Positions 1 to 64,000 of a stretch of DNA of 64,000 nt are shown in pieces. The position numbers were made by a program, and so were the translations under genes. How positions within the stretch are numbered: position 1 is the first letter of the stretch; each line of letters starts with the position of its first letter. This stretch comes from Escherichia phage vB_EcoM-Ro111lw. The stretch lies in the sequence record MH571750.1. One strand, 5' to 3'. The notes beneath the pieces were generated by a model, which saw nothing but the letters and a program-made list of their open reading frames with translations, did no database searches and was not told the origin of the DNA.

Positions 1-2
1 CT

Positions 3-833
3 CCTGATGAAATTCAGGGTGTACGTCAGCCAGGCACTGCAAACGAACTGACTACTGAAGCTGTAGTACGTGCTAAGAAGCTGATGAAGATTCGTACCAA
101 GTTCGATATTACTCGTGAGTTCCTGTTTATGCAAGCTCTGAAGGGTAAAGTTGTTGATGCTCGTGGTACTCTGTATGCTGACCTGTACAAGCAGTTCGAT
201 GTTGAGAAGAAGACTGTTTACTTCGACCTTGACAACCCTAATGCGGATATCGACGCTTCTATTGAAGAACTGCGTATGCACATGGAAGACGAAGCTAAGA
301 CTGGCACTGTAATCAACGGTGAAGAAATTCACGTAGTTGTTGACCGTGTGTTCTTCAGCAAGCTGACTAAACACCCTAAGATTCGTGATGCCTATCTTGC
401 ACAGCAGACCCCACTGGCTTGGCAACAGATTACTGGTTCTCTAAGAACTGGTGGTACTGACGGCGTTCAGGCTCACATGAACACCTTCTACTACGGTGGT
501 GTTAAGTTTGTCCAGTACAACGGTAAGTTCAAAGACAAGCGTGGTAAGGTTCATACTCTGGTGAGCATTGATGGTGCTGGTGCAGAGGTTGGTGTAGGAC
601 ACGCTTTCCCTAACGTTTCTATGCTTGGTGAAGCAAACAACATCTTCGAAGTGGCTTATGGCCCATGTCCTAAGATGGGTTACGCAAATACACTTGGTCA
701 GGAACTGTATGTATTCGAATACGAAAAAGACCGTGACGAAGGTATTGACTTTGAAGCTCACTCTTACATGCTGCCATACTGTACTCGTCCTCAGTTGCTG
801 GTAGATGTTCGTGCTGACGCTAAAGACGAATAA
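3..833 (+). CDS. Major capsid protein, lambda gpE-like family (5'-truncated; frame is open back to window start)
   Basis: Open frame from nt 3 with no upstream stop; C-terminal half recalls lambda major capsid protein E; sits at head of the structural module. Confidence 0.6.
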   Translation, partial: PDEIQGVRQPGTANELTTEAVVRAKKLMKIRTKFDITREFLFMQALKGKVVDARGTLYADLYKQFDVEKKTVYFDLDNPNADIDASIEELRMHMEDEAKTGTVINGEEIHVVVDRVFFSKLTKHPKIRDAYLAQQTPLAWQQITGSLRTGGTDGVQAHMNTFYYGGVKFVQYNGKFKDKRGKVHTLVSIDGAGAEVGVGHAFPNVSMLGEANNIFEVAYGPCPKMGYANTLGQELYVFEYEKDRDEGIDFEAHSYMLPYCTRPQLLVDVRADAKDE

Positions 834-854
834 TATTCTTAAGGAGGGTTATGA

Positions 855-1304
855 ATGTGTTATACAGGCGACCCAGCCAATAACCCTCTTGATAGAGTAA
901 GAATCCTCTGCACAGACACCAATAATGATGAAATTCTTATTGAACAGTCTGTGCTAGAGTGGTTCTATCTAGAATCTGGAAAGGATGAAAAGAAAGCAGC
1001 CATCAAAGCTCTTAAATATTTACTCTTTCAAGTAGCCAAGATGGGAGATGAGAAGGTTGGTGGTGTTTATTTACGTAACTCTTCCAGATTCAAATCTCTG
1101 AAAGCTGTTTATGATGACCTTGTTAAAAGCTCTGTTTCAGGACTACCCTATGCAGGTGGTATTAATCAGTGTGATATTGACATGCGTCGTCAGAATCCTT
1201 GCTCTGTCAAGAAATACACAGAATATGGTGATGCTGCCAGATACGAAGGCAGAGATTACTGCAACCGTGTTAATGGCGTATTTATTATCGAGCGAGATGA
1301 ATAA
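855..1304 (+). CDS. Hypothetical virion protein (head completion / head-tail joining region)
   Basis: ATG start 4 nt after AGGAGG; stop overlaps next start (ATGA-type coupling); position between capsid and tail genes. Confidence 0.5.
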   Translation: MCYTGDPANNPLDRVRILCTDTNNDEILIEQSVLEWFYLESGKDEKKAAIKALKYLLFQVAKMGDEKVGGVYLRNSSRFKSLKAVYDDLVKSSVSGLPYAGGINQCDIDMRRQNPCSVKKYTEYGDAARYEGRDYCNRVNGVFIIERDE

Positions 1305-1786
1305 TGGTTAAAAGGGTTATTCACCCCGCTAGAGCAAAATTAGTCGGGGCTATGAAGAACTTGCAAACGGCTAATGCTCAAGTTGGGTATTTTCAAGAAC
1401 AAGGTCAACATAGCTCTGGTTTTTCTTATCCTGCTTTAATGTATTTGCAAGAAGTTATTGGGGTTCCCTCAGCTTCTGGTAAAGTATATCGTAGGTTGTT
1501 TGAAATCACTATGATGCTAAACAGACAGACCTTGTTAGAGCAGACTAAGAAGAATCTATATAAGCAACTTAGCAGTCTCAACACAGACCCTTCAAGTACC
1601 CTAGAAGCATTTGCAAAGAATGCTCAAAAGGCAATTAAAAGAGGTTTTGGTAATTCTGCTATCCTCCCTCCTAACGCACCTTCCACAGTCAAGAAAAAAG
1701 GCTTTAATGCACCTCTTGTTGAGACAGGTGACTTAAGGGATAACCTTGCTTATAAAATTTCTACTAAGAAGGGTATTAAAAAATGA
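1304..1786 (+). CDS. Hypothetical structural protein
   Basis: Translationally coupled ORF in structural operon. Confidence 0.5.
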   Translation: MVKRVIHPARAKLVGAMKNLQTANAQVGYFQEQGQHSSGFSYPALMYLQEVIGVPSASGKVYRRLFEITMMLNRQTLLEQTKKNLYKQLSSLNTDPSSTLEAFAKNAQKAIKRGFGNSAILPPNAPSTVKKKGFNAPLVETGDLRDNLAYKISTKKGIKK

Positions 1787-2184
1787 GACTCTTAAACAGA
1801 CACAGCTTTGTAGTAAAGCGCAAAGCCTCTGAAGATGGTTATTACAATGATGATGGTGATTGGGTAGCTTCACAAGATATTGTAGAGGTTAACTGTAAAG
1901 GTAATATCCAGCCATATATCAAAGGTTCTGTAAAGAATGGTACACAGATTGCTTTACCGGAAGGTATCAGACTTACCGATACAAGAATCCTGTATACTAC
2001 ATATAAACTTAGAACTTCAGATGATGTAGAGTGGAATGAGTCTGACATTGTTATGATTGATGGTCATGAGTATGAAGTATTTATGACTATGGATTGGTCA
2101 CAGCAATTAGCCCATACGTCCCATTATGAATATATCATTATTAGAAGGGATAAAATGAATGCAGTTAGAAACAGCAGAACTTGA
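1783..2184 (+). CDS. Hypothetical structural protein
   Basis: 4-nt overlap with upstream ORF; structural operon. Confidence 0.5.
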   Translation: MRLLNRHSFVVKRKASEDGYYNDDGDWVASQDIVEVNCKGNIQPYIKGSVKNGTQIALPEGIRLTDTRILYTTYKLRTSDDVEWNESDIVMIDGHEYEVFMTMDWSQQLAHTSHYEYIIIRRDKMNAVRNSRT

Positions 2185-2758
2185 AAAAGGTCTAGTTAGA
2201 ACCTTAGTGGGTGTTATTGGTCACAGACTAGCTCGTGATAAAAATAATAGACCAAATGTAATTAGAGCTTACCCTTCTGATAACTCAAATGACAAAGGTT
2301 TAAAACCTGACCAGCCATTTATTACCGTATATTGTCAAGACGCTGCAACACCTTATGGTTGGGTTCTTGATAAGTTTGTTGAGGATGATGTAGTTTGCTA
2401 CAGAATTGCTTTTCAGATTCCAGTATTAATTACGGTAAATGGTAAAGGTGCTCACAGTATTATGCTTGAGCTTAAACAACGATTAGAGATGAGTTCAGTC
2501 AGAGATTTAATTCTTGAAGAGACAGGAGCTACAGTTTTAGACACTGGAGCTATCCCAAATGACTACACTTATCTTAATACAGATTTCGAAAATTCTGCAC
2601 CTCTTGTTGTAACTCTTGTAAAAAATTCAGTCCTGAAAGATGAACGTGGAAGTATTATTGAGCGTGTCATTGTTGATGGTGAATTAGTTTACGAAGAAGG
2701 ACAAGAGCCACCAGAATATACTATCCATCTAGATGTAGACTCCAAAGGGGTAAAATAA
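2159..2758 (+). CDS. Hypothetical structural protein (tail completion/terminator candidate)
   Basis: ATG with AGAAGGGA upstream; immediately precedes putative sheath gene. Confidence 0.45.
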   Translation: MQLETAELEKGLVRTLVGVIGHRLARDKNNRPNVIRAYPSDNSNDKGLKPDQPFITVYCQDAATPYGWVLDKFVEDDVVCYRIAFQIPVLITVNGKGAHSIMLELKQRLEMSSVRDLILEETGATVLDTGAIPNDYTYLNTDFENSAPLVVTLVKNSVLKDERGSIIERVIVDGELVYEEGQEPPEYTIHLDVDSKGVK

Positions 2759-4111
2759 ATGTGGAATCCAATTGTTAATGTAGATATTACATTGAACACC
2801 GCAGGAACTACAAGAGAAGGTTTTGGGCTGCCACTATTTTTAGCTTCAACAGATAACTTTGAAGAAAGAGTCCGTGGTTACACTTCCTTAACTGAAGTTG
2901 CTGAAGATTTCGATGAAAATTCTGCTGCATATAAGGCTGCTAAACAACTTTGGAGTCAGACTCCTAAAGTAACTCAGCTTTATATTGGTAGACGTGCTAT
3001 GCAGTACACTGTATCAATTCCTGATGAGGTTACTGAGAGCACCGACTATTCTTTAACTGTAGCTGTGAGCGGTGGAGTTTCTCAGCCATTCCAGTACACT
3101 TCACAGTCAGAAGATACTGCTGAGAAGGTGCTACAGCAGCTTAAAACTCAGATTGAAGCAGAACCTTCTGTAAAAGACCTTGTTACTGTCAATGTAACTG
3201 GTGCTGGCGGTTCAGCAACAATGGTAATCACCAAAGCTGGTGTCAACGACTTCGTGAAGGTTACTACTACAGCACAAACAGTGTCAATTGCAAGCACAAC
3301 TGCTGACACAGCATCGACTGCTCTGGCAGCTATTGAAGCGTATTCAACTGACTGGTATTTCATTGCAGCAGAAGACAGAACTCAACAGTTTGTCTTAGCA
3401 ATGGCTTCTGAGATTCAAGCTCGTAAGAAGATTTTCTTTACAGCTAACTCCGATGTAGCAGCACTGCAAGGTACAGAATTAGCGAGTGCAAATGATGTTC
3501 CAGCACAGCTTGCTAAGAATCAGTACACTCGTACAGTTTGCTTGTGGCATCACACAGCAGCAGAAGACTATCCAGAAATGGCTTATATTGCTTATGGTGC
3601 TCCGTATGATGCAGGTTCAATTGCTTGGGGTAACGCACAGCTAACTGGCGTAGCTGCTTCTCTACAGCCATCTAATCAGAGACCTCTGACAAGTATTCAG
3701 AAGTCAGCTTTAGATGCACGTCACTGTAACTTTATTGACCTTGATGGTGGTGTTCCAGTGGTTCGTAGAGGGATTACTTCTGGTGGGGAATGGATTGATA
3801 TCATCCGTGGTGTTGACTGGTTAGAATCAGACCTGAAAACTTCTCTGAGAGACTTGCTAATTAACCAGAAGGGTGGTAAGATTACTTATGATGATACTGG
3901 TATTACCCGTATTCGTCAAGTCATTGAAACCTCTCTGCAAAGAGCAGTCAACAGAAACTTCCTGTCATCTTACACAGTTAATGTTCCTAAAGCCTCTCAA
4001 GTTGCTTTGGCAGACAAGAAAGCTCGTATCCTGAAAGATGTTACCTTCGCAGGTATCTTGGCAGGGGCTATCTTGGATGTTGACTTGAAAGGTACAGTGG
4101 CTTACGAATAA
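2759..4111 (+). CDS. Tail sheath protein (putative)
   Basis: 450-aa ORF directly upstream of a ~148-aa tube-sized ORF, chaperone pair and tape measure; canonical contractile-tail gene order; assignment by synteny and size. Confidence 0.5.
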   Translation: MWNPIVNVDITLNTAGTTREGFGLPLFLASTDNFEERVRGYTSLTEVAEDFDENSAAYKAAKQLWSQTPKVTQLYIGRRAMQYTVSIPDEVTESTDYSLTVAVSGGVSQPFQYTSQSEDTAEKVLQQLKTQIEAEPSVKDLVTVNVTGAGGSATMVITKAGVNDFVKVTTTAQTVSIASTTADTASTALAAIEAYSTDWYFIAAEDRTQQFVLAMASEIQARKKIFFTANSDVAALQGTELASANDVPAQLAKNQYTRTVCLWHHTAAEDYPEMAYIAYGAPYDAGSIAWGNAQLTGVAASLQPSNQRPLTSIQKSALDARHCNFIDLDGGVPVVRRGITSGGEWIDIIRGVDWLESDLKTSLRDLLINQKGGKITYDDTGITRIRQVIETSLQRAVNRNFLSSYTVNVPKASQVALADKKARILKDVTFAGILAGAILDVDLKGTVAYE

Positions 4112-4126
4112 TAGAGGTAAATTGGA

Positions 4127-4573
4127 ATGGCTATGTATCAGCAATATTCCCCTAAAGACGTTGTGTGTAGCTGGAATGGTATTGCCATTGAAGGCTTTGC
4201 CCCAGACTCATTCTTACGTCTACAGAGAACATCACCACTTGTGACACCAGTTGTAGGTGCGGGTGGTCAGGTTGCTCTGACAAGAAATGCAGACAAGACA
4301 GGTACTATTGAGATTGAGTTAATGCAGACTTCTCTCTCTAATCAGATGCTTTCTGCAATTCAAGCTAAACAAGACAATATGGAACTTGAAGAAGATATCT
4401 CTTCTAACTTCGTAATCTACGACCCATCAGGCTCTGTTCTGGCAACTGGTATTAATGCTTGGTTGCAGGAATTACCACAGATTGAACTTGGTCGTGACCA
4501 GAACTCTAAAACTTGGATTTTTGGTTGTGAGAAGCTAGACTACACTTCTACAATTCCAGCGTCAAGTGTTTAA
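4127..4573 (+). CDS. Tail tube protein (putative)
   Basis: 148-aa ORF between sheath candidate and chaperones; followed by strong terminator. Confidence 0.5.
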   Translation: MAMYQQYSPKDVVCSWNGIAIEGFAPDSFLRLQRTSPLVTPVVGAGGQVALTRNADKTGTIEIELMQTSLSNQMLSAIQAKQDNMELEEDISSNFVIYDPSGSVLATGINAWLQELPQIELGRDQNSKTWIFGCEKLDYTSTIPASSV

Positions 4574-4585
4574 TAAATCCTATAA

Positions 4586-4617
4586 GGGGGAGACTTTAAA
4601 AGGTCTTCCCCTTTTTT
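4586..4617 (+). terminator. Rho-independent terminator after tail tube gene
   Basis: GGGGGAGAC / GTCTTCCCC stem (one G-U wobble) followed by TTTTTT. Confidence 0.6.
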
Positions 4618-4646
4618 GTTTCTTTTAAAAGTATTAAGGAATCACA

Positions 4647-5045
4647 ATGAAAACAGAATCTAGAGTAATTAATGGTAAGAAAGTAAATATTGTTCTGCTT
4701 GGGGCAAGAGATGGTATTAAGATGTCTATGAAGTTGGGTAAAATTGTTGTTCCAACCTTTGCACAGATGCTGTCAAGTCTGACTGATAAAGACAAGAAAG
4801 AAGCTCCAATGGTTCCATTTAAAGAACTTGTTGAAGCTTGTTTTGACAGAATTGAAGAAATTAACCTTGAAGAAATGGCTACCCTGCTGTTTCAAGGGGC
4901 AACTGTCGATGACTTCCCACTCAATATTGATACGTACTTCCAAGCAAACTACGGTGAGTTTATTGATTACTTAGCATTTGCGCTGGAGGCAAACTTCGGA
5001 AGTTTTTTCGAAGCAAGCATTTTCAAAAGCCTAACTTCTCAGTAA
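4647..5045 (+). CDS. Tail assembly chaperone (G-like)
   Basis: Small acidic ORF between tube and tape measure; slippery T_TTT_TTC heptamer at 5003-5009 near its 3' end. Confidence 0.55.
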   Translation: MKTESRVINGKKVNIVLLGARDGIKMSMKLGKIVVPTFAQMLSSLTDKDKKEAPMVPFKELVEACFDRIEEINLEEMATLLFQGATVDDFPLNIDTYFQANYGEFIDYLAFALEANFGSFFEASIFKSLTSQ

Positions 5046-5047
5046 AC

Positions 5048-5286
5048 ATGGGTAACACTCTACAGACACCACTGACTGATGCTGCTGTAGAGGCAACCTA
5101 TGAAGAAGCAGACGAGATGAAATTTGTGCTTGCTATTTATGGTATGGAAGGGTGTAAAGAAACACTTGACCAACTCTTTGCTATGACATTCTCTGATTTA
5201 TTATCATTGAGACAATTTCTTGAGATTCAGAGGTCGTATAAAGAGGAAATTGCTTACAACGAACTTAGAAGAGCAGGAAAAATGTA

Positions 5287-5287
<1 letters not shown>
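5048..5287 (+). CDS. Tail assembly chaperone frameshift extension (GT-like); probably made as -1 fusion with 4647..5045
   Basis: Lies in the -1 frame relative to upstream ORF; that frame is open upstream through the slippery site at 5003-5009. Confidence 0.5.
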
Positions 5288-10671
<5,384 letters not shown>

Positions 10672-10672
<1 letters not shown>

Positions 10673-12141
10673 TGGCAGGATTAACTACAACAGGATTACA
10701 AACTCTAAGATATCAGGAAATTTTTGATAATATCAAATCAAGACTTCTTAGAGATATTTCACCAAACCTTGACGTTTCTGAAGATAGCCAATTAGGTCTC
10801 TTCCTAGCTTCAATTGCAAGGTCTTTAGCAGATACACATGAGATTCTATCAGAAATCTATGACGGCGGGACAATTGACAAGGCTGAAGGATTTAACCTTG
10901 ATGATATTACAGCTTTGAATGCTGTATACAGATATGTTGCTCAGGCAACAAGGGGTCAGGTTGAGTTCACTGGAACAACTGGTGCTACCATCTCTTCAAC
11001 AACAAGATTGAGAAGTACTGCTGGAAATATCTTTTATCCAGTTAACAATATTACCCTTACCCCATCATATTGTGTTGAAGCTGTTCTTGAAGTTAACTCT
11101 TTACGAACTGATGCAGATTATGTTATTATTATTGATAACGTTATTTTCTCATATAAACCAACCTCATCAGACACAATTACCACACTACTAACTAAATTAG
11201 CAGAGACTATTAATGGTGGTATTGTAGCAAAAGCAGAAGTTATCAATGATGGAGCCTCATTAAGAATCTATAAAGATGAGGGTGATATCATTGCAAGAAC
11301 AAACCCTATGGTTGTTACTGCGACAACGTTTCTGACATTTACAAAGATTACAACTATCTCAGATGTAGTAGCTGAAGAGGTTGGTGCTATTCCTGCTTTA
11401 GCTGGGACTCTTATTGAGATTGAAACCACTGTTGATGGCCTTGACAGCATCTATAACAGGTATGACTTAACAACTGGTAGAAACGAAGAAACTGACACAG
11501 AACTTAGACAGAGGTATTTAGAATCCTTAGCAGTTACTGGTGTAGGGACTTTGGATGCAATTGTAGCTGCTGTTAAAAGGGTTCAAGGTGTCTCAGATGC
11601 TTCAGGTGTTGAAAATGATACTGAAGAGACGAACTCAGAAGGTCTTCCACCAAAATCTTTTAAGATTGTCGTAGTCGGTGGTCAAAATGATAATGTTGCT
11701 CAAGCAATCTGGGATACAAAACCTGCTGGTATTAGAGCTTACGGCTCGATTTTTGGCACAGCCTATGATTTAGGTGGTTTAGCACATAATATTTACTTTA
11801 GCAGACCAACACCAAAATACGCATTTGTTAAAGTCTCTTACTCTTTATATGACGAAGAGAGCTTGACAATCCCTGAAGAGGATATCAGAGACAGTATTGT
11901 ACAAGGTATTAATGCCTACGGAAGAACTCTTAAGGTTGGTAATGACGTTATCCCTAACAGAATCTACGGATATATCTATGATGTAATTAAAGGTATTGAG
12001 ATTAACGAGGTTAAAGTAGCCTTATCAAACAGCCAATCAGTTCCACCTAGTGACGGACAATATACTACAGCAAGAATTACTGTCGACGGTGACCAATATA
12101 CTGTTTGGGAAAGCAGCCAGTATACCATCACTAAGGAGTAA
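10672..12141 (+). CDS. Baseplate J-like wedge protein (putative)
   Basis: 489 aa; position and size typical of baseplate J family. Confidence 0.4.
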
Positions 12142-12143
12142 CA

Positions 12144-12998
12144 ATGTTTGAAAAGATTGATAGTGTTTATTATAAAACACTTGATGAAAGAACTGTAACA
12201 CAGTTTAAAGATAAGTTTATCTATACAAGCATCTTGAAAGCAATCACTGATGAGTTACAAACCTTAGAAGATGTTTGCTGGCAAATGCACACAGAGAGGA
12301 ATATTAGGACGTCAGTAGGCCAACAACTTGATAATATTGGCTCACTGATTAAAGTTCCTAGACCTTTAGGTGCTGATGATGAAACATATAGAGCTATGCT
12401 TTATATCCAAATCTTCCTAAGACGTTCTGACACTACTCCAACATTCTTGCAAAAAGCAATTATGACATTGTATGGTGCAACTTTCTCTCAGATTTTTGAG
12501 CATATTACCCCTAAGACTGGTGGTATCGTTATCCGTGTTAACACCAGAAAAAGCGTTCTTGATGCTGCATATACACTGTCAAAGATTTCTGCAACAACCA
12601 CTGGTTCCGCTGTTATCTTAAGAGATGTTACTTTAAATGGGACTGCTTGGACACCTGTAGAGGTTGCTGATTCATCACTTGCTATTGTTGATGATAAAGA
12701 GAACTGGTTTGTAACTGATGCTAACAGAGGTCTGGTCACAAATAACACTGGCGGCTCTCTGGAGTCCAACCTAGTAGGGAGTCTTGCAGATGCTGGTGTT
12801 ATTGATGGTTACTTTAAGGTTGACAGAACAGCAAACCCACAGAGCAATGATTATATGACTGTAGATAGGTCTAATAATAGCGGCTATTTCATTGCTGGTA
12901 GAGAAGCTATTGCAGGTGGTGCATATGGAATCATGGCTGAGGTTGCACAAATTGTCAAAGGCAGAAAAGATAAATCACAACAAGAAGGAAATTCTTAA
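12144..12998 (+). CDS. Baseplate / tail-fiber attachment protein (putative)
   Basis: 284 aa between J-like gene and fibers. Confidence 0.35.
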
Positions 12999-13300
12999 TG
13001 GCAGTTTTAAATTGGTCTACAAATGAAGTAGATACTGATGGTAATCAGTTAAAAGTTTTACCACCACCGGAAGTTCAAGAGACAGGTCTTTTAAAGGGTG
13101 AGCCTATGGGTAGACAGTGGTTCAACTATATTATCAACTACCTGCTGAATAAAGTAAATGGCACTGTTGGTGAAGTTCGTTCATATGCAACTGAGCAACC
13201 AGATTTAGTGGCTAATGGCTGGAACCTCATTAAGTCTGAGACAGGGACTGCATCAACAAGTACAAGAAACCTTTACACATATGAATATGTAGGAGCTTAA
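12998..13300 (+). CDS. Hypothetical tail protein
   Basis: Coupled ORF (ATG overlaps upstream stop). Confidence 0.45.
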
Positions 13301-13302
13301 TA

Positions 13303-14478
13303 ATGGCAGTAGGTGAAATTCAAATTAGTGCCTTGCCACAAGCGGCCTTACCAATTGATTTGAGTGATATCTTCCATCTTAAGCAAGGTGTTGAGGATAA
13401 AAGATGTACGCTTGAACAGTTGTTAGCACCTCACGCATCTTTGAGGAATAACCCTCATGGTGTAACGAAATCGCAAGTAGGTCTTGATAATGTTATTAAC
13501 TCTCTTCAATTAGTTGCAGCTAATAACTTGTCAGACATTGTAAATGTTGCTGAGGCAAGAGCAAATCTACAAATTATGTCGTCAGAGGAAGTGAATAGCT
13601 TAATTCAGCAACATATTGACGATAAAAGCAACCCACACAACACAACGAAAGCACAGGTTGGTTTAAGTAATGTTCAGAACTGGACAACATCCAATCTGTA
13701 CAATGAAGATGCTGATAAGTATGCTACAGCTAGAGCAGTGAATAATCTATATAAAGCTATCCAAGCATCATATCCAGTGGGTACTATTCATCTATCTGTT
13801 AACTCTGCTAACCCATCCACTTACTTGCTTTGTGGAGGTACTTGGGAGTTAGTTTCTAAAGGTAGAGCACTAGTTGGTTATGATACAGATTCTAGACCTG
13901 TTGGTTCAACGTTTGGTTCTCAGACTGTAGCATTAACAAATAATAATTTACCAGCGCATACTCACTCTATCTATCTAACAGGTGGTGGTCATACACACTC
14001 TGCAAGTGTATCTATCTCTAGTTTTGATTATGGTTCAAAAAGTACATCAACTTTTGATTACGGTACAAAAACGACTAATAGTGCTGGTGCTCACACTCAC
14101 ACGTTTAGTGGCACAACAAGCAATGCTGGTAACCACAACCATAGAGTCCCTATGAGGGGTAATGATAGGGGTGGCACAAACGCTATTACTGCATCTGCTG
14201 ATGCTGGTGTTGGTAATGCTATGTATACTGATTTAGCTGGTGCTCACACCCATAGCTTCTCAGGTACAACTGCATCATCTGGTGCTCATAGCCATACTGT
14301 CGCAATTGGTGCTCACAGCCACACTGTTAATATTGGTTCGCACAGTCATACAGGCACTGTTACTGTTTCTAGCTCTGAGCATACACACTCAGGGACATCT
14401 GGTTCTGTTGGTGGTGGTCAAGCTTTCAGTGTTGAGCAGCCATCTTTTGTAGTGTATGTGTGGCAGAGAACAGCTTAA
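13303..14478 (+). CDS. Tail fiber protein with T4-type fibre repeats and His-rich (HxH) C-terminal tip
   Basis: N-terminal repeats NPHGVTKSQVGLDNV / NPHNTTKAQVGLSNV (phage tail-fibre repeat pattern); C-terminal run of HTHS/HSHT motifs like metal-binding fibre tips; C-terminus AFSV...W.RTA shared with next ORF. Confidence 0.7.
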   Translation: MAVGEIQISALPQAALPIDLSDIFHLKQGVEDKRCTLEQLLAPHASLRNNPHGVTKSQVGLDNVINSLQLVAANNLSDIVNVAEARANLQIMSSEEVNSLIQQHIDDKSNPHNTTKAQVGLSNVQNWTTSNLYNEDADKYATARAVNNLYKAIQASYPVGTIHLSVNSANPSTYLLCGGTWELVSKGRALVGYDTDSRPVGSTFGSQTVALTNNNLPAHTHSIYLTGGGHTHSASVSISSFDYGSKSTSTFDYGTKTTNSAGAHTHTFSGTTSNAGNHNHRVPMRGNDRGGTNAITASADAGVGNAMYTDLAGAHTHSFSGTTASSGAHSHTVAIGAHSHTVNIGSHSHTGTVTVSSSEHTHSGTSGSVGGGQAFSVEQPSFVVYVWQRTA

Positions 14479-14488
14479 TTTCTTTACA

Positions 14489-14508
14489 GGGGCTTTGTAG
14501 CCCCTTTT
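14489..14508 (+). terminator. Terminator hairpin between the two fiber genes
   Basis: GGGGCT-ttgt-AGCCCC followed by TTTT; preceded by TTTACA as in the type-B cassettes. Confidence 0.5.
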
Positions 14509-14524
14509 AAGAGGAAAACTTATA

Positions 14525-16885
14525 ATGGCAGATTACAAATTGAGTCAATTAAACTCAATCGACACAATTAGTTCAGAAGACCTATTGCACATCAGAGTTA
14601 AGAAAAGACCTGAAATGTTGGGTGACGAAGACCGTAGAATGACCTATCAAGACTTCTTAGCTTCCTTCAAACTAGAAAGGTTTGTTCAGATTGCTGGGAG
14701 CAATATGACGGGGGATTTAGGTATTGTCAAGTTACTTTACGGTGGCAAGGCTGTATTTGACCCTACAGGTTCTTCTGAAATTACTATTGGGGATGTTTTA
14801 AAGACTTTTAAACTTAACGCAAATGGTCTTAAACTAACTATTGCAGATGCTTCAAGGTCAGCAACTGTTTATCATACTCTGAATAAGCCAAGTCCTAATG
14901 AACTTGGGATGAGAACTAATGAAGAAAATGATGCAAGATATGCAAGACTTGCTGTTACAAATAACTTCAGTATTAGGCAAGCAATTGTAACTGATGGTGA
15001 GCAGTTAACTCTTAAGAAGGCAACCAATGCAGGTGCTTCATATATTCAAGGTAGAGATGCTAATAACCAGCAAACTTGGTATGTTGGACAGGGGACTTCA
15101 AACAGTACCAATGTTTATTTGTACAATCATGCTACTGGCTCAATGTTAACCCTTGATGCAACAGCAGCATTTAATAAGTCACTTAGAATCTCCGGACAGA
15201 TTCAACCTTCAGATTTCTCTAACTTAGATGCTAGATACTTCACTCAGACAGTTGCTAATCAGAGATTTGCACAGTTAGCTGGCAATAATACTTTTACAGG
15301 TGCTAACACTTTCACTAACCTTGTTGCTAAGAAGAATGCTAATGCTATTACTTTACAGAATACTGATGCAAGTACAGCACTTTACATTCTCGGTAAGAAG
15401 TCTGATGGAACAAATAAATGGTATGTTGGTACAGATTCTGACGAGACACGTCTAAACATTTATAACTACCTTACAGGTTCACAGATTTCACTAGGTACTA
15501 CTATTGGTATCAATAAGACTGTGCAAATCACTGGACAAGTCCAACCTTCAGATTGGGCTAATATTGACTCTAGATATATTCCGGCAGCAACATTAAGTAC
15601 GATTGCAAGAACTAATGCTGCTAATACATTCTCTGCACAACAGGTTATCAACTCTGATGGCGAAGCTCTTGCGTTACAAGCAAAAACTGTAACGTCATTG
15701 TTTATCAGAGGTAAATCTGCTGATGGAACTAGCAAGTGGTATGTTGGGAATGGTGATGCCAGCGACATCTTAAACCTGTATAACTACAAGACAGGTAAAG
15801 GGCTTAACATTGGTTCATCATTCGAAATGAATGCAACTTTAACAATCACTGGGCAAGTTCAACCTTCAGATTTCTCTAACTTAGATGCTAGATATTACAC
15901 GCAATCTACCGCAAACTCTAGGTATATGCTTGCTTATTCTTCTGGCACTGGTACAGAGGTAGGTGATAGTGATGGAATTGCTTGGAATGCTAAAACTGGT
16001 CTGTATAATGTTATAACGAAATCTGGTGGTTCAACACAACTGGTCTACCATATGTATCAGGGTAGCAGTTCTACACCAGCAGCTCAGTTAAAATTTAACT
16101 ACAACAATGGCGGTTTTTGGTATAGGTCAGCAAGAGACGGTTATGGTTTTGAGAGTGCTTGGTCTAAAATCTATACAGACAAAGATAAACCAACCCCTTC
16201 AGACATCGGTGCATACACTAAAGCTGAAACTGACCAGAAGATTGCAGATGCAATTAGTGACTCTACAGACCTGAATAAAATCTATCCAGTAGGGATTGTG
16301 ACGTGGTTTAACAGTAATGTCAACCCTAACACAGCACTTCCTGGGTTAACTTGGACGTACCTGAACAATGGTGTTGGCAGAACTATTAGAATTGCAGCAG
16401 CAAATGGTTCAGATGTTGCTACAACTGGTGGTTCAGACTCTGTAACATTAGCTGTTGGTAACTTGCCTTCACACACGCATAGTTTCTCTGCTACCACTTC
16501 ATCATTTGATTATGGTACTAAGACTTCTAGCACAACTGGTAACCATAACCACAACAGAGGGACTATGGAGATTACTGGTACAGTGGGTTACTTTAGAAGT
16601 GACTCTAGCAGCTTCTACACAGCAAGTGGTGCATTCACACTTGGTAGCTCAACTGCTTCTAAGGGTTTTACTGGCTCTAACTTCACTAATGGTATCCCTG
16701 CTAACTTTAATGCGTCAAGAACTTGGTCTGGTGTAACGAATACGACAGGTAACCACAGCCACACTGTTGGTATTGGTGCTCACAGCCACACAGTTAGTGG
16801 TAACACAGGTGGTACTGGTTCTGGTTCAGCATTTAGTGTTACTAACCAGTTCTATAAGTTAATGGCTTGGGTGAGAACTGCTTAG
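14525..16885 (+). CDS. Tail fiber protein (long), three internal ~110-aa repeats, same His-rich C-terminal module
   Basis: Three tandem repeats ending (I/V)QPSD(F/W)(S/A)N(L/I)D(A/S)RY; C-terminal HTHS/HNHN/HSHT motifs and ending AFSV...W.RTA paralogous to 13303..14478. Confidence 0.7.
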   Translation: MADYKLSQLNSIDTISSEDLLHIRVKKRPEMLGDEDRRMTYQDFLASFKLERFVQIAGSNMTGDLGIVKLLYGGKAVFDPTGSSEITIGDVLKTFKLNANGLKLTIADASRSATVYHTLNKPSPNELGMRTNEENDARYARLAVTNNFSIRQAIVTDGEQLTLKKATNAGASYIQGRDANNQQTWYVGQGTSNSTNVYLYNHATGSMLTLDATAAFNKSLRISGQIQPSDFSNLDARYFTQTVANQRFAQLAGNNTFTGANTFTNLVAKKNANAITLQNTDASTALYILGKKSDGTNKWYVGTDSDETRLNIYNYLTGSQISLGTTIGINKTVQITGQVQPSDWANIDSRYIPAATLSTIARTNAANTFSAQQVINSDGEALALQAKTVTSLFIRGKSADGTSKWYVGNGDASDILNLYNYKTGKGLNIGSSFEMNATLTITGQVQPSDFSNLDARYYTQSTANSRYMLAYSSGTGTEVGDSDGIAWNAKTGLYNVITKSGGSTQLVYHMYQGSSSTPAAQLKFNYNNGGFWYRSARDGYGFESAWSKIYTDKDKPTPSDIGAYTKAETDQKIADAISDSTDLNKIYPVGIVTWFNSNVNPNTALPGLTWTYLNNGVGRTIRIAAANGSDVATTGGSDSVTLAVGNLPSHTHSFSATTSSFDYGTKTSSTTGNHNHNRGTMEITGTVGYFRSDSSSFYTASGAFTLGSSTASKGFTGSNFTNGIPANFNASRTWSGVTNTTGNHSHTVGIGAHSHTVSGNTGGTGSGSAFSVTNQFYKLMAWVRTA
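15201..15237 (+). repeat. 37-bp direct DNA repeat inside fiber gene (copy 1; partner near 15858-15894)
   Basis: ttcaaccttcagatttctctaacttagatgctagata occurs twice about 660 bp apart within 14525..16885. Confidence 0.6.
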
Positions 16886-16892
16886 TCCCTTA

Positions 16893-16921
16893 TTGACTGA
16901 TTGTTAAGATGGTGCTAATAT
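16893..16921 (+). promoter_or_regulatory. Sigma70-like promoter TTGACT-N17-TAATAT, overlapping a 9-bp-stem hairpin (16906-16946)
   Basis: Hexamers identical to the cassette promoter at 57172; hairpin AAGATGGTG...CACCATCTT. Confidence 0.4.
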
Positions 16922-16964
16922 TCTTTATGGGTATTCTCACCATCTTGGCTGATGAGGTGATTAA

Positions 16965-17162
16965 ATGCCTACAATCCTAGCAATTCTTCTAAAAAATCTA
17001 GGTAGCTTCTTCTGGAAACTCATTTTATCCCTTCTAAGTGAATACATGATTGAGAAAGTGTTCTTTAAGCTTGCAAGATACCTTGCGAGTAAGACAGACA
17101 CACCTATTGATGATGAGTTCGTAGATAACTTAGAAAAAGCTTTTAAGGGGGAGAATAAATGA
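16965..17162 (+). CDS. Small amphipathic protein (lysis-associated or virion protein; unknown)
   Basis: 65 aa; ATG with GAGGTGA RBS; hydrophobic/amphipathic N-terminus. Confidence 0.45.
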   Translation: MPTILAILLKNLGSFFWKLILSLLSEYMIEKVFFKLARYLASKTDTPIDDEFVDNLEKAFKGENK

Positions 17163-17530
17163 AGTGGCTAGAGGATGCTTTTAAAAATAATATTGGTGCA
17201 ATTGTAGTTGGTATTTTTAGTGTTATTGGGATGTATACCACGATGCAGGTTTCAAGTGGTAAACAAGAAGTGTCTGTCACAACAAAGTTACAACAGCTAG
17301 ATAATTATTCCAAAAGTAACTATTCAGCTATTCGTGATTTACAGTCTGACATGAGACTGATTCAGCTAGGGATGGAGAACCAGAAAGTCCAGTTAGAGAA
17401 TGTTAAGGGTGAAAACGCAAAACTTACCAAAACCCTTGATAAATTCTCTGACAGTGTGAACAATCTGGCTCAATCAGTATCAGCCTTGCAAGCTATTACT
17501 GAAAAGAACACAAAGAATACTGAAAAATAA
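17159..17530 (+). CDS. Membrane-anchored coiled-coil protein (unknown)
   Basis: N-terminal TM helix (IGAIVVGIFSVIGMY) then heptad-rich region; RBS AAGGGGGAG. Confidence 0.5.
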   Translation: MKWLEDAFKNNIGAIVVGIFSVIGMYTTMQVSSGKQEVSVTTKLQQLDNYSKSNYSAIRDLQSDMRLIQLGMENQKVQLENVKGENAKLTKTLDKFSDSVNNLAQSVSALQAITEKNTKNTEK

Positions 17531-17537
17531 AATTTAA

Positions 17538-17562
17538 GGCTCCTTTTTACGGGAGCCTTTTT
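17538..17562. terminator. Bidirectional terminator between convergent operons
   Basis: GGCTCC-ttttta-cGGGAGCC hairpin with T-run on plus strand and A/T-rich flank on minus; sits between the + gene ending 17530 and the - gene ending 17567. Confidence 0.6.
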
Positions 17563-17566
17563 GTTT

Positions 17567-18466
17567 TTACTTGCCTACTGACAGAGGTGCTTCAATCTTT
17601 CCTGCATGTTGGTAGTTGTTAATGCCACCAATAAAATCACTTGCAGTAAGATGTTTCAGGTCACTTAAAGTATTAAGTGGTAGACCAATCTCAAAAGTTG
17701 GTGCATGGAACTCTTCATTGTTCATCAGTTCATAAACCTGTTTCATATGGTTCTGATAAATCTGAGTATCTCCAAAGACACCTATCAAGTACCGTGGAGT
17801 GTATCCAGTCATCTTACAAAGAACTTCTAAGATGAAACCATAAGACGCAATGTTAAATGGAAGTCCTAAAAAGGTGTCTACAGAACGCTGATACCATTGC
17901 AAATCCACTTCACCTTCATTAGTGATATAAATCTGAAACAGAACATGACAAGGTGCTAAAGCCATTGAGTTTGCTGCAATATCTGCTGCATTCCAAGCAT
18001 TAACAAGCATGTAACGGTCTGTGATATCACCCTTCATCTTCGTTACTAAGGTCTCTAGTTGGTCTACAACACAACCATTATGACCTTCAAAGTTTCTCCA
18101 CTGAACCCCATAGATTCTCCCACCTGCATCATCTAACCAATCTTGTTCAGAAGAATAATTAGAGCTTAACCAGCGTTTAAAATCATCTGACCAGATAGTC
18201 CAGCGTTCCCCGTCATTTTCATCCCAAGTACGGTAACGAAGTTCACCCAGCTTATTCTCACCATTCAGGAACCATAAAGCCTCCCCAATAACTTGCCGTG
18301 TAAACACCTGTTTAGATGTTAAGAGCGGGAAACCAGTCCTCATATCAAAACGAAACTGAGGTGGAGCAAAAGCAGAGATAACATCTCCAGTTCTTGTAGT
18401 ACGCAGTTCACCAACGGATAAAACATGGTTCAGGATATTTTTGTAACTTGTATCTGCTTGTGACAT
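17567..18466 (-). CDS. thyA: Thymidylate synthase
   Basis: Active-site region ...LAPCHVLFQ... and conserved thymidylate synthase blocks (FLGLPFNIASY); 299 aa. Confidence 0.9.
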   Translation of the reverse strand: MSQADTSYKNILNHVLSVGELRTTRTGDVISAFAPPQFRFDMRTGFPLLTSKQVFTRQVIGEALWFLNGENKLGELRYRTWDENDGERWTIWSDDFKRWLSSNYSSEQDWLDDAGGRIYGVQWRNFEGHNGCVVDQLETLVTKMKGDITDRYMLVNAWNAADIAANSMALAPCHVLFQIYITNEGEVDLQWYQRSVDTFLGLPFNIASYGFILEVLCKMTGYTPRYLIGVFGDTQIYQNHMKQVYELMNNEEFHAPTFEIGLPLNTLSDLKHLTASDFIGGINNYQHAGKIEAPLSVGK

Positions 18467-18467
18467 A

Positions 18468-19013
18468 TCAAAAGTGTCCTTTTACTTGTGGAACATAAAT
18501 TTCAAAAGTTGCTTTACCATCCTCTGATGGTTTTGACTGTACCTTTGTAAACACACGGTTATCATACAGCTTCTCAAAGAAGTTTTCAAAAGGTAAATGC
18601 ACAGTGGCCTCTTCAGTAACTTTATGGAAAACAGTATGGAACACCACACTAGCATACGGTAAAGCATTGACAAGGATACCTGCACCACCAATTACAAAGA
18701 CATCTTCATCAATAGAGCTATCAAGATACTTCAAAAATGCTCCAAATGACTCTTTACTGGCTTTAGCATACATTATCTCATCTTTGCCAAAATCTATGCC
18801 TAAGTATGGTACAGAATTTGTTAAGATTAGGTTTGCACGTTCTGGTAAAGGTTTACTCCCCAGAGTCTTGAAAGTCTCGTTACCCATCACTACTAAGTTG
18901 TTTTTAGTGAGTCTCTTAAACTCTTGCATGTCCTGTTTATGTCGAGGCCACGGCATACCAGTTGGAGTACCAAACTCACCATTTTCACCACTTGCAAAGA
19001 TTAATTTAATCAT
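18468..19013 (-). CDS. folA: Dihydrofolate reductase
   Basis: N-terminal DHFR signature (IFA...NG..G....PW, LVVMGNETF, RANLILT); adjacent to thyA. Confidence 0.8.
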   Translation of the reverse strand: MIKLIFASGENGEFGTPTGMPWPRHKQDMQEFKRLTKNNLVVMGNETFKTLGSKPLPERANLILTNSVPYLGIDFGKDEIMYAKASKESFGAFLKYLDSSIDEDVFVIGGAGILVNALPYASVVFHTVFHKVTEEATVHLPFENFFEKLYDNRVFTKVQSKPSEDGKATFEIYVPQVKGHF

Positions 19014-19270
19014 TTTGTAAATCCTTTCTTAATGAACCAGTTGATAACATTCTTCACCGCTTTATTGCTATGATAGATTAAGTGTGGTGCAGGTTGGTAT
19101 GAACCATAAGCCCAGAAAGCAATAATTTCACTACACCCTGTACACCTTGTACTCTCTTCAGCAATATGACCGTTGACTATTTCACTTACCTCACCTTGTA
19201 AGTCTGTGCATCCACAATGTGGACAACGGATAGGTGCTCCGTCAGACTCATAGCAGTGTTCAATTTTCAT
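19010..19270 (-). CDS. Small Cys-rich (zinc-ribbon-like) protein
   Basis: CPHCGC...C.GC pattern; 86 aa. Confidence 0.45.
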   Translation of the reverse strand: MKIEHCYESDGAPIRCPHCGCTDLQGEVSEIVNGHIAEESTRCTGCSEIIAFWAYGSYQPAPHLIYHSNKAVKNVINWFIKKGFTK

Positions 19271-19786
19271 TTATTTAACCTCAAAAACTGGTTCAAGAAC
19301 CAATATAAAATCTACACAGTCATCTTCTTCATCCAGAATACCATCAAAGTTCTTAGGAACGAAGTCGAAGAGGCTCATCACAAAGCAGTCAGAAGTAACC
19401 CTGATAGTTCCTCCAATGTTCTCTACAGTTAACACTGTACGACTTTCTTTTACCTCTCGCAAAAGATTACTCACAAAGTCATCTAAGAAGTACTTCATCA
19501 GTGATTTAAAGCCTTTAGGGTAATCTGTACCAGAGTATGTTTCAATCTGAGGTACAAGCTTAACATTTATACTAGTCTTTGTTAAGAATGTGTTAGAGAA
19601 CATACTATCAGGTAACTTACAAACAATCTTTCCAGTACCTTCATGTTCAATCTCAACAAAACCAGCTTCATCGCCACATGTAACTATTTTAAAAGATGCT
19701 TCATTCTCACACTGTGAAGCCATAAACTTTTTAAGCATCACTTTAAGGAAATCTGCATGAGCATCTTGTAAGTAGACATCAATCAT
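19271..19786 (-). CDS. Hypothetical protein
   Basis: 171-aa ORF, ATG start, in minus-strand operon. Confidence 0.5.
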   Translation of the reverse strand: MIDVYLQDAHADFLKVMLKKFMASQCENEASFKIVTCGDEAGFVEIEHEGTGKIVCKLPDSMFSNTFLTKTSINVKLVPQIETYSGTDYPKGFKSLMKYFLDDFVSNLLREVKESRTVLTVENIGGTIRVTSDCFVMSLFDFVPKNFDGILDEEDDCVDFILVLEPVFEVK

Positions 19787-19799
19787 AGTTAATCACCTA

Positions 19800-20159
19800 T
19801 TATGGGAACAGACACTTAATGTCATCATTTTTGAAAACGAAGCTTGTGTAATTGTGACCATCAACATCCAGCCAAACAGCCTGAACATCTACACCATCAA
19901 GATTGTGGTAAAGCTCTTTGATGAAGTGGTCTTTTACAATCTGGCTACTAGTTGTTTCCAGCTTAATGTTTGAGATTGCTGAACCTACAGCCATATAACC
20001 CATGACACGTTTCTTCTCAGTATGCTTAATCTTACCATCTTTATAAGCCATAATGAGATTGGAAAGAATCTTCACACCATAATACTTTTCAAGGTGAGTA
20101 GGTACACCATAAAAGCCTAATGCGAAGTTTTCAGAGTGGATAATGTTTTCACGTTTCAT
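19800..20159 (-). CDS. Hypothetical protein
   Basis: 119-aa ORF, ATG start. Confidence 0.5.
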   Translation of the reverse strand: MKRENIIHSENFALGFYGVPTHLEKYYGVKILSNLIMAYKDGKIKHTEKKRVMGYMAVGSAISNIKLETTSSQIVKDHFIKELYHNLDGVDVQAVWLDVDGHNYTSFVFKNDDIKCLFP

Positions 20160-20160
20160 A

Positions 20161-20460
20161 TTAATCTGCCAGCCTTAAATTAAAATTAACACCAAATTTT
20201 TCGCATACTTCCAACATATACTCAAGGGAGACATTACCAGTGAGGTGGATTATGTTGGATACGCGAGCCTGAGAGATACCACAAATTTTAGCAACTTGCT
20301 CTTGAGAAAGACCTCTGGATTTAATCTCTCTCTTAAAACGATGTGCAACGAAGTCTCTCATTTCGTCTACATCCATTGGACAAATATAACTCTCCATTTC
20401 AGCCTCTCTGTCAGCCTCCCAATCATCTTGTGGAGCATAAGGGTCAAAAGTCTCATTCAT
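20161..20460 (-). CDS. HTH (XRE-family-like) DNA-binding protein; start moved to ATG (MNETF...)
   Basis: C-terminal helix-turn-helix LSQEQVAKICGISQARVSNIIHL; ORF-track start is a TTG, in-frame ATG at 20460. Confidence 0.6.
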   Translation of the reverse strand: MNETFDPYAPQDDWEADREAEMESYICPMDVDEMRDFVAHRFKREIKSRGLSQEQVAKICGISQARVSNIIHLTGNVSLEYMLEVCEKFGVNFNLRLAD

Positions 20461-20665
20461 CTTTCTTCTTCCGTTTGCGTGAAGTGTCAATCAATGAATC
20501 TATGTTTGTAGCCCTAACCTTTTCACGTTCATCGTTAAGATAATCATCAAGAGCCTTTTCAATCTGTGAATCATCTTGACAGATAACTGTAAAGACTGTA
20601 AAGCCGTCTGTATCATCAATTATCTTACCATAACCACTTCTAGGATGTAACTTTTTAAGAGCCAT
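20453..20665 (-). CDS. Hypothetical protein
   Basis: 70-aa ORF with ATG start; basic C-terminus. Confidence 0.4.
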   Translation of the reverse strand: MALKKLHPRSGYGKIIDDTDGFTVFTVICQDDSQIEKALDDYLNDEREKVRATNIDSLIDTSRKRKKKDE

Positions 20666-20666
20666 A

Positions 20667-21050
20667 TCAAATACCTGTGCAGCTTCTGTTTTCTAAGAAA
20701 TACTCAACACCATACATAGCTTTTTGCATCAAATCTTCTTTAAACTGAATACGATGATTGAGCATAGTCTGTACATCAATATCATCAGGGTGCTTCTCTT
20801 TAATATTTGCAGATTGCAGGAAATACTCTGCAAGAACACGATACTGATAGTCAGTTACCTTATCAGTCATCTCTGTTAAAGACTCTTCAGAGATTGGTTT
20901 AAGTAACTCACCATTAGTCAAAGCAACACCTTTAACAATCTGACAAGTGTCTTCTGGAACACCTGATAAGTCCACATTTGGGAGTTCTGTTGCATTGACT
21001 GGTAAATTCATTGACATAACCATTGCAGCAGCTAATAAAATCTTTTTCAT
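20667..21050 (-). CDS. Secreted (signal-peptide) protein of unknown function
   Basis: N-terminal MKKILLAAAMVMSMNLPVNA signal-peptide-like sequence. Confidence 0.55.
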   Translation of the reverse strand: MKKILLAAAMVMSMNLPVNATELPNVDLSGVPEDTCQIVKGVALTNGELLKPISEESLTEMTDKVTDYQYRVLAEYFLQSANIKEKHPDDIDVQTMLNHRIQFKEDLMQKAMYGVEYFLENRSCTGI

Positions 21051-21481
21051 AATGACCTCAAAGTTATATTAAATTTTGTATTACATTGAGCATAAAAATA
21101 AGCTATAACACCTGACTTGTCAACAGATTTTATAGCTTATTTGGCAGATTTTTTATAAGGCTACTGCCATCCTTCCATACCAGACCACACCATGCAAAAC
21201 CAGACTTCACATCGCCTTGCCGTGCAATACATTACTTAAAAACCCTCTTAGAAGACTCTTAAGTGATGCTGGTGAGTACCTGTTGGTTTATGCTGCTCAG
21301 TATACTCACCAAATTTTCTATGTCAACAACTTTATATAAAAGTCCTGATAGCTATATGTGTTACAAAACAGAAGATTGTGAACAAGACACCCATTGCAAA
21401 GGATGTGTTCAAAAGTTTACTTGTTATGTAAGACAATACAAAGACAACTAATGCAAACAGAATGATTGTGCTTAACATAGT

Positions 21482-22585
21482 TTACTCATAATCCCTAATA
21501 ACTAGCCCAACAGGAAACTGTAAAGAACCCTTACGAGTCATCTTCTGGAACTGAACCGTTAAAGGCTTCCCAATAAACTCTTCAGGATGCTCAGCAAGAT
21601 ACTGTTTCTTCTCATGAGTAGTCTTCCATGAGACATCTACAAAGACGTTAGGAAGAGTCTCTACAACGAACTTGCCATGACCACGCTTATCAGTCTTTAC
21701 ACCAGTCACTTTAAACTCTTCAGTGTGCATCTTCTTGTGCTTAATCAAGAAGTATGAACGGTGACAGCACTCATAGAAGGAGTCTTCAGAGATTGAACGG
21801 TACATTGCACCTTCAAACTTAGCTTCAACCCACTTATCATGAGCTTCATCAAACTCTTCCCAAGAATTTACACGACGAGACTTAACAGGAACAACTTTAC
21901 AGCCGTCTCTAAAGTCATTCAATGGTGAAGTCTCAATAATATCTCTACGCTCAGGCCACGTCTTAGTACTGTCACAGATATCATACCAGTAAAACTTAAG
22001 TAGATGACGGTCAGGATTGTCTTCATTTTTAATCATAGAGACAATATCTTCTAAGTCCCACCCATGAGCATAAATCTCACCATCAAATTCATCAACATCT
22101 TTGTGGAGCCTTAACATTGCCATAATGTCAGGTATTAGCTCAGTGGGGATTTTATAAACAGTATTCTCACGAGAGTATGCTGTAAATACACTACCAATGC
22201 TTAAGTGTCTTGAAATTCTACAACGGACACCATCAAGTTTTGGTTGAGCGTCAGCAGGGAACTTCAGATACTTTGCATGACTAACCTTTGCAGCATCATG
22301 AGCAAGCTGTACACCTACCTTCTCAGTATTCTGTGCAGACTCTTTTGTGTAAGCATAACCTTTGCGGTCAACTTGTTTTTTATACTTAGCAGCAACTTCA
22401 AAGAGAGCTTGTTGTTCAGCGTTACGCTCATTCTTTTTACCGATGTTTTTAGGTTCTGCTGTATACTCTTCAAACATCATCTTGCCATTTTCTTTGCCAT
22501 ACGTGGTAACAACTTTGTCACCTACAGCGACACATGACCAGACGTTAAAAGAGCCATCTTTATTTTGTTTGTATAGAATTGTCAT
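21482..22585 (-). CDS. ATP-dependent DNA ligase
   Basis: Adenylation motif I PKLDGVRC (KxDG); 367 aa, T7-ligase-like size. Confidence 0.75.
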   Translation of the reverse strand: MTILYKQNKDGSFNVWSCVAVGDKVVTTYGKENGKMMFEEYTAEPKNIGKKNERNAEQQALFEVAAKYKKQVDRKGYAYTKESAQNTEKVGVQLAHDAAKVSHAKYLKFPADAQPKLDGVRCRISRHLSIGSVFTAYSRENTVYKIPTELIPDIMAMLRLHKDVDEFDGEIYAHGWDLEDIVSMIKNEDNPDRHLLKFYWYDICDSTKTWPERRDIIETSPLNDFRDGCKVVPVKSRRVNSWEEFDEAHDKWVEAKFEGAMYRSISEDSFYECCHRSYFLIKHKKMHTEEFKVTGVKTDKRGHGKFVVETLPNVFVDVSWKTTHEKKQYLAEHPEEFIGKPLTVQFQKMTRKGSLQFPVGLVIRDYE

Positions 22586-22590
22586 TCAAA

Positions 22591-23115
22591 TTACCTTAGC
22601 ATGTGTGATTTTACTGGAATAAAGATACCAAATTGTGAGACTGCTAAATCAGATAGTGACATACACTGTTCAGGTAAGTACACAAAAACCCCTGTGTAGA
22701 AGTCTATAAAAGAACCATCATCTTGTTTGCAGGCTAGTTTTCCATAACCATAGTTGTACAACTTTAATGAACCATCATCATACTTTAAGTAGTTCTTGAA
22801 CTGAACATTAAAAGCATATTCAGAGAACCTTGTGTACAGGTCATAAAGCAACCCAATACTGTCGTCGACTATTGCTACACCAAACTTTTTACAAATATCT
22901 ACATAGTTTTTGTATAATTTATTATGATTTTCAGGTGTTGCAAAGTTTGTATACCAATGTTCTAAGATAGATAACTTAATTGGCTGATTTTTAGAATATT
23001 CTAATACCTTCATGTCATACCAAGATTTCCTAAGTCTGACATCATCTAGCCTTAAATTTTGAGACACTTCACGGAAGTTTTTGATGATTATATTTCTGCG
23101 CCTATTGTCAATCAT
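22591..23115 (-). CDS. Hypothetical protein (start moved to in-frame ATG)
   Basis: ORF-track start is TTG; ATG at MIDNRRRN. Confidence 0.45.
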   Translation of the reverse strand: MIDNRRRNIIIKNFREVSQNLRLDDVRLRKSWYDMKVLEYSKNQPIKLSILEHWYTNFATPENHNKLYKNYVDICKKFGVAIVDDSIGLLYDLYTRFSEYAFNVQFKNYLKYDDGSLKLYNYGYGKLACKQDDGSFIDFYTGVFVYLPEQCMSLSDLAVSQFGIFIPVKSHMLR

Positions 23116-23117
23116 AA

Positions 23118-23309
23118 TCAGCCCTCTGAGTGATACCAAGTATTACAAGCATTACATGCGTAAAGCTCTAAGTCATTTTTATCTGGTTTATGAAAACAGT
23201 TTGCTCCGCAGTGGCAACGAAACGGCTTTCCACCAACTGTCAGGATGAAGGATTGAACCTTTCCATCTGGAGTTCGTACAGCATTTTTATGCTTATCTTC
23301 TTTGTTCAT
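23118..23309 (-). CDS. Small zinc-binding protein (CxxC...CxxC)
   Basis: C.C....C..C pattern in 63 aa. Confidence 0.4.
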   Translation of the reverse strand: MNKEDKHKNAVRTPDGKVQSFILTVGGKPFRCHCGANCFHKPDKNDLELYACNACNTWYHSEG

Positions 23310-23512
23310 TTTCTCTTACCACCAATCTCTACGTCAATAACTTGAACATCACCAGCAACATCAAACTTATGAATGATGCTTTCCACAGTGTAAGTCCAAC
23401 CCTCGATTCGAACCAACTCACCTTCTCGTGGGACGATTGGGTTACGTTGAGCTACGGTTGTAGTGGAGTGAACAACATCATAACAGTAGATATAGTTTAC
23501 TAGGACTTCCAT
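23306..23512 (-). CDS. Hypothetical protein
   Basis: 68 aa, ATG start, 4-nt overlap. Confidence 0.45.
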   Translation of the reverse strand: MEVLVNYIYCYDVVHSTTTVAQRNPIVPREGELVRIEGWTYTVESIIHKFDVAGDVQVIDVEIGGKRK

Positions 23513-23522
23513 CGTAAAAACC

Positions 23523-23780
23523 TCACTCTATAACAGTAGTGTGTGATTGACCATTTTTGCCATAGCTATAAGATGTTGTTGTTTGAGAGTTTGGACATCT
23601 GACAACAACAATATCTCTGCTTATTGCATCCCCATTTAACTTATAGACTTTGCAATCTTGCATCTCTGGTGGGAGACTATAAGAAGCATTTTTGTCCTCA
23701 TAAGAGGGGTTGCAGCCAGATAGAAAAAGTACTCCAAGTGCAACCATTGCTTTCACACAACTCTTAACCTTATTGTTCAC
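23523..23780 (-). CDS. Small lipoprotein (possible receptor-blocking / superinfection-exclusion type)
   Basis: Basic n-region, hydrophobic core and lipobox LSGC; mature part about 60 aa; GTG start with GAGAGG RBS (alternative ATG 33 nt downstream). Confidence 0.5.
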   Translation of the reverse strand: MNNKVKSCVKAMVALGVLFLSGCNPSYEDKNASYSLPPEMQDCKVYKLNGDAISRDIVVVRCPNSQTTTSYSYGKNGQSHTTVIE

Positions 23781-23916
23781 GATAGTCTACCTCTCTGTAT
23801 GTTTTTAAATAGTGAGTGATGAGTTCTGGTAATTCACTACGTTTAACGTTTGAACGAAGAAGTGTCCAGTCAAAACCTTTACCAACCCTTCCCCAGAGAC
23901 TGTACATTTTCTTCAT
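23770..23916 (-). CDS. Possible small ORF (48 aa) not in the ORF track
   Basis: ATG overlapping upstream stop (ATGA); fills an otherwise empty 130-bp gap; below the 60-aa track cutoff. Confidence 0.25.
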   Translation of the reverse strand: MKKMYSLWGRVGKGFDWTLLRSNVKRSELPELITHYLKTYREVDYREQ

Positions 23917-24131
23917 AGCAACTCCAGAATATCAATACGTTCACCTTTAAGTACTCCAGTACGGTCTTTTGCAATCTTACCGTCAACGATAAGGATGTGT
24001 GTAGACCTTAAAGCGTCGTTGTTAAAGGTTTTTACGAACTTGCTAGGCATGACTACAATGGACATCTCCTGAATTAACTCTGGAGTGTAGCAGTTATCAT
24101 GAAGTTGCTGAATAACGTCTGCAAGTGTCAT
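23913..24131 (-). CDS. Hypothetical protein (start moved to ATG)
   Basis: Track start is TTG; ATG at MTLADV overlaps upstream stop. Confidence 0.45.
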   Translation of the reverse strand: MTLADVIQQLHDNCYTPELIQEMSIVVMPSKFVKTFNNDALRSTHILIVDGKIAKDRTGVLKGERIDILELL

Positions 24132-24337
24132 TTTTGATGTCTCCAATATTCAATATCTACAAGTTCTTGTGCAATACTTTTCAGATTACCTTTCAAGAAA
24201 ACCTTCTCAGAACCTGAAAGAGATGAATTGTCAATTAACCTGTTCATTCTCTCAAACAACTTCTGCTTACGATTTTTGATAGTCTCCTTTGAAGCACCTT
24301 TCATCATCGCTGCATGGGTTCTTCCACGATGGCTCAT
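24128..24337 (-). CDS. Hypothetical basic protein
   Basis: 69 aa, ATG start. Confidence 0.45.
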   Translation of the reverse strand: MSHRGRTHAAMMKGASKETIKNRKQKLFERMNRLIDNSSLSGSEKVFLKGNLKSIAQELVDIEYWRHQK

Positions 24338-24398
24338 AAGCCCTCCTATATAAGATATAGTATAAGGTACTCTTCCATGAGCACCTTGTCAATACTAA

Positions 24399-27098
24399 TT
24401 AGTGTACTTCAAGCCAGCTTTTACCAACCTTACCAGTACCTGTTACAAGTGTTTCTTTCTTAAGACCTAAGTTCTTAGAAGCTTGTCCATAATACCAGTC
24501 AGTAACTGCTTTCACTTCTGCCGTCATACTTTCTGGACATTCCCAGCTTGTTTCATCGTGATATGCGCAGAGCAAACGAGCACCAATAGCTGGTTTACGA
24601 CCATTTAACTTCATCAAACCTTCGTCAATCATACGACGACAAGCAAGGTTAATTGCCTCATTTTGAATCTGACTTTCCGAACCCATAAGCAAATAATTCA
24701 ATAACTTATGTGGAGATTTACACCACAACCAAGCTCCAGCAACCTTTACGAAGCCCCCTTTAGAGATTGCAGCAGTCTTACCAAACACCTCTTCAAGTGC
24801 CTTTTTAGTCGCTTTGTAGTCAGCTTCCAAGTCATCCAGCAGCTTCTTAATTTTAGGCAAACGAATAAAGTAAGTCTGTTTGGTCAGTGCACCTTCCTGA
24901 GTAGTTGCAGCTTTAATCGTCTTAGCAAACTTCTCATCACCTGCACCGAACAGCAGTGCATAGATACCATTCTTAGCTTTCTTACGACCCTTGCTAATCT
25001 CATGGAGAAGGTTCTCATCCTGAGTAGCTCGACAAGTCAAGATATCCTGCTCATCATTCAAGCTAAAGTAAATACTGTTCAGTGTGTGTGCATCAGTCCC
25101 TGAATAGACAACGTACAGGTCATTCTCAGAGTCATAGCGAAGGTACTTATCAATCTCTGGGTTGAGGTACTCATCAAAGTGTTTGCAGTAATAGCGTCCA
25201 TCCTCTTGACGAATAAACTCAATCTCTTCTTTACCTTGCGTTACCGCTTTGGTGAAGTCTTTGTCACCCATAAAGTTACAAAGGAGAACTAGCTGGGCTG
25301 AGTTCATGTCTACAGAGACAACGTTAGTACCTTCCTCACAAATCCACACTGCCCTCATTGGTTCCCCATAGACAGCAGCACCAGACGGTACGTTTACAAT
25401 ACCATATTGTGTCATACGTCCAGTTGAAGTACCAAATACCATTGCACCAGCACTAAGGCGACCATCAGGACGAATCTGGTTTAGCCAACCTTTTTCATCA
25501 TCCTTTGAGTTCTCAATGGTTCTGCGTCGGTGCATCAAAGTATAGTACTTAGCAATCTTCTGTCCAAGCTCACCTTCAATCGTATCATAAGAAGATTCAG
25601 TAAGTTTTGGTGAAGTACGGATTAAACAAGGCTCAAGCAAATCTGTGTACTTCTTAACAGACCAGTTATGCTCAATGTACTGGACACCTTCATGTTCAAC
25701 ATAACTCAAGCCACACCGTTCAACCATCTCCTGCCACTTAGGATGCTTGGTAATCATCTTTTTGTTGTCTTTGAAACGACAAACCTTAACAGGACGACCA
25801 TCTGAGTCTTTCTTGTAGTTCCAGTCATCTGGAATCCAACCAACTGATTTCAAGTAATCTTTAACAACTGCTACCTGAGTCATACGAGAAACTTCGAACT
25901 CAATTGGTGTATATGGTGCATCAATCAAACCTGTGTAGCGACTTGACTCAAGTCCAAAGTGGTTAACAACATGGCTGTTATAGTACTTCACAGTCTTAAC
26001 TGTTTTTACTGGCTTCCAGTCTTTGCATTTCTTACCAATCTTTGCATTCAACTCATTGCAAATTGCACGAGCATCCTTCATTGCTACAAAACCTTCCTTG
26101 TACTCTTCACCAGTTACAGAGTTGGTTGGCGTATAGCAATTTCTCTTTTCAATGTTAAAAATCTTTGTAGTTGGCTTACCAAATGGTTTGATTTCATAAG
26201 TCTGCATCTCACCATTACGTACCTGCTGACGATACTTTGTCTTAGGGTACTTGGTAATCCTCTTCAGTCCATCTGCATGACCAAATGTTTCAACATACTC
26301 ATTCCAAGCCTTTGCAAACTCTTCACCAGTTACTTTACCTTTGGTCTTAATAGTTGGTGGTAGATGTGGTTCAACCTCTGAAGCAAGCTCATTAGTCAAC
26401 TTGTCAAGTTCCTTTACATGGAACTCCATAAGTTCTTTATCAGCTTTCCAACCATTGATAGCTTGCTGGCTCATCCAGAAAGATGTCTCTTTAGCTCGCA
26501 TGTAGGTTTCATAAGTGTCTATGCCACACTTCTTAAGCTTGAGATACTCGTTATCAAGTGCCCGTTTAGTTTTGGCGTTAATACGGATATCTTCTACAAC
26601 ACGAGTGAAGATTTCTGCATTCCACACACCCCAATGTTCAATCTCTGGCTTACGAACACCAACACGAGCACCCCATGCAGCCAAACCATGAGCACCTTTA
26701 TAACCCTTTGGAGTTGGTCTATCCATCCACTGAACACGAGACTGGATAAGAGAATCCTGAAAGAAATTACTCCACGGCTTACATTTTGGATTATCAAAGT
26801 TCCATAAATCCGGTGCAATGTGATTGAAGACCCACCAGTCATAACCGAGGCCGTTATGGATACAAAGTCGTTTTGCCTTTAACGCAAACTCAACACCTTC
26901 ACGTAAACCACCCTTAATGTACTTAGTGTACTTGTGACCGAGGATAGGCTCATCTGTAAAGACCCATACAGGTGGCTCTTCATCGTCAGATTTATAGTCT
27001 GCAAAGGCCATTACGTGAACTTTAGTGAACTCAAGGAGTAAACCATCAGTTTCTGTATCACCAACCAAATGTAAGTTTTTAAAATCTACGTTTTCCAT
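24399..27098 (-). CDS. DNA polymerase, family A with 3'-5' exonuclease domain (T7 gp5-like); start set to MENVDF ATG
   Basis: Exo I motif DTETDGL near N-terminus; YHDE motif near C-terminus; about 900 aa; AGAGGGAG RBS before the ATG at 27098. Confidence 0.85.
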   Translation of the reverse strand: MENVDFKNLHLVGDTETDGLLLEFTKVHVMAFADYKSDDEEPPVWVFTDEPILGHKYTKYIKGGLREGVEFALKAKRLCIHNGLGYDWWVFNHIAPDLWNFDNPKCKPWSNFFQDSLIQSRVQWMDRPTPKGYKGAHGLAAWGARVGVRKPEIEHWGVWNAEIFTRVVEDIRINAKTKRALDNEYLKLKKCGIDTYETYMRAKETSFWMSQQAINGWKADKELMEFHVKELDKLTNELASEVEPHLPPTIKTKGKVTGEEFAKAWNEYVETFGHADGLKRITKYPKTKYRQQVRNGEMQTYEIKPFGKPTTKIFNIEKRNCYTPTNSVTGEEYKEGFVAMKDARAICNELNAKIGKKCKDWKPVKTVKTVKYYNSHVVNHFGLESSRYTGLIDAPYTPIEFEVSRMTQVAVVKDYLKSVGWIPDDWNYKKDSDGRPVKVCRFKDNKKMITKHPKWQEMVERCGLSYVEHEGVQYIEHNWSVKKYTDLLEPCLIRTSPKLTESSYDTIEGELGQKIAKYYTLMHRRRTIENSKDDEKGWLNQIRPDGRLSAGAMVFGTSTGRMTQYGIVNVPSGAAVYGEPMRAVWICEEGTNVVSVDMNSAQLVLLCNFMGDKDFTKAVTQGKEEIEFIRQEDGRYYCKHFDEYLNPEIDKYLRYDSENDLYVVYSGTDAHTLNSIYFSLNDEQDILTCRATQDENLLHEISKGRKKAKNGIYALLFGAGDEKFAKTIKAATTQEGALTKQTYFIRLPKIKKLLDDLEADYKATKKALEEVFGKTAAISKGGFVKVAGAWLWCKSPHKLLNYLLMGSESQIQNEAINLACRRMIDEGLMKLNGRKPAIGARLLCAYHDETSWECPESMTAEVKAVTDWYYGQASKNLGLKKETLVTGTGKVGKSWLEVH

Positions 27099-27270
27099 TT
27101 TTACTCCCTCTAAAATCATTAACCTCATACATTACTGCAAAAAATTATAAAAAGCAAGTTGACAATGTACTTGACAAGGTGTTAATCTTTGCGAAGTGGG
27201 TTTTTACTTAAAAGGTTACTTAACAGTTTAACTATACAGATACTTTAAAACTCTTAAAAGATTATTTAAT

Positions 27271-27312
27271 AGCTTTTAAAAAGCTTTAAAGTATAACGTA
27301 TAGAATACGTTA
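27271..27312. promoter_or_regulatory. Two palindromes (AGCTTTT-A-AAAAGCT and AACGTAT-AGA-ATACGTT) in the divergent intergenic region; candidate operators
   Basis: Perfect 7-1-7 and 7-3-7 inverted repeats 45-85 bp upstream of the 27356 start, in AT-rich region between divergent operons. Confidence 0.4.
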
Positions 27313-27355
27313 AGATAAAAGATTAAAACTTAATAGTTACTTAAAAGAGGCTTAC

Positions 27356-27778
27356 ATGCAGAAAATGTTTGTTCACCCAGACATAGCTGACTTTGTTAGA
27401 GCTTTGCAGAAGTTGGAAGAACTTGACATTGCTGCTCAACGGGAATATGCTCACCATCACAGGAGAATGGTTGATATACAACATGAAATAGAGTTGTCTG
27501 AAAACTATGAAGATGACTTAAAATGCTCTGTATTTGAGCATATGAAAGATGTTGCTACAGCGAGACGTAAAGCTAAAGACACAGTTGCTTTACTAGATTC
27601 TCTTAAAAAGAGGTTGCAAAGTGGTACAGACCTGTGTAATCTAGCGTCACTGATTAACGATGTTGAAACTTCTTGGGATAGGCACTATTATCCACGTTCT
27701 GAAAAGACACTTGACTTTTCTTCATCTGAAAACTTAAAATGTTCTAGAAAGAAACTTAACCAACTGAGAGAGAAATAA
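27356..27778 (+). CDS. Hypothetical protein
   Basis: 140 aa, RBS AAAGAGG, first gene of plus-strand operon. Confidence 0.55.
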   Translation: MQKMFVHPDIADFVRALQKLEELDIAAQREYAHHHRRMVDIQHEIELSENYEDDLKCSVFEHMKDVATARRKAKDTVALLDSLKKRLQSGTDLCNLASLINDVETSWDRHYYPRSEKTLDFSSSENLKCSRKKLNQLREK

Positions 27779-27779
27779 T

Positions 27780-28592
27780 ATGAATACTACTGTAGACCAG
27801 ATGCTTGAAGAGAAAGGTGTTGATGAAGCATTCTTAATCAATGCCGTAGAAAGCATGGCTATGATTCTTCGTGGTAATAACTACACAGAACAGTTTATGC
27901 CTGCAAGCTATAACTTGCCTGAAGACAAGTCTGATAACAGTGCTTTTGCAGAACAGGTCAACATGATGCTTTGCGACAAAACACTTGCTCTGGCATCTAT
28001 TGCGGTTGGTGTTGATGCTCTTGCAGAGTTTATTTTTTATGAGATGCAGAGAAATGACTATATCAGGATGTCAGACGAAGATAAGGAACTGTTGCTGACT
28101 AAGGACACTGATTTCATTATTGATACGCTTATCTCATCAACGAGTGCTGTTATGGCTGTTCTTGAGAAGCGCATGGAAGAGAAACTTTCACGATATGAAA
28201 AACTTGATTGGGGCGTAGAAGAACTAAACCCACGAATCAAGGAGATTATCCAGCAAACTAAAGAGTCTTTGGAAGAAGCTGTTGAGAATGACTCTGTAGC
28301 TGATGTAGAACCACTACAGGTGAAGGTTGCTCTGATGATTCCAGCTATTTCTACAATGATGAATATCGTTGCACTAATCCAACTTTCTCAGATGTTGGGT
28401 GTAACCATTGAGTTCGTTGAGGAGATGACTGGTGGTGTCAGTATGCAAGCAATCAATGATGTTTTGGTAAACATTGGTGCTTCAATCATTGAAGAGAAGC
28501 TACGTATCAACTTCGGTGATGATTTTGTGAAGCAAATCTCAGCTATGGCTGAAAAAGAGCACTCACAAATTACCAGTGACCAACTGCACTAA
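27780..28592 (+). CDS. Hypothetical protein
   Basis: 270 aa, coupled to upstream ORF. Confidence 0.55.
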   Translation: MNTTVDQMLEEKGVDEAFLINAVESMAMILRGNNYTEQFMPASYNLPEDKSDNSAFAEQVNMMLCDKTLALASIAVGVDALAEFIFYEMQRNDYIRMSDEDKELLLTKDTDFIIDTLISSTSAVMAVLEKRMEEKLSRYEKLDWGVEELNPRIKEIIQQTKESLEEAVENDSVADVEPLQVKVALMIPAISTMMNIVALIQLSQMLGVTIEFVEEMTGGVSMQAINDVLVNIGASIIEEKLRINFGDDFVKQISAMAEKEHSQITSDQLH

Positions 28593-28610
28593 GTCTTTAT
28601 AAATCTTACA

Positions 28611-28634
28611 AGCCTCCTTAGTTGGGGGCTTTTT
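28611..28634 (+). terminator. Terminator-like hairpin
   Basis: AGCCTCC-ttagtt-GGGGGCT then TTTT. Confidence 0.45.
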
Positions 28635-28653
28635 AGTAATTAAGGGAGACAAA

Positions 28654-29397
28654 ATGAGTAATATTATTGCATTTACTGGAAAGGCACGTTCTGGAAAAGA
28701 CACCTCATGTTCTATTGTTAAGAATATCTTAGAAGATGAGTATGGTTACAATGTTGCAGTAATGGCCTATGCAGACAATCTTAAGCTATCTGCGTCAAAG
28801 ATATTTGACTTGACATGGAATGACCTGTACGGTGAAACTAAAGAGACTCCACAGGTTTTTGATTTATCATACTCTGAACTGATGTCCAAAGTTACAGAAG
28901 CTATGGAGTTCACCTTCAGAGATGAACGTTACCATATGGACTTTAAGCTTATGTCGGAGTTAACCGGACGATTAATTATGGAGCTTAAGAAGGTTGCTAA
29001 ACCAACTCTATTGACACGTCTGGGATTTAGCAAGAAGTATAAATTCTCATCAAGACAAATTCAACAGATTTGGGGTACTGAAGTTATCCGTAAAGTTATG
29101 GGTGACAAGTTCTGGTCTAAAGACCTTGAAAAAAGAATGGTAAACTTCTTTGATGTTTGCTCACTTAGGAATCAAGAAGGTGTTGTTTTAATCAGTGACT
29201 TAAGGTTTGACTCTGAAGCTGAGTGGTTGAGCAGATTTGCACACCAAACTATTGAAGTAAAAAGAGACAATGTGGACAAGGTTTCATCACATGTTTCAGA
29301 AAATGGAATTTCTACCAAATATGCGCGTGACATTATCCATAATAATGGTACTCTTGAAGACCTTGAAAGCAAGCTAAGAGCTATCCTGAAAATTTAA
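28654..29397 (+). CDS. Deoxynucleoside monophosphate kinase (T4 gp1-like)
   Basis: N-terminal P-loop IIAFTGKARSGKDT matches the T4 dNMP kinase pattern (G.KRSGKDT). Confidence 0.55.
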   Translation: MSNIIAFTGKARSGKDTSCSIVKNILEDEYGYNVAVMAYADNLKLSASKIFDLTWNDLYGETKETPQVFDLSYSELMSKVTEAMEFTFRDERYHMDFKLMSELTGRLIMELKKVAKPTLLTRLGFSKKYKFSSRQIQQIWGTEVIRKVMGDKFWSKDLEKRMVNFFDVCSLRNQEGVVLISDLRFDSEAEWLSRFAHQTIEVKRDNVDKVSSHVSENGISTKYARDIIHNNGTLEDLESKLRAILKI

Positions 29398-29405
29398 AAG
29401 AGAGA

Positions 29406-29606
29406 ATGAAGATGAGAGTAAAAGATAATTTTAAAGTTATTGACCATCGTTTAGTGGAACTCTCATCTCTTTCCAATGAGGTAATGATTGAACGTCTTAA
29501 GAGAGTTGAATCACGAAGGAAAGAGATTGCAGATGAAATTCATGAACTGGACAAGATTGAAAACGGATTGAAGGCAGAACTACAACGAAGAGGTGCTAAT
29601 GTCTAA
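29406..29606 (+). CDS. Small coiled-coil protein
   Basis: 66 aa, ATG start. Confidence 0.4.
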   Translation: MKMRVKDNFKVIDHRLVELSSLSNEVMIERLKRVESRRKEIADEIHELDKIENGLKAELQRRGANV

Positions 29607-31584
29607 AGGTCGTAAATTGAAAGAGGCTGGTCAGTTTATTGGTCATTGTGCATGTCCACGTTGTGGCTCATCAGATGCTGGTTCAATCTACCATCATGAC
29701 GATGATTCTTATTCGATGACTTGCTTTAGCTGTAACAAAGGTTTCCCAGAGTGGGATTTTGATAAAGGACAAATCGTGAGCACTTATTCTACTGGTTCAG
29801 ATAATAAAAACCGTACTTTCCGTGGAATGGATTTAGACGATGTAAAAGAAAACCTAGAAGCAATGGACTTGAAAGACAGGAAGATTCCTGCAAAAGTCCT
29901 CGAACGCTTAGGTATCAAGGTTGACATTGATAGTGACGGTGAAATTGATGCACATTTCTATCCAACTTACAAACGTAATGAAGATGGCAAGCTAGAACAT
30001 GTTGGTTATCGTGTTCGTCACCGTTACCCAGAAGACCATCCAAAAGAACACCTACGTGGCAAGCTAAAAGACTTCTCAGGTGGTGTTGGAGACATTAAAG
30101 GTGAACTGGCAATGTTCGGTTCATGGATTGCTCCAGAAGGTGGTAACCGTCTATTCATCTGGGAAGGTGAGATGGAATGTGCGACAGCTATCTACATGAC
30201 TTCTCTGGCAATTAAAGATAAGTCTCGTCGTAAGAATTACTGTCACGTATCTGTTCCATCAGGTGCAAACATTAAGTCTATCAAAGACAACTATCAGTAC
30301 ATCACATCATTTGATGAGATTTACTTGTGCTTTGATAACGATGAAGCAGGTGCTAAAGCTACCAAAGAGGCTGCTGGTATCCTACCTATTGAGAAGGTTC
30401 GTTTATTCCAGTACCCAGAAGGCGTAAAAGACCTTAACGAATGGTGGACAAAGTTCTATAAAGAGAAAGACACAGTTCTGGAAGGATTTAAACAGCGTAT
30501 CTACAATGCACCTCGTTACTGCCCTGCTGGTATCAAGAACTTTGCAGATGGTTTTGAGGCAATGAAGAATCGTGGTCAGATTCCATTGATTCCTTTCCCA
30601 GAATCTTTCGGGGATTTGAACAGACTGACTTACGGTGGTTATGGTTTGGGTGAGATTACGACTATTGCAGCACCATCTTCAGTAGGTAAGTCAGCTTACA
30701 CTCGTGAGATGATTTACACTGCTTGGAAGGAAACTGATTATAATATCGGTGTAATTCCTGTAGAAGATACCTATGAAGAGTTGATGGAAATGCTCTGTGC
30801 AATCCACCTGAGCAAGCAGATTTCTGAGATTCCTTATGACGAACGTGATTGGGATGAATTAAAGGAAGCACACGCAGAACTATCTAAAGGTCGTCGTATC
30901 CACATCGTAGACCATCAAGGGGCGATTGACCAAGACAACCTGCTGGAATTTGTTGACTATCTTGTTAACAGTTTAGACTGTAAGATTATTATTCTTGACC
31001 CTATTACGTTGGCTCTGTCACGTTCAGATACGGATGAAGAGGAAGTTTTGTCTGAGCTATTGCGTCGTTGCAAACGCTACCAGTATGCGCAGGTAAACGT
31101 ATGTCACGTTCGTAAGAGTGCAGGTGGTCAGAAAGCTAACTCTGAAGGTGGGGATATCTCTGAAGAGGATATCAAGGGTTCTGGTGCGTATTTCCAGATT
31201 TCCATGAATAATATTTTGTTAATGCGTAACAAGGTTGACCCAGACCCTGTTAAGAAAAACTTAACAAAAATCAAGTTAACTAAGTGTCGTCGTCACGGTA
31301 AGTCAACAGGTATTGCTGGTCATACTTGGTACAATCCAGATACAGGACGCCTCATCAAAGCATCTGGTTGTGGGGTTGACATTGATGGTGCAGCAGAAAA
31401 TATTCGCCAACAGTTTGGTATTGGTGAAGCTGAAGACCATTACGATGACTCTTTACCGCATTATGAGGATGAAGTGTTTGACCGTGAGACTGGTGAAGTC
31501 TATACTGAAGAACAGCGTCAAAGCTCAACGATTCCACCTGTATTAAGTGAGGATGCAGATGACTGCCCGTTTGAAACTGAGTGA
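29599..31584 (+). CDS. Bifunctional DNA primase/helicase (T7 gp4-like); start set to ATG (MSKGRK)
   Basis: N-terminal zinc ribbon CPRCGS...CFSCNKGF; TOPRIM-like LCFDNDEAG; Walker A APSSVGKS; track start is GTG. Confidence 0.85.
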   Translation: MSKGRKLKEAGQFIGHCACPRCGSSDAGSIYHHDDDSYSMTCFSCNKGFPEWDFDKGQIVSTYSTGSDNKNRTFRGMDLDDVKENLEAMDLKDRKIPAKVLERLGIKVDIDSDGEIDAHFYPTYKRNEDGKLEHVGYRVRHRYPEDHPKEHLRGKLKDFSGGVGDIKGELAMFGSWIAPEGGNRLFIWEGEMECATAIYMTSLAIKDKSRRKNYCHVSVPSGANIKSIKDNYQYITSFDEIYLCFDNDEAGAKATKEAAGILPIEKVRLFQYPEGVKDLNEWWTKFYKEKDTVLEGFKQRIYNAPRYCPAGIKNFADGFEAMKNRGQIPLIPFPESFGDLNRLTYGGYGLGEITTIAAPSSVGKSAYTREMIYTAWKETDYNIGVIPVEDTYEELMEMLCAIHLSKQISEIPYDERDWDELKEAHAELSKGRRIHIVDHQGAIDQDNLLEFVDYLVNSLDCKIIILDPITLALSRSDTDEEEVLSELLRRCKRYQYAQVNVCHVRKSAGGQKANSEGGDISEEDIKGSGAYFQISMNNILLMRNKVDPDPVKKNLTKIKLTKCRRHGKSTGIAGHTWYNPDTGRLIKASGCGVDIDGAAENIRQQFGIGEAEDHYDDSLPHYEDEVFDRETGEVYTEEQRQSSTIPPVLSEDADDCPFETE

Positions 31585-31840
31585 TAGTTATAAAAGAGAG
31601 GGGTTCATACCCTTCTTTGAAGAAAAAAGTTTAAATAAATTTCAGGAAGAGTGTTTGACAAAGATTGATAGGTTCTATAGAATGCTCCTCATGAAATGCA
31701 ACGGGGAAGTTGAGATAAAAGAAGATTTCCACCAAAGCATGATTACAGTCATCATTTCGCTGCCTCAGCATAATATTAGTTGGCTGTTTATAATTAAAGA
31801 AAATGTGTTTGAATATCAAGTATATCGGAGAATATCATGA
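31553..31840 (+). CDS. Hypothetical ORF overlapping primase 3' end (doubtful)
   Basis: Overlaps primase-helicase by about 30 nt; no motifs. Confidence 0.3.
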   Translation: MQMTARLKLSDSYKREGFIPFFEEKSLNKFQEECLTKIDRFYRMLLMKCNGEVEIKEDFHQSMITVIISLPQHNISWLFIIKENVFEYQVYRRIS

Positions 31841-31986
31841 AACACTCTAAAGCATTTGAAAAAGTTTTTGGGGATTCCTTAAAAGCCACTGCTGGAAAAC
31901 CAGCAAAATACTATGAAGAAAAACGTGTAAGAACTGGAAAAACTGCACGTAAAGCAGCTTCTAAAGATAAGCACAACTTCCAGTAA
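31837..31986 (+). CDS. Small lysine-rich protein (49 aa), not in ORF track
   Basis: ATG overlapping upstream stop (ATGA); highly basic. Confidence 0.3.
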   Translation: MKHSKAFEKVFGDSLKATAGKPAKYYEEKRVRTGKTARKAASKDKHNFQ

Positions 31987-31993
31987 TTAATGT

Positions 31994-32022
31994 TTGACAA
32001 TAGAGTATCAACAAATTAGAAT
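31994..32022 (+). promoter_or_regulatory. Sigma70-like promoter TTGACA-N17-TAGAAT upstream of SSB-like gene
   Basis: Consensus -35, 17-bp spacer, 5/6 -10; 37 bp upstream of the 32059 start. Confidence 0.5.
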
Positions 32023-32058
32023 TGGTACTCTTCATAAATTGAGATAGAGGTTTAAATA

Positions 32059-32916
32059 ATGTCTAAAGTTGTTAAAATGAAAGCTCCGGTAGAGAAGTAC
32101 AATGGTACTGAACGTCAAACTCTGCGTTACCTTCTGAAAGATGTTTGGTTTTATTACCTGAACACTTCACCACGTCCGGGGAAAGGTAAATCCATTGATA
32201 AGAAATTCCCAGGCAAAGACTGTAACTACAGTGTTTCAATTCTGGCAGAAGATGGTAACAAACTGTTTAAAGAGTTTACTAAGTCTAAGAAAAACCCAGA
32301 AGGTTGGGATAAAGTTACTACTGAAGCAGTTGATGCAGATGACTTCGAAGAGAAGTTTGGTTGCAAACCACCATTTGAAGCAGACACTTACTACATCTTG
32401 AAAGTAAGTCGTGCAGCAGCTTATAAAGATGGTGCTGTATGGACAGCTAAACAGTCATTCCCTGTTATGCTTATTGAAGAAGTAAATGGTAAGCGTGTAG
32501 CTGTTAAGCAGCCGATGAAGAAAATCAAAGCTCAAGCATCTGATAAACATGAAGATGACAAGAACTATGATGTAATCCATCCAGATATTGCAGTTGGTAA
32601 CGGTTCTTTTGGTAGTGTGATTCTTTCTACTCATTTCTACACTTTTGAGAACAATGTTCTGACAAAACCTATTCAGGAACAGTTTATCATTGATACTCTT
32701 GTGCCTTACACTGGTGGTAATGGTGCTAATGGCGAACCTGAACTGGATGAAGACGAACTGGCTATGCTTGGTCTTGATGGTGTTGAAGATAACGGTGAAA
32801 TCACTGAAGAAGACGCAACAGACCACAAACCTTCGAATGATTCTGATGATGGCGACGATGAAGACTTGCCAGACCCAGATGATGAAGAAGATGAAGACTT
32901 CGATACAGAAGACTAA
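32059..32916 (+). CDS. Single-stranded DNA-binding protein (T7 gp2.5-like, acidic C-terminal tail)
   Basis: Strongly acidic C-terminus DDEDLPDPDDEEDEDFDTED; location next to primase and exonuclease. Confidence 0.5.
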   Translation: MSKVVKMKAPVEKYNGTERQTLRYLLKDVWFYYLNTSPRPGKGKSIDKKFPGKDCNYSVSILAEDGNKLFKEFTKSKKNPEGWDKVTTEAVDADDFEEKFGCKPPFEADTYYILKVSRAAAYKDGAVWTAKQSFPVMLIEEVNGKRVAVKQPMKKIKAQASDKHEDDKNYDVIHPDIAVGNGSFGSVILSTHFYTFENNVLTKPIQEQFIIDTLVPYTGGNGANGEPELDEDELAMLGLDGVEDNGEITEEDATDHKPSNDSDDGDDEDLPDPDDEEDEDFDTED

Positions 32917-32934
32917 TCTCTAAAAGTTACTTTA

Positions 32935-32962
32935 AAGCCCTGTACTTAGTATGGGGCTTTTT
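32935..32962 (+). terminator. Terminator after SSB-like gene
   Basis: AAGCCC...GGGCTT stem followed by TTTTT. Confidence 0.5.
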
Positions 32963-32978
32963 CATATGGAGAGTCACA

Positions 32979-34019
32979 ATGGAGAAGTATACGCTAACAA
33001 AACTTCCCGATTCAGTTACACATGTCTTTATTGACTCTGATAGCATTGCCTATAAAGGTGCTTGTGTAGTTGAGAAAGCAAAATATAAATATGTCAATAA
33101 ACTCACAGCAGAAGAATCTGAACCATTTGATAATGCAAAAGATGCTGCAAGATGGTTAGCAGACCAGAGAATCCTTGTAGAAGAGCTTGGCCTGACATTT
33201 GATGAAGATGAATGGGAAAGACAGACTTGGAAAGAAGCTAAGAGCGAAAAAGAAGCTATCATGGCTACTCAGCAGGTTCTTCAGGAATGGCTTAAGGTTG
33301 TTGGTAAAGAAAGAACTTGGGTAGGTTACTTAACAGAGAAAGGTGTACATAAACATAAAGACATTAAAGGTCTTGAGCACCAATATCAAGGTAACCGTAA
33401 AGATGCTGTCACACCAACACACTTAGTCGCTTGTCGTGAATATCTTCTGTCAAGACCAGAGTTCAAGCTCTTAAAGGGAGGCTTCGAAGCCGATTCCATC
33501 GTAATTGCTAAAGCTGAAAAGATGGGTAAGAAAGCTGCTCTTATGAGTATTGACAAAGACCTTCGACAAGCTGAAGGAACTTATTGTATTGATATGACTT
33601 ATGAAAAATCACCACTCATCTTTATTGCTGACAATAATGTTGGTGATATCTGGGATTGTCCTATCAAATCAAAACCAAAAGCTGCAAAAACAGTTGGTGT
33701 AGGTTTTAAATTTTTGTGTTATCAGGCTGTTGCTGGAGATAATGCAGACAACTACTTCGGCCTTAAAGGTGCTGGAAAAGTAGCTGTGATGAATGCTTTA
33801 GAGGGTAAAGAGACCTATAAAGAGTGTCTTGATGCTATCTATGAACTCTATGCTAAAAAAGAGTCTTACACCTATGTGTCATGGGATGGACAGACTGTTA
33901 CCAAAACACCATTAGAGTTAATGGAACAACATTTCTGGATAGCATATCAAGAGAGAAATCCAAAAGATAATTTCTCTTTTAAGAAATATAATTGGGAGCC
34001 GTGTATGAATGAAGATTAA
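32979..34019 (+). CDS. 5'-3' exonuclease / flap endonuclease (FEN family)
   Basis: FEN-type motifs: N-terminal acidic cluster (FIDSDSIAYK), YQGNRKD, GFEADSIV, helix-3-turn-helix region GDNADNYFGLKGAGKV. Confidence 0.7.
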   Translation: MEKYTLTKLPDSVTHVFIDSDSIAYKGACVVEKAKYKYVNKLTAEESEPFDNAKDAARWLADQRILVEELGLTFDEDEWERQTWKEAKSEKEAIMATQQVLQEWLKVVGKERTWVGYLTEKGVHKHKDIKGLEHQYQGNRKDAVTPTHLVACREYLLSRPEFKLLKGGFEADSIVIAKAEKMGKKAALMSIDKDLRQAEGTYCIDMTYEKSPLIFIADNNVGDIWDCPIKSKPKAAKTVGVGFKFLCYQAVAGDNADNYFGLKGAGKVAVMNALEGKETYKECLDAIYELYAKKESYTYVSWDGQTVTKTPLELMEQHFWIAYQERNPKDNFSFKKYNWEPCMNED

Positions 34020-34506
34020 AGGATTTGGCAATTGTCCCACCTATGGTCATTGGGTATCTTTGTGTGGGGAAGTTGACCCCACTAAACATTTTGGTTTTGT
34101 CTATTTAGTATACTGTAAGAAAACCGGACAATACTATATCGGAAAGAAACAACTTAATAGTGTGACCAAAAGAAAAGTTGCTGGCAAGACTCGGAAGAAG
34201 GTAGTCACTAAGGAAAGTGATTGGATGACTTATGAGACTTCTTCTGAGTATATTAAAAAAGATATTGAGAGCTTTGGAAAAGAATTTTTTGACTTTTACA
34301 TTATTCAAACCTACCACACAAAAGGTGGTCTAGTTTATGGTGAAGCAAACCTTCAACATAAATTCGATGTAATGACAAAAAGGATTGACTCTAAGCTCAG
34401 ACTCTTCTACAATGCCAACATTGCAGCAATTAAGTTTATCACTAAAGAAACTTATGAAGATGCTGAAAAAAGAATCCATAAGGTAATGAAAGCAAACTGT
34501 GCTTGA
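34009..34506 (+). CDS. GIY-YIG domain nuclease (putative)
   Basis: FGFVYLVYCKKTGQYYIGKK matches the GIY-(10-11)-YIG spacing. Confidence 0.45.
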   Translation: MKIKGFGNCPTYGHWVSLCGEVDPTKHFGFVYLVYCKKTGQYYIGKKQLNSVTKRKVAGKTRKKVVTKESDWMTYETSSEYIKKDIESFGKEFFDFYIIQTYHTKGGLVYGEANLQHKFDVMTKRIDSKLRLFYNANIAAIKFITKETYEDAEKRIHKVMKANCA

Positions 34507-34527
34507 TAACTATTGAGAGAGAATAAA

Positions 34528-34776
34528 ATGTTTAACAAAAGTAAAGCTGTGAGTCATGTAGCAAAAGTTGACAGCAAGATTGAAGAACTTGAGCGCATTC
34601 TTGCAAATGCCAGAGAGTCAATAATTAAAGAGGTTGAAGCTGTTGAATCTCAAATGCAGCACCTAATGCTTAAACGTAAAGAGCTACGTGAGCATCTGGA
34701 ATATATTGAAACACGAGAGCTAAAGGTTAACAGATATTTTAAGGAGTCCAAATGTTTAACTCAAGAGAATCAGTAA
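34528..34776 (+). CDS. Small coiled-coil protein (start moved to ATG)
   Basis: Track start TTG; ATG 15 nt downstream with GAGAGAG RBS. Confidence 0.45.
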   Translation: MFNKSKAVSHVAKVDSKIEELERILANARESIIKEVEAVESQMQHLMLKRKELREHLEYIETRELKVNRYFKESKCLTQENQ

Positions 34777-35507
34777 AAAACTGGAATCTTCGTTGTGGAA
34801 ACACTCAAAAGCAACCTTACAGTGATGAGTATTGGGAGTCTTTGAAATCTCAATCTCTATGTATGCTTGAAGAAGCAAAAGAGCTTGTAAAAGCAATTGA
34901 AGAGAAAGACCCCATTGAGACACTTGATGCTCAGGCAGATTTGCAATATGTCCTTGACGGTTTGATTTACCTGTCACAACATGACCATAATGGTGCTATG
35001 GAAGCTGTTTGCCATAATAATGACCTGAAGTATACAGACGACTATGAAGAAGCTTTAAAGCGTCTTGCAGATATTGAGAAGCGTACTGGTCAAGAGTGTA
35101 TCATCAGAATGTCAGTAGTTGATGGTAAAGAGTGGTATGCGATTGTTCGTGCAGCCGATGGGAAGATTATGAAGCAATCAAATCTCCCTAAAGTACAGCT
35201 TGGTGAATACATTGTAGAGCTTGAAAGCCAAGAACTTTTTGTGGTAGTATCTGAGACATGCGTTATCTGCAAAGGTATTGTATGTAGCTTAAAGGATTTG
35301 GGTGTAGATGGTTTTGTAGAAGTTAATCCAATTACCTCTAAAGCAGATAAAGATTTCTGTAAAGAGAATGGACTATGGATTGCAGATATTGTCTACTATG
35401 ATGGTGAGCAGTTCCATGTAACCTCATACCCGAAACTGAATTATGATGCTAATAACCTGAAGTGCTGGTTAAAAGGGGTTGGTTATAATGGATTCACAGA
35501 ACATTAA
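34752..35507 (+). CDS. MazG-like nucleotide pyrophosphohydrolase domain protein (putative)
   Basis: N-terminal all-alpha region EEAKELVKAIEEKD...DAQADLQYVLDGLIYL resembles the MazG/HisE E..E...D..Y pattern; AAGGAG RBS. Confidence 0.35.
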   Translation: MFNSRESVKNWNLRCGNTQKQPYSDEYWESLKSQSLCMLEEAKELVKAIEEKDPIETLDAQADLQYVLDGLIYLSQHDHNGAMEAVCHNNDLKYTDDYEEALKRLADIEKRTGQECIIRMSVVDGKEWYAIVRAADGKIMKQSNLPKVQLGEYIVELESQELFVVVSETCVICKGIVCSLKDLGVDGFVEVNPITSKADKDFCKENGLWIADIVYYDGEQFHVTSYPKLNYDANNLKCWLKGVGYNGFTEH

Positions 35508-35811
35508 TAAAGAAGGTGTGGCTCAGAAGAGCCACTTCTCAAACTACAATATTTCTATGACGGTGTTTATGAATGACCCGTTACTTGAGAAGTATGGTGA
35601 GACTCCAGATACACTTCTGGATAATGAACAAGTTTTAAAAGCAGTCCTGTACAAATACGGGATTGATATTGAGAAAGAGTATTCTTTTGAAATCTGTCAA
35701 CACAGGAATACTTTTGGTAAAGTTGTAATGGCTCCACTCTTCATGGGTGTAGAAAGAACTGACTATGGTTGGTTATATCTAAAAAGAAACTTGGAGAAAT
35801 ACCGTGTCTAA
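35488..35811 (+). CDS. Hypothetical protein (start moved to ATG)
   Basis: Track start TTG; ATG 9 nt downstream. Confidence 0.45.
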   Translation: MDSQNINKEGVAQKSHFSNYNISMTVFMNDPLLEKYGETPDTLLDNEQVLKAVLYKYGIDIEKEYSFEICQHRNTFGKVVMAPLFMGVERTDYGWLYLKRNLEKYRV

Positions 35812-36136
35812 AGCAAAAAAGTTATCTTATGATGACATTATCTCAGGTGCTAAATTAGGTGTTGATAGTATCGGACAAGATGTTAAGCACGGAGACACAG
35901 TTATGTACTGTGACGACCGAAGAGGCAGAAGTGCAATCTTGTTTGGAAGAGTTGTTTGCAAGATGCGAGGTAATTACGTTGTTGAAGACATGAATGTGGA
36001 TGTCACAAAACAGCTTGAAATAATTATGAATAGTAATATATCATGGTTCGTCAATTGTATGCACACTTCGTCAGTCACAAAGGTAAGTGATAAGTTTTAC
36101 GATATGTGGCAGAATGAGCAAATTTTCAAGATTTAA
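35804..36136 (+). CDS. Hypothetical protein (GTG start)
   Basis: GTG start with GGAG 7 nt upstream; 110 aa. Confidence 0.4.
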   Translation: MSKAKKLSYDDIISGAKLGVDSIGQDVKHGDTVMYCDDRRGRSAILFGRVVCKMRGNYVVEDMNVDVTKQLEIIMNSNISWFVNCMHTSSVTKVSDKFYDMWQNEQIFKI

Positions 36137-36142
36137 ACTAGG

Positions 36143-36160
36143 GAGCCTCTTCGGAGGCTC
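36143..36160 (+). terminator. Stable stem-loop (UUCG tetraloop) before nrdA; attenuator/terminator-like
   Basis: GAGCCTC-ttcg-GAGGCTC; weak U-tract. Confidence 0.4.
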
Positions 36161-36182
36161 TTCTCATCTGTAGGATTCAAAA

Positions 36183-38417
36183 ATGATTAAGACAATTAAA
36201 AAATCAAACGGTGCAGTAGTAAGCTTTGACCCAGAAAGACTTAATAAGTGGGCATCATGGGCAGATAAGCGTGGAATTATCTGGTCAGAAGTCACTATGG
36301 AAGCTATGAAGCGTGTCTATGAAGGTTGCACTACAAAAGAGATGCACCAAGCTATGATTGATGTTTGTGTTGATAAACAAACTCAAGAGTACTCAGACAT
36401 GGCTGGACGGCTACTTCTGGGTATTATCTACAAAGAAGCCTTTGGAGGCTTTACTAAGGTTCCTACGCTGGTTACCTTCGTTAAAAATATGGAGAGAGCA
36501 GGACTTTGGGAGAAGATGGATTATTCACAGGAAGAGCTTGAATATCTGCAAGGTTACATCGTACACTCAAAAGATATCTCTTACGGCTATGCAGTATTGA
36601 AACAGTTCAGAGACAAGTATGGTATCCGTGATATTAAAACTGGAAGACTTTTTGAGTCACCACAATTTATGTTTATGGGTATGGCTATGAAAGCCTTTGA
36701 GAAGCAACCAAAGCACCGTAGACTGCAAGATGTTATTAAGCTGTACACTTACCTATCTGACCTGAAGATTAATGCTCCTACACCTTATCTGAATGGTTTA
36801 CGTGCTACTAAGTCAGGTTATGCGTCATGCTGTTTGATTAAGGCAAATGATACTGCTGAGTCACTTGGTATTGCTGCAAAGGTTGCTTATGATATGACTA
36901 CGAAGCAAGCTGGTATTGGTATGCTGATGGAGACCCGTACTATTGGTGATGGTATCCGTCAAAACACTATCGAACACATGGGTAAACTACCTTATTACAA
37001 GCTTGTACGTTCATCTGTAGAGGCAAATAAACAGAAGAGTCGTGGTGGTTCAGCTAACAACTTCTACACCGCTCTAGACCCGCAGATTGAAGATTTACTA
37101 CGTTTGAAGCACCCTACAACGGTTCCTTCTAAACGTATTAACGAGATGGACTACTCATTTGGTACAAATGATTATTTCTGGCAGTGTGTTCAGTATGATA
37201 CAGATTGGTTGCTATTCTCTTACAAAGATGCACCAAAACTTTATGATATGTTCTACACCGCATCTGCTGATGAGTTTGCTATGGCAGTTGGTCACGCAGT
37301 ACATGCAGGTGTTAAGCACAGACGAGTAAAGGCTCGTGAAATTGCTAAACTGTTTATCCAGCAGCGTTATGCAACAGGTCGTGTGTACCCATTCTTCACA
37401 AACAATGCAAACACACATACACCATTTAAAGAGCCTTTGAAGATGTCAAATCTTTGCATGGAAATTGTGTTGCCAGTGTACGGCTTTGAGAAAGAGACAG
37501 ACCTTTACAGAGACGATGCTGTGAAGGAGGATGGTGAGGTAGCTCTTTGCTTCCTAGCTAGTTTGGTTGCAGGGAGAATTTCAGAAGATGAATACGCTGA
37601 CGTTGCTTATTATGCTCTTGCAATGGTTGACTCCGTTATTGACCTTATGGATTATCCGTATCCGTCGATGCGTAACCATGTTCAGAAGCGTCGCTCTGTT
37701 GGCATTGGCCTTACAAATGTGGCTCATTACCTTGCGAAGAACTACGTGAACTACTCTTCAAGGGCTGGTAAGACAAAGCTTCACGAACTTGCAGAGATGC
37801 ACTCTTACTATCTGCATGAAGCTTCTCTAAGACTTGCTAAAGAGCGTGGTGTACCTGAATACATGAAGTTCACTAAGTACCCTGAAGGATGGGTTCCTCC
37901 GAAGACAGCTAACAAGAAGATTGATGAGAAGCATGATGCAAAACTAAGATATGATTGGGATGACTTAGCACAACGTATCAAAGAAAATGGTGGCATCCGA
38001 AACTCTGTACTTGAGGCTTATATGCCTAATGAGAGTTCTTCACTGGCAACTAATACGACAAATGGCTTGTACCCAATTCGTGACTTTATTTTAACTAAAA
38101 AGTCTGCAACTGGTAACGTACTGTTTATTGTTCCAGATTATGAAGAGTTGAAGTATGTCTATGAAATTGCTTGGGATATTGACACCTTTGACCTGATTGA
38201 TTGTTATGCAATTGTCCAAAAGTTCACTGGTCAAGCTATCTCTTCAGATTTCTATGTTGACTACGCAAAAGCTAAGAAGGTATCATTGGCTCAAGCTTTA
38301 AAATACATGATTTACGCTAACTCGGTAGGTATGAAAACCATGTACTACCTTAACAGTCGCATCGGTGTAGGTAAGTCTGCACTGCAAGATGCCTATTGCG
38401 AGGGTTGTGGTGTTTAG
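36183..38417 (+). CDS. nrdA: Ribonucleotide reductase class Ia large subunit
   Basis: N-terminal ATP-cone; active-site block NLCMEIVLP; C-terminal CEGCGV redox tail; 744 aa. Confidence 0.9.
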   Translation: MIKTIKKSNGAVVSFDPERLNKWASWADKRGIIWSEVTMEAMKRVYEGCTTKEMHQAMIDVCVDKQTQEYSDMAGRLLLGIIYKEAFGGFTKVPTLVTFVKNMERAGLWEKMDYSQEELEYLQGYIVHSKDISYGYAVLKQFRDKYGIRDIKTGRLFESPQFMFMGMAMKAFEKQPKHRRLQDVIKLYTYLSDLKINAPTPYLNGLRATKSGYASCCLIKANDTAESLGIAAKVAYDMTTKQAGIGMLMETRTIGDGIRQNTIEHMGKLPYYKLVRSSVEANKQKSRGGSANNFYTALDPQIEDLLRLKHPTTVPSKRINEMDYSFGTNDYFWQCVQYDTDWLLFSYKDAPKLYDMFYTASADEFAMAVGHAVHAGVKHRRVKAREIAKLFIQQRYATGRVYPFFTNNANTHTPFKEPLKMSNLCMEIVLPVYGFEKETDLYRDDAVKEDGEVALCFLASLVAGRISEDEYADVAYYALAMVDSVIDLMDYPYPSMRNHVQKRRSVGIGLTNVAHYLAKNYVNYSSRAGKTKLHELAEMHSYYLHEASLRLAKERGVPEYMKFTKYPEGWVPPKTANKKIDEKHDAKLRYDWDDLAQRIKENGGIRNSVLEAYMPNESSSLATNTTNGLYPIRDFILTKKSATGNVLFIVPDYEELKYVYEIAWDIDTFDLIDCYAIVQKFTGQAISSDFYVDYAKAKKVSLAQALKYMIYANSVGMKTMYYLNSRIGVGKSALQDAYCEGCGV

Positions 38418-38430
38418 TTTTAATAACTAT

Positions 38431-38450
38431 GAGGGTCGTAAAAGACCCTC
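38431..38450 (+). terminator. Stem-loop between nrdA and downstream ORF
   Basis: GAGGGTC-gtaaaa-GACCCTC; no strong T-run. Confidence 0.35.
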
Positions 38451-38472
38451 TAAAATTAACTTTGGAGAGACT

Positions 38473-38730
38473 ATGAAAGATTTAATAGCAAACCATGAAT
38501 GGCCTATATACTTGCTCCACAAACCTCGAAAAACGCTGTACTATGTGAGTAGCACAGACATGATGATAAAACAAAATGATGACTCATGGGTCGATGGCGT
38601 CTCTTACATCTCTACAGCAGATGGTAAAATCTATGCAAGACCTTATGACATGTTTAATAAAGAAAATTGGGAAGTTTTAGACAGAAAACAAGCCTTAGAG
38701 ATGATAAAGAAAGGAGAAATCACATTATGA
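38473..38730 (+). CDS. Hypothetical protein between nrdA and nrdB (start moved to ATG after GGAGAG)
   Basis: Track start overlaps nrdA by 29 nt; internal ATG has an RBS. Confidence 0.45.
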   Translation: MKDLIANHEWPIYLLHKPRKTLYYVSSTDMMIKQNDDSWVDGVSYISTADGKIYARPYDMFNKENWEVLDRKQALEMIKKGEITL

Positions 38731-39800
38731 TTAACCAACACCCAATCTTTTTAGGTGGTGAGAGAAAGACATTTGACTCACTTAACAAGCACTACCCAAA
38801 AATCTTTGAGCTATATAAACAACAAAAAGCGCAAGACTGGTCAGAAGATGAGTTCCCTTTTGAACAATCACGTCTTGATTTTGAGAGTGTGCCAGCATCA
38901 ATGTCAGGTGTAATGCTTGAGATTCTTAAGTGGCAGTGGGAAGCAGATACCCAAGTTGCTAAGAGTTTAGCGTTTGCTTTTGCACCATTCATCTCTGATG
39001 ACATTTATGCAACTGCAATTATGAAGCAGTCTGAGATTGAAAACTTACATGCTCTGACTTACTCAGAGATTGTAAGGCAATGTATTAAAAACCCTGAAAC
39101 AATCTTAGATGAGATTAACCAGAATGTTGCTGTACAAGACCGATTAAAAACTGTGAATCGTGTTCTTGAAGAATTACTGGATGAAGGTATAAACTATCGG
39201 CTGAGCTATGTTCGTGACTCACTTCTGGACAAAGACCCTTTACACTTCCATAAAGTGATTCTGAAAGGGTTGTTTGCAGTGACTGCACTTGAAGGTATAT
39301 CTTTTATGGCATCCTTTGCATGTACTTTTGCACTTGATGCTCAAGATAAATTTCAGGGTATTGCTCAAGCTGTCCAGAAAATTATGCTTGATGAAATCCT
39401 TCACACTAAAATTGATATTGAAGTTTTAAAAGAAACTTTAAGAGATGATGAGTGGCAGAAAGCTTTTCAACAAATTCTTCCAGAGATTAAAGTAATCTTA
39501 GATGAAGTAGTTGAAAGTGAAGAGAAATGGTCGTATTATATCTTCTCCGAAGGACGTGCTGTAGTTGGCTTAAATACAAAGCTTCTTCATGAGTGGGTTT
39601 ACTATAATGCTGCCCCATTGTATGATATGTTTGGCATTCCCAGAGATTTTGTAGCTCCTAAAGAACCACCTTTGAAGTACATGATTAAGAAGATGGAAAT
39701 TGATAAAGAGCAGAATGCTAATCAGGAGCAACAGAACGGTGCGTACCTGTTGAATACTGTTGTAGATGATTTGAATAGTGGATTTTTAGAGGTTCCTTAA
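38727..39800 (+). CDS. nrdB: Ribonucleotide reductase class Ia small subunit (start set to MINQHPIF ATG)
   Basis: Di-iron/tyrosyl-radical R2-like helices; AAGGAG RBS 7 nt before ATG; follows nrdA. Confidence 0.85.
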   Translation: MINQHPIFLGGERKTFDSLNKHYPKIFELYKQQKAQDWSEDEFPFEQSRLDFESVPASMSGVMLEILKWQWEADTQVAKSLAFAFAPFISDDIYATAIMKQSEIENLHALTYSEIVRQCIKNPETILDEINQNVAVQDRLKTVNRVLEELLDEGINYRLSYVRDSLLDKDPLHFHKVILKGLFAVTALEGISFMASFACTFALDAQDKFQGIAQAVQKIMLDEILHTKIDIEVLKETLRDDEWQKAFQQILPEIKVILDEVVESEEKWSYYIFSEGRAVVGLNTKLLHEWVYYNAAPLYDMFGIPRDFVAPKEPPLKYMIKKMEIDKEQNANQEQQNGAYLLNTVVDDLNSGFLEVP

Positions 39801-40042
39801 TGACTTATGTAATTTACTCCAAAACTGGATGCCCTCAGTGTGAGACTGCAAAGAATTTTGCAAAAGCTCGCGGTATTGACCATGTTGTGAGAATGTTAGG
39901 GCAGGACTATGAGCTATCAGACCTTATGGATATTGCACAGATGCCAGTTCGTCAGATGCCATTCATCATGAAAACTGATGGACAAAATCTAAAACCTGTT
40001 GGGACGCTACAGAATTTTATGGCAGAGGTGAATAATGCTTAA
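39800..40042 (+). CDS. Glutaredoxin (NrdC/NrdH-like redoxin)
   Basis: CPQC active site at residues 11-14 in an 80-aa protein; coupled to nrdB. Confidence 0.7.
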   Translation: MTYVIYSKTGCPQCETAKNFAKARGIDHVVRMLGQDYELSDLMDIAQMPVRQMPFIMKTDGQNLKPVGTLQNFMAEVNNA

Positions 40043-40241
40043 ACGCCTTTGGGAAGGTTTGGTTGTTGATGCACCAGCCATTGTGATTGGTATGCTTGTT
40101 GTTAACCTATTTACTGATTTTGAACAAGGTTCATTGTTTGGAGCCATGCTATTATGGGTTATCTTTGAAATATTAGAGATACAGCTAGGCATCACTGAAA
40201 AACTAAGAAAACTCGTTTCGAAGTTTTCTAAAAAGATTTAA
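40035..40241 (+). CDS. Small membrane protein
   Basis: 68 aa, two hydrophobic segments. Confidence 0.45.
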   Translation: MLKRLWEGLVVDAPAIVIGMLVVNLFTDFEQGSLFGAMLLWVIFEILEIQLGITEKLRKLVSKFSKKI

Positions 40242-40248
40242 AATGAAA

Positions 40249-40270
40249 GGGTCTCTTCGGAGACCTTTTT
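40249..40270 (+). terminator. Rho-independent terminator before nrdD
   Basis: GGTCTC-ttcg-GAGACC followed by TTTTT. Confidence 0.6.
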
Positions 40271-40289
40271 AGCATGTAAAGGGGCAATA

Positions 40290-42434
40290 ATGAACAAAGT
40301 ACAGATTATTAAAAAGAATGGCTCACTTGAAGAACCTGATATCAAAAAAGTTTTAGCGGCAGTAACAAAGTCAGCTAACAGGGTTGGATATAAAGAACTT
40401 CCACCAGATGTTACCCAAGCTCTTGAGTCAGCATTTATGAGGATTCTGGTAAAGTCCACTAAGCAGAATAATTTGCTCATTTCAGTAAATGATATTCACA
40501 GTATTGTTGAGGGTGCTTTGGCAGAAGCCAATCACGAGATTTATGAGTCTTACTCAACATATAGAAATTATCGTAAAGAGGTTGCTCAAAATTGGGATGA
40601 GCTTTACCAAAAGACTAGAGACACACTCTTCTTAGGTGACCGTGAAAATGCTAACTTTGACAGCAGTTTAATTTCTACAAAAGGTTCAATTATTCGTGGT
40701 TACCTGACTAAAGAAATCTTTAAACAGTACCATTTAACACCAGAGGAACTTGAAGCCATTGAAAAAGGGTTTATCTACATCCATGACTTAAGAGACCTGA
40801 TTTTTGGTGGTATCAACTGTTGCCTGTTTGACATTGGTAAAGTGCTGAAGGGTGGCTTTGAAATGTCTGGCATCGAATACTGTGAACCAAAGTCTGTGCT
40901 GTCAGCCTTACAGGTTATCGGTGATGTAGTTCTTTCAGCAACTGCACAGCAATTTGGTGGCTTTACTTTAGCAGAGATTGATAAGGTGCTTGTACCGTAT
41001 GCTAAGAAGTCTCTACGTTATCATGCTGAGAAAGCAGCATCTTACGGTATTCCTAAAGAACATTACCATAATTATGTCATGGAGCAGCTACAGATTGAAT
41101 TAACTCAAGGTTTCCAGTCACTTGAAATGAAGCTAAACACTGTACCTTGCAGCCGTGGTGATTTCGCATTCACAACTTTAACATTTGGTTTACTTGACTC
41201 AGATATGACTAATGAAGACAACCGATTACAATACATGATTGCAAGTACTCTCCTAGATGTTCGTATGAATGGACAAGGGAAGAGCAAGAAGCCTGTTGTA
41301 TTTCCTAAACTGGTTTATATTTATGACCAGAAGAGACACGATGAGAATATCTGTCAAGGACACCTGTACAGTAAAGCCATTGAGTGTTGCTCTAAAGCAA
41401 TGTATCCAGATTTCTTAAGTGTATCTGGTCATGGTGCTGTAGCAGAGGCTTTTGAGCGTTCTGGTAAGGTTATTTCACCGATGGGTTGTAGAGCCTTCTT
41501 ATCTCCATATTTTAACGAGAATGGAGAAGAGTTCTATGTTGGTCGTGCTAATATTGGTGCTGTATCTTTGAACTTACCAATGATTTATCAGTACGCCAAA
41601 GAGGATGGTTTAGATTTCTGGAAAGAGCTTGATAAGTACCTAGAGATGATTCGCAGCTTCCACAAGAAACGCTACGAAATGATTGCTAATATGCCAGCAA
41701 GTTCTAACCCTCTTGCATTCACACAAGGTGGTCTGTACAAAGGAACTAAGAAACCTACTGACAAGGTTGGTTGGGATATTGTGAAGTCCTTCACAGCTTC
41801 TTTTGGGGTTACTGCGCTTGATGAGCTATCTGTTCTTGCTGAAGGTAAACGACTTCATGAAGTTGGAAGCTGTAGTTTTGCATACGATGTTCTGGCATAC
41901 ATCAACATGAAAACTGAAGAGTTTAAAAATGAAGATGGCTTCTTATATGCCGTCTATGGTACTCCAGCAGAATCACTTTGCGGAACTCAGCTAAAACAGT
42001 TCAGAGATATGTTTGGCGTTATCAAAGGTGTTTCTGATAAGGAATACTTTACAAACAGTTTCCATATGAATGTTGCAGCAGACATCTCACCATTTGAGAA
42101 GCAGGACTTAGAAGAGCCATTCTTCCATATCTGTAGAGGTGGGAGAATCCAGTATGTCAGGGTAGCTAACCCAGAAAACTTAACAGCACTTAAAAGTTGT
42201 ATCACAAGAGGGATGTTGAAAGGTTTCTATCAGGGGCTTAACTTTGACTTAGCAATCTGTGAACATTGTGGTAACAGACCAAAGGCTGATGTTGAAGAAT
42301 GCGAGGTTTGCCATTCACATGATATCTCTGTGATTAACAGGGTGTGTGGGTATCTTGGATGGACTAAGATTAAAGGTGAATCCCGAATGAACGATGCAAA
42401 AATCGCTGAGATTCGTGATAGAGTATCTATGTAA
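40290..42434 (+). CDS. nrdD: Anaerobic ribonucleoside-triphosphate reductase (class III)
   Basis: N-terminal ATP-cone, C-terminal glycyl-radical motif RVCGYLG preceded by a Cys-rich zinc site (CEHCG...CEVC); 714 aa. Confidence 0.85.
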   Translation: MNKVQIIKKNGSLEEPDIKKVLAAVTKSANRVGYKELPPDVTQALESAFMRILVKSTKQNNLLISVNDIHSIVEGALAEANHEIYESYSTYRNYRKEVAQNWDELYQKTRDTLFLGDRENANFDSSLISTKGSIIRGYLTKEIFKQYHLTPEELEAIEKGFIYIHDLRDLIFGGINCCLFDIGKVLKGGFEMSGIEYCEPKSVLSALQVIGDVVLSATAQQFGGFTLAEIDKVLVPYAKKSLRYHAEKAASYGIPKEHYHNYVMEQLQIELTQGFQSLEMKLNTVPCSRGDFAFTTLTFGLLDSDMTNEDNRLQYMIASTLLDVRMNGQGKSKKPVVFPKLVYIYDQKRHDENICQGHLYSKAIECCSKAMYPDFLSVSGHGAVAEAFERSGKVISPMGCRAFLSPYFNENGEEFYVGRANIGAVSLNLPMIYQYAKEDGLDFWKELDKYLEMIRSFHKKRYEMIANMPASSNPLAFTQGGLYKGTKKPTDKVGWDIVKSFTASFGVTALDELSVLAEGKRLHEVGSCSFAYDVLAYINMKTEEFKNEDGFLYAVYGTPAESLCGTQLKQFRDMFGVIKGVSDKEYFTNSFHMNVAADISPFEKQDLEEPFFHICRGGRIQYVRVANPENLTALKSCITRGMLKGFYQGLNFDLAICEHCGNRPKADVEECEVCHSHDISVINRVCGYLGWTKIKGESRMNDAKIAEIRDRVSM

Positions 42435-42442
42435 AACTTGAC

Positions 42443-42482
42443 AAGGTGACGTGGGTCTTGATAGGCTTACATCACCTTTTTT
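42443..42482 (+). terminator. Terminator after nrdD
   Basis: AAGGTGA...TCACCTT stem with long loop, followed by TTTTTT. Confidence 0.45.
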
Positions 42483-42496
42483 ATTGGATGTTAGAT

Positions 42497-42613
42497 ATGG
42501 CAGAGAGTATTATTGGGTTGTTCATAGGTTCTGTCTTACTAGGGTTCTTTTTAGGACTCTCTTATTGTGAATTGAAAGGTAAGTTAAAATGTTTAAGATA
42601 TCAAAAGCGTTGA
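42497..42613 (+). CDS. Possible 38-aa hydrophobic peptide (not in ORF track)
   Basis: ATG ORF encoding MAESIIGLFIGSVLLGFFLGLSYCELKGKLKCLRYQKR; overlaps next ORF in another frame. Confidence 0.2.
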   Translation: MAESIIGLFIGSVLLGFFLGLSYCELKGKLKCLRYQKR

Positions 42614-42789
42614 TATACATACTCCATATTCTAGTCTTCTTCTTTGGGGTTAGTGTTATGGTATGGGGTTTTTCAGACCCACAATGGAGTTTCTCATATC
42701 ATGGTCAGATGGATTTATGGTCATGCTTCAAACCATTTTTAGGGTTAGTCATAGCATTCAGTGCATTACCAACTAAGGTGAAATTATGA
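42589..42789 (+). CDS. Small membrane protein
   Basis: 66 aa with two hydrophobic helices. Confidence 0.45.
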   Translation: MFKISKALIYILHILVFFFGVSVMVWGFSDPQWSFSYHGQMDLWSCFKPFLGLVIAFSALPTKVKL

Positions 42790-43181
42790 TTAAGTTGAGT
42801 CAAAAACAGTTAGAGTGGATTAAAGATTATGCCTCAGAGTGTGGCTCTTGTGAAAAGAATCACGTAAGATACTCAACATTCCACACGGTCTTCACATTGT
42901 ATATCGGTGACAATGTTCTAAGTGATTCTGTAGAAGATGGTGTAGCATTGCCTAATGAATTGCTTGACAAATTAGCTGTAGTCACTGGAACTTGGTCTGA
43001 AGAAGATGGTCACGAACTATCTGATGATGTTGTCTTCTACAGTCTTGAAAACATCATGAATCCAGAGTACATTATGCTAATGACTTGTGCACAAGATTGT
43101 GTACCATTACAAAACTTCATTAAAGAGCACTGTGAAGAATTTATTACTAAACAGGTTCCTTGTCAGGTGGTGTTTGAATGA
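42786..43181 (+). CDS. Cys-rich hypothetical protein
   Basis: 131 aa, coupled start. Confidence 0.5.
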   Translation: MIKLSQKQLEWIKDYASECGSCEKNHVRYSTFHTVFTLYIGDNVLSDSVEDGVALPNELLDKLAVVTGTWSEEDGHELSDDVVFYSLENIMNPEYIMLMTCAQDCVPLQNFIKEHCEEFITKQVPCQVVFE

Positions 43182-43240
43182 GTAAAACAATTCGAAGAAA
43201 AGGTTTAAAGAACGTTTATATTTATTGGTGAGGTAACTAG

Positions 43241-43726
43241 ATGAATTACATGGAGATTAGGCCATTTGACACAGCTAATGGTGAAGGGGTTCGTGTAAGC
43301 CTCTTCGTAGCTGGTTGTAAGCATCACTGCGAAGGCTGCTTTAACAGGGAGTCTTGGAAGTTTAATGCTGGTAAAGTATTTACTTATGCAAACCTCTACG
43401 GAATCATCCAGCTAATGGGTGATAATGCTGTCAGTGGTTTGTCAATACTTGGTGGAGAACCTCTGGATGATAGAAATATTCAAGAGGTTACCAACATATG
43501 CAAACGTATTAAAACTGTTTATCCAGAGAAGTCTATCTGGCTCTGGACAGGTTTTCAACTGCACGAAAAAATCCACTTAGATGTGATGAAATATGTTGAC
43601 GTGGTGATTGATGGTAAGTATGATGCTTCTAAACCAACGAATAAACCATATCGTGGTTCAGACAACCAAAACTTGTGGAGAAAAGAATATGGCTGGCAAG
43701 GTGACTGTCAATGGAGAGCAGAGTAG
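43241..43726 (+). CDS. nrdG: Anaerobic RNR activating enzyme (radical SAM)
   Basis: CKHHCEGC = CxxxCxxC radical-SAM cluster motif near N-terminus; 161 aa; downstream of nrdD. Confidence 0.8.
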   Translation: MNYMEIRPFDTANGEGVRVSLFVAGCKHHCEGCFNRESWKFNAGKVFTYANLYGIIQLMGDNAVSGLSILGGEPLDDRNIQEVTNICKRIKTVYPEKSIWLWTGFQLHEKIHLDVMKYVDVVIDGKYDASKPTNKPYRGSDNQNLWRKEYGWQGDCQWRAE

Positions 43727-44009
43727 CGGTGGATTCAAACGCGGTGAGTTTGTTATGTCGTACTGTAACATGTCACTATTTGGTAGTTACAAAGTAAATC
43801 CAGAAACCATTGAAGAGTGGAAAGTCTATACTAAAAGTCTGTTTGACTCCACTGGTATGGAAGCATTGAAATGTATTGAGGCTGCTGGAGTATTTAAAGT
43901 AAAACACAAAGCACATTTCTCAAATTTTTACGCGACAAACTTACGTGTTGATGATAAAGTTGTCGCAGTTACTGAAGAAGAACTTCATAAGTTCTGTATT
44001 AAACTTTAA
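43689..44009 (+). CDS. Hypothetical protein (start uncertain)
   Basis: Track ORF starts at a TTG inside nrdG; first in-frame ATG at 43689. Confidence 0.35.
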   Translation: MAGKVTVNGEQSSGGFKRGEFVMSYCNMSLFGSYKVNPETIEEWKVYTKSLFDSTGMEALKCIEAAGVFKVKHKAHFSNFYATNLRVDDKVVAVTEEELHKFCIKL

Positions 44010-44290
44010 TGAGAGAGACTAAAATGGGAATTTTAGGTAATATGAAAGCTGGCTTCTTGAAGGCACTGGCAAAAGCAGCAGCAATCATTTCTATGACTGG
44101 AAAGCAGGTTGGTGTAGATGCTTCAGCAGTTGCACAAGTTCTTACAAGCCAAATTGAACAGCAACCTTACATCTATGTAGGCCGTGGCAAAGGTGGTAAG
44201 AAACAAGCCCACCGTCCGTCTGGTGCAGCAGCTATTAAACGAGCAGCCAAGAAAGCTCGTAACCGTAAACGTAATAAGAAGGCTAAATAA
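44009..44290 (+). CDS. Small basic protein (Lys/Arg-rich C-terminus)
   Basis: C-terminal KRAAKKARNRKRNKKAK; alternative ATG at 44024. Confidence 0.45.
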   Translation: MRETKMGILGNMKAGFLKALAKAAAIISMTGKQVGVDASAVAQVLTSQIEQQPYIYVGRGKGGKKQAHRPSGAAAIKRAAKKARNRKRNKKAK

Positions 44291-44292
44291 TC

Positions 44293-44613
44293 ATGAGCAA
44301 AGTTTATAACACTCGCAAATTACAGATTTTCGTACTGTGCCAGTTTATGGCTAAAGAATACAACTTCTACTATTGCGGCACAGGTTTTATTAGTGATGAT
44401 GATGGCTCATACCTTCCATTCAAAGAAGCTGTGAAGCTCTTTAATGAAGAGGAAAGCTCTAAGAAAGATATTGAAAAGGTGAAACTGACCTACAGCAAGA
44501 AAGATAAGAAGATTATCTGCCTAGATAACTTTGTAAAAGTTACTGGAGAAGCAAAAGAGTTTATGAATGAGAGTGAGATTTCATTCACAAGCATCTTGAA
44601 AGTAGCTCAGTAA
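44293..44613 (+). CDS. Hypothetical protein
   Basis: 106 aa, ATG start. Confidence 0.5.
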   Translation: MSKVYNTRKLQIFVLCQFMAKEYNFYYCGTGFISDDDGSYLPFKEAVKLFNEEESSKKDIEKVKLTYSKKDKKIICLDNFVKVTGEAKEFMNESEISFTSILKVAQ

Positions 44614-44626
44614 ACAGATACTATAG

Positions 44627-44650
44627 GGGAACTGTAAAGGTTCCCTTTTT
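44627..44650 (+). terminator. Rho-independent terminator
   Basis: GGGAAC-tgtaaag-GTTCCC followed by TTTTT. Confidence 0.6.
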
Positions 44651-44664
44651 ATTTTGGAGATGAT

Positions 44665-45180
44665 ATGTATCTGTCAAACCTGAAACGTTCGGCTGCAATG
44701 TCAGTTCTAAGACTCAGCTTTGATGAGCGTCAAGAATTTATAGACTCCCACAAATATGACCCTTCAAATTCTAATCACATGGTTCTTTGGAATCGTGAGA
44801 GTACTCGTGAAAGAGCATTATTCCGATATTACCCACACTACACCATAGACAACCTGTATGAATGTTTTGTTGTGAAGAACACCATTACAGTACTCAATAA
44901 ACTTTGCAGATACACAGGTAGTCAATCTTTCACATTAGGCCACCACAAACCTGTTACAAAGGGTGGTGAGCATCACTGTGCAAACTGGTTTATCCAGACT
45001 AAACTTGATAATCAGAAGCAAGGTGATAGTCTTCTAAGCATCCCTAAGATGACCTATGAAGAGCAAGAGAAATATATCAAAAATAATATGCCAGATGTGC
45101 TTGACAACAACTATACAGATTTGGCAATATCTCTCCTGTTGAAGTTCGAGACAGTTTATAGGGCAACTTACAATGGCTAA
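44665..45180 (+). CDS. HNH endonuclease
   Basis: LGHHKPVTKGGEHHCANWFIQTKLDNQKQG resembles an HNH core (H-H...N...H/C). Confidence 0.55.
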   Translation: MYLSNLKRSAAMSVLRLSFDERQEFIDSHKYDPSNSNHMVLWNRESTRERALFRYYPHYTIDNLYECFVVKNTITVLNKLCRYTGSQSFTLGHHKPVTKGGEHHCANWFIQTKLDNQKQGDSLLSIPKMTYEEQEKYIKNNMPDVLDNNYTDLAISLLLKFETVYRATYNG

Positions 45181-45451
45181 AGAAAAGTGGGAGATTTTAC
45201 CATTAGTCAGTGAAGGTGGTAATGGTTGTGAAATGTACATGATACGTGGTCATGTTCCAGAACCAATTGCACTTGAGATGGTAAACAACTTTACAGATGG
45301 CTCTTACAAAGACTTAGGAGAGCCAACTATAAAGCATCAATGGGTAAAACCTGTACCAGACAGCACAGGTAACTGTAGTGTACTTTACCACGTTGTAGAC
45401 CCTGTAAAATGCAAATCTGCAATGGCAGTAACAAACGTAACTTTTGATTGA
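45173..45451 (+). CDS. Hypothetical protein
   Basis: 92 aa, overlapping start. Confidence 0.45.
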   Translation: MAKEKWEILPLVSEGGNGCEMYMIRGHVPEPIALEMVNNFTDGSYKDLGEPTIKHQWVKPVPDSTGNCSVLYHVVDPVKCKSAMAVTNVTFD

Positions 45452-45462
45452 GAGACAAAACT

Positions 45463-46344
45463 ATGAAAACATCTATCCGTGTTACAGTTCATTCACCAAC
45501 TAAAGGGACTCATGAAGAAGAGTTTAACATCGTCCAATTCCCTTCTGGTGAGATTGGTGGACACTTTTCGCCAGAGTTTGTTGATTTTACTGCTTATGCA
45601 GCATCATCTATCAACAATGTGATTATGATTGTAAAAGGTTATGATAAGGACACATTGTTTGCTGTGGCACTTGCTAAAGAAGCAATTGATGATTTAGTAC
45701 CTCATAAGTTTGCTATGAAGACTGCTATCTTTTACTATTTGCCAAATGCACGTTACGACCGTCACATGTTTAAAGGTGATGCAGCAGCTTTGAAAGTGTT
45801 TGCACAACAGGTTAATGCAATGGGTTTTGATGCAGTCTGTGCAGTTGACCCTCACAGCTATGTACCAGATAACCTGTTTAACTGCTTCCAGAGTATTCCT
45901 CAAAAGGAAATTGCAGTCCACTATGCAAATGACCCACTGATTGATTACTTAGTAGCCCCAGATGCAGGTGCTGCTAAGAAGATTGCAGAGACTGCTAAAG
46001 AGGTGGATAAACCATACATCACAATGTCTAAAGTGCGTAACCTTAAGACTGGTGAAATTACTGGTATGCGAATCCTTGATGATGTTGATTTGACAGATAA
46101 AACCGTCATGATTCTGGATGATATCTGTGATGGTGGTCGAACCTTCATAGAAGCAGCGAAACATCTTCGTGAAGCAGGTGCAAAACGTGTGGAACTTTAT
46201 GTAACACATGGTATCTTCTCTAAAGATGTTGAAAACCTTCTTGACAATGGTATCGACCATATTTACACTACAAACTCTTTAGGCGAAGCTAAAGACCGTG
46301 GCTTAACACATTACAGTCAAGTTACTGTAGCAAACCTTGATTGA
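45463..46344 (+). CDS. Ribose-phosphate pyrophosphokinase family protein (PRPP synthetase-like; could be an ADP-ribose pyrophosphate synthetase-type homolog)
   Basis: PRPP-binding loop VMILDDICDGGRTF; about 290 aa; start moved from TTG to ATG (MKTSIRV) with GAGAGAC RBS. Confidence 0.7.
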   Translation: MKTSIRVTVHSPTKGTHEEEFNIVQFPSGEIGGHFSPEFVDFTAYAASSINNVIMIVKGYDKDTLFAVALAKEAIDDLVPHKFAMKTAIFYYLPNARYDRHMFKGDAAALKVFAQQVNAMGFDAVCAVDPHSYVPDNLFNCFQSIPQKEIAVHYANDPLIDYLVAPDAGAAKKIAETAKEVDKPYITMSKVRNLKTGEITGMRILDDVDLTDKTVMILDDICDGGRTFIEAAKHLREAGAKRVELYVTHGIFSKDVENLLDNGIDHIYTTNSLGEAKDRGLTHYSQVTVANLD

Positions 46345-46389
46345 AAGTTTATAAGGACTTAAAAGCCCCATTTTGAGAGAGATTAAAAG

Positions 46390-48171
46390 ATGACTAAATC
46401 ACTTTATGCAGTACCAGCAGGTTTAAACGCAGATGCTTACAAATCTGGTCATGTTTACCAGTACCCTAGTGCAACAGAGTACTTGATGTTCAACCTGACA
46501 CCACGTAGTGACAAATGGTTTAACAGCCCCTTAGCAATTGATGGTGTAGTAGCTTTTGGTATTCAACGTTTCGTTAAAGATTACTTGATAGACCACTGGA
46601 ACGCCACTTTCTTTGAACGTGATAAAAAAGAAGCCATTGATGAAATCTTAGAAGTCATGAATGGTGTTCTGGGTAAAGATGCTATCGGTCGAGAGCATTG
46701 GGAAGCACTTCACGACTTAGGTTATCTACCAGTTGAAGTATACGCTGTAGAAGAAGGTACAGTTGTCCCTATGCGTGTCCCAATGATTGTCTTCCAGAAC
46801 ACTGTTTCAGGTTTCCATTGGGTAGCGGGGTATCTGGAAGATGCTTTCTCTGCTGAGATTTGGAAGGCTTGTACCATTGCAACTATTGCATTGCATTATA
46901 AACGCATCTGTAAGAAGTGGGCTGACCTTACTTGCGACAACGACTTACATTTATCTTATCAGTGCCATGACTTTGCTATGCGTGGTATGTCCGGCTTTAC
47001 TGATGACGCATTTAACGCTGTAGGCCACTTAACCAGCTTTAAAGGAACTGATAGCTTCCCTGCTGTGTATACGGCTAAACGAATCTATGGACAGTCTTAC
47101 CCAATCTCTGATATTGGTAGTTCTGTACCAGCCACTGAACACTCTGTGATGTGTGCAAACATTGCTTGGGAAGGTGGTAATGAGTTGATTGAAGAAGAAA
47201 GACGCTTTAAGGGTGAGTTACAAACCTTCCGTCGTTTCTTAACAGAAACTTACCCAACTGGTATTGCAAGTGTTGTTTCAGACACTTATAACTTCTGGAG
47301 AACTGTGTCAGAAATTTTACCAGCACTTCGTAAAGAAATTATGGAACGTGATGGCAAACTGGTAATTCGTCCTGACTCTGGAGACCCTGTACATATTGTC
47401 ACAGGTTATAAAGCAATCCACTTAGAATGTGCTAAGAAGGCTTATTACGAGCACCTAAGCAAGCTGGAAGCCAGTGACACAATGTTGAATGCTGTTCTGA
47501 ACATGAAGCTTGAAAACATCAACTATGGTATTGCTGGATGGCTACTGTCAGAAGGCTACGAAATGGTTGTTGACAGAGAAGACTTTGAAGTTGCTGATAC
47601 AGTGATGTTGAAGAACGCTTATATGGTTGGTTCTGCAAACGTTGTAACACGCCCTGTAGCAGAGATTGATGGAGCTATTAAGACCTTGTATAACATCTTT
47701 GGAGGAACTATTAACTCTAAAGGTTTTAAGGTACTGGATGAGCACATTGGCCTTATCTATGGCGACTCTATCACGTTGGAACGTGCAAACGAAATCCTGA
47801 AGCGTCTGTATGAAATGGGGTTTGCAAGCTCTAACGTGGTGTTTGGTGTAGGCTCTTACACTTACCAGTACATGACTCGTGACACCTTTGCATTTGCTGT
47901 CAAAGCAACTCTTGCAAGCATTGGTGGCAAAGAGATTATGCTTGCAAAAGACCCTAAAACAGATAGTGGTGTTAAGAAATCTGCCTTTGGTGGTGTAGCA
48001 CCTATGTGGGATGGTGAGAATTTGAAAGCTGTAGATGGCTATGGATTCCAGAGCTTTGCAGATGCACTTGAACATCCAGCTTGTGCTTTACGTTTAGTCT
48101 TTAGCGACTCTGAGCAGTACGGTTACACAACTCTTGGTGATATTCGAAATAATATTGACAAGCAGCTTTAA
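46390..48171 (+). CDS. Nicotinamide phosphoribosyltransferase family protein (NadV/NAMPT-like)
   Basis: 593 aa; adjacent to the PRS-like gene; N-terminal region and size consistent with NAMPT family; family assignment moderately confident, substrate not determinable. Confidence 0.55.
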   Translation: MTKSLYAVPAGLNADAYKSGHVYQYPSATEYLMFNLTPRSDKWFNSPLAIDGVVAFGIQRFVKDYLIDHWNATFFERDKKEAIDEILEVMNGVLGKDAIGREHWEALHDLGYLPVEVYAVEEGTVVPMRVPMIVFQNTVSGFHWVAGYLEDAFSAEIWKACTIATIALHYKRICKKWADLTCDNDLHLSYQCHDFAMRGMSGFTDDAFNAVGHLTSFKGTDSFPAVYTAKRIYGQSYPISDIGSSVPATEHSVMCANIAWEGGNELIEEERRFKGELQTFRRFLTETYPTGIASVVSDTYNFWRTVSEILPALRKEIMERDGKLVIRPDSGDPVHIVTGYKAIHLECAKKAYYEHLSKLEASDTMLNAVLNMKLENINYGIAGWLLSEGYEMVVDREDFEVADTVMLKNAYMVGSANVVTRPVAEIDGAIKTLYNIFGGTINSKGFKVLDEHIGLIYGDSITLERANEILKRLYEMGFASSNVVFGVGSYTYQYMTRDTFAFAVKATLASIGGKEIMLAKDPKTDSGVKKSAFGGVAPMWDGENLKAVDGYGFQSFADALEHPACALRLVFSDSEQYGYTTLGDIRNNIDKQL

Positions 48172-48185
48172 AAGTATATGATAAG

Positions 48186-48207
48186 AGGCTCCTACGGGAG
48201 CCTTTTT
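48186..48207 (+). terminator. Rho-independent terminator
   Basis: AGGCTCC-tacg-GGAGCCT followed by TTTTT. Confidence 0.6.
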
Positions 48208-48224
48208 AATTTCTGGAGAAGATT

Positions 48225-48560
48225 ATGAAAATCAAAGAGATGAACATCAACATTGTCTTAGAAGAACGTTGGGAGAATATTAAGAAACCTGAAGATGGTA
48301 AAAAGTTCCTTAACAAAATTTTAGTAGCAGCTAAAGAAGAACTGACTGGCAAGATTGCAGCAGCAATCACAATAAAAGTTTGTGTAAAAGGTCTTCCAGA
48401 CAACCACCAATTTGCGCTTGACGAGTTTAAAAAAAGCTTCTACAATCCAAACAAACAGATGCTTGAAAGTAACTTTGCAGTATCTACAAGTATCGTCCAT
48501 GACAGAAGCTTTATCCTTTACAAAAATATGAGAGGTGAGTCATGCAAGCATATTGGATAG
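48225..48560 (+). CDS. Hypothetical protein
   Basis: 111 aa, RBS GGAGAAG. Confidence 0.5.
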   Translation: MKIKEMNINIVLEERWENIKKPEDGKKFLNKILVAAKEELTGKIAAAITIKVCVKGLPDNHQFALDEFKKSFYNPNKQMLESNFAVSTSIVHDRSFILYKNMRGESCKHIG

Positions 48561-48718
48561 AAATTTTACTGTCACTTGGTAGCGTAGCAGTATTTGTTTA
48601 CCTTCTTTGCAAGTACTATGCAGAGCACAAAAAATGTGACTACTGTAATGGAGAAGGCTATACAAGAGCAGGTTGTTGCCCTATGTGTGGCGGTTCTGGT
48701 AAAATGTTTAATAAGTAA
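48542..48718 (+). CDS. Possible small membrane-anchored zinc-ribbon protein (58 aa, not in ORF track)
   Basis: N-terminal TM segment then C.YC...(9)...CCPMCGGSG. Confidence 0.3.
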   Translation: MQAYWIEILLSLGSVAVFVYLLCKYYAEHKKCDYCNGEGYTRAGCCPMCGGSGKMFNK

Positions 48719-48746
48719 TTTAACAGTAAACTAAGAGGAAAGTATT

Positions 48747-51113
48747 ATGCGCATGGTAAACGACCACGCAGAAGTGATTAAGAGTTCAACTTCTTTAGAG
48801 ACGTCTCAAGCACAGATTACAATGACACCTGAAATGTTCAGCCTTTTGAGTTCTGGTGTATATACCTTTAAAGAAAGGGCAGTGATTCGTGAACTGTCAT
48901 GTAACGCAGTAGATGCTCAGAAAGAAGCTGGAAAAGAGAACATCCCGTTCCATGTGCATTTACCTACTCGTTTTGAGCCTTACTTTGAAGTCCGTGATTT
49001 TGGAACTGGATTGACTCATGATAAAGTTATGAGTTTGTACCTAAACTACGGGGCTTCTACGAAGAATGACTCTAATGACTACATTGGTGCAATGGGTATC
49101 GGCTCAAAATCCCCATTTGCAATTGCTCAGTCATTCACAGTGTCTAGCTATGTTGACGGTGTTGTTAATAAGTACTCTGTTTATCTTGAGAATGGTATCC
49201 CTCAAGTAACTAAGCTTACCACTAACCCAACAAAAGAGCCTAATGGTTTAGCTGTACGTGTAGCAGTTGCTGACCACCGTATCTCAAAGTTCTTTGAAGA
49301 AGCGGGTCACGTATACTCATACTTTGCTGTAAAACCAGAAAGTAATATCGAGTATGATGATGTATTAGCAGATATGAACGTCATTGCCCGTGAAGAAGGT
49401 GTTTACGATGCCATGATTCATAAGCAAAGCTGGCGTTCTAGTGGTAACAGGACAGAGTTTAATGTGGTGATGGGTAATATTGCCTATCCAGTGAACATGG
49501 AAGCATTACTTGGTGATGATTTCTTCAAAGTCTTGCCAGAGTTTTTCCGTAGGAGCGTAGACCTTGTAAACATCTACATGCCTATTGGTTCAGTTGCTAT
49601 TGCAGCTTCTCGTGAAGCATTGCAGATGAATGACACGACAAAAAATGTTATCATTGAGGCTACTAAAAAGATAACTGAAGCCATTACAAAGGATGTTATC
49701 AAGAAAGTTAATAGCCAACCTACACTCATGGATGCTGCACAGGCTTATGCTGAGTTACGTTTGAACTCACGAGAGATGTTTAATGCTGTGTGTCCAAAGC
49801 TAGAGTGGGGAGGCGTTAAGCTTGATTCTCTGGAAGAAGAATTACTAAACATTCGTCGTGGGATTATCTACGCAGAAGACGGCTCAGTCATTTATGAACG
49901 TGACGGTAAAGGTAATATTAAGGTTGATAGGAACGGAAACAACATCCCTAAAGTAGATTTTCTTTATGACCCAGTTGCTTATGTCAAGTTCAACTCTTTA
50001 GAGAGTAAGATTCGTGCAACAGCACTTTCCTACACTCAAGAGGCAAGTATGTTCAATATCTTTGGTGCAATGCGTAAAAGCCAAATTGAACAGTTTTTGT
50101 TCGTGATTAATGACCGTCGCAATAAAAATGGTACTGAGAAGACTGTAGGACGAAATCAAATCTTGCGTGGTGCATGTCGAGACTACGCTAACGAGTCAGG
50201 CCTGTTCCACAGATACAATGGCATTGTGTTTGTATTCTCGACTGAAAAAGAGTTAGATGATTTAATCAATCTACACAAACTTGATAAAAGCTTGTTAAAG
50301 ATTGTGAAGATGTCTGATAAGGAACACCACTATCAGCGCAAAGAAGCTGTAAGGGGTGTTGTAAAACTATGGAAAGCTGTTCCAGCAGAATCTGTAGCTT
50401 CATACGAAGAGGTGTCAGAAGACTTAGACACAATTGAAGAACCTCAGCTTTACATTAAGGCAGTTGGTGACACAGTTGATGGTAGATGTTTTTGCTCATC
50501 TCCAGAAGATGTAGCTAAGTCAGTTGCTAATGTTACAGGTAAGACAGTCTATGTTTTCCGAAAAGCAAATTGGAAAAAGATACCAGAAGACTGGATTGAA
50601 GTAGATGAGCAACTCTTGAACGATAGCTTAACTGATGTTCACTGGATTAACCATAACAGATATATGACACGTATCTATATGAATGGTGTCCTTGACCTTA
50701 CAAGCAGTTGGATTATTGCCAGAAACTTTACGTTTAATAACAGGAAGATTTCTCGCGGGTATTGTTATTCAAGGGATACTATTAAGACAATCTTCTTAGA
50801 AGGGAATGAAGATGCTGTTGAGGCAATGTTCGGTAAGATTCAGTATGTGGCTGCACCGTTTGCATACACTTACACTATCAGTGTTCTTCAGGATTTGAAG
50901 ACATGCCTTGATAATGACACAAAACTGTACAAAAAGATTAAGAAAGCAGGTGACCGCATGGTTATCAAGCTGACAAACTATCTTTCAAAAAGAAAACAAG
51001 AAAACTTCTTGCTTTCACACTTAGATTGGAATAAAGTATCACCTATCGAAGTGAGTAAGTTTTTAGGCTTTGATGTGAAATGTGTTCCAGAAGGTACAAC
51101 AATTTACGATTAA
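48747..51113 (+). CDS. rIIA-like protein with N-terminal GHKL-type ATPase fold
   Basis: GHKL boxes: ELSCNAVDAQ (N box), VRDFGTGLT (G1), GAMGIGSKS (G2); 788 aa, size and neighbour consistent with rIIA/rIIB pairs. Confidence 0.45.
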   Translation: MRMVNDHAEVIKSSTSLETSQAQITMTPEMFSLLSSGVYTFKERAVIRELSCNAVDAQKEAGKENIPFHVHLPTRFEPYFEVRDFGTGLTHDKVMSLYLNYGASTKNDSNDYIGAMGIGSKSPFAIAQSFTVSSYVDGVVNKYSVYLENGIPQVTKLTTNPTKEPNGLAVRVAVADHRISKFFEEAGHVYSYFAVKPESNIEYDDVLADMNVIAREEGVYDAMIHKQSWRSSGNRTEFNVVMGNIAYPVNMEALLGDDFFKVLPEFFRRSVDLVNIYMPIGSVAIAASREALQMNDTTKNVIIEATKKITEAITKDVIKKVNSQPTLMDAAQAYAELRLNSREMFNAVCPKLEWGGVKLDSLEEELLNIRRGIIYAEDGSVIYERDGKGNIKVDRNGNNIPKVDFLYDPVAYVKFNSLESKIRATALSYTQEASMFNIFGAMRKSQIEQFLFVINDRRNKNGTEKTVGRNQILRGACRDYANESGLFHRYNGIVFVFSTEKELDDLINLHKLDKSLLKIVKMSDKEHHYQRKEAVRGVVKLWKAVPAESVASYEEVSEDLDTIEEPQLYIKAVGDTVDGRCFCSSPEDVAKSVANVTGKTVYVFRKANWKKIPEDWIEVDEQLLNDSLTDVHWINHNRYMTRIYMNGVLDLTSSWIIARNFTFNNRKISRGYCYSRDTIKTIFLEGNEDAVEAMFGKIQYVAAPFAYTYTISVLQDLKTCLDNDTKLYKKIKKAGDRMVIKLTNYLSKRKQENFLLSHLDWNKVSPIEVSKFLGFDVKCVPEGTTIYD

Positions 51114-51127
51114 AGTGTTTGACAAGG

Positions 51128-51157
51128 GGCTTTGAAGCCCCTTAGAATAGCCTCACA
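51128..51157 (+). promoter_or_regulatory. Promoter-like TTGACA-N18-TAGAAT with GGGGCTTTGAAGCCCC hairpin in the spacer
   Basis: Consensus -35, hairpin inside spacer, 5/6 -10; upstream of 51193 gene. Confidence 0.4.
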
Positions 51158-51192
51158 AATTGATTGATTAACTAACAAGAGAGAGTAATAAG

Positions 51193-52302
51193 ATGACTAC
51201 TAAAACTAAAGCACAGATTGACGCAGAAATTTACAAACTGGTTAAAGAAGGTAAGCTGACCAAAACAGCTATTGCACAGAAATTTAACACTTCAACCCGT
51301 TCAGTTGGTCGTGCTGTAGAGCGTCATGAAGCAACCCTAAAAGGGAATAAAAAGGCAACTTCTACACCAGCTACGAAGACTTTGAAACAAGTTGCTAAGA
51401 CTTTTAAAAAGAAAGCTGGCAAACCAGTTGAAAAGGTCGTTAAAGAGACTGTACAGAAAGCTCCAGTAAATAAACTGCACGAAGCTATGCAGAAAGATGA
51501 CAAAATTGAGTACATGATTACTGGTGACTCTGTAATTATGACTTATGGTTCAGAATCTGAAATTGTTGAGTCTACTCATCCAAACTATCAAGAGATTGTA
51601 GTTCATGTTGTGAAAGGTGAGTTCAAGAAAGCATTTGAACTGATGAACATCCGTAAGTCTATCGAAAACTTCACTCAGGGTACTATTACAATCAAAGGTG
51701 ACAAGCTATTCTACGGTGCTGTTGAGATGCGTTCTACTCTGGTTGACCGTATTCTCCACATGATGAAGACTGGTGATAAAGGTTTTGAACGACTTGTAAT
51801 GTTCTTCGAAAAACTGATGGAAAACCCATCTAAAGATTCTGTAGAACAACTTTGGGGATTTGTATCTCACCTTGATGTTGAAATTGATGAAGAAGGCTAC
51901 ATCATTGGTTGGAAGAAAGTCTCTACTCGTGAAGGCAAGCTGGTTGACTCTCACACCTACAAAGTGCCTAATGATTTGGGTAACATTGTAGAAATGCCAC
52001 GTTGGATGGTTGATAATAACCGTAACGTAACTTGCTCTCAAGGTCTTCATGTTGGTGCTTGGGATTATGTTCGTTGCTTCTCAGGTGATACAATCCTGAA
52101 GGTTCGCGTACATCCACGAGATGTTGTATCTGTTCCAACTGATTACAACGATATGAAGATGCGTTCCTCTCGTTATGAAGTTGCAGCAATCGTTGATAAT
52201 CAACGTAAAGTGCTGGAAGCATGGGACGGTAAGACTGAAGCTTTGCATGTCATCGTTGGCACTGCTGGTGAACTCATCTCTCAACGTAAACGTGAAATCT
52301 AA
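51193..52302 (+). CDS. rIIB-like protein (by synteny only)
   Basis: 369-aa ORF immediately after rIIA-like gene. Confidence 0.3.
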   Translation: MTTKTKAQIDAEIYKLVKEGKLTKTAIAQKFNTSTRSVGRAVERHEATLKGNKKATSTPATKTLKQVAKTFKKKAGKPVEKVVKETVQKAPVNKLHEAMQKDDKIEYMITGDSVIMTYGSESEIVESTHPNYQEIVVHVVKGEFKKAFELMNIRKSIENFTQGTITIKGDKLFYGAVEMRSTLVDRILHMMKTGDKGFERLVMFFEKLMENPSKDSVEQLWGFVSHLDVEIDEEGYIIGWKKVSTREGKLVDSHTYKVPNDLGNIVEMPRWMVDNNRNVTCSQGLHVGAWDYVRCFSGDTILKVRVHPRDVVSVPTDYNDMKMRSSRYEVAAIVDNQRKVLEAWDGKTEALHVIVGTAGELISQRKREI

Positions 52303-52318
52303 TAAGTAATTTCTTAAA

Positions 52319-52341
52319 AGGCTGCTTCGGCGGCCTTTTTT
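52319..52341 (+). terminator. Rho-independent terminator
   Basis: AGGCTGC-ttcg-GCGGCCT followed by TTTTTT. Confidence 0.6.
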
Positions 52342-52342
52342 A

Positions 52343-52371
52343 TTTGTATTTTGTGCAGAGTGCTGTATAAT
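52343..52371 (+). promoter_or_regulatory. Candidate promoter with consensus -10 TATAAT
   Basis: TATAAT at 52366-52371 with weak -35 (TTTGTA/TTGTAT); 30 bp upstream of the SLT gene. Confidence 0.35.
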
Positions 52372-52402
52372 TGTTGTCACGATAAACTAAACAGGAGAAC
52401 CA

Positions 52403-52951
52403 ATGAAGAAATTGATTCTAGGTTTGTGCTTAATGTTTACAGCACACTTATCTTATGCAGTTGACTGCCCAGAGCTATCAATTAGCCAAAAAGTGAACAT
52501 GTTAAAAGCTTACCAGTATGGTGAGAATAACATGGGTAAAGGTTGGGGTATCACTCTAGCAGCTATAGCCTTACAAGAGTCAGAGTTAGGTCTGAAGGTA
52601 GAAAATAAAAAGACCCATGACTATGGTATCTTCCAGAATCACTTGAAGACTGTTGTAAAGCGTAACAAAATTAGTCCTAATGTTGCTAAAAAGAAACTCT
52701 TAAAAGATTTTGACTATGCTGCGAAGGAAACGCACAAAGAACTTGAGTTTTGGACAAAGGTGCATGGTCAGCCAAAGTCAAAGAAGACTTTACAAAAAGT
52801 TTTAGCATCATATAATGCTGGGTATTCGTACAGAATCCCTAAAGCTAAGAAGTATTCTCAAGATGTCTATAACAACATGAAAGTTATTGCTCAATGTGAA
52901 TTTGCAACAAACATTTCTAAGGTAAACCATGAAAAAATTAAAAAAGTCTGA
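52403..52951 (+). CDS. Secreted lytic transglycosylase (SLT-domain) protein
   Basis: Signal peptide MKKLILGLCLMFTAHLSYA; SLT-like motifs AIALQESEL (catalytic Glu), GIFQ, SYNAG. Confidence 0.55.
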   Translation: MKKLILGLCLMFTAHLSYAVDCPELSISQKVNMLKAYQYGENNMGKGWGITLAAIALQESELGLKVENKKTHDYGIFQNHLKTVVKRNKISPNVAKKKLLKDFDYAAKETHKELEFWTKVHGQPKSKKTLQKVLASYNAGYSYRIPKAKKYSQDVYNNMKVIAQCEFATNISKVNHEKIKKV

Positions 52952-53624
52952 TGAAGTCCTGTGCCACGCTTATGACTTACATCCTCATGAGTTAGGTCTT
53001 GATTCCTGTGTATGGACTCCAGAACAGTGCAGAGATTTTGAAGACACTGCAAGAGAGGTTGTATGTTCACTTGAAGAGTTCCACACATCAGAACCCATTG
53101 TGAACGTTGTGGACAAAGAGACTGGACAAACTATAGGTGTAAGGCGTGATAGTTTAGTGATAGTCAATAAAGACCTTGTAGAAAAAGGTAACCTCATCTT
53201 AGCAGATATTGATGGTGTTCTTACAAATTTTAATCACGAAGATTGCTCAACGGAATTGACTGATGGGTCATTCTCACAGTACACTAATCTTCTTGATTCT
53301 GTAAGAGCAAAACCAACATATGTTTTCAACATTATTGATGCAATTGCAAATCATGCAGCAGTTGGACTCTTGACAGCAAGAGGTGAATCTCAGAGAATAC
53401 CTACTGAGATGTTTTTAAGGCACAATATAGAGCATGATTACTTGCTTTTTATGCGTGGTTTTGGAACTAACTCTATAAGTGCAGAAAGTTTGAAAGTGAG
53501 GATGATTCAGTCTTGCATTCTTCCTTACTTTAATATAGTATGCTTTATAGAAGATACAGAGAAGAATGTTCAGAAGGTAAACAGAATCCTTCCACACATT
53601 AAAACCATGTTAGTTAAACATTGA
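52929..53624 (+). CDS. HAD-superfamily protein, 5'(3')-deoxyribonucleotidase-like (putative)
   Basis: ILADIDGVLTNF resembles HAD motif I of NT5C-type nucleotidases; LLTARGE as motif II candidate. Confidence 0.3.
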   Translation: MKKLKKSDEVLCHAYDLHPHELGLDSCVWTPEQCRDFEDTAREVVCSLEEFHTSEPIVNVVDKETGQTIGVRRDSLVIVNKDLVEKGNLILADIDGVLTNFNHEDCSTELTDGSFSQYTNLLDSVRAKPTYVFNIIDAIANHAAVGLLTARGESQRIPTEMFLRHNIEHDYLLFMRGFGTNSISAESLKVRMIQSCILPYFNIVCFIEDTEKNVQKVNRILPHIKTMLVKH

Positions 53625-53635
53625 GAGAAGAACTT

Positions 53636-54100
53636 ATGAACAATATCATTACGGTAGCACTGGACGATACGGCAAACAAATCTGAAGTAGTTCGTAAAAT
53701 GATTCAAGGTAACTTTGAAGGTAAAATTTTCCGTGCTGTTAATGTAAAAGCTGATGGCAGCATTCGTGAATATCGTGCATTGTTGAACGTTAAGAAGCAC
53801 GTAAAAGGTGTTGGTTCAACGACTGCACACAAAGAAAACCTGATGACTATCTATGATATGGGTAAGGCTTCAGAGTTAGGTGCTGAAGGTATCGTTAAAG
53901 AAGGTGCTCCGTATCGCTCTTTCAATCTGGAAACTACCCTTATGCTTTCCTTTACAAGTGGTTCCAAAACAATCACTTATCTCTTTACTGATGCTGCAAC
54001 GGTATCTGCTATTAAGGATAGCACTGTCAAAGCTGGCGTAGTTGCTGCTGCAAAAGCTTCTTCGATGGCTGCAAATATCCTTGCTAAAGTCCTCGGTTAA
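53636..54100 (+). CDS. Hypothetical protein (start moved to ATG)
   Basis: Track start TTG; ATG with GAGAGAAG RBS. Confidence 0.5.
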   Translation: MNNIITVALDDTANKSEVVRKMIQGNFEGKIFRAVNVKADGSIREYRALLNVKKHVKGVGSTTAHKENLMTIYDMGKASELGAEGIVKEGAPYRSFNLETTLMLSFTSGSKTITYLFTDAATVSAIKDSTVKAGVVAAAKASSMAANILAKVLG

Positions 54101-54112
54101 GGTTAAGATACA

Positions 54113-54133
54113 GGCTCCTTCGGGAGCCTTTTT
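54113..54133 (+). terminator. Rho-independent terminator
   Basis: GGCTCC-ttcg-GGAGCC followed by TTTTT. Confidence 0.6.
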
Positions 54134-54152
54134 CATTTCAGGAGATTGTTAA

Positions 54153-54500
54153 ATGACATTTAAAGAGTTCTGTCAAGCTACTTTCATAGTTGTTTTCTTA
54201 GTTGGGGCAGGTGTCTGGGGAGGATACTCTTACAGAGACTACCAAGTTGCTGAAACTGAGCTAAACAATGAGAAGCTGATAAGTGTTGCTAAAGATGCTT
54301 ATCAGGAAGGATTAGCTACACTGAGCACCAATTACAAAAATGATTTGAAAGATGTGCTTGCTAAGAATAAGCACACAAAAGAGGTACTAACGTATGAAAA
54401 AACTAAGCCAGAGTTTTATAATGTTTGTGTTACTGATAATTATGTCAGGGTGTTCAACGAACAAAGTGAACAGTACATTCAAAAACTCCCAAGTAAGTGA
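54153..54500 (+). CDS. i-spanin-like protein (N-terminal TM anchor + periplasmic domain)
   Basis: N-terminal TM (FIVVFLVGAGVWGGY) then charged helical region; an out-of-frame lipoprotein ORF overlaps its 3' end. Confidence 0.4.
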   Translation: MTFKEFCQATFIVVFLVGAGVWGGYSYRDYQVAETELNNEKLISVAKDAYQEGLATLSTNYKNDLKDVLAKNKHTKEVLTYEKTKPEFYNVCVTDNYVRVFNEQSEQYIQKLPSK

Positions 54501-54663
54501 GGGTGACAAGTACACTCAAGAAGAATCACGGTATATCATCAAAGGTAACACAGGCAGTGATGTAGCAGCAGCACTTGAGTTCTACCGTGACGGCTTTTAC
54601 CAGTGTACAATTAAAGCTAATAACCTTATTGACATGATTTTATTAGGAAATAAACAGCAATGA
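54394..54663 (+). CDS. o-spanin-like outer-membrane lipoprotein (overlapped with upstream gene)
   Basis: Signal peptide with lipobox-like IMSGC; own RBS AAGAGG 8 nt upstream; starts inside 54153..54500 in a different frame. Confidence 0.4.
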   Translation: MKKLSQSFIMFVLLIIMSGCSTNKVNSTFKNSQVSEGDKYTQEESRYIIKGNTGSDVAAALEFYRDGFYQCTIKANNLIDMILLGNKQQ

Positions 54664-54929
54664 CAGAGAATGAAGATACTTTTTACGTAGAAGGGTACTT
54701 ACTGTTACCACGACCAAAAGAAACTTATATGCGAATTGACTTCATACCAACCATTATGGATAATGTGATGTGTCATATCTTTATGCAGGGTGTCACAGCA
54801 CAGCTTAAGTATGTTGGTAAAGAGTGCAAAATAAAGGTTGACACTCATCCAGAAATCAAAGAGAATCACTACACATGGTTCTTACCAGACTCTAAAGAAA
54901 TCTTAGCAGTTCTTAAAACGAGGAAATGA
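54660..54929 (+). CDS. Hypothetical protein
   Basis: 89 aa, overlapping start. Confidence 0.45.
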   Translation: MTENEDTFYVEGYLLLPRPKETYMRIDFIPTIMDNVMCHIFMQGVTAQLKYVGKECKIKVDTHPEIKENHYTWFLPDSKEILAVLKTRK

Positions 54930-55240
54930 TTATGCAATTCCAGCCAACAAATCGTGGATTTTCTTATGCAGAATTTAAAGATGCTAAAGGGGAAATTTGT
55001 ACTTTACAAGAGAGTTCATCATACGAACCATGTATCTGGTTAGGTGCTAAAGAGGTCTCTGTTCAGTACCTAGATAATGGCTGGAAAACACTTGATATCC
55101 CAGCATTAGTTGGTAAAGATTTTGTAGGTAATCAAAGAATGAAGCTCAATCAAGAACAGGTAAAAGAATTGTTGCCGTACCTCCAATACTTTGCTGAAAA
55201 TGGTGAATTACCAACAGAGGAACTTACAAATGCAGATTAA
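54926..55240 (+). CDS. Hypothetical protein
   Basis: 104 aa. Confidence 0.45.
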   Translation: MIMQFQPTNRGFSYAEFKDAKGEICTLQESSSYEPCIWLGAKEVSVQYLDNGWKTLDIPALVGKDFVGNQRMKLNQEQVKELLPYLQYFAENGELPTEELTNAD

Positions 55241-55556
55241 TGGAAGAGACTTTGTAGCCGTTTACTACGAGAAAGGTAAAGAAGTTGGTGTAGCACAAGT
55301 ATCTTATGGCAATGGTAAGTGGCTATATGGAACAATCGCAGTAGTAGGGACAAGAAGTGATACAAAAACTTTTAAAGATTGTGTTGACCTTCTTGAAGAA
55401 TCCATCCAGAATCATTGGTGTCTGATATGGATGACTGATAACGAAGTGATGGAGCGTTTCAAAAAGATTGATATCAACATTGACAGTATCGAGCATGTTG
55501 ATTTATATGAGCTAACTGAGAAGGTAAACTATGAAAGTAATACTAGCCAGAGATAA
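55230..55556 (+). CDS. Hypothetical protein (start moved to ATG)
   Basis: Track start TTG; ATG MQINGRD with AGAGG RBS. Confidence 0.45.
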   Translation: MQINGRDFVAVYYEKGKEVGVAQVSYGNGKWLYGTIAVVGTRSDTKTFKDCVDLLEESIQNHWCLIWMTDNEVMERFKKIDINIDSIEHVDLYELTEKVNYESNTSQR

Positions 55557-55764
55557 AAAGACCCGTAAAATTGTAAGTTCAGCAGTATTCATAGGGAGAG
55601 ATGAAGTCATCCCGTTTGCAGGAGAAGATGTGTTAACTTACAAGAAGGTGATGAAACGTGAGTTCAGTAACCGTTTCCGTGACTTCTTCTCTGAACCATT
55701 AGAAGACTTTAAAAGCCGTCGTGGTAAAGGTATCATCATTCAAGAGGCAATTATTCATGGCTGA
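55531..55764 (+). CDS. Hypothetical protein
   Basis: 77 aa. Confidence 0.4.
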   Translation: MKVILARDKKTRKIVSSAVFIGRDEVIPFAGEDVLTYKKVMKREFSNRFRDFFSEPLEDFKSRRGKGIIIQEAIIHG

Positions 55765-55957
55765 CTTCTGCAAAGACTGTTCTATCGAAATGTTTGGACG
55801 TGATACAGGTGACTTAAAAGGTCTCATCACTGAAGATGATTTTAAAGCTGGCTACGCAATGCCAGTAATCTGTGAAGGCTGTGGGTGCATCTGGGTAGAC
55901 CACGAAGGACAGCGTGTAAAACCTTCAGAAGATAAAGAATCTTGGGAGAGATGTTAA
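55757..55957 (+). CDS. Small zinc-ribbon protein (start moved to ATG)
   Basis: CKDC...CEGCGC; track start is GTG. Confidence 0.4.
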   Translation: MADFCKDCSIEMFGRDTGDLKGLITEDDFKAGYAMPVICEGCGCIWVDHEGQRVKPSEDKESWERC

Positions 55958-56743
55958 ATGGGTATTGTAAAAATCATCAATGGTGATATCTTTGCTGCAT
56001 TTGATAAAGGTAAGTTTGACGTCATCGGTCACGGTTGCAACTGTATGAACTTAATGGGTGCAGGTATCGCTGACAAGATTTCTAAACTTTACCCAAAAGC
56101 ATATGAGACTGATACAGAAGTTTATCTGTATGCAGGTGGAATAGGCCACAAGCCCTGTGAGAATTTACTAGGCAATTTCTCTGTAGCACGTTTAAAACAA
56201 GGCCGTATAGCTAACCTTTACACTCAGCTTAAGACTGGTAAAGATGCCCGATACAGTGCTTTAGAGTCATCTTTGAAACAGCTTAACAGATACTGTGAAG
56301 TCAATCAGTTGAAGAAAGTCGGGTTACCTATGATTGGTGCAGGTATCGGTGGGCTAGACCCTCAAGCCGTCACAGTTATCATTAATCAGGTGATGAAGAG
56401 TGTAGATGTTTATCTGTATGTCTACGAAGGAGAGATGTACCACAAGTTACGCTCAGGTTGGAAGAACTACTGTGAGCCAGAATACTTTGCAGGTGTAGTA
56501 ACGTTCACAGATGATGCAGTTACCCTCTTCAGACGAAGAAAAGGTAAGATACATCAAAGTAACCCTCCGGTTGAGAAGATGTCTCTAAGTAACGCTCTAG
56601 TTACCCACCTGTCGAAGGGCAATCACAGGATAGCCGTAACATTTGGCAGTGATGCAGATACATATATCTATGCAAGAACTGATGAGGATATCGAGACGGT
56701 CTTCTCTTCATCGGAAGTTACCTTCTTAGACGCAAAGAACTAA
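55958..56743 (+). CDS. Macro-domain (ADP-ribose-binding/processing) protein with about 100-aa C-terminal extension
   Basis: N-terminus VKIINGDIF...DVIGHGCNCMNLMGAGIADKI parallels the macro-domain pattern (GDIT...D.IVNAAN...GGGV..AI); RBS GGGAGAG. Confidence 0.5.
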   Translation: MGIVKIINGDIFAAFDKGKFDVIGHGCNCMNLMGAGIADKISKLYPKAYETDTEVYLYAGGIGHKPCENLLGNFSVARLKQGRIANLYTQLKTGKDARYSALESSLKQLNRYCEVNQLKKVGLPMIGAGIGGLDPQAVTVIINQVMKSVDVYLYVYEGEMYHKLRSGWKNYCEPEYFAGVVTFTDDAVTLFRRRKGKIHQSNPPVEKMSLSNALVTHLSKGNHRIAVTFGSDADTYIYARTDEDIETVFSSSEVTFLDAKN

Positions 56744-56827
56744 GAAACTCTGTATAATATTCACAATATACTAAGCCTTTCTTATCTGGTAAATTTTTCA
56801 GGTAAGGAGGGCTTTTTTATTTCAGGA

Positions 56828-57010
56828 TTGTGCAGGTAGAGTTCTGGACAGAAATCTGTAGAGAAAATTTTGAACTCCAAAGAGAAAATTCATTTTCAAA
56901 CTGTGCAGGTAATCTCCAAAGAGCTTTTTCATTTTCAAAACGTGCAGACCCCGCTCAGGTCGGGCAAGAAAAATCATTTTAGAATTGTGCAGGTAGGTGG
57001 ATGCAGGTGG
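56828..57010 (+). repeat. Tandem degenerate repeats (about 40-45 bp unit) with core CATTTTCAAA-N-TGTGCAGGTA in a 520-bp non-coding gap
   Basis: TGTGCAGGTA-like cores at about 56830, 56902, 56941, 56987 and 57001; AAAGAG...TTCATTTTCAAA precedes three of them. Confidence 0.6.
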
Positions 57011-57171
57011 GGATGTCGCCATTTCTCACAAGGCTAACACATCTGGAAATAAAAGTCAACAGAAAAATTTGTAGCGGATTGAAAAATAATTCTTGATTGT
57101 AGTTCTGTTTTGTGGTAGTCGCGTGCGCCCGTTTCATTACAATTTTTGCAAAAATATTTTTAAAATTCCTA

Positions 57172-57263
57172 TTGACTCTTTGAGTATGGTTATCTAATAT
57201 TTGCATCAACGGGGAGGGAATGACCTTCCCCACTAAGTAAAGTCCTAAACTGGAGATTCTAAA
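57172..57263 (+). promoter_or_regulatory. Type-A cassette 1: TTGACT-N17-TAATAT promoter plus conserved hairpin leader and RBS
   Basis: Leader TCAACGGGGAGGGAATGACCTTCCCCACTAAGTAAAGTCCTAAACTGGAGATTCTAAA immediately before ATG 57264; GGGAA-tgacc-TTCCC hairpin. Confidence 0.6.
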
Positions 57264-57644
57264 ATGGCATACCGTGCACCTAAATTCATCAACAAAGACA
57301 ACTTCCGCAACGCACTGGAGAAGTCACTTGATGAAAAATTTAACGGCAAATTGATTGTTGTTCACGCATTCAATTTTAAGTATGATATTAACGGGAATAA
57401 AATCAACCATTACACGGCAACCATGTTAGATGGTACGCTATCAAGTGAAAAAGCCGTACTGAATGCACTTGCAGGACGTGGTAAAAACCTGATAAGCTGC
57501 AATAAGAGACGTTATCAAGGTGGCGCATATGGTTATGATGATGCTGTTTACCATCTTGAAAATATGGGCTATTCAGTGGAGAAAGCTGGAGCGTCTCAAA
57601 TAATTGGTAGTGATGGTTATGTGACAATCTTCAAAATTAAATAA
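57264..57644 (+). CDS. Hypothetical small protein (cassette-associated)
   Basis: 126 aa, ATG after conserved leader. Confidence 0.55.
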   Translation: MAYRAPKFINKDNFRNALEKSLDEKFNGKLIVVHAFNFKYDINGNKINHYTATMLDGTLSSEKAVLNALAGRGKNLISCNKRRYQGGAYGYDDAVYHLENMGYSVEKAGASQIIGSDGYVTIFKIK

Positions 57645-57650
57645 AAGTAC

Positions 57651-57730
57651 TTTACAAGGGGCTTATAGTTCGATAAAGTAAGCCCCAGATAAAGAGCTTT
57701 ATCACTCAATCCTAAATTGGAGATTCAAAA
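57651..57730 (+). promoter_or_regulatory. Type-B cassette 1: TTTACA + GGGGCTTA...TAAGCCCC hairpin (with embedded -10-like TAAAGT) + conserved leader
   Basis: 8-bp GC-rich stem; followed by AGATAAAGAGCTTTATCACTCAATCCTAAATTGGAGATTCAAAA then ATG 57731. Confidence 0.55.
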
Positions 57731-57988
57731 ATGGCTATTATCAAAAACGTTGTAGTTCCTGCAAAAACTCGTGATGACGCTCGCATCATGGCGAAAAAGT
57801 TAGGCGGGAAAGTGGTTGACAACGGAAAACAATCTGCTGTAAGATGGAGCGTGAAGGCTGATAAGCAACTAACCTTAAAACGCAGTTCAAACAATCTTTT
57901 TAAAGGTGTAAAATCACTCGGTAAAGTGAACGTGTTTACCAAAAAAGGCTATAAAATGCACTTATCATTAACTGGCAATTTAATCTGA
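57731..57988 (+). CDS. Hypothetical small basic protein (cassette-associated)
   Basis: 85 aa. Confidence 0.5.
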   Translation: MAIIKNVVVPAKTRDDARIMAKKLGGKVVDNGKQSAVRWSVKADKQLTLKRSSNNLFKGVKSLGKVNVFTKKGYKMHLSLTGNLI

Positions 57989-57996
57989 TAAAGTAC

Positions 57997-58078
57997 TTTA
58001 CAGGGGGCTTAAAAGCTGATATCTTAAGCCCCAGATAAAGAGCTTTACCACTCAATCCTTAAACTAGGAGATTCAAAA
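57997..58078 (+). promoter_or_regulatory. Type-B cassette 2 (TTTACA + GGGGCTTAA...TTAAGCCCC hairpin + leader)
   Basis: 9-bp stem, -10-like TATCTT in 3' arm, conserved leader to ATG 58079. Confidence 0.55.
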
Positions 58079-58591
58079 ATGAAAACTGTAGAAGCTACCT
58101 TTGAAGTTGTAAAAGAAAAATTTTCCATCATTTACGAAGCTGTTAATTGCTTTGAAGCAAGCCATAACCTTGATAATTGGGAGTTTACAGATGACCATCA
58201 AGGCGGCGTGACTATTAAAAACCCCAACTGTCAGCGTAATGATTTTAAATATGCAATCCCTTTACATTACAGCCTTAAACAGCTTTCAAGTGACTATGCA
58301 AAACAAGGCCGGGAAAATCCATCAAAAGAGGCTTACATAAGCTTACAGAAAGAACTAGAAAGAGATTTAGAGGCTTCAGAATACAACCTTGCCGCGAAAG
58401 TTGTCGATGCAAATGGTCAAACAATTTTAGATAGTTTTTATATTGGTTACGCTTTCGATTGGTGCTATAGTGACGGCGATGATTTAGAGGATAGACTAAA
58501 AGAAGAGGTGAGCAATTCAGACGCAGAATCTGAAGTATTAGAACGCTTGGAAGCATTAAAAGATTCAGTGATGAATATCTTTAAGAACTAA
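58079..58591 (+). CDS. Hypothetical protein (cassette-associated)
   Basis: 170 aa. Confidence 0.55.
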   Translation: MKTVEATFEVVKEKFSIIYEAVNCFEASHNLDNWEFTDDHQGGVTIKNPNCQRNDFKYAIPLHYSLKQLSSDYAKQGRENPSKEAYISLQKELERDLEASEYNLAAKVVDANGQTILDSFYIGYAFDWCYSDGDDLEDRLKEEVSNSDAESEVLERLEALKDSVMNIFKN

Positions 58592-58600
58592 ATAGATTTC

Positions 58601-58678
58601 TTTACACGGGGCTATCAAGCTGATAAGATAGCCCCAGATAAAGAGATTTATCAACTATCCTAAACTGGAGATTCAAAA
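58601..58678 (+). promoter_or_regulatory. Type-B cassette 3 (TTTACA + GGGGCTATC...GATAGCCCC hairpin + leader)
   Basis: Different stem sequence from cassettes 1 and 2 but base pairing kept (compensatory changes). Confidence 0.55.
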
Positions 58679-58975
58679 ATGAAATTATCAAATAAAGTCC
58701 GTGAAAATCTAAGCAAGTTACTCAACAAAATTGATTTTATCGAGACATCAAGGAATAGTCATGATGTTATGGAATGGTTACACGGAAAAATCAAAGGCCG
58801 TCGTGTAGTGATTTGCTTATGGAATAGTTGCAGGGAATATAAAAAACCTGTATTACAAGTCAATATCTATGATGATACTTTTAAAAGCCCTGTAAAGTCT
58901 AAAAGTGATTTATTAGAATCCTATGAGATAACTGTAAATGGCAAAGTATCAAGTAAAGAGGAAACACCATGTTAA
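58679..58975 (+). CDS. Hypothetical small protein (cassette-associated)
   Basis: 98 aa. Confidence 0.5.
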   Translation: MKLSNKVRENLSKLLNKIDFIETSRNSHDVMEWLHGKIKGRRVVICLWNSCREYKKPVLQVNIYDDTFKSPVKSKSDLLESYEITVNGKVSSKEETPC

Positions 58976-59301
58976 TGACTGGTATCACTGCAATCATTGC
59001 CATTTTCGCGCTATATAAGGCATATAAAGCCTATAATCTAGCAAATAAGGCAATCACACAGCAGGTTAGCAATAGCCTTGTAGAAAGCTTTCTAGGGCGT
59101 CTCAGTGATGAGCAAATAAAGCGGTTAGAAATGAGCTTCAGATTCAAAGCGAAAACCTATCAGATAAGTGACATCTTCAAGGATGATTTCCAGTTAGTCG
59201 ATGATTATAATTCTCTGATAAATGCTTTAAATATCAGTGACTTAAAAGACTACTACGCTGTAATTGTTCAAGAGTTGAGCAAACGAAAACAAAACTGTTG
59301 A
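58969..59301 (+). CDS. Hypothetical membrane-anchored protein
   Basis: N-terminal hydrophobic helix (MLMTGITAIIAIFALY); RBS AAGAGGAAA. Confidence 0.5.
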   Translation: MLMTGITAIIAIFALYKAYKAYNLANKAITQQVSNSLVESFLGRLSDEQIKRLEMSFRFKAKTYQISDIFKDDFQLVDDYNSLINALNISDLKDYYAVIVQELSKRKQNC

Positions 59302-59390
59302 CACTGATTTTTAGATAGATTAAATTACACATCAACGGGGAGGGAACAACCTTCCCACTAAATAAAGTCCTTAAACTAGGAGATTCTAAA
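59298..59390 (+). promoter_or_regulatory. Type-A cassette 2: TTGACA-N17-TAAATT promoter plus conserved hairpin leader
   Basis: Consensus -35; leader ACACATCAACGGGGAGGGAACAACCTTCCCACTAAATAAAGTCCTTAAACTAGGAGATTCTAAA before ATG 59391. Confidence 0.65.
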
Positions 59391-59663
59391 ATGTATACTA
59401 CTAACAATGGCCTCACTTTGAACGTCACACTACGTCACTATGTAGATGGTGTCATGCACTTTGAAGATTTACAAGCTGAACAACATATCTTAGATTGGCA
59501 AGTCGCAGGACTCCAAAAAACTGCTACGGGATACGGTAAAAAGATTCCAACTAGTTGGAAAGTTCACTATGAAGGACGTTTGCGCAGAATTTATCAAGAT
59601 GTGCAAAGCAATAGCGCATCGAGTTACATTATAGTAAAAGGTGAAAAACTGCATTTAGTATAA
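59391..59663 (+). CDS. Hypothetical small protein (cassette-associated)
   Basis: 90 aa. Confidence 0.5.
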   Translation: MYTTNNGLTLNVTLRHYVDGVMHFEDLQAEQHILDWQVAGLQKTATGYGKKIPTSWKVHYEGRLRRIYQDVQSNSASSYIIVKGEKLHLV

Positions 59664-59668
59664 AGTAC

Positions 59669-59748
59669 TTTACATGGGGTTTAAAAGTTGGTATCTTAAG
59701 CCCCAGATAAAGAGCTTTACCCCTAAATCCTAAATTGGAGATTCAAAA
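59669..59748 (+). promoter_or_regulatory. Type-B cassette 4 (TTTACA + GGGGTTTAA...TTAAGCCCC hairpin + leader)
   Basis: Stem retains pairing through a G-U wobble; conserved leader to ATG 59749. Confidence 0.55.
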
Positions 59749-60153
59749 ATGGCTATTAATAATCGTGAGTTATCAATCTTAAAAGCACGTTTAACCGTTA
59801 ATCGAATCAATGTTATCACGTCATCAGCACCAGACGAGACATTACACAACATTATCGGGAAGATTCAAGGTGTTATCTTAGACGTTGAGAATGTAAAAAA
59901 CTCATTAGCAGACGTTGCAGCAGGTGTTACACTAGACGGCGCACAATATGAAATGATTGACATGTTAGGCAAATCAAAGGTTATGAATAAAGAGTTAGAC
60001 TTAAAAATGTTTCGATTTGCCGTGAAAGTATGGCTATCTGTCGAGTATGATGCTAATTTTGCAATTGCTGATTTCTTTGCCACTTGGTTGCAACGTAACT
60101 TAACAAATCATGATTTTCGTGATATCTGTGATGCAATTTACGCAGAACTTTAA
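59749..60153 (+). CDS. Hypothetical protein (cassette-associated)
   Basis: 134 aa. Confidence 0.55.
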   Translation: MAINNRELSILKARLTVNRINVITSSAPDETLHNIIGKIQGVILDVENVKNSLADVAAGVTLDGAQYEMIDMLGKSKVMNKELDLKMFRFAVKVWLSVEYDANFAIADFFATWLQRNLTNHDFRDICDAIYAEL

Positions 60154-60161
60154 AAATTTTA

Positions 60162-60253
60162 TTGACACTGATTTTTAGATAGACTAAATTACACATCAAC
60201 GGGGAGGGAACAACCTTCCCACTAAATAAAGTCCTTAAACTAGGAGATTCAAA
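60162..60253 (+). promoter_or_regulatory. Type-A cassette 3: TTGACA-N17-TAAATT promoter plus conserved leader
   Basis: Almost identical over about 90 bp to cassette at 59298. Confidence 0.65.
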
Positions 60254-60796
60254 ATGAAATGCTTTCACGGTACTACTCAAGAAAACTTTATCAACCTGAT
60301 TAATAACGGTGATAAACCATCAGGTGTATGGAATTGTTCGGATATGGACGGCAATTTTTACGTGTACCCAGAAAATAAACTCTATGGTGATGATGAGGAA
60401 GAGATAGCATCGGAAGGTATCCAGCAAGCTCTAGGAAATGCCACTATCACGGCAGCTTTTCAGATGAAAACTCAAAATATTGTTATCTTAGAACTTGACA
60501 TTCCAGAGGATGAGCTAAATGATGATTATTCTTGTGATAACATGTCAAATATAGCAAGCTTTACAGAGTACTTTGATGTAAATTGGATTAAAAAGGTCTA
60601 TACAACAGAGTTCAACGCTATGTATTCACCTTTTTGTCTCCCTTCACTGGATAACCCAAATTTGAATTATCTTGATGAAACATTGGAGCTACTTGCTAAA
60701 AGTATCCAACAATCCGACAGTATTCAGGTTTTTTGTGACATCATGGATACACTGACAGAAAACATTGTAGAGAGTGATTTAAAGGTCTTTTTCTAA
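60254..60796 (+). CDS. Hypothetical acidic protein (cassette-associated)
   Basis: 180 aa. Confidence 0.55.
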   Translation: MKCFHGTTQENFINLINNGDKPSGVWNCSDMDGNFYVYPENKLYGDDEEEIASEGIQQALGNATITAAFQMKTQNIVILELDIPEDELNDDYSCDNMSNIASFTEYFDVNWIKKVYTTEFNAMYSPFCLPSLDNPNLNYLDETLELLAKSIQQSDSIQVFCDIMDTLTENIVESDLKVFF

Positions 60797-60862
60797 AAAC
60801 CTATACATTCACCTTATAAACACTGATTAACCCCTTACAGGGGCTTTTAGAGGGCTTAAATC

Positions 60863-61096
60863 ATGCTTACAACCATTTATCTCATCCTTTCTATCTGTAA
60901 CGGTCATTCATGTGACTTTAAAGGGCTTGAAGAGTTTACAGGAAGTAAAGAAAATGCTATTCAGGTTTGCCAGATAGCAAGACAAGACTATCCCGCCAGT
61001 GACGACATTCAATGCTACTTTAAGACAGAAGATGAAGACGGCATCTATTTTGACAGCGTTGACGGTCAATATGAAATTATCATTGAAAAAGACTAG
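60863..61096 (+). CDS. Hypothetical small protein
   Basis: 77 aa; RBS AGAGGG; preceded by CCCCT-tac-AGGGG hairpin. Confidence 0.45.
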   Translation: MLTTIYLILSICNGHSCDFKGLEEFTGSKENAIQVCQIARQDYPASDDIQCYFKTEDEDGIYFDSVDGQYEIIIEKD

Positions 61097-61187
61097 ACAA
61101 GCCTGATAAAAGTCTGTAAATTACACATCAACGGGGAGGGAATGACCTTCCCCACTAAATAAAGTCCTTAAACTAGGAGATTCAAAA
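61094..61187 (+). promoter_or_regulatory. Type-A cassette 4: TAGACA-N17-TAAATT promoter plus conserved leader
   Basis: Leader identical to cassette 1 hairpin version (GGGAATGACCTTCCCC). Confidence 0.6.
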
Positions 61188-61529
61188 ATGGCTTATGTAA
61201 CCGTAATTACCGATAAAGCTGGCTCATCTTGGTCAACTCAGGTTAGTGATAAGATGTCGCCTATGCAGTGCCTAAAATACTTTGAGCAGTGGAACAAAGG
61301 CGAGGATGTAAGCCCCTTTCAAGTGATGCAAATCATCCATACAGATAACGAAGGGAATAAAACGACCTTGAACAGTGAATACTACGCAAGCCGTTTTGAA
61401 ACGAGAAGTAAAACAATGAAGCTTTTACGTGAATCCGGCTATTCTCATATTGCCGCGCTAATCTGGGATGACCTGCTAAAAAGCCAGCGTATCAGCTATG
61501 TAAAACCTGAAAAAATATTCATCAGTTAA
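61188..61529 (+). CDS. Hypothetical protein (cassette-associated)
   Basis: 113 aa. Confidence 0.55.
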   Translation: MAYVTVITDKAGSSWSTQVSDKMSPMQCLKYFEQWNKGEDVSPFQVMQIIHTDNEGNKTTLNSEYYASRFETRSKTMKLLRESGYSHIAALIWDDLLKSQRISYVKPEKIFIS

Positions 61530-61561
61530 TCAATAACTTACAAAAAACTTTTAAAAAAGTG

Positions 61562-61590
61562 TTGACAATACCCCTTGACATTGGTAACTT
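61562..61590 (+). promoter_or_regulatory. Possible additional promoter TTGACA-N17-TAACTT in a 220-bp non-coding spacer (tandem TTGACA hexamers)
   Basis: Two TTGACA hexamers 13 bp apart; no ORF directly downstream. Confidence 0.3.
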
Positions 61591-61658
61591 TGTTCGAGGG
61601 GGTTTATCTAAAAGGGATTCACTTAATAGATTCTTTATAGATAAACTTAAAAAATTGC

Positions 61659-61750
61659 TTGCAAAGGCAAATCAAAACAAGTAAATTACTAATCAACGGG
61701 AAGGGATTAACCTTCCCACTAAGTAAAGTCCTTAAACTAGGAGATTCAAA
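61659..61750 (+). promoter_or_regulatory. Type-A cassette 5: TTGCAA-N17-TAAATT promoter plus leader (hairpin variant GGGA-ttaacct-TCCC)
   Basis: Conserved TAAATTACTAATCAACGGG...ACTAAGTAAAGTCCTTAAACTAGGAGATTCAAA before ATG 61751. Confidence 0.6.
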
Positions 61751-62281
61751 ATGAACAAGTTTCAAGCTATCAACTATATTCGCTCATCCAACGTTATGAC
61801 TAAGCCCGTTAAAGATACCTTCGAATTTCGTTGCAACGGTGTACACTTTGCAACTATCACTAAATCAGAAAACGGGGCTTATTATATACATCGTCGTAAT
61901 GCCTCTACTGTTGTAGTCTCTCACTTTATGCAAGCTGTAGCAGAACTGTTACCGCTATTCTTAGGTATTTACTTAGATGAGTGCAAAAACGTTCGCAACC
62001 ACGTTAAAGACCTTTTAAATGGTTATAAAATGGCTTATGAACGTTCTATCAAGAATCTTAACAAGTTCTATAAAGCCCCTGAAAATACTGTTTCAATGGC
62101 TTACAGTGTAAGCGGTGAGTTGGTTAGCCTCTTTGAAGTGGAAGAAATCGCGTTGCATGACTTACGCCCTAGCGGTTACTCTAAGACACTAGAGGAAGGT
62201 TTAACGTTCAATATCAAGAACTTAGAAAAAACTTTAAAAGATATTGAAAAAGATATTGACGAGACAATCAAAAATCTGTAA
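61751..62281 (+). CDS. Hypothetical protein (cassette-associated)
   Basis: 176 aa. Confidence 0.55.
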   Translation: MNKFQAINYIRSSNVMTKPVKDTFEFRCNGVHFATITKSENGAYYIHRRNASTVVVSHFMQAVAELLPLFLGIYLDECKNVRNHVKDLLNGYKMAYERSIKNLNKFYKAPENTVSMAYSVSGELVSLFEVEEIALHDLRPSGYSKTLEEGLTFNIKNLEKTLKDIEKDIDETIKNL

Positions 62282-62343
62282 ATTGTCAATCAACGGGGGA
62301 TAACCTCCCCCACTAAACAAAATCCTAAACTGGAGTTATCAAG
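62256..62343 (+). promoter_or_regulatory. Type-A cassette 6: TTGACG-N17-TAAATT promoter (overlapping upstream stop) plus leader with compensated hairpin GGGGGA-taacc-TCCCCC
   Basis: Stem sequence differs from other copies but pairing is kept. Confidence 0.6.
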
Positions 62344-62607
62344 ATGGAAAACGTAGAATTAACCACACTTTTACAAATTGCAACCGACAAAGAAGATGTA
62401 GCATTATTCCACCGTATCGAAAGCGATTTGTTCAATGGTGAAATCATTAAAGAATCTTACGAAGTTGTCGGATTCAAAGATGGTAAAGCATTTGGCTTTT
62501 TTGACCTCGACAAAAGCAAAGCGGTTACAATGTACGATGTTCTATCTTGTGAAATTCTGACAAAATACAACGAAAAAAGGCTTGCAACCTACGCCAATAT
62601 GCAGTAA
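62344..62607 (+). CDS. Hypothetical small protein (cassette-associated)
   Basis: 87 aa. Confidence 0.5.
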   Translation: MENVELTTLLQIATDKEDVALFHRIESDLFNGEIIKESYEVVGFKDGKAFGFFDLDKSKAVTMYDVLSCEILTKYNEKRLATYANMQ

Positions 62608-62674
62608 ATTACTAATCAACGGGGAGGGAATGACCTTCCCACTAAACAAAGTCCTAAACTGGAGAATCTAAATT
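62582..62674 (+). promoter_or_regulatory. Type-A cassette 7: TTGCAA-N17-TAAATT promoter plus conserved leader
   Basis: -10 overlaps upstream stop codon; leader with GGGAATGACCTTCCC hairpin before ATG 62675. Confidence 0.6.
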
Positions 62675-62923
62675 ATGTCAACTATCCGCGTAACTGTTAA
62701 TGCTTATGGCTGCCACAAACTTGATGCAAAATTCGATATCGGTGGAACAGATAACACCTTTGACCTTATCAAAATGCTGATTCAGCAGGTGATACCAGAT
62801 TATAACCCTACTGATGACTTCTGGAAAGATGCCGTAAAAGAAGCCATAAACGAGGAATCTCACTACCATTATTGGGGTGACTTGATTGTCTCTCTATACT
62901 ACAGCAAACAAGGCTACAACTAA
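62675..62923 (+). CDS. Hypothetical small protein (last ORF before the repeat region)
   Basis: 82 aa. Confidence 0.5.
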   Translation: MSTIRVTVNAYGCHKLDAKFDIGGTDNTFDLIKMLIQQVIPDYNPTDDFWKDAVKEAINEESHYHYWGDLIVSLYYSKQGYN

Positions 62924-62933
62924 TCGACGCAAC

Positions 62934-62985
62934 GGGGCTAAATAGCCCCAGATACCTTTACAGCCCCTTAAATGGGGCTTTTTTA
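62934..62985 (+). terminator. Tandem hairpins ending in a rho-independent terminator
   Basis: GGGGCT-aaat-AGCCCC then AGCCCC-ttaaat-GGGGCT followed by TTTTTT. Confidence 0.6.
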
Positions 62986-63129
62986 CGTCTATCGAATCCT
63001 TATACAATCCCTTTCCCTTTCCTTTCTAGAATCTTATCAGACCTTAAAAAGCAATAACTCTATAGTCTACTCTATAACCTCTTATCAAATCAACTTAAAT
63101 ATAAGCCAATAACCCCAGAAAGGGGATGG

Positions 63130-63560
63130 CCCATTAAAACGCTCTATAAAGCTCTATAACAGCCTTATCAACCTAACTTAAGCAATCATATTAACCCACT
63201 CTAAAAAGCCCTTTATAGAGCTTCCCAGAGCCTTAAAAGAATCTTATAAGGGTGAAAGCTTATAGGCTGGCTAGTATCTTGTGAATAACTAAACAATCCC
63301 CTTGATAGTCACTAAAAAGCATGTTATAGGGGCTATAAAGTTACTTCAAAGTAACGTAAAAAAGGCTATAAAGTTACGTAAATGCTAGCCCCCTTAACAT
63401 TTTCTTAACAATTTCTTAACAAACCCTACATAGTTATGCTTTTAAGGCACTTGTTAGAGACTTGTTAGCCCCTTGTTAAATCTCTGTTAAGACCACGTAA
63501 AAGCCTTGTAAGAGTCTTTGGCATAGCCTTTAAAGCTCCTATAAAGCCCTATAAAGAGGT
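63130..63560. repeat. (G)CTATAAAG repeat family and palindromes in ORF-free region
   Basis: GCTCTATAAAGCTCTATAAC, inverted CTTTATAGAGC, GGCTATAAAGTTAC twice, CCTATAAAG twice; palindrome GTTACTTCAAAGTAAC and TTACGTAA. Confidence 0.6.
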
Positions 63561-64000
63561 GTCTGTATAGTTGGGGTGTAGATACTAGGAAGAGGTTTAA
63601 AAGAGCTTACAAGGAGCTATAGAGAGCTTTTAAGAGGTATGTTTAAGAGTTCACTAAGAAAGGAAAGGGAACGATAAGGAAGAGATAGTGACCATGTTAA
63701 TAGCTTGTTAAAAAGATTAAACACTTGTTAGAAACTTGTTAATTATCTAATTGGTATTGTTACCAATCCCTAACAAAATAACTCTTTAAAATTAACTTGT
63801 TAGCTCTTGTTAGTCATCTGTTAAGCCTCTGTAAAGACTATTCAGCACTTGTTAGAAAACTGTTAAGCCCTTGTTAGTTCTGTTAAGAAACTGTTAAGAC
63901 CTTTGAAGAGTTGTTAAGAAGATGTGAGAACTGTTAAGAGATTGTTAAGGATATTTTAAAATTTTGCAAAGTACTTGTAAGGGAGCTGTTAAGGGCTACC
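63404..64000. repeat. Array of about 20-25 CTTGTTAG / CTGTTAAG octamer repeats, many phased at 10-12 bp; continues to window end
   Basis: Direct copies at about 63450, 63461, 63472, 63484, 63705, 63724, 63735, 63796, 63806, 63818, 63848, 63860, 63870, 63880, 63891, 63910, 63931, 63942, 63986, plus inverted TTAACAA copies at 63404-63423; no ORF of 60 aa or more on either strand. Confidence 0.7.

What the first reader, a model, noticed from the sequence alone, without database searches (positions are those of the whole stretch)
27129..27355. Divergent AT-rich control region with two palindromic operator candidates
The 227-bp gap between the DNA polymerase gene (minus) and the plus-strand operon has tandem TTGACA hexamers (27159, 27171), repeated CTTAAAAG words, and two perfect palindromes (AGCTTTT-A-AAAAGCT at about 27271-27285; AACGTAT-AGA-ATACGTT at about 27296-27312) just upstream of the 27356 start. 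These are plausible binding sites for a dimeric regulator such as the HTH protein at 20161..20460. The motif CTTGACAAGGTG recurs at 42436.
Basis: seen in the sequence. Interest (0 to 1): 0.4.

Follow-up and report, generated by a model that had tools for sequence, protein, structure and literature searches.

The report
Felix O1 divergent promoters and periodic leader
This is the shared control region of the replication genes of a Felix O1-type phage: two back-to-back host-type promoters, then a conserved 160-base leader built of 11-base repeats, and the two flagged palindromes lie in that leader, not at either promoter.

Summary
The sequence features are real, with coordinates off by one in two places. 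The window is a Felixounavirus, and the gap is the gene 96 (DNA polymerase) / gene 97 intergenic region.

Comparison of five genera supports two conserved sigma-70 promoters:
- P97 (+): TTGACA 27159, 18-nt spacer, TGt-TAATCT 27183-88.
- P96 (-): TTGCTT 27157>27152, N17, TAATGT 27134>27129.

The two -35 hexamers lie 1 bp apart. The second TTGACA sits in the P97 spacer and forms the dyad TTGnCAA-N5-TTGnCAA. That dyad recurs exactly only at the gene 40/41 promoter of Felix O1, which makes it a better operator candidate than the palindromes.

Both palindromes lie about 75-120 nt downstream of the predicted start, inside a ~160-nt leader made of ~13 C-Tn-Am-G units with an 11-nt period.
- Palindrome 1 is not conserved.
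- Palindrome 2 is kept through two compensatory changes, and its 3' arm also covaries with a distal unit.

The promoter-leader cassette is repeated at 61.5 kb and at gene 40/41. Its repeat vocabulary also fills the 1.6-kb terminal-repeat region.

There is weak support for HTH binding to the region and none for the palindromes. What the leader does is inferred, not shown.

The parts
27096..27098 (-). Probable true start codon of the DNA polymerase gene (gene 96). Its Shine-Dalgarno GAGGGAG lies at 27104-27110.
   Evidence: Sequence. SUSP1 and Mordin annotate this start. The upstream ATGs at 27119 and 27128 are out of frame in SUSP1.
27129..27157 (-). P96, the leftward sigma-70-type promoter. 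-35 TTGCTT at 27157>27152, 17-nt spacer, -10 TAATGT at 27134>27129. Predicted start near 27122, giving a ~24-nt leader to the ATG at 27098.
   Evidence: TTGCTT is invariant, the -10 reads TA(A/G)(T/G)GT, and the spacer is variable in sequence but fixed at 17 nt in six Felix/Susp/Moogle sequences. Equivalent promoters exist in YenP778 (TTGTGT-N17-TAGACT) and Arno162 (TTGACC-N17-CATACT).
27139..27158 (+). A-rich tract (AAAAAATTATAAAAAGCAAG) directly upstream of the P97 -35, resembling an UP element. It overlaps P96.
   Evidence: AAAAAGCAAG is invariant in Felix/Susp/Moogle. The same TTAAAAAAG-N3-TTGACAA arrangement occurs at other strong promoters of the phage.
27159..27188 (+). P97, the rightward promoter. 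-35 TTGACA at 27159-64, 18-nt spacer, TGt at 27180-82, -10 TAATCT at 27183-88. Predicted start near 27195.
   Evidence: All five genera keep a perfect TTGACA, a 17-18-nt spacer and a TAnnnT -10. A TGn extension precedes the -10 in all but Kolesnikvirus. The same site is annotated as a promoter in phage AYO145A.
27159..27177 (.). Dyad TTGACAA-TGTAC-TTGACAA (TTGnCAA-N5-TTGnCAA), made by the second TTGACA (27171-76). Candidate operator over the -35 and spacer.
   Evidence: Half-sites are conserved while the central 5 nt vary in Felix/Susp/Moogle. Exact copies occur only here and at the Felix O1 gene 40/41 promoter. No -10 lies 16-18 nt after the second hexamer (sequence).
27193..27205 (+). Conserved G-rich initial transcribed sequence GAAGTGGGTTTTT.
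   Evidence: AGTGGGTTTT is invariant in 11 aligned sequences. The paralogous cassette at 61.5 kb has CGAGGGGGTTT.
27204..27347 (+). Leader array of ~13 same-strand units of about 11 nt, form C-Tn-Am-G (CTTAAAAG, CTTAACAG, CTATACAG, CTTTAAAG, CTTAATAG and others). The last unit runs into the Shine-Dalgarno sequence.
   Evidence: Motif discovery gives CTTAAAAG. Unit enrichment is 7 against 1.1 expected. The AG period is 11.0 nt, and the spectrum summed over four genera gives P<0.002. All genera keep units and leader length.
27271..27285 (.). Palindrome 1 (AGCTTTT-A-AAAAGCT). It is one T4A5 unit plus its flanks and is probably incidental.
   Evidence: A27280>G in AYO145A and SUSP1. It is shifted to CTTTTAAAAG in the Sf13-like phages. 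Hairpin -3.5 kcal/mol, z -0.27.
27294..27312 (+). Palindrome 2 (TAACGTAT-AGA-ATACGTTA), a conserved weak hairpin or dyad in the leader, 44 nt upstream of the ATG.
   Evidence: Two compensatory double changes, A-T>T-A and C-G>T-A. Hairpin -5.8 kcal/mol, z -3.4. Unique in the window.
27219..27224 (+). CTTAAC of unit 2, an alternative partner of GTTAAG (27309-27314), the 3' end of palindrome 2.
   Evidence: The same two 3' columns covary with this segment: CTTAAC/GTTAAG, CTTTAC/GTAAAG and CTTTAT/ATAAAG. The helix is 100% paired in 11 sequences.
27345..27358 (+). Shine-Dalgarno AAGAGG (27345-50) and ATG (27356-58) of gene 97, the first gene of the rightward replication operon.
   Evidence: The same CTTA(A/T)AAGAGGC(A/T)TAC..ATG ending occurs at gene 41 of Felix O1.

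Best explanation
The region is the common control region of the two replication-gene transcription units of a Felix O1-type phage. Host sigma-70 RNA polymerase starts leftward at P96, towards the DNA polymerase gene. It starts rightward at P97, towards gene 97, gene 98, dNMP kinase, primase-helicase and the genes beyond. The two -35 hexamers sit back to back, 1 bp apart.

P97 is a composite promoter. It has an A-tract, TTGACA, a second TTGACAA 12 bp downstream that forms a TTGnCAA-N5-TTGnCAA dyad over the -35 and spacer, and a TGn-extended -10. The dyad is the most likely site for a clade-specific repressor or modulator, possibly the XRE-type HTH protein.

Transcription from P97 first copies a ~160-nt, 79% A+T leader of ~13 eleven-nt C-Tn-Am-G units that ends in the ribosome-binding site of gene 97. 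Palindrome 1 is a by-product of a T4A5 unit. Palindrome 2 is a selected pairing element whose 3' arm can pair either with its neighbour or with unit 2, 85 nt upstream.

I infer that the leader acts in cis on its own transcript during or after transcription. It could affect elongation through the many internal terminators, message processing or stability, or translation of gene 97. I do not think it acts as an operator pair.

Shown by comparison: the promoters, the unit architecture, the covariation and the paralogous cassettes. Inferred: the start sites, the transcript-level action and any protein partner.
For: - Identity and context: the window is a Felixounavirus, with DNA polymerase on the minus strand and a replication operon on the plus strand.
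- The Felix O1 genome paper assumes divergent early promoters between genes 96 and 97 but found none (PMC3185647).
- P97 is conserved in five genera and annotated in AYO145A.
- P96 keeps its hexamers while the spacer varies in sequence.
- Leader units, length and 11-nt period are conserved in all genera.
- The leader is as conserved as the polymerase coding sequence and more conserved than genes 97 and 98.
- Palindrome 2 and its distal partner show three-way covariation in two separate events.
- The whole cassette (A-tract, double TTGACA, -10, G-rich start, first unit CT(T)AAAAGG at about +11 to +14, units, shared ribosome-site ending) recurs at window 61532-61672 (nhmmer E 1e-20). It also recurs at the Felix O1 gene 40/41 promoter (E 4e-5). 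In every copy it lies downstream of the promoter and points the same way as transcription.
- No terminator, Rfam family, DnaA box or IHF site lies in the region.
Against: - No transcription start data exist for this phage in the searched literature.
- The P97 -10 (TAATCT) matches only 3 of 6 positions and the P96 -35 only TTG. The consensus scanner called neither.
- The leader's low folding energy (z -1.7 to -2.8 against dinucleotide shuffles) disappears when only the order of units is permuted. A specific long fold is therefore not supported thermodynamically.
- Masking of the ribosome-binding site is not significant.
- There are only two covariation events. Mismatches in the helices are mostly C-A on the plus strand. 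Template-switch correction of quasi-palindromes could mimic compensatory change without selection.
- The same unit vocabulary and 11-nt period fill the 1.6-kb terminal-repeat region. This points at least as much to a DNA-level reader as to an RNA-level one.
Confidence: 0.6

Rival explanations
1. DNA-level array. The 11-bp C-Tn-Am-G units are iteron-like sites for a phage or host DNA-binding protein that coats the leader DNA. The same protein would coat the similar arrays in the terminal-repeat region and at gene 40/41. It would act as a roadblock or autoregulatory complex, or mark a replication origin lying between the polymerase and primase-helicase genes.
For: - The leader shares the 11.0-nt period with the terminal-repeat region.
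- Leader 7- and 8-mers are shared with the phage's own terminal-repeat region far above expectation, in a genus-specific way for Felix.
- The units are quasi-palindromic (CTT..AAG) and occur in both orientations in the terminal-repeat region.
- RNA fold energy is explained by the units alone.
- The tract is AT-rich and follows a promoter. From memory, the T7 and T4 origins have the same promoter-then-AT-rich layout.
- The cumulative GC-skew minimum lies at about 27.2 kb.
Against: - At least three cassettes exist plus a 1.6-kb array, so a single origin is unlikely.
- No DnaA or IHF sites are present.
- The skew switch is confounded by the switch of transcribed strand.
- In the leaders, units always lie downstream of the promoter and point with transcription, and they end exactly at the ribosome-binding site.
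- No candidate binding protein is conserved across the subfamily: the HTH protein is absent from three lineages that have the arrays.
- Genes 97 and 98 have no recognisable DNA-binding domain.
Confidence: 0.25
2. The two perfect palindromes at 27271-27285 and 27294-27312 are operators bound by a dimeric regulator such as the HTH protein encoded at 20161-20460. Binding would control the divergent promoters.
For: - The palindromes exist.
- Palindrome 2 is conserved as a dyad in exactly the three genera that encode the HTH protein.
- The protein has a clear XRE/Cro-type HTH domain (PF01381, E 5e-10).
Against: - The palindromes lie 77-118 nt downstream of the predicted P97 start and about 150-190 bp upstream of the P96 start. 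They do not overlap either promoter.
- The two palindromes are unrelated in sequence, and neither has another copy in 64 kb.
- Palindrome 1 is not conserved and is expected by chance.
- The half-site sequence of palindrome 2 changes between genera, and the changes are mirrored in a distal direct copy.
- A better dyad, TTGnCAA-N5-TTGnCAA, overlaps the -35 and recurs at a second operon head.
Confidence: 0.08
3. Nothing beyond the promoters. The AT-rich repeats and palindromes would be neutral filler that grew by slippage or duplication of ~11-nt units, with no function of their own.
For: - The palindromes are near chance expectation.
- Arrays of quasi-palindromic units automatically give inverted repeats and low fold energies.
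- TRF finds no clean tandem array.
Against: - The leader is 82-83% identical between genera whose neighbouring genes are 59-77% identical, and at least 99% identical within the genus.
- Leader length, unit form and period are kept in five genera despite sequence turnover.
- Three-way covariation is present.
- The cassette is reused at other operon heads.
Confidence: 0.07

Closest known systems
Strong host-type early promoters of virulent coliphages (the T5 and T4 early class: A-rich upstream tract, consensus -35, extended -10)
   Same: Perfect TTGACA, an A-tract at about -40 to -55, a TGn-TAnnnT -10, recognition by unmodified host RNA polymerase, and a position at the head of early or replication genes.
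   Different: Two promoters sit back to back with their -35 hexamers 1 bp apart. A second TTGACAA lies inside the spacer. A conserved G-rich start is followed by a long repeat-built leader. The comparison with T5 and T4 rests on general knowledge and was not tested here.
Cro/CI-type operators of lambdoid phages (a dyad overlapping -35 or -10, bound by an HTH dimer)
   Same: TTGnCAA-N5-TTGnCAA is a 19-bp dyad with conserved half-sites and a variable centre. It overlaps the -35 and spacer, is present at two operon-head promoters, and occurs in the clade that encodes an XRE-type HTH protein.
   Different: The half-site is itself the -35 consensus, so conservation of the first half needs no repressor. 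Binding is untested. A similar tandem TTGACA occurs in phiEa104, which lacks a detectable homologue. The phage is virulent.
Cis-acting leaders at the heads of long phage operons (lambda nut, HK022 put, RNase III sites in T7 early leaders)
   Same: A conserved transcribed element lies between a promoter and the first gene of a long operon that holds many internal terminators. It contains a small hairpin and is reused at several operon heads.
   Different: There is no sequence or Rfam similarity. The hairpin is weak and AU-rich. The leader is built of 11-nt repeats, which none of these are. No N- or Q-like protein was identified.
Iteron arrays bound cooperatively by small proteins (the 11-bp iterons of parC with ParR in plasmid R1; phi29 p6 nucleoprotein arrays)
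   Same: Direct repeats of about 11 bp lie next to or within a promoter region. Related arrays lie near the genome ends. The units are quasi-palindromic.
   Different: The units are degenerate and of variable length (7-14 nt). No cognate protein is known. The arrays are transcribed and co-oriented with transcription. The resemblance is recalled from memory and is a lead, not a test.
Transcription-activated phage origins (the T7 primary origin: promoters plus an AT-rich tract; T4 oriF and oriG: promoter plus unwinding element)
   Same: A promoter is followed by a ~150-bp AT-rich tract, located within the replication gene cluster.
   Different: The sequence is far more conserved than an unwinding element would need. 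At least three paralogous cassettes exist. There is no experimental origin mapping.

Membership tests
Sigma-70 promoter (P97, plus strand) | -35 hexamer close to TTGACA | tested here: met
   TTGACA at 27159-64 is invariant in all five genera.
Sigma-70 promoter (P97, plus strand) | Spacer of 17 +/- 1 bp and a -10 with A at position 2 and T at position 6 | tested here: met
   The spacer is 18 nt and the -10 is TAATCT with TGt just upstream. Relatives have TAGTCT, TAATGT, TAGGCT and TACATT at 17-18 nt. Only 3 of 6 positions match the consensus, so the scanner missed it.
Sigma-70 promoter (P97 and P96) | A transcript 5' end about 7 nt downstream of the -10 | not testable with these tools
   No start-site data were found. 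Felix O1 RT-PCR shows only that ORFs 96, 101 and 105 are transcribed within 5 min (PMC3185647).
Sigma-70 promoter (P96, minus strand) | Hexamers conserved while the spacer sequence drifts at constant length | tested here: met
   TTGCTT-N17-TA(A/G)(T/G)GT in six sequences with variable spacers. The -35 is weak, matching only TTG.
   The palindromes lie at +77 to +118 of P97 and more than 150 bp from P96 (sequence).
   Half-sites change (AACGTAT, TACGTAT, TATGTAT). Palindrome 1 is broken in relatives. There are no other copies in the window.
HTH-dimer operator (TTGnCAA-N5-TTGnCAA dyad) | Dyad over the promoter, conserved half-sites with a variable centre, recurrence, co-occurrence with the regulator gene | tested here: inconclusive
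   The geometry and the recurrence at the gene 40/41 promoter are met. The HTH gene is limited to the same three genera. However, phiEa104 has a similar tandem without a detectable homologue, and binding is untested.
Intrinsic terminator or attenuator | G+C-rich stem followed by a T run | tested here: not met
   None lies between 27099 and 27355. The palindrome 2 stem is AU-rich with no U tract.
Known RNA family (Rfam 15) | Covariance-model match | tested here: not met
   Only chance-level hits, E of at least 0.49.
Structured cis-regulatory RNA | Compensatory base changes in predicted helices | tested here: inconclusive
   Two pairs have double changes in each of two alternative helices. Shuffle and slide controls are favourable. 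There are only two events, and fold energy is no better than unit-permuted controls.
Iteron-type replication origin | Three or more direct repeats near helical phasing plus an AT-rich tract | tested here: met
   ~13 units, period 11.0 nt, 79% A+T.
Iteron-type replication origin | Host-factor boxes (DnaA, IHF), a unique locus, and origin activity | tested here: not met
   No DnaA or IHF sites. Paralogous cassettes exist at 61.5 kb and at gene 40/41, and arrays fill the terminal-repeat region. Origin activity is not testable here.
Rho utilisation site | C-rich, G-poor transcript | tested here: not met
   Leader C/G is 0.74, with C at 9%.

The most novel reading that the evidence does not exclude
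The 11-nt C-Tn-Am-G units are a subfamily-wide cis-element code of the Ounavirinae, read by one still unidentified factor. They form the leaders at operon heads (genes 97 and 41, and the 61.5-kb early cassette). They also form about 1.6 kb of arrays that contain and flank the direct terminal repeat, oriented with incoming transcription on both sides. This would couple control of the major transcription units to the genome ends. The factor could build a cooperative nucleoprotein or ribonucleoprotein filament, or act as an antitermination or roadblock device.
Probability: 0.25. Interest if true: 0.65.

Novelty: new variant of a known kind. Interest (0 to 1): 0.4.

Why it matters
Felix O1 is a classical Salmonella typing and biocontrol phage, yet its transcription programme is still unknown. 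Its genome paper states that no promoters could be found in the 96/97 gap, and that it is not known how RNA polymerase passes the many internal terminators or how timing is set.

The comparison made here gives concrete, testable elements:
- two promoters with predicted start sites;
- a dyad over the -35 that is shared by the two main rightward operon heads;
- a conserved repeat-built leader cassette.

If the unit arrays prove to be read by a dedicated factor, that would reveal a regulatory or architectural system common to a whole subfamily of therapeutic phages. It would also give parts for engineering them, namely strong host-recognised promoters and leader cassettes. If not, the region is simply an ordinary, well-conserved early promoter region.

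Tried and rejected
- Tandem Repeats Finder found nothing, because the units are too degenerate.
- The Rfam scan gave only chance hits.
- The consensus promoter scan missed both promoters and suggested only weak sites. The minus-strand TATAAT at 27149>27144 is not conserved in SUSP1 or Mordin, so I rejected it as the polymerase promoter.
- The second TTGACA as a second promoter: no -10 lies 16-18 nt downstream in any of the three cassettes (sequence).
- Long-range masking of the ribosome-binding site by the 5' end of the leader is strong only in YenP778 and Arno162. It is not significant in partition-function tests. The pairing predicted in Felix is not conserved in SUSP1 or Mordin.
- A specific long hairpin: the fold energy is no better than with permuted unit order.
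- Rho site: C/G is below 1.
- DnaA and IHF boxes: none.
- CTTAAAAG as a promoter motif elsewhere: the other copies lie mostly inside genes in unrelated contexts.
- Searching for more covariation states in metagenomes gave no new variants, only the same three states.
- Function of genes 97 and 98: no Pfam, NCBIfam or PDB match. A single-sequence AlphaFold model of gp97 is a low-confidence helical hairpin (pLDDT 63), so no fold search was run.
- Literature searches found no transcription-start or RNA-seq data for Felix O1-like phages.
Full report
**What the window is.** The 1.5 kb around the finding is 97-98% identical to some 240 Felix O1-like phages. The 341 nt centred on the gap are 100% identical to Salmonella phage SPT-1 and at least 99% identical in 172 of 258 records. 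The gap lies between gene 96 (family A DNA polymerase, minus strand) and gene 97. Gene 97 opens a plus-strand operon holding gene 98, dNMP kinase, primase-helicase, an exonuclease and further genes. The Felix O1 genome paper assumes that early transcription starts from divergent promoters between genes 96 and 97. It says no promoter-like sequence could be found there, and that it is unknown how the many internal terminators are passed or how timing is controlled (PMC3185647). The AYO145A record does annotate two low-scoring promoters in the gap.

**Checking the observation.** Every feature exists.
- TTGACA lies at 27159 and 27171.
- CTTAAAAG lies at 27207, 27253 and 27340.
- Palindrome 1 is at 27271-27285.
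- Palindrome 2 is at 27295-27311, extendable to 8-3-8 at 27294-27312.
- CTTGACAAGGTG recurs at 42437.

The polymerase most likely starts at the ATG at 27098. It has a strong GAGGGAG, SUSP1 and Mordin annotate that start, and the upstream ATGs are out of frame in SUSP1. The gap is therefore 257 bp. By shuffling, two such palindromes in 74% A+T DNA are not unusual (P about 0.1). The repeat words are unusual (7 units against 1.1 expected).

**The promoters.** I aligned the gap from Felixounavirus, Suspvirus, Mooglevirus, Kolesnikvirus, Yersinia phage P778 and Pectobacterium phage Arno162.
- *Rightward (P97).* All have a perfect TTGACA, a 17-18-nt spacer and a TAnnnT -10. A TGn extension precedes the -10 in all but Kolesnikvirus. 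In the window these are 27159-64, TGt at 27180-82 and TAATCT at 27183-88, giving a predicted start near 27195. An A-tract lies just upstream.
- *Leftward (P96).* Six Felix/Susp/Moogle sequences keep TTGCTT (27157>27152) and TA(A/G)(T/G)GT (27134>27129). The 17-nt spacer between them drifts in sequence. The distant genera have equivalent promoters.

The two -35 hexamers are 1 bp apart and the predicted starts about 73 bp apart. The perfect minus-strand TATAAT at 27149>27144 is not conserved, so I rejected it.

**The second TTGACA.** It lies in the P97 spacer, and no -10 follows it at a usable distance. Together with the first it forms TTGACAA-N5-TTGACAA. Because TTGnCAA is its own reverse complement, this is a 19-bp dyad. 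Its half-sites are conserved and its central 5 nt vary among Felix, Susp and Moogle phages.
- Exact copies of the dyad occur only here and at the gene 40/41 promoter of Felix O1 (TTGACAAAGCACTTGACAAGGTA). A 13-spaced variant lies at 61562/61575.
It is not found in the Erwinia, Pectobacterium or Yersinia relatives, whose P97 has a single TTGACA.
- This is one clade-level coincidence, and phiEa104 has a similar tandem elsewhere. It is therefore a lead rather than a result, but it makes the dyad a better operator candidate than the palindromes.
That form also occurs at the promoters at 42438 and 24392 (minus strand).

**The leader.** From about 27204 to 27347 the plus strand can be read as ~13 units of about 11 nt, each a C, a short T run, an A run and a G.
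- Motif discovery over the leaders of seven phages returns CTTAAAAG.
- Every genus has such units on the same strand and a leader of 145-165 nt, although the sequences are otherwise diverged.
- The AG dinucleotide has an 11.0-nt period in the window (P about 0.006). Each genus peaks between 11.0 and 11.75 nt, and the spectrum summed over four genera peaks at 11.0 (P<0.002).
- The leader is 82-83% identical to SUSP1 and Mordin. That equals the polymerase coding sequence (86%) and exceeds gene 97 (66-77%) and gene 98 (59-60%).

**The palindromes.** Both lie inside the leader, at +77 to +118 of P97, and both are unique in the window.
- *Palindrome 1* is one T4A5 unit with its flanks. It is broken by A>G in AYO145A and SUSP1, shifted in the Sf13-like phages, and folds no better than shuffles.
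- *Palindrome 2* is kept in all three genera through two compensatory double changes (A-T>T-A and C-G>T-A). It forms a weak hairpin (-5.8 kcal/mol, z -3.4).
- The same two 3' positions also covary with CTTAAC of unit 2, 85 nt upstream. The three states are CTTAAC/GTTAAG, CTTTAC/GTAAAG and CTTTAT/ATAAAG. The 3' arm thus has two mutually exclusive partners, both supported.
- The second event separates two close Moogle-type sequences that differ at only about 14 of 165 leader positions, so coincidence is unlikely.
- A metagenome scan added no further states.

This pattern fits base pairing better than a fixed protein half-site. Three cautions apply. There are only two events. Helix mismatches are mostly C-A on the plus strand. 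Template-switch repair of quasi-palindromes could produce the local part of the pattern without selection.

**Is there a defined RNA fold?** The leader folds better than dinucleotide shuffles in Felix, YenP778 and Arno162 (z -2.0 to -2.8). Permuting only the order of the units gives equally good folds, so the energy is a property of the quasi-palindromic units. Masking of the ribosome-binding site is strong only in two genera and is not significant overall. No Rfam family, terminator, DnaA box or IHF site is present, and the leader is not C-rich as a Rho site would be.

**The cassette is reused.** A profile of the promoter plus the first units finds two further copies.
- One lies at window 61532-61672 (E 1e-20).
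- The other is the Felix O1 gene 40/41 intergenic region (E 4e-5).

All three copies share the A-tract, the double TTGACA, the -10 and a first unit CT(T)AAAAGG at about +11 to +14, followed by more units. The window copies at 27.2 and 61.5 kb also share a G-rich initial transcribed sequence. The gene 41 copy also has a small palindrome in mid-leader and ends in CTTATAAGAGGCATACCAATG, where gene 97 has CTTAAAAGAGGCTTACATG. The gene 97 and gene 41 copies head the two long rightward transcription units. A unique replication origin is therefore unlikely, and a function tied to starting these transcripts is favoured.

**The link to the genome ends.** The only other place in the window with a comparable unit density is 62,990-64,000. 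This belongs to a 1.6-kb ORF-free stretch between the converging genes 23 and 24 of Felix O1.
- It holds the 581-608-bp direct terminal repeat mapped in Pr103Blw and UAB_Phi87.
- That repeat maps to window 63,388 to about 64,000.
- The stretch shows the same 11.0-nt AG period (P<0.001).
- It shares 7- and 8-mers with the leader far above expectation, in a genus-specific way for Felix.
- phiEa104 has an equivalent 1.4-kb array region.
- Unit orientation flips near the left boundary of the repeat, so that on both sides the units point with incoming transcription.

This is the main argument for a DNA-level or co-transcriptional reader of the units.

**Verdict.** The operator reading of the two palindromes is not supported. 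The most probable operator is the dyad over the P97 -35. The palindromes belong to a conserved, repeat-built transcribed leader whose mode of action remains inferred.

I give about 0.6 to the promoter-plus-cis-acting-leader model. Interest is moderate. The promoters are of an ordinary kind, and one was already annotated in a relative. The periodic leader cassette and its kinship with the terminal-repeat arrays did not appear in the literature I could search.

Noticed in passing
window 62,990-64,000 (runs off the window end); Felix O1 NC_005282 12,306-13,927 = L040 807-2428: A 1.6-kb ORF-free stretch between the converging genes 23 and 24 is one long array of ~11-nt units ending in AG (CCTTAAAAG, CTATAAAG, CTTGTTAG, CTGTTAAG). 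The period is 11.0 nt. It contains the direct terminal repeat, which maps to window 63,388 to about 64,000. Unit orientation and C/G bias flip near the left boundary of the repeat. phiEa104 has an equivalent 1.4-kb region (L102 16,472-17,900).
   Followed up: partly
window 61,532-61,672: A paralogue of the P97 promoter-leader cassette. It has the A-tract, TTGACA at 61562, a second TTGACA at 61575, TGg-TAACTT, CGAGGGGGTTT, then the units TCTAAAAGGG, CACTTAATAG and TTCTTTATAG. It lies upstream of the 176-aa ORF at 61751.
   Followed up: partly
Felix O1 NC_005282 21,489-21,664 (L103 7589-7765), outside the window: The other divergent junction (genes 40/41) carries the same cassette: TTGACAAAGCACTTGACAAGGTATAGGCT, units, a 7-bp palindrome AGATATC-N6-GATATCT, and a ribosome-site ending like that of gene 97. 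The genome paper lists only TTGACA-N15-TATAGG here (P41).
   Followed up: partly
window 27096-27128: The DNA polymerase start codon is annotated inconsistently among records: 27119-equivalent in Felix O1 and AYO145A, 27128 by the longest ORF. The ATG at 27098, with a strong Shine-Dalgarno sequence, is the conserved one. With the predicted P96 start near 27122, the 27128 ATG lies outside the transcript and the 27119 ATG has almost no leader.
   Followed up: yes
window 27780-28592: Gene 98 is widely annotated 'minor tail protein' (PHROG 4251), but it sits in the replication operon. It has no Pfam or PDB match and is not among the virion proteins found by mass spectrometry in Felix O1 (PMC3185647). 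The annotation looks doubtful.
   Followed up: partly
window 42,437-42,448 (+) and 24,382-24,393 (-): The extended -35 form TTGACAAGGTG recurs at two other intergenic promoter-like sites: TTGACA-N18-TAGGCT and TTGACA-N17-TACCTT. Together with P97 and P41 that makes four copies. Among 84 TTGACA sites, such an extension is expected about 0.1 times by chance.
   Followed up: partly
window 59,298-62,700: Repeated cassettes lie in front of several small early ORFs. Each is TTGACAC-N17-TAAATT, then the hairpin CAACGGGGAGGGAAC..CCTTCCC, then TAAACTAGGAGATTCAAAATG. [quoted passage not shown]
   Followed up: no
relatives: L001 6262-6789 (phage dune); L007 486-962 (phiEa104): HNH homing-endonuclease genes are inserted next to the polymerase gene in some relatives. 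In Kolesnikvirus the insertion lies between the polymerase gene and the control region, and a second strong promoter (TTGACT-N18-TGgTATGAT) lies inside the leader close to the gene 97 homologue.
   Followed up: no
public records MG065664 (Campylobacter phage A132) and GU169904 (Staphylococcus phage SA1): Records named for Campylobacter and Staphylococcus phages carry 97-99% identical Felix O1-type sequence. This is probably contamination or a mislabelled or chimeric assembly.
   Followed up: no

What the first reader, a model, noticed from the sequence alone, without database searches (positions are those of the whole stretch)
45463..48171. Adjacent PRPP-synthetase-like and NAMPT-like genes: candidate phage NAD+ salvage or reconstitution module
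A ribose-phosphate pyrophosphokinase homolog (PRPP-binding loop DDICDGGRT) sits directly upstream of a 593-aa nicotinamide phosphoribosyltransferase-family gene. Such pairs are classically read as NAD salvage. Recent work has shown that phage PRS and NAMPT homologs can instead rebuild NAD+ from ADP-ribose and nicotinamide, countering NAD-depleting defences. Sequence alone cannot tell the two chemistries apart.
Basis: partly seen in the sequence, partly recalled or inferred. Interest (0 to 1): 0.55.

Follow-up and report, generated by a model that had tools for sequence, protein, structure and literature searches.

The report
Known phage NAD+ rebuilding operon (NARP1)
These two adjacent genes are the already-described NARP1 counter-defence operon of FelixO1-like phages, which rebuilds NAD+ from ADP-ribose and nicotinamide after bacterial immune systems destroy it. 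The finding is real, but it is not new.

Summary
A 293-aa PRPP-synthetase-like gene lies at 45463-46344 and a 593-aa NAMPT-like gene at 46390-48171, on the same strand and 45 nt apart.

The window is a Felixounavirus genome. The pair is the positional ortholog of genes 79-80 of phage Bas63 (JohannRWettstein), the operon in which NARP1 was discovered. The NAMPT-like protein is 98% identical to Bas63 Namat. The PRS-like protein is 80% identical to Bas63 Adps.

- **Namat signature:** the protein carries the published adenine-clamp motif (GSYTYQYMTRD, plus K42-W43 in the variable loop). Xanthomonas Nampt, the one bona fide Nampt aligned here, has no aromatic residue at either clamp position.
- **Adps features:** the PRS-like protein keeps the Adps catalytic residues and lacks the C-terminal PRPS filament module. 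It fails every NCBIfam ribose-phosphate diphosphokinase equivalog cut-off.

The most likely mechanism is ADPR + ATP -> ADPR-PP (Adps), then ADPR-PP + nicotinamide -> NAD+ (Namat). This would counter SIR2-HerA, Thoeris, DSR1/2 and similar NAD+-depleting defences. No enzyme from this phage has been assayed.

Side observations:
- The Adps N-terminal domain is a divergent allele.
- Namat has a ~77-aa insertion specific to the subfamily.
- The upstream gene is orthologous to a reported anti-retron gene.
- An Adpp-like Macro-domain gene lies 7.8 kb downstream.

Novelty: already known. Interest: low.

The parts
45463..46344 (+). adps: ADP-ribose pyrophosphokinase (PRPP-synthetase-like), 293 aa
   Evidence: ORF; Pfam and PHROG matches. 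It is 79.5% identical to Bas63 gp79, same length and position, and 100% identical to phage heid. Identity is 32% to the biochemically and structurally characterised ICP1 Adps and 24% to E. coli Prs. Catalytic residues R97, H131, D167, K190, D219, D220 and D223 align with ICP1 R87, H121, D161, K185, D212, D213 and D216.
46117..46143 (+). Adps PP loop DDICDGGRT (residues 219-227)
   Evidence: Located. It aligns with ICP1 Adps D212-S220 (DDICDGAAS), the loop that binds the ATP-derived pyrophosphate. E. coli Prs has DDMIDTGGT at this position.
46030..46032 (+). Adps catalytic lysine K190
   Evidence: Aligns with ICP1 Adps K185. The K185A mutant abolishes ADPR-PP formation. The nucleotide coordinates were derived by hand from the residue number.
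46390..48171 (+). namat: nicotinamide ADP-ribose transferase (NAMPT-like), 593 aa
   Evidence: ORF. It is 98% identical to Bas63 gp80 (582/593, no gaps). The best solved relative is SpbetaL1 Namat 9W5W/9W5X at 431 bits, against 176 bits for Xanthomonas Nampt and about 144 bits for mammalian NAMPT.
46507..46521 (+). Namat selectivity-clamp loop (SCL), S40-D41-K42-W43-F44
   Evidence: Aligns with SpbetaL1 T38-S39-R40-V41. The published rule says that when the third residue is Lys or Tyr, the fourth residue stacks on adenine, as modelled for Bas63. Coordinates.
47851..47883 (+). Namat selectivity-clamp helix motif (SCH), G488-S-Y-T-Y-Q-Y-M-T-R-D498
   Evidence: Fits the published Namat-only consensus GS-X-phi-X-phi-X-phi-TRD, with aromatic residues at motif positions 3 (Y490) and 7 (Y494), equivalent to SpbetaL1 F392 and Y396. 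Position 8 is Met here, where the paper gives mainly Asn or Val. Xanthomonas Nampt has GGALLQKVDRD at this site.
47419..47667 (+). Insertion of about 77 aa in Namat (residues about 344-426) relative to SpbetaL1 Namat and Nampt
   Evidence: Query residues 344-426 fall opposite 6 residues of 9W5X. The insertion is present in Felixounavirus, Suspvirus and Kolesnikvirus, shorter in Pakpunavirus and absent in ICP1. Its function is unknown. The nucleotide coordinates were derived by hand from the residue numbers.
48183..48206 (+). Terminator-like hairpin directly after namat
   Evidence: 10-bp stem with 5 GC pairs plus a T run. Folding energy is -16.6 kcal/mol, z = -3.3.
44625..44647 (+). Terminator-like hairpin that bounds the upstream side of a tightly packed four-ORF block (44665-48171)
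   Evidence: Found. Folding energy is -14.3 kcal/mol, z = -2.5. Sequence shown. No convincing promoter was identified for the block.
44665..45180 (+). 171-aa ORF in the same block; ortholog of Bas63 gp77
   Evidence: 95.9% identical to bas63_0077. PHROG 3500, with a weak HNH hit at E 3e-4. It is 52% identical at the same position in an Erwinia Kolesnikvirus. Bas63 gp77 is reported to counter the Ec67 retron. It is not known to be part of NARP1.
45173..45451 (+). 92-aa ORF between the gp77-like gene and adps; ortholog of Bas63 gp78; function unknown
   Evidence: 97.8% identical to bas63_0078. PHROG 4726, no Pfam or NCBIfam hit. The equal-sized ORF in the Erwinia phage has no detectable similarity.
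55958..56743 (+). Candidate accessory gene in trans (not shown to belong): Macro-domain protein, 261 aa, Adpp-like N-terminal domain plus a C-terminal extension of about 100 aa
   Evidence: Pfam Macro at 1.1e-7, 32.3 bits against a cut-off of 22. It is 27% identical to Vibrio phage Gary Adpp (E 1e-13) and 30% identical to PAK_P1-type Adpp (E 5e-22) over the full Adpp length. All 13 invariant columns are shared with six NARP1-operon Adpp proteins. It is 97.3% identical to bas63_0095.

Best explanation
The two genes are the NARP1 (NAD+ reconstitution pathway 1) operon of a Felixounavirus.

When an NAD+-depleting defence cleaves NAD+ into ADP-ribose and nicotinamide, two enzymes act in turn. Such defences include SIR2-HerA/Nezha, type I Thoeris, DSR1, DSR2 and SEFIR.
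1. Adps (45463-46344) transfers the beta,gamma-pyrophosphate of ATP onto the terminal ribose of ADP-ribose, giving ADPR-PP.
2. Namat (46390-48171) uses Nampt-type chemistry to join ADPR-PP to nicotinamide. This regenerates NAD+ directly, without needing host NadR or PncC.

Shown here: orthology to the type operon, conserved catalytic and selectivity residues, and operon anatomy.

Shown by others for Bas63: the deletion phenotype, ADPR-PP detected in infected cells, and independence from host pncC and nadR.

Shown by others for SpbetaL1 and ICP1 homologs: in vitro chemistry and structures.

Inferred: that the proteins of this particular phage, including its divergent Adps N-terminal allele, do the same.
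For: **Genomic identity**
- The window is a Felixounavirus. It is collinear with Bas63 (MZ501086) at 92-95% nucleotide identity from NrdD to rIIB.

**Orthology**
- The window genes have the same lengths (293 and 593 aa), spacing and neighbours as bas63_0079/0080. Namat is 98% identical and Adps 80% identical.

**Published evidence for Bas63 g79-80**
- Deleting them sensitises the phage to SIR2-HerA and deepens the NAD+ loss.
- ADPR-PP (m/z 720.010) appears only with wild-type phage plus the defence system.
- An independent screen found a 1e4-1e6 drop in plating on Sir2-HerA for delta-g79 or delta-g80, rescued by complementation.

**Namat residues**
- All SpbetaL1 Namat ligand-contact residues map to identical or conservative residues. 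These are D15, Y17, F195, R198, D221, A248, H251, R327, D329, G458-D459-S460, G488-S489-Y490, Y494 and T496-R497-D498.
- The Namat-only motif GS-X-phi-X-phi-X-phi-TRD is present, and the variable loop has K42-W43, as described for Bas63.
- Ranking of solved relatives: SpbetaL1 Namat 431 bits, Xanthomonas Nampt 176 bits, mammalian NAMPT about 144 bits.

**Adps features**
- The residues shown by mutagenesis to matter in ICP1 Adps are conserved.
- The C-terminal alpha11-alpha12 PRPS module is missing.
- Scores fall far below every NCBIfam Prs equivalog cut-off, for example 105.8 against 296. Only the broad subfamily model passes.

**No alternative pathway partner**
- No NMNAT, Nudix, PnuC or NadR family appears in the Pfam scans of 97 window ORFs. 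Only the top 25 families per scan are displayed.
Against: - No enzyme from this phage or from Bas63 has been assayed in vitro. Bas63 Adps did not purify well, so the biochemistry used SpbetaL1 and ICP1 homologs that are only about 30-45% identical.
- The Adps N-terminal domain here is only 69% identical to the Bas63 allele.
- Two aromatic residues that hold the ADPR adenine in ICP1 Adps (F18, F92) align with H17 and M102 here. This is also true in Bas63, and the N-terminal alignment is unreliable.
- ICP1 F223, one of two Phe residues that cap the adenine of the donor ATP, aligns with E230 here.
- SpbetaL1 Namat still makes NMN from PRPP in vitro at about half the rate of human Nampt, so some classical activity is not excluded.
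- Curated libraries (Pfam, PHROGs, NCBIfam) still name the pair as PRS and NAMPT or NAPRT.
Confidence: 0.9

Rival explanations
1. Classical NAD+ salvage. The PRS-like enzyme makes PRPP from ribose-5-phosphate. The NAMPT-like enzyme makes NMN from PRPP and nicotinamide. Host NadR or PncC completes NAD+.
For: - This is what the Pfam, PHROG, NCBIfam and GenBank annotations imply.
- The Nampt catalytic core, including the catalytic His (H251 here), is intact.
- SpbetaL1 Namat makes NMN from PRPP in vitro.
Against: - In Bas63 the effect does not need host pncC or nadR, and ADPR-PP accumulates in vivo.
- No measurable product was obtained when SpbetaL1 Adps was tested as a Prs. The figure legend says it was incubated with ribose-5-phosphate plus ATP; the body text says PRPP plus ATP.
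- The adenine clamp motif is present here. The one bona fide Nampt aligned here (Xanthomonas) has no aromatic residue at the two clamp positions, and the paper reports the motif absent from Nampt.
- The PRS-like protein fails all Prs equivalog cut-offs and lacks the PRPS C-terminal module.
- No NMNAT is encoded in the window.
Confidence: 0.05
2. A nucleotide-supply module. The PRS-like enzyme boosts PRPP for phage nucleotide synthesis and the pair is unrelated to defence. This fits its position beside the ribonucleotide reductase, thymidylate synthase and DHFR genes.
For: The neighbourhood is rich in nucleotide-metabolism genes: NrdA, NrdB, NrdD, NrdG, thymidylate synthase, DHFR and a dNMP kinase.
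Against: - The orthologs in Bas63 are dispensable without a defence system and become needed only on Sir2-HerA, Ec86 retron or hhe hosts.
- The Adps-specific features are as listed above.
- The block is flanked by genes reported as counter-defence genes: gp77 upstream and rIIA/rIIB downstream.
Confidence: 0.03

Closest known systems
NARP1 operon of Escherichia phage JohannRWettstein (Bas63), genes 79-80 (Osterman et al., bioRxiv 10.1101/2024.02.11.579819)
   Same: - Same phage genus, genomic position, gene order, gene lengths and 45-nt spacer.
- Namat is 98% identical and Adps 80% identical.
- Flanking genes gp76-78 and gp82-84 are 94-100% identical.
   Different: - The first 165 or so residues of Adps are a different allele: 69% amino-acid identity and 61-84% nucleotide identity, against 94-99% in the flanks.
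- Bas63 has an extra 114-aa gene (gp81) right after namat that this window lacks.
SpbetaL1 Namat (PDB 9W5W/9W5X) and SpbetaL1 Adps, the biochemically characterised NARP1 enzymes
   Same: - The catalytic core and both elements of the adenine selectivity clamp are conserved.
- The two-gene adps-namat order is the same.
   Different: - The window Namat is about 100 aa longer. It has an insertion of about 77 aa at residues 344-426 and one of about 15 aa at 258-272.
- The stacking residue in the variable loop is W43 after K42, not R40.
- F392 is Y490, S190 is A196 and A362 is S460.
Vibrio phage ICP1 Adps (structures in NAR 2026, PMC13586617)
   Same: - The two-domain PRPS-like organisation is implied by full-length alignment.
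- The catalytic Lys, the DD-x-x-D acidic residues, Arg and His are conserved.
- The PP loop begins DDICDG, F follows the loop, and the alpha11-alpha12 module is lost.
   Different: - Only 32% identical.
- The PP loop is GGRT rather than GAAS.
- F18, F92 and F223 are not conserved in the alignment.
Canonical Prs plus Nampt/NadV (E. coli Prs; Xanthomonas and human NAMPT; NARP2 of KVP40-like phages)
   Same: Same folds, and the same phosphoribosyl-transfer and pyrophosphoryl-transfer chemistry.
   Different: - 24% identical to E. coli Prs, and below all Prs equivalog cut-offs.
- About 27-29% identical to the NAMPT-like proteins of several T4-like phages listed in the tblastn (Aeromonas phage 25 nadV, Cronobacter S13, Escherichia Lw1).
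- Xanthomonas Nampt has no aromatic residue at the two clamp positions.
- No partner NMNAT/Nudix gene is present.
NARP1-AP (Adps-Adpp-Namat, Vibrio phage Gary; bioRxiv 10.64898/2026.01.28.702374)
   Same: The genome encodes a protein whose Macro domain belongs to the same subfamily as Adpp.
   Different: - The Macro gene is 7.8 kb away, not in the operon.
- It carries an extra C-terminal domain.
- No Escherichia or Salmonella phage is listed in that paper's table of NARP1-associated Macro genes.

Membership tests
Namat (nicotinamide ADP-ribose transferase, NARP1 step 2) | Nampt-like catalytic core: nicotinamide-stacking Phe and Tyr, Asp, the Arg306 equivalent and the catalytic His | tested here: met
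   F195, Y17, D221, R327, D329 and H251 align with SpbetaL1 F189, Y15, D215, R306, D308 and H245.
Namat (nicotinamide ADP-ribose transferase, NARP1 step 2) | [quoted passage not shown] | tested here: met
   G488-S-Y-T-Y-Q-Y-M-T-R-D498 has Y490 and Y494. Position 8 is Met, where the paper gives mainly Asn or Val. Xanthomonas Nampt has GGALLQKVDRD.
Namat (nicotinamide ADP-ribose transferase, NARP1 step 2) | SCL loop supplies an adenine-stacking residue: third residue Arg, or Lys/Tyr followed by a stacking fourth residue | tested here: met
   S40-D41-K42-W43, identical to Bas63, for which the paper models the fourth residue as the stacker. The stacking itself is not testable here.
Namat (nicotinamide ADP-ribose transferase, NARP1 step 2) | Prefers ADPR-PP over PRPP and forms NAD+ directly | not testable with these tools
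   Needs an enzyme assay. Shown for SpbetaL1 Namat only.
Adps (ADP-ribose pyrophosphokinase, NARP1 step 1) | PRPS-like catalytic residues: the beta-hairpin Lys, the acidic DD-x-x-D loop, and the Arg87, His121 and Asp161 equivalents | tested here: met
   K190, D219, D220, D223, R97, H131 and D167.
Adps (ADP-ribose pyrophosphokinase, NARP1 step 1) | Loss of the PRPS C-terminal alpha11-alpha12 filament module, called a defining signature of the family | tested here: met
   293 aa against 315 aa for E. coli Prs. The alignment shows a gap across the Prs segment PNVRTLTLSGMLAEAI and its surroundings, as in ICP1 Adps.
Adps (ADP-ribose pyrophosphokinase, NARP1 step 1) | Remodelled PP loop conserved among Adps homologs | tested here: inconclusive
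   DDICDG and the following Phe are shared with ICP1 and differ from Prs DDMIDT. The rest of the loop differs: GRT against AAS. The paper's family alignment itself was not available.
Adps (ADP-ribose pyrophosphokinase, NARP1 step 1) | Aromatic and cationic contacts to the ADPR adenine (ICP1 F18', R87, F92) | tested here: inconclusive
   R97 is conserved. F18 and F92 align with H17 and M102 in a poorly aligned N-terminal region, in both the window and Bas63.
Adps (ADP-ribose pyrophosphokinase, NARP1 step 1) | Uses ADPR, not ribose-5-phosphate, as acceptor | not testable with these tools
   Shown in vitro for SpbetaL1 and ICP1 Adps, and by in vivo ADPR-PP detection for Bas63.
NARP1 operon | adps immediately followed by namat on one strand in a phage genome | tested here: met
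   45-nt spacer, same strand, with a terminator-like hairpin after namat.
NARP1 operon | Protects the phage from NAD+-depleting defence | not testable with these tools
   Shown for the Bas63 orthologs by two groups.
Canonical ribose-phosphate diphosphokinase (Prs) | Reaches a curated equivalog score | tested here: not met
   Best equivalog is NF002095 at 105.8 bits against a cut-off of 296. Only the subfamily model TIGR01251 passes, at 127.1 against 113.
NARP2 (Nampt plus bifunctional NMNAT/Nudix) | An NMNAT (cytidylyltransferase-like) or Nudix partner gene | tested here: not met
   None appears among the families listed for 97 window ORFs or among the 10 neighbours. The window covers about 64 of about 87 kb. 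The Bas63 annotation of 37.1-87.1 kb, the only part fetched, shows none either.
NARP1-AP / RyDEP-extended NARP1 | A Macro-domain Adpp or RyR-domain glycosidase gene inside or adjacent to the operon | tested here: not met
   No Macro or RyR hit in the five ORFs on either side at E <= 0.1. An Adpp-like Macro gene exists, but 7.8 kb downstream.

The most novel reading that the evidence does not exclude
Felixounaviruses may run a split version of the extended pathway NARP1-AP.

The Macro-domain protein at 55958-56743 belongs to the Adpp subfamily and is fused to an uncharacterised C-terminal domain of about 100 aa. It might dephosphorylate ADPR-1''-phosphate made by aRES-type defences and feed ADPR to the distant adps-namat operon. 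That would extend counter-defence to aRES, although the published operon-based census does not count these phages.

A second reading not excluded by the evidence is that the two deeply divergent Adps N-terminal alleles within one genus reflect an arms race acting on Adps itself.
Probability: 0.25. Interest if true: 0.45.

Novelty: already known. Interest (0 to 1): 0.15.

Why it matters
NARP1 is a major phage counter-defence. It is reported in at least 4% of phages and lets them escape many NAD+-depleting immune systems. That matters for choosing and engineering phages for therapy, and FelixO1-like phages are widely used against Salmonella and E. coli.

For this window the value lies in correct annotation. 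Public records, Pfam, PHROGs and NCBIfam still label these genes PRS and NAMPT or NAPRT. Orthology and the clamp motif allow them to be called adps and namat.

The side observations are modest leads, not discoveries. They are the variable Adps N-domain, the subfamily-specific Namat insertion, the neighbouring anti-retron gene and the distal Adpp-like Macro gene.

Tried and rejected
- **Finding Bas63.** I guessed the accession. MZ501111, 077, 080, 083, 084 and 085 were other BASEL phages. The accessions run alphabetically by phage name, and MZ501086 is Bas63.
- **NARP3.** I considered it and rejected it. NARP3 is a PnuC-like transporter plus a NadR-like enzyme and is unrelated to these genes. 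PDB 9KE8/9KEO, 347 bits to Namat, could not be attributed to a paper.
- **Accessory genes.** I looked for Macro, RyR, NMNAT and Nudix genes next to the operon and found none.
- **Whole-window Pfam scans.** Running these through a dummy alignment shows only the top 25 families. A second subset scan and a targeted scan were needed to locate the Macro gene.
- **Structure prediction.** I ran no further search on the insertion, since it cannot change the verdict.
- **92-aa ORF.** It has no detectable similarity to the equal-sized ORF at the same position in the Erwinia phage, so there is no cross-genus support for a conserved role.
- **Promoter.** No convincing promoter was found for the four-ORF block. 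The best sigma-70-like match upstream (44596-44624) runs straight into the upstream hairpin.
Full report
**Observation**

- The PRS-like gene runs from ATG 45463 to 46344 (293 aa).
- The NAMPT-like gene runs from 46390 to 48171 (593 aa).
- Both are on the + strand, 45 nt apart.

The quoted loop DDICDGGRT is residues 219-227 of the first protein.

| Protein | Pfam | PHROG |
|---|---|---|
| PRS-like | PF00156 1.3e-11; PF14572 4.4e-10 | 619, 2.7e-98 |
| NAMPT-like | PF04095 6.8e-35; PF18127 2.4e-5 | 448, 3.3e-202 |

**What the window is**

The region is 96-98% identical in DNA to dozens of Felixounavirus genomes, which are FelixO1-like myoviruses of E. coli, Salmonella and Shigella. 232 phage records hold at least 80% of it.

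The rest of the window carries capsid and tail genes, Nrd genes, thymidylate synthase, DHFR, a family-A DNA polymerase and rIIA.

**Link to the literature**

NARP1 was discovered in the BASEL phage Bas63 (JohannRWettstein), which is a Felixounavirus. Its Pfam-annotated "Prs" (gene 79) and "Nampt" (gene 80) form a two-gene operon. The published findings for Bas63 are:
- Deleting the operon made the phage sensitive to SIR2-HerA and deepened NAD+ loss.
- ADPR-pyrophosphate (m/z 720.010) appeared only with wild-type phage plus the defence system.

Purified SpbetaL1 homologs showed the chemistry: ADPR + ATP -> ADPR-PP (Adps), then ADPR-PP + nicotinamide -> NAD+ (Namat). The pathway overcomes Thoeris, DSR1, DSR2, SIR2-HerA and SEFIR.

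An independent gene-essentiality screen of Bas63 found that delta-g79 or delta-g80 plated 1e4-1e6 lower on Sir2-HerA, and complementation restored plating. Weaker effects were seen on the Ec86 retron and hhe.

**Orthology**

I fetched Bas63 (MZ501086). Genes bas63_0079 and bas63_0080 have the same lengths as the window genes (293 and 593 aa) and the same 45-nt spacer. They also share the same neighbours, from NrdG upstream to rIIA/rIIB downstream.
- Namat is 582/593 (98%) identical, with no gaps.
- Adps is 233/293 (80%) identical, with no gaps.
- The surrounding proteins are 94-100% identical.

**Can sequence discriminate the two chemistries?**

Yes, on both proteins.

For Namat, the crystal-structure paper on SpbetaL1 Namat (PDB 9W5W/9W5X) defines a Nampt-like catalytic core plus an adenine "selectivity clamp". 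The clamp has two parts:
- a variable loop that supplies a third stacking residue.

The window protein's best solved relative is that Namat, at 431 bits. Xanthomonas Nampt scores 176 bits and mammalian NAMPT about 144 bits. Mapping through the alignment gives the table below.

| SpbetaL1 Namat | Window Namat |
|---|---|
| D13 / Y15 | D15 / Y17 |
| R40 | K42, followed by W43 |
| F189 / R192 | F195 / R198 |
| D215 | D221 |
| A242 | A248 |
| Catalytic His | H251 |
| R306 / D308 | R327 / D329 |
| G360-D361-A362 | G458-D459-S460 |
| GSF392...Y396.TRD400 | G488-S-Y490-T-Y-Q-Y494-M-T-R-D498 |

Xanthomonas Nampt reads GGALLQKVDRD at the clamp helix, with no aromatic residue at either position. The K42-W43 arrangement is exactly the case the authors describe for Bas63.

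For Adps, the ICP1 Adps structures identify the following features:
- Arg87, His121, Asp161, Asp212/213 and Asp216, plus the essential Lys185;
- a remodelled PP loop;
- loss of the PRPS alpha11-alpha12 filament module, which the authors call a family signature.

The window protein has R97, H131, D167, D219/D220, D223 and K190. Its PP loop begins DDICDG, where Prs has DDMIDT. The C-terminal module is absent.

It fails every NCBIfam ribose-phosphate diphosphokinase equivalog cut-off, with a best score of 105.8 bits against 296. It passes only the broad subfamily model.

Some features are not cleanly conserved. ICP1 F18 and F92, the adenine contacts for ADPR, and F223, which caps the adenine of the donor ATP, align with H17, M102 and E230. 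The same is true in Bas63, and the N-terminal alignment is poor at 32% identity.

**Anatomy of the locus**

adps and namat are the last two genes of a tightly packed block of four ORFs (44665-48171). Start and stop codons in the block overlap or nearly touch.

Terminator-like hairpins bound the block at 44625-44647 and 48183-48206. I could not identify a convincing promoter.

The first ORF (171 aa, PHROG 3500) has a weak HNH-like hit. It is 96% identical to Bas63 gp77, which the essentiality screen reports as a counter to the Ec67 retron. That paper calls it GIY-YIG; my scan hints at HNH.

The same four-ORF layout occurs in Suspvirus and Kolesnikvirus. The 171-aa protein is 52% identical there, but the 92-aa ORF is not detectably conserved.

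**Differences from the type operon**

- *Adps N-terminal allele.* The first 500 nt or so of adps are only 61-84% identical to Bas63, while the flanks are 94-99%. The N-terminal domain is 69% identical in protein. That is about as far as from the Suspvirus ortholog at 71.5%, whereas the C-terminal part is 93% identical. Among phage records, 155 carry an Adps at least 90% identical to this one and about 97 fall at 60-90%, the band that includes the Bas63 type. Two allele classes therefore seem to circulate, and this one is the commoner.
- *Missing gp81.* Bas63 gp81, a 114-aa gene after namat, is absent here.
- *Namat insertions.* Relative to the crystallised SpbetaL1 Namat, the Felixounavirus Namat has insertions of about 77 aa (residues 344-426) and about 15 aa (258-272). 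The large one is shared across Ounavirinae, shorter in Pakpunavirus and absent in ICP1. The structural paper does not mention an insertion in its text.

**Accessory genes**

Published extensions of NARP1 place one of two genes inside the operon:
- a Macro-domain ADPR-1''-phosphate phosphatase (Adpp), giving NARP1-AP, which counters aRES;
- a RyR-domain cADPR glycosidase (RyDEP).

None of the ten neighbouring ORFs has such a domain. No NMNAT/Nudix (NARP2) or PnuC/NadR (NARP3) family appears in the window-wide scans.

The window does encode a Macro-domain protein 7.8 kb downstream, at 55958-56743 (261 aa; Pfam Macro 32.3 bits against a cut-off of 22).
- Its N-terminal 155 residues or so align end to end with the assayed Vibrio phage Gary Adpp (27% identity, E 1e-13). 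They also align with the PAK_P1-type operon-linked Adpp (30% identity, E 5e-22).
- It shares all 13 invariant columns with six operon-linked Adpp proteins.
- In a Pakpunavirus the homolog sits two genes after namat.
- No Escherichia or Salmonella phage is listed in the paper's table of NARP1-associated Macro genes.

This family is also common in T4-like phages (I did not check those genomes for NARP1). It also gives a sub-threshold DarG hit. A link to NARP1 is therefore only a hypothesis.

**Verdict**

It is also the published type case: the NARP1 operon of a Felixounavirus.

Confidence that it works as NARP1 is about 0.9. The remaining doubt comes from the lack of any in vitro assay on Felixounavirus proteins and from the divergent Adps N-domain. 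Novelty is "already known" and interest is low. The side observations are recorded as leads.

Noticed in passing
window 55958-56743 (+): A 261-aa Macro-domain protein, ortholog of bas63_0095 'putative phosphatase'. Its N-terminal domain belongs to the same subfamily as the NARP1-associated ADPR-1''-phosphate phosphatase Adpp. It carries an extra C-terminal domain of about 100 aa and lies 7.8 kb from adps-namat. The published NARP1-AP census does not count it.
   Followed up: partly
window 45463-45960 (5' part of adps): A sharp mosaic segment. Nucleotide identity to Bas63 is 61-84% here, against 94-99% on both sides. The Adps N-terminal domain is as divergent between two Felixounaviruses (69%) as between genera. 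Two allele classes circulate in the genus.
   Followed up: partly
window 44665-45180 (+): A 171-aa ORF at the head of the same terminator-bounded block as adps-namat. It is 96% identical to Bas63 gp77, which a PhageMaP screen reports as a counter to the Ec67 retron. That paper calls it GIY-YIG, whereas my PHROG scan gives only a weak HNH-like hit. It is conserved at this position across Ounavirinae.
   Followed up: partly
window 47419-47667 (Namat residues about 344-426) and 47161-47205 (residues 258-272): Insertions of about 77 aa and about 15 aa relative to the crystallised SpbetaL1 Namat and to Nampt. The large one is shared by Felixounavirus, Suspvirus and Kolesnikvirus, shorter in Pakpunavirus and absent in ICP1. 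Function unknown.
   Followed up: partly
window about 48207-48224, compared with L008 18408-18752: Bas63 has a 114-aa gene (gp81) between namat and the next gene. This window lacks it, so there is an indel immediately after the NARP1 terminator.
   Followed up: no
window 28654-29397 (+): A deoxynucleotide monophosphate kinase gene (Pfam DNMK, 3.5e-23). A phage dNMP kinase is the reported trigger of the NAD+-depleting Kongming defence, which NARP1 neutralises in a reconstituted system. This phage may therefore carry both a trigger and its remedy.
   Followed up: no
window 40290-42434 (+), compared with L008 9530-12416: NrdD is a single uninterrupted 714-aa ORF here. The Bas63 NrdD is annotated as two joined pieces with a homing-endonuclease gene inside.
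   Followed up: no
GenBank GU169904.1 (H28): A record named Staphylococcus phage SA1 holds a Namat 98.3% identical to this Felixounavirus protein. Some 'Campylobacter phage' records also match the region. These look like mislabelled or chimeric database entries.
   Followed up: no
window 34752-35507 (+): A 251-aa ORF with a MazG/PRA-PH-like pyrophosphohydrolase domain (PF01503, 6.6e-6). It is another nucleotide-handling gene of unknown role.
   Followed up: no

What the first reader, a model, noticed from the sequence alone, without database searches (positions are those of the whole stretch)
55958..56743. Macro-domain protein with an uncharacterised C-terminal extension
The N-terminal 150 aa fit the macro-domain pattern (GDI..., D.I.H..N, MGAGIA). 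Macro domains bind or hydrolyse ADP-ribose derivatives, so a phage copy could reverse ADP-ribosylation of phage DNA or proteins (DarT-type toxins), degrade ADPR-derived immune signals, or feed ADP-ribose to the NAD module 8 kb upstream. The C-terminal 100 aa have no recognisable motif.
Basis: partly seen in the sequence, partly recalled or inferred. Interest (0 to 1): 0.5.

Follow-up and report, generated by a model that had tools for sequence, protein, structure and literature searches.

The report
Phage macro-domain enzyme with orphan tail
This Felix O1-like phage gene encodes an ADP-ribose-removing (macro) domain related to the phage T4 protein that defeats the bacterial DarTG2 DNA-poisoning defence, fused to a 100-residue domain found nowhere else; the enzyme half is a known kind, the extra domain is new but of unknown role.

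Summary
Window 55958-56743 (+) is a real 261-aa gene under purifying selection. It is the ortholog of wV8 gp12 and BASEL phage Bas63_0095 (97% identity), in a Felixounavirus.

The catalytic Asn of DarG and PhiKZ AdfM is kept (N28). The DarG/TARG1 Lys is Gln (Q90), as in T4 Tk.4 and all of its phage clade that I checked.

Residues about 157-261 form a confidently predicted helix plus six-strand domain. It has no Pfam hit, no PDB or BFVD fold match and no homolog outside this fusion among 1.84 billion proteins. It is constrained (dN/dS 0.19) but diverges about 2.5 times faster than the macro half. It has no invariant polar residue and no conserved charge.

Most likely function: an AdfM-type remover of ADP-ribose from phage DNA, with a lineage-specific accessory domain. 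This is inferred and untested. It is not obligately linked to the upstream "PRS/NAMPT" pair, which is in fact NARP1 (Adps/Namat). I rate it a new variant of a known kind, of moderate interest.

The parts
55958..56743 (+). Complete gene for the 261-aa two-domain macro protein (ortholog of wV8 gp12 and Bas63_0095)
   Evidence: ORF. It is 96-97% nucleotide-identical in 200+ Felixounavirus records and 97% amino-acid identical to bas63_0095. PHROG 335 matches at E=6e-113.
55958..56428 (+). Macro domain (aa 1-157) of the T4 Tk.4/AdfM type. Signature motifs are HGCNC (N28), MGAGIA, NLYTQ (Q90) and IGAGIGGLD.
56426..56740 (+). Orphan C-terminal domain (aa ~157-261): linker helix 158-167, six beta-strands (179-238) and helix 242-250. 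Only P174, G179 and Y236 are (nearly) invariant.
   Evidence: AF2 secondary structure, with pLDDT 75-88 in the full-length model and the same topology when folded alone. No Pfam hit, no PDB fold match and no BFVD match outside the family. A profile search of 1.84 billion proteins finds it only fused to this macro domain. dN/dS is 0.185.
56773..56814 (+). Terminator-like hairpin followed by a T-run, 30 nt after the stop codon; probable end of the transcription unit
   Evidence: Consensus scan: 17-pair stem followed by TTTTATTT. The scan found 2 terminator-like sites against 2.5 expected, so position rather than statistics supports it.
55757..55957 (+). Small 66-aa four-Cys (CxxC...CxxC) ORF that ends on the base before the macro start codon; a possible co-translated partner. 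Membership is tentative.
   Evidence: ORF and sequence. It lies adjacent to the two-domain macro gene in all 29 two-domain IMG/VR loci L006-L034 and in L001 (72-100% identity). A different four-Cys ORF occupies the same position in the distant relative L004, but not in L005 or the Erwinia-phage loci. PHROG 2210, function unknown.

Best explanation
The gene encodes an AdfM-type counter-defence enzyme. Its N-terminal macro domain binds ADP-ribose attached to a nucleobase of single-stranded phage DNA, most likely thymidine modified by host DarT2. It hydrolyses the glycosidic link, releases free ADP-ribose and lets replication proceed.

The C-terminal beta-rich domain is not catalytic, because it has no invariant polar residue. 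It most likely acts as an accessory module that docks the enzyme onto a partner, such as the toxin, the replisome or ssDNA, or stabilises or oligomerises it.

Shown here: the fold, the family relationship, retention of the binding loops and of the catalytic Asn, purifying selection on both halves, and restriction of the C-terminal domain to Felix O1-like phages.

Inferred: the substrate (by homology to T4 AdfM and DarG) and any role of the C-terminal domain.
For: - The macro domain is 34% identical to T4 Tk.4 over its whole length, E=3e-24, and shares HGCNC, NLYTQ and IGAGIG.
- T4 tk.4 (adfM) was the single hit in a transposon screen on DarTG2, and a clean knockout became DarTG2-sensitive (preprint 10.1101/2025.11.20.689424).
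- DarG is the only PADLOC hit (E=3.2e-13) and the only NCBIfam hit (E=1.6e-12). Both are stronger than the hits for T4 Tk.4 itself.
- N28 aligns with PhiKZ AdfM N23. Mutating N23 reduces removal of ADP-ribose from DarT2-modified DNA (PMC13309987).
- Both Gly-rich loops are invariant across 17 family members that are as little as 40% identical in the macro half.
- The gene lies in a same-strand block with known or presumed host-interaction genes (NARP1, rIIA/rIIB, PNK), and this order is kept in distant relatives.
- Both domains are under purifying selection.
Against: - No experiment exists on any Felix O1-like ortholog; a literature search for Bas63 with DarTG found nothing.
- The Lys that is catalytic in DarG (Taq K80) and TARG1 (K84) is Gln90 here, and TARG1 D125 is Gly131. 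The chemistry therefore cannot be DarG's exactly.
- The same Gln is present in T4 AdfM, whose enzymology has not been shown. The preprint only says enzymatic removal 'seems likely'.
- Macro domains of this clade also hydrolyse small-molecule and protein-linked ADP-ribose, and sequence alone cannot fix the substrate (PMC9503650).
- The C-terminal domain has no analog in T4 AdfM, and nothing here reveals what it binds. Its charge is not conserved (pI 4.6-9.5), which argues against a conserved nucleic-acid-binding or DNA-mimic surface.
Confidence: 0.5

Rival explanations
1. The protein hydrolyses small-molecule ADP-ribose derivatives. Candidates are O-acetyl-ADPR, ADPR-1''-phosphate, and TIR-derived immune signals such as His-ADPR or gcADPR. 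It would destroy the signal and release free ADP-ribose that the phage's NARP1 (Adps/Namat) pathway turns back into NAD+.
For: - Public records call the family 'phosphatase', 'O-acetyl-ADP-ribose deacetylase' or 'Poa1p-like'.
- A comparative-genomics survey argues that phage macro domains mainly target soluble ADPR derivatives (PMC9503650).
- NARP1, which consumes ADPR, lies about 8-10 kb upstream.
Against: - The closest experimentally characterised homolog (T4 AdfM) has a DarTG2 phenotype.
- One Felixounavirus keeps the macro gene without NARP1, and T4-likes lack NARP1, so there is no obligate coupling.
- NADase effectors already supply far more ADPR than a signal hydrolase could (inference).
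- The TARG1 catalytic dyad is absent.
- No KptA/Tpt1 or sirtuin that would generate Appr1p or OAADPR is annotated in a 96.8%-identical phage.
Confidence: 0.2
2. The protein reverses ADP-ribosylation of RNA or protein. The modification could be made by host toxin ARTs (for example CmdT-like mRNA ARTs) or by an unrecognised phage ART, with the C-terminal domain selecting the macromolecular target.
For: TARG1-like macro domains remove ADP-ribose from proteins and from nucleic-acid ends (established knowledge; reviews listed). The added domain could be a target-recognition module. PNK, an RNA/DNA end-healing enzyme, is syntenic about 2.3 kb upstream in all relatives.
Against: No ART is annotated in the close relative E9, although many ORFs there are hypothetical. 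There is no direct evidence. The family hits DarG models rather than protein-directed MacroD-type models.
Confidence: 0.15
3. The protein is a non-catalytic binder (reader or sponge) of ADP-ribose or an ADPR-containing signal. Lys-to-Gln would have disabled hydrolysis, and the C-terminal domain would mediate oligomerisation.
For: Gln90 replaces the catalytic Lys of DarG/TARG1, and Gly131 replaces TARG1 Asp125. Phage sponges for ADPR-derived signals are known as a strategy (Tad1/Tad2 are cited in the reference list seen).
Against: The Asn needed for activity in PhiKZ AdfM is invariant. The Gln is conserved across the whole Tk.4-type clade (all 61 of 72 unique ORFs that match the motif have Q), which suggests a functional residue rather than decay. 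An enzyme suffices to explain the T4 phenotype.
Confidence: 0.1

Closest known systems
T4 Tk.4 = AdfM (anti-DarT factor, macrodomain; preprint 10.1101/2025.11.20.689424)
   Same: The same phage macro clade. The two are 34% identical over the full macro domain, E=3e-24, and share the HGCNC, N-L-Y-T-Q and IGAGIG motifs, including Gln at the DarG Lys position.
   Different: T4 Tk.4 is a single-domain 155-aa protein. This protein carries an extra ~105-aa folded C-terminal domain. The function of the Felix-type protein is untested.
DarG antitoxin of DarTG2 (M. tuberculosis / Thermus aquaticus; PDB 5m3i, 5m31; NCBIfam NF048014)
   Different: The score is 47 bits against the 250-bit equivalog cut-off, and only model positions 12-153 of 338 match. 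The C-terminal domains are unrelated. Lys is replaced by Gln. There is no adjacent darT.
PhiKZ gp104 AdfM (chimallivirus DarG2-like macro; PMC13309987)
   Same: A phage-encoded orphan macro domain, shown biochemically to remove DarT2 ADP-ribose from DNA. Its N23 aligns with N28 here.
   Different: Identity is only 23%. PhiKZ AdfM is a true DarG-type sequence (E=9e-25 to Mtb DarG; PADLOC DarG 4e-39) that retains the Lys, and it is single-domain.
Human TARG1/OARD1 (C6orf130) and yeast Poa1p
   Different: The TARG1 catalytic K84/D125 correspond to Q90/G131 here. Those proteins have no C-terminal domain.

Membership tests
Macro domain superfamily (Pfam PF01661) | Profile match above the curated threshold | tested here: met
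   32.3 bits against a gathering score of 22, E=1.1e-7, residues 25-141
Macro domain superfamily (Pfam PF01661) | Three-layer alpha/beta/alpha macro fold | tested here: met
Macro domain superfamily (Pfam PF01661) | Conserved Gly-rich ADP-ribose phosphate-binding loops | tested here: met
   M33-G34-A35-G36 and G127-A128-G129-I130-x-G132 are invariant in 17 family members and align with the same loops of DarG and TARG1
Macro domain superfamily (Pfam PF01661) | Binds ADP-ribose | not testable with these tools
   Needs ITC, a thermal-shift assay or a co-crystal structure
T4 Tk.4/AdfM-type phage macro proteins | Significant full-domain similarity to T4 Tk.4 and the clade signature HGCNC plus N-x-[YF]-[TS]-Q | tested here: met
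   34% identity, E=3e-24. HGCNC occurs in 70 of 72 and the ...TQ/SQ motif in 61 of 72 unique related phage ORFs, including this one.
T4 Tk.4/AdfM-type phage macro proteins | Single-domain architecture of about 150 aa | tested here: not met
   This protein is 261 aa with a folded C-terminal domain. T4-like and most other relatives are 145-186 aa.
T4 Tk.4/AdfM-type phage macro proteins | Protects the phage against DarTG2 | not testable with these tools
   Needs a deletion or complementation plaque assay. No published data were found for Felix O1-like phages.
DarG antitoxin (NCBIfam NF048014 equivalog; PADLOC DarG) | Whole-protein score above the equivalog cut-off | tested here: not met
   47.4 bits against a cut-off of 250; only model positions 12-153 of 338 are matched. 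PADLOC matches positions 14-146 of 329.
DarG antitoxin (NCBIfam NF048014 equivalog; PADLOC DarG) | Catalytic Asn in the first loop (PhiKZ AdfM N23 equivalent) | tested here: met
   N28 aligns with N of TVNC/TVNT (DarG) and TVNV (PhiKZ). It is invariant in the family.
DarG antitoxin (NCBIfam NF048014 equivalog; PADLOC DarG) | Catalytic Lys in the FPTK motif (Taq DarG K80; that this residue is catalytic is from my knowledge of Jankevicius et al. 2016) | tested here: not met
   Gln90 (NLYTQ) occupies that column, whereas DarG, PhiKZ AdfM and TARG1 have Lys
DarG antitoxin (NCBIfam NF048014 equivalog; PADLOC DarG) | C-terminal DarT-binding domain and an adjacent darT gene | tested here: not met
   The C-terminal domain is not matched by the DarG models or by any PDB fold. 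The neighbouring genes are small phage ORFs of unknown function.
TARG1/OARD1 | Lys84/Asp125 catalytic dyad | tested here: not met
   The HMMER alignment places Q90 opposite K84 and G131 opposite D125
Poa1p-like ADP-ribose-1''-phosphate phosphatase (source of the 'phosphatase' annotation) | Specific similarity to Poa1p, plus a pathway context (KptA/Tpt1, 2H) that generates Appr1p | tested here: inconclusive

The most novel reading that the evidence does not exclude
The orphan C-terminal domain may be a second, non-enzymatic neutralisation module. For example, it could bind DarT2 (or another host ADP-ribosyltransferase) directly. The phage protein would then have convergently rebuilt the two-pronged logic of the DarG antitoxin (erase the mark and block the writer) using an unrelated, fast-evolving fold. 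The alternative C-terminal domains seen in Erwinia-type relatives and the 41%-identical allele found in otherwise ~94%-identical genomes would then reflect matching to different toxin variants.
Probability: 0.12. Interest if true: 0.65.

Novelty: new variant of a known kind. Interest (0 to 1): 0.4.

Why it matters
Macro domains are the commonest ADP-ribose-processing domains in phages, yet very few have an assigned target. Linking the Felix O1-like protein to the newly defined T4 AdfM clade gives a concrete, cheap test, because Bas63 is a tractable BASEL phage and bas63_0095 is 97% identical to this protein.

The test would extend anti-DarTG2 counter-defence to a phage group that is widely used for Salmonella and E. 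coli O157 biocontrol.

The orphan C-terminal domain is a clean case of a lineage-specific add-on to a conserved anti-defence enzyme. If it proves to be a toxin-binding or targeting module, it would show how phages tune a generic eraser enzyme to particular hosts.

The clade-wide Lys-to-Gln change also raises a mechanistic question: how do these macro domains cleave a base-ADP-ribose bond without the DarG lysine?

Tried and rejected
1. A word-indexed search of 5.8 billion proteins with the C-terminal 105 aa alone gave no hits.

2. A profile search of 1.84 billion representatives returned, beyond family members and fragments, only very long repetitive proteins: retrotransposon arrays, YDG/MBG adhesins and PQQ beta-propellers. 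These matched in many short stretches. I reject them as score accumulation on repeats, not homology. The 114-aa and 54-aa hits are truncated family members, not stand-alone domains.

4. BFVD gave only the domain's own family. The afdb50 library was unavailable.

5. I tested whether the 100-aa C-terminus of the Erwinia-phage orthologs is the same domain. hhalign gave a probability of 0.1%, so it is unrelated or beyond detection.

6. A conserved nucleic-acid-binding or DNA-mimic role for the C-terminal domain is not supported, because net charge ranges from -5 to +4 and pI from 4.6 to 9.5 across the family.

7. Positive selection on the C-terminal domain is not supported at the whole-domain level (omega 0.185). 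Site-level tests were not run.

8. The 41%-identical allele in L033/L034 looked like an arms-race signal. However, the whole early region is mosaic, with repeated intergenic modules, so I do not count it as evidence.

9. An obligate link to Adps/Namat is rejected.

10. There is no paralog of the C-terminal domain elsewhere in the window, no Rfam family in the window and no tRNA.

11. One literature search on 'AdfM' alone was wasted on unrelated acronyms.

Full report
**1. What is there**

Window 55958..56743 (+) is an ATG-started ORF of 261 codons. Its start codon directly follows the stop of the preceding small ORF. A terminator-like hairpin with a T-run follows 30 nt downstream, at 56773-56814.

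The window comes from a Felix O1-like myovirus:
- The gene is 96-97% nucleotide-identical to genes in more than 200 Felixounavirus records, for example wV8 gene 12.
- It is 97% amino-acid identical to bas63_0095 of BASEL phage JohannRWettstein.
- Public records name it 'phosphatase', 'macro domain protein', 'O-acetyl-ADP-ribose deacetylase' or 'hypothetical protein'.

Nineteen distinct 261-codon alleles give dN/dS of 0.069 for codons 1-156 and 0.185 for codons 157-261. Both halves therefore encode selected protein.

**2. The N-terminal half is a macro domain of the TARG1/DarG/Poa1p-like class**

- Pfam Macro passes its threshold, and PHROG 335 matches end to end.
- The AlphaFold2 model built on 17 family sequences has pLDDT 86 and pTM 0.84.
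- A family profile finds TARG1 (4e-11) and the two DarG macrodomains (6e-9, 3e-7) in the PDB by sequence.
- Against PADLOC and NCBIfam the only hit is DarG (E=3e-13 and 1.6e-12). Only the macro half of those models is matched, and the score is far below the equivalog cut-off.

**3. The closest characterised relative**

tblastn shows the domain in about 2,800 phage records, including the tk.4 gene of T4-like phages.

Direct comparison with T4 Tk.4 gives 34% identity over the whole domain, E=3e-24. A 2025 preprint found tk.4 as the single gene needed by T4 on a DarTG2 host. It confirmed this with a clean knockout and renamed the gene adfM.

A different, truly DarG-like macro protein, PhiKZ gp104, is also called AdfM. 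It removes DarT2 ADP-ribose from DNA in vitro, and its N23A mutant is impaired.

An eight-sequence alignment, together with the pairwise alignments, shows three things:
- N28 of this protein sits in the column of PhiKZ N23 and the DarG Asn.
- Both Gly-rich loops are conserved.
- The Lys of DarG (FPTK), PhiKZ AdfM and TARG1 (K84) is Gln90 here, and TARG1 D125 is Gly131.

The Gln is not a local defect. T4 Tk.4 has it, and the motifs HGCNC and N-x-[YF]-[TS]-Q occur in 70 and 61 of 72 unique related phage ORFs respectively. The protein therefore belongs to the T4-type AdfM clade. That clade must use chemistry somewhat different from DarG.

**4. The C-terminal half is a real, orphan domain**

The full-length model predicts the following elements, mostly at pLDDT 75-88:
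- a helix at residues 158-167;
- six beta-strands between residues 179 and 238;
- a helix at residues 242-250.

Folding the domain alone gives the same topology at pLDDT 75.

It has no detectable relatives outside this fusion:
- No Pfam hit for any of 15 members beyond single chance-level matches.
- Only its own family in BFVD.
- No hit in the word-indexed 5.8-billion-protein search.
- In a full HMM search of 1.84 billion representatives, only macro-fused family members, two truncated fragments and repetitive giants that I regard as artefacts.
- No paralog in the window.

Across the family only P174, G179 and Y236 are (nearly) invariant in this half, so it is unlikely to be an enzyme. Its net charge is not conserved, with pI from 4.6 to 9.5. 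That argues against a conserved DNA-binding or DNA-mimic surface.

It diverges much faster than the macro half. In relatives whose macro half is 40-53% identical to the query, the C-terminal half is 13-19% identical.

**5. Distribution and context**

tblastn with the C-terminal half finds it only in Felixounavirus, Mooglevirus-type and Suspvirus-type phages (242 records).

More distant metagenomic relatives of ~250 aa keep a recognisable version of it. They sit in the same order rIIA, rIIB..., PNK..., macro.

Other relatives differ at the C-terminus:
- Erwinia-phage orthologs in the same syntenic position are 260 aa, but their C-terminus shows no detectable relation to this one.
- Other syntenic relatives (L039, L041) are 148-156 aa with no extension.
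- Further lineages carry short, unrelated tails.

The macro core is thus conserved, while what follows it is lineage-specific.

Two IMG/VR Felixounavirus contigs (L033, L034) are ~94% nucleotide-identical in the flanks but carry an allele only 41% identical in protein. The breakpoints lie near 56100, inside the gene, and near 56929. The whole downstream early region is mosaic and studded with repeated promoter/hairpin/RBS modules, so I do not read this allele as specific evidence for an arms race.

**6. Relation to the 'NAD module'**

The upstream pair (45448-46344 and 46390-48171) is annotated PRS/NAMPT. The second protein is 98% identical to bas63_0080. Bas63 supplied the Adps and Namat query sequences of the NARP1 pathway, which rebuilds NAD+ from ADP-ribose and nicotinamide.

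Free ADP-ribose released by a macro hydrolase is therefore chemically a NARP1 substrate. The genes are nevertheless separable:
- Felixounavirus contig L010 has the macro gene, rIIA/B and PNK but no Adps/Namat.
- T4-like phages have the macro without the pair.

No ADP-ribosyltransferase, KptA/Tpt1, NADAR or RNA ligase is annotated in the 96.8%-identical phage E9, although most small ORFs there are 'hypothetical'.

**7. Interpretation**

The best-supported function is an AdfM-type eraser of DarT2-type ADP-ribose on phage ssDNA, with confidence about 0.5. This rests on homology to the one characterised clade member, the exclusive DarG-model hits, the retained Asn and binding loops, and the early/anti-defence gene neighbourhood.

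The rivals are:
- hydrolysis of soluble ADPR derivatives or immune signals, possibly feeding NARP1 (0.2);
- reversal of RNA or protein ADP-ribosylation (0.15);
- a non-catalytic binder (0.1).

The role of the C-terminal domain is open. The evidence favours a non-catalytic accessory module for partner docking, targeting or stabilisation. The pTM of 0.84 for the two-domain model suggests a fixed packing against the macro domain, but I could not inspect the coordinates or the PAE.

**8. Novelty and score**

The macro domain itself is known and annotated, and its probable role follows from very recent work on T4. What is new is the recognition that Felix O1-like phages carry a two-domain version. 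Its second domain is a folded, selected, lineage-restricted orphan with no homolog or fold match, and it echoes the macro-plus-second-domain plan of DarG without being related to it.

I rate this a new variant of a known kind. Interest is 0.4: it is directly testable in Bas63 but not, on present evidence, very surprising.

Noticed in passing
window 45448-46344 and 46390-48171 (+): The 'PRS/NAMPT' pair is the NARP1 NAD+-reconstitution pathway (Adps plus Namat), not a classical PRPP synthetase/NAMPT pair. The second protein is 98% identical to bas63_0080, and Bas63 supplied the Adps/Namat queries in the Osterman et al. preprint. NCBIfam still names them ribose-phosphate diphosphokinase and nicotinate phosphoribosyltransferase. 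One related contig (L010) lacks the pair altogether.
   Followed up: partly
window 57204-57249, 59298-59390, 60162-60254, 61094-61186, 61659-61751, 62284-62329, 62582-62674; also 57644-57740, 57990-58086, 59662-59758: There are two families of 46-97-nt repeated intergenic modules in front of successive small genes. Each has a TTGACA-like box, a conserved GC-rich hairpin (GGGGAGGGAA...TTCCCC or GGGGCTTA...TAAGCCCC) and a common AGGAGATTC-AAAA-ATG ribosome site. They look like reiterated early promoter/leader cassettes and coincide with mosaic breakpoints between related phages. No Rfam family matches them.
   Followed up: partly
window 56744-57263 (intergenic, after the macro gene): This 520-bp spacer has no convincing ORF. 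It contains three exact copies of TGTGCAGGTA at 56829, 56902 and 56986 (spacing 73 and 84 nt), and these are the only exact copies in the 64-kb window. Repeated AGAGAAAATT / TTTTCAAA elements lie nearby. It could be a protein-binding array or a regulatory region. Related records annotate small hypothetical ORFs there on either strand.
   Followed up: partly
window 55757-55957 (+): A 66-aa protein with two CxxC pairs (a zinc-ribbon-like pattern) whose ORF ends on the base before the macro start codon. It is adjacent to the two-domain macro gene in all 29 two-domain IMG/VR loci (L006-L034) and in L001. A different four-Cys mini-ORF occupies the same position in the distant relative L004. It is a possible functional partner, but this was not tested.
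   Followed up: partly
L033 and L034 (IMG/VR Felixounavirus contigs), equivalent to window ~56100-56929: These contigs are ~94% nucleotide-identical to the window in the flanks. They carry a macro allele only 41% identical in protein (53% in the N-terminal half, 19% in the C-terminal half), with one breakpoint inside the gene. Two very different alleles therefore circulate in one genus.
   Followed up: partly
window 54153-54500 and 54394-54663 (+): An i-spanin (Rz-like, PHROG 1152) and an overlapping ORF with a lipobox-like MSGC signal (annotated o-spanin in Bas63) sit among early-type small genes in the same strand block as the macro gene. They are far from the endolysin annotated elsewhere in related genomes.
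   Followed up: no
phage vB_EcoM_E9 record 57881-59378 (outside or upstream of the finding; homologous region not mapped in the window): The close relative also annotates a 165-aa 'NAD synthetase' and a MazG-like pyrophosphatase next to each other. These are further nucleotide/NAD-metabolism genes that may belong to the phage's NAD-related toolkit.
   Followed up: no
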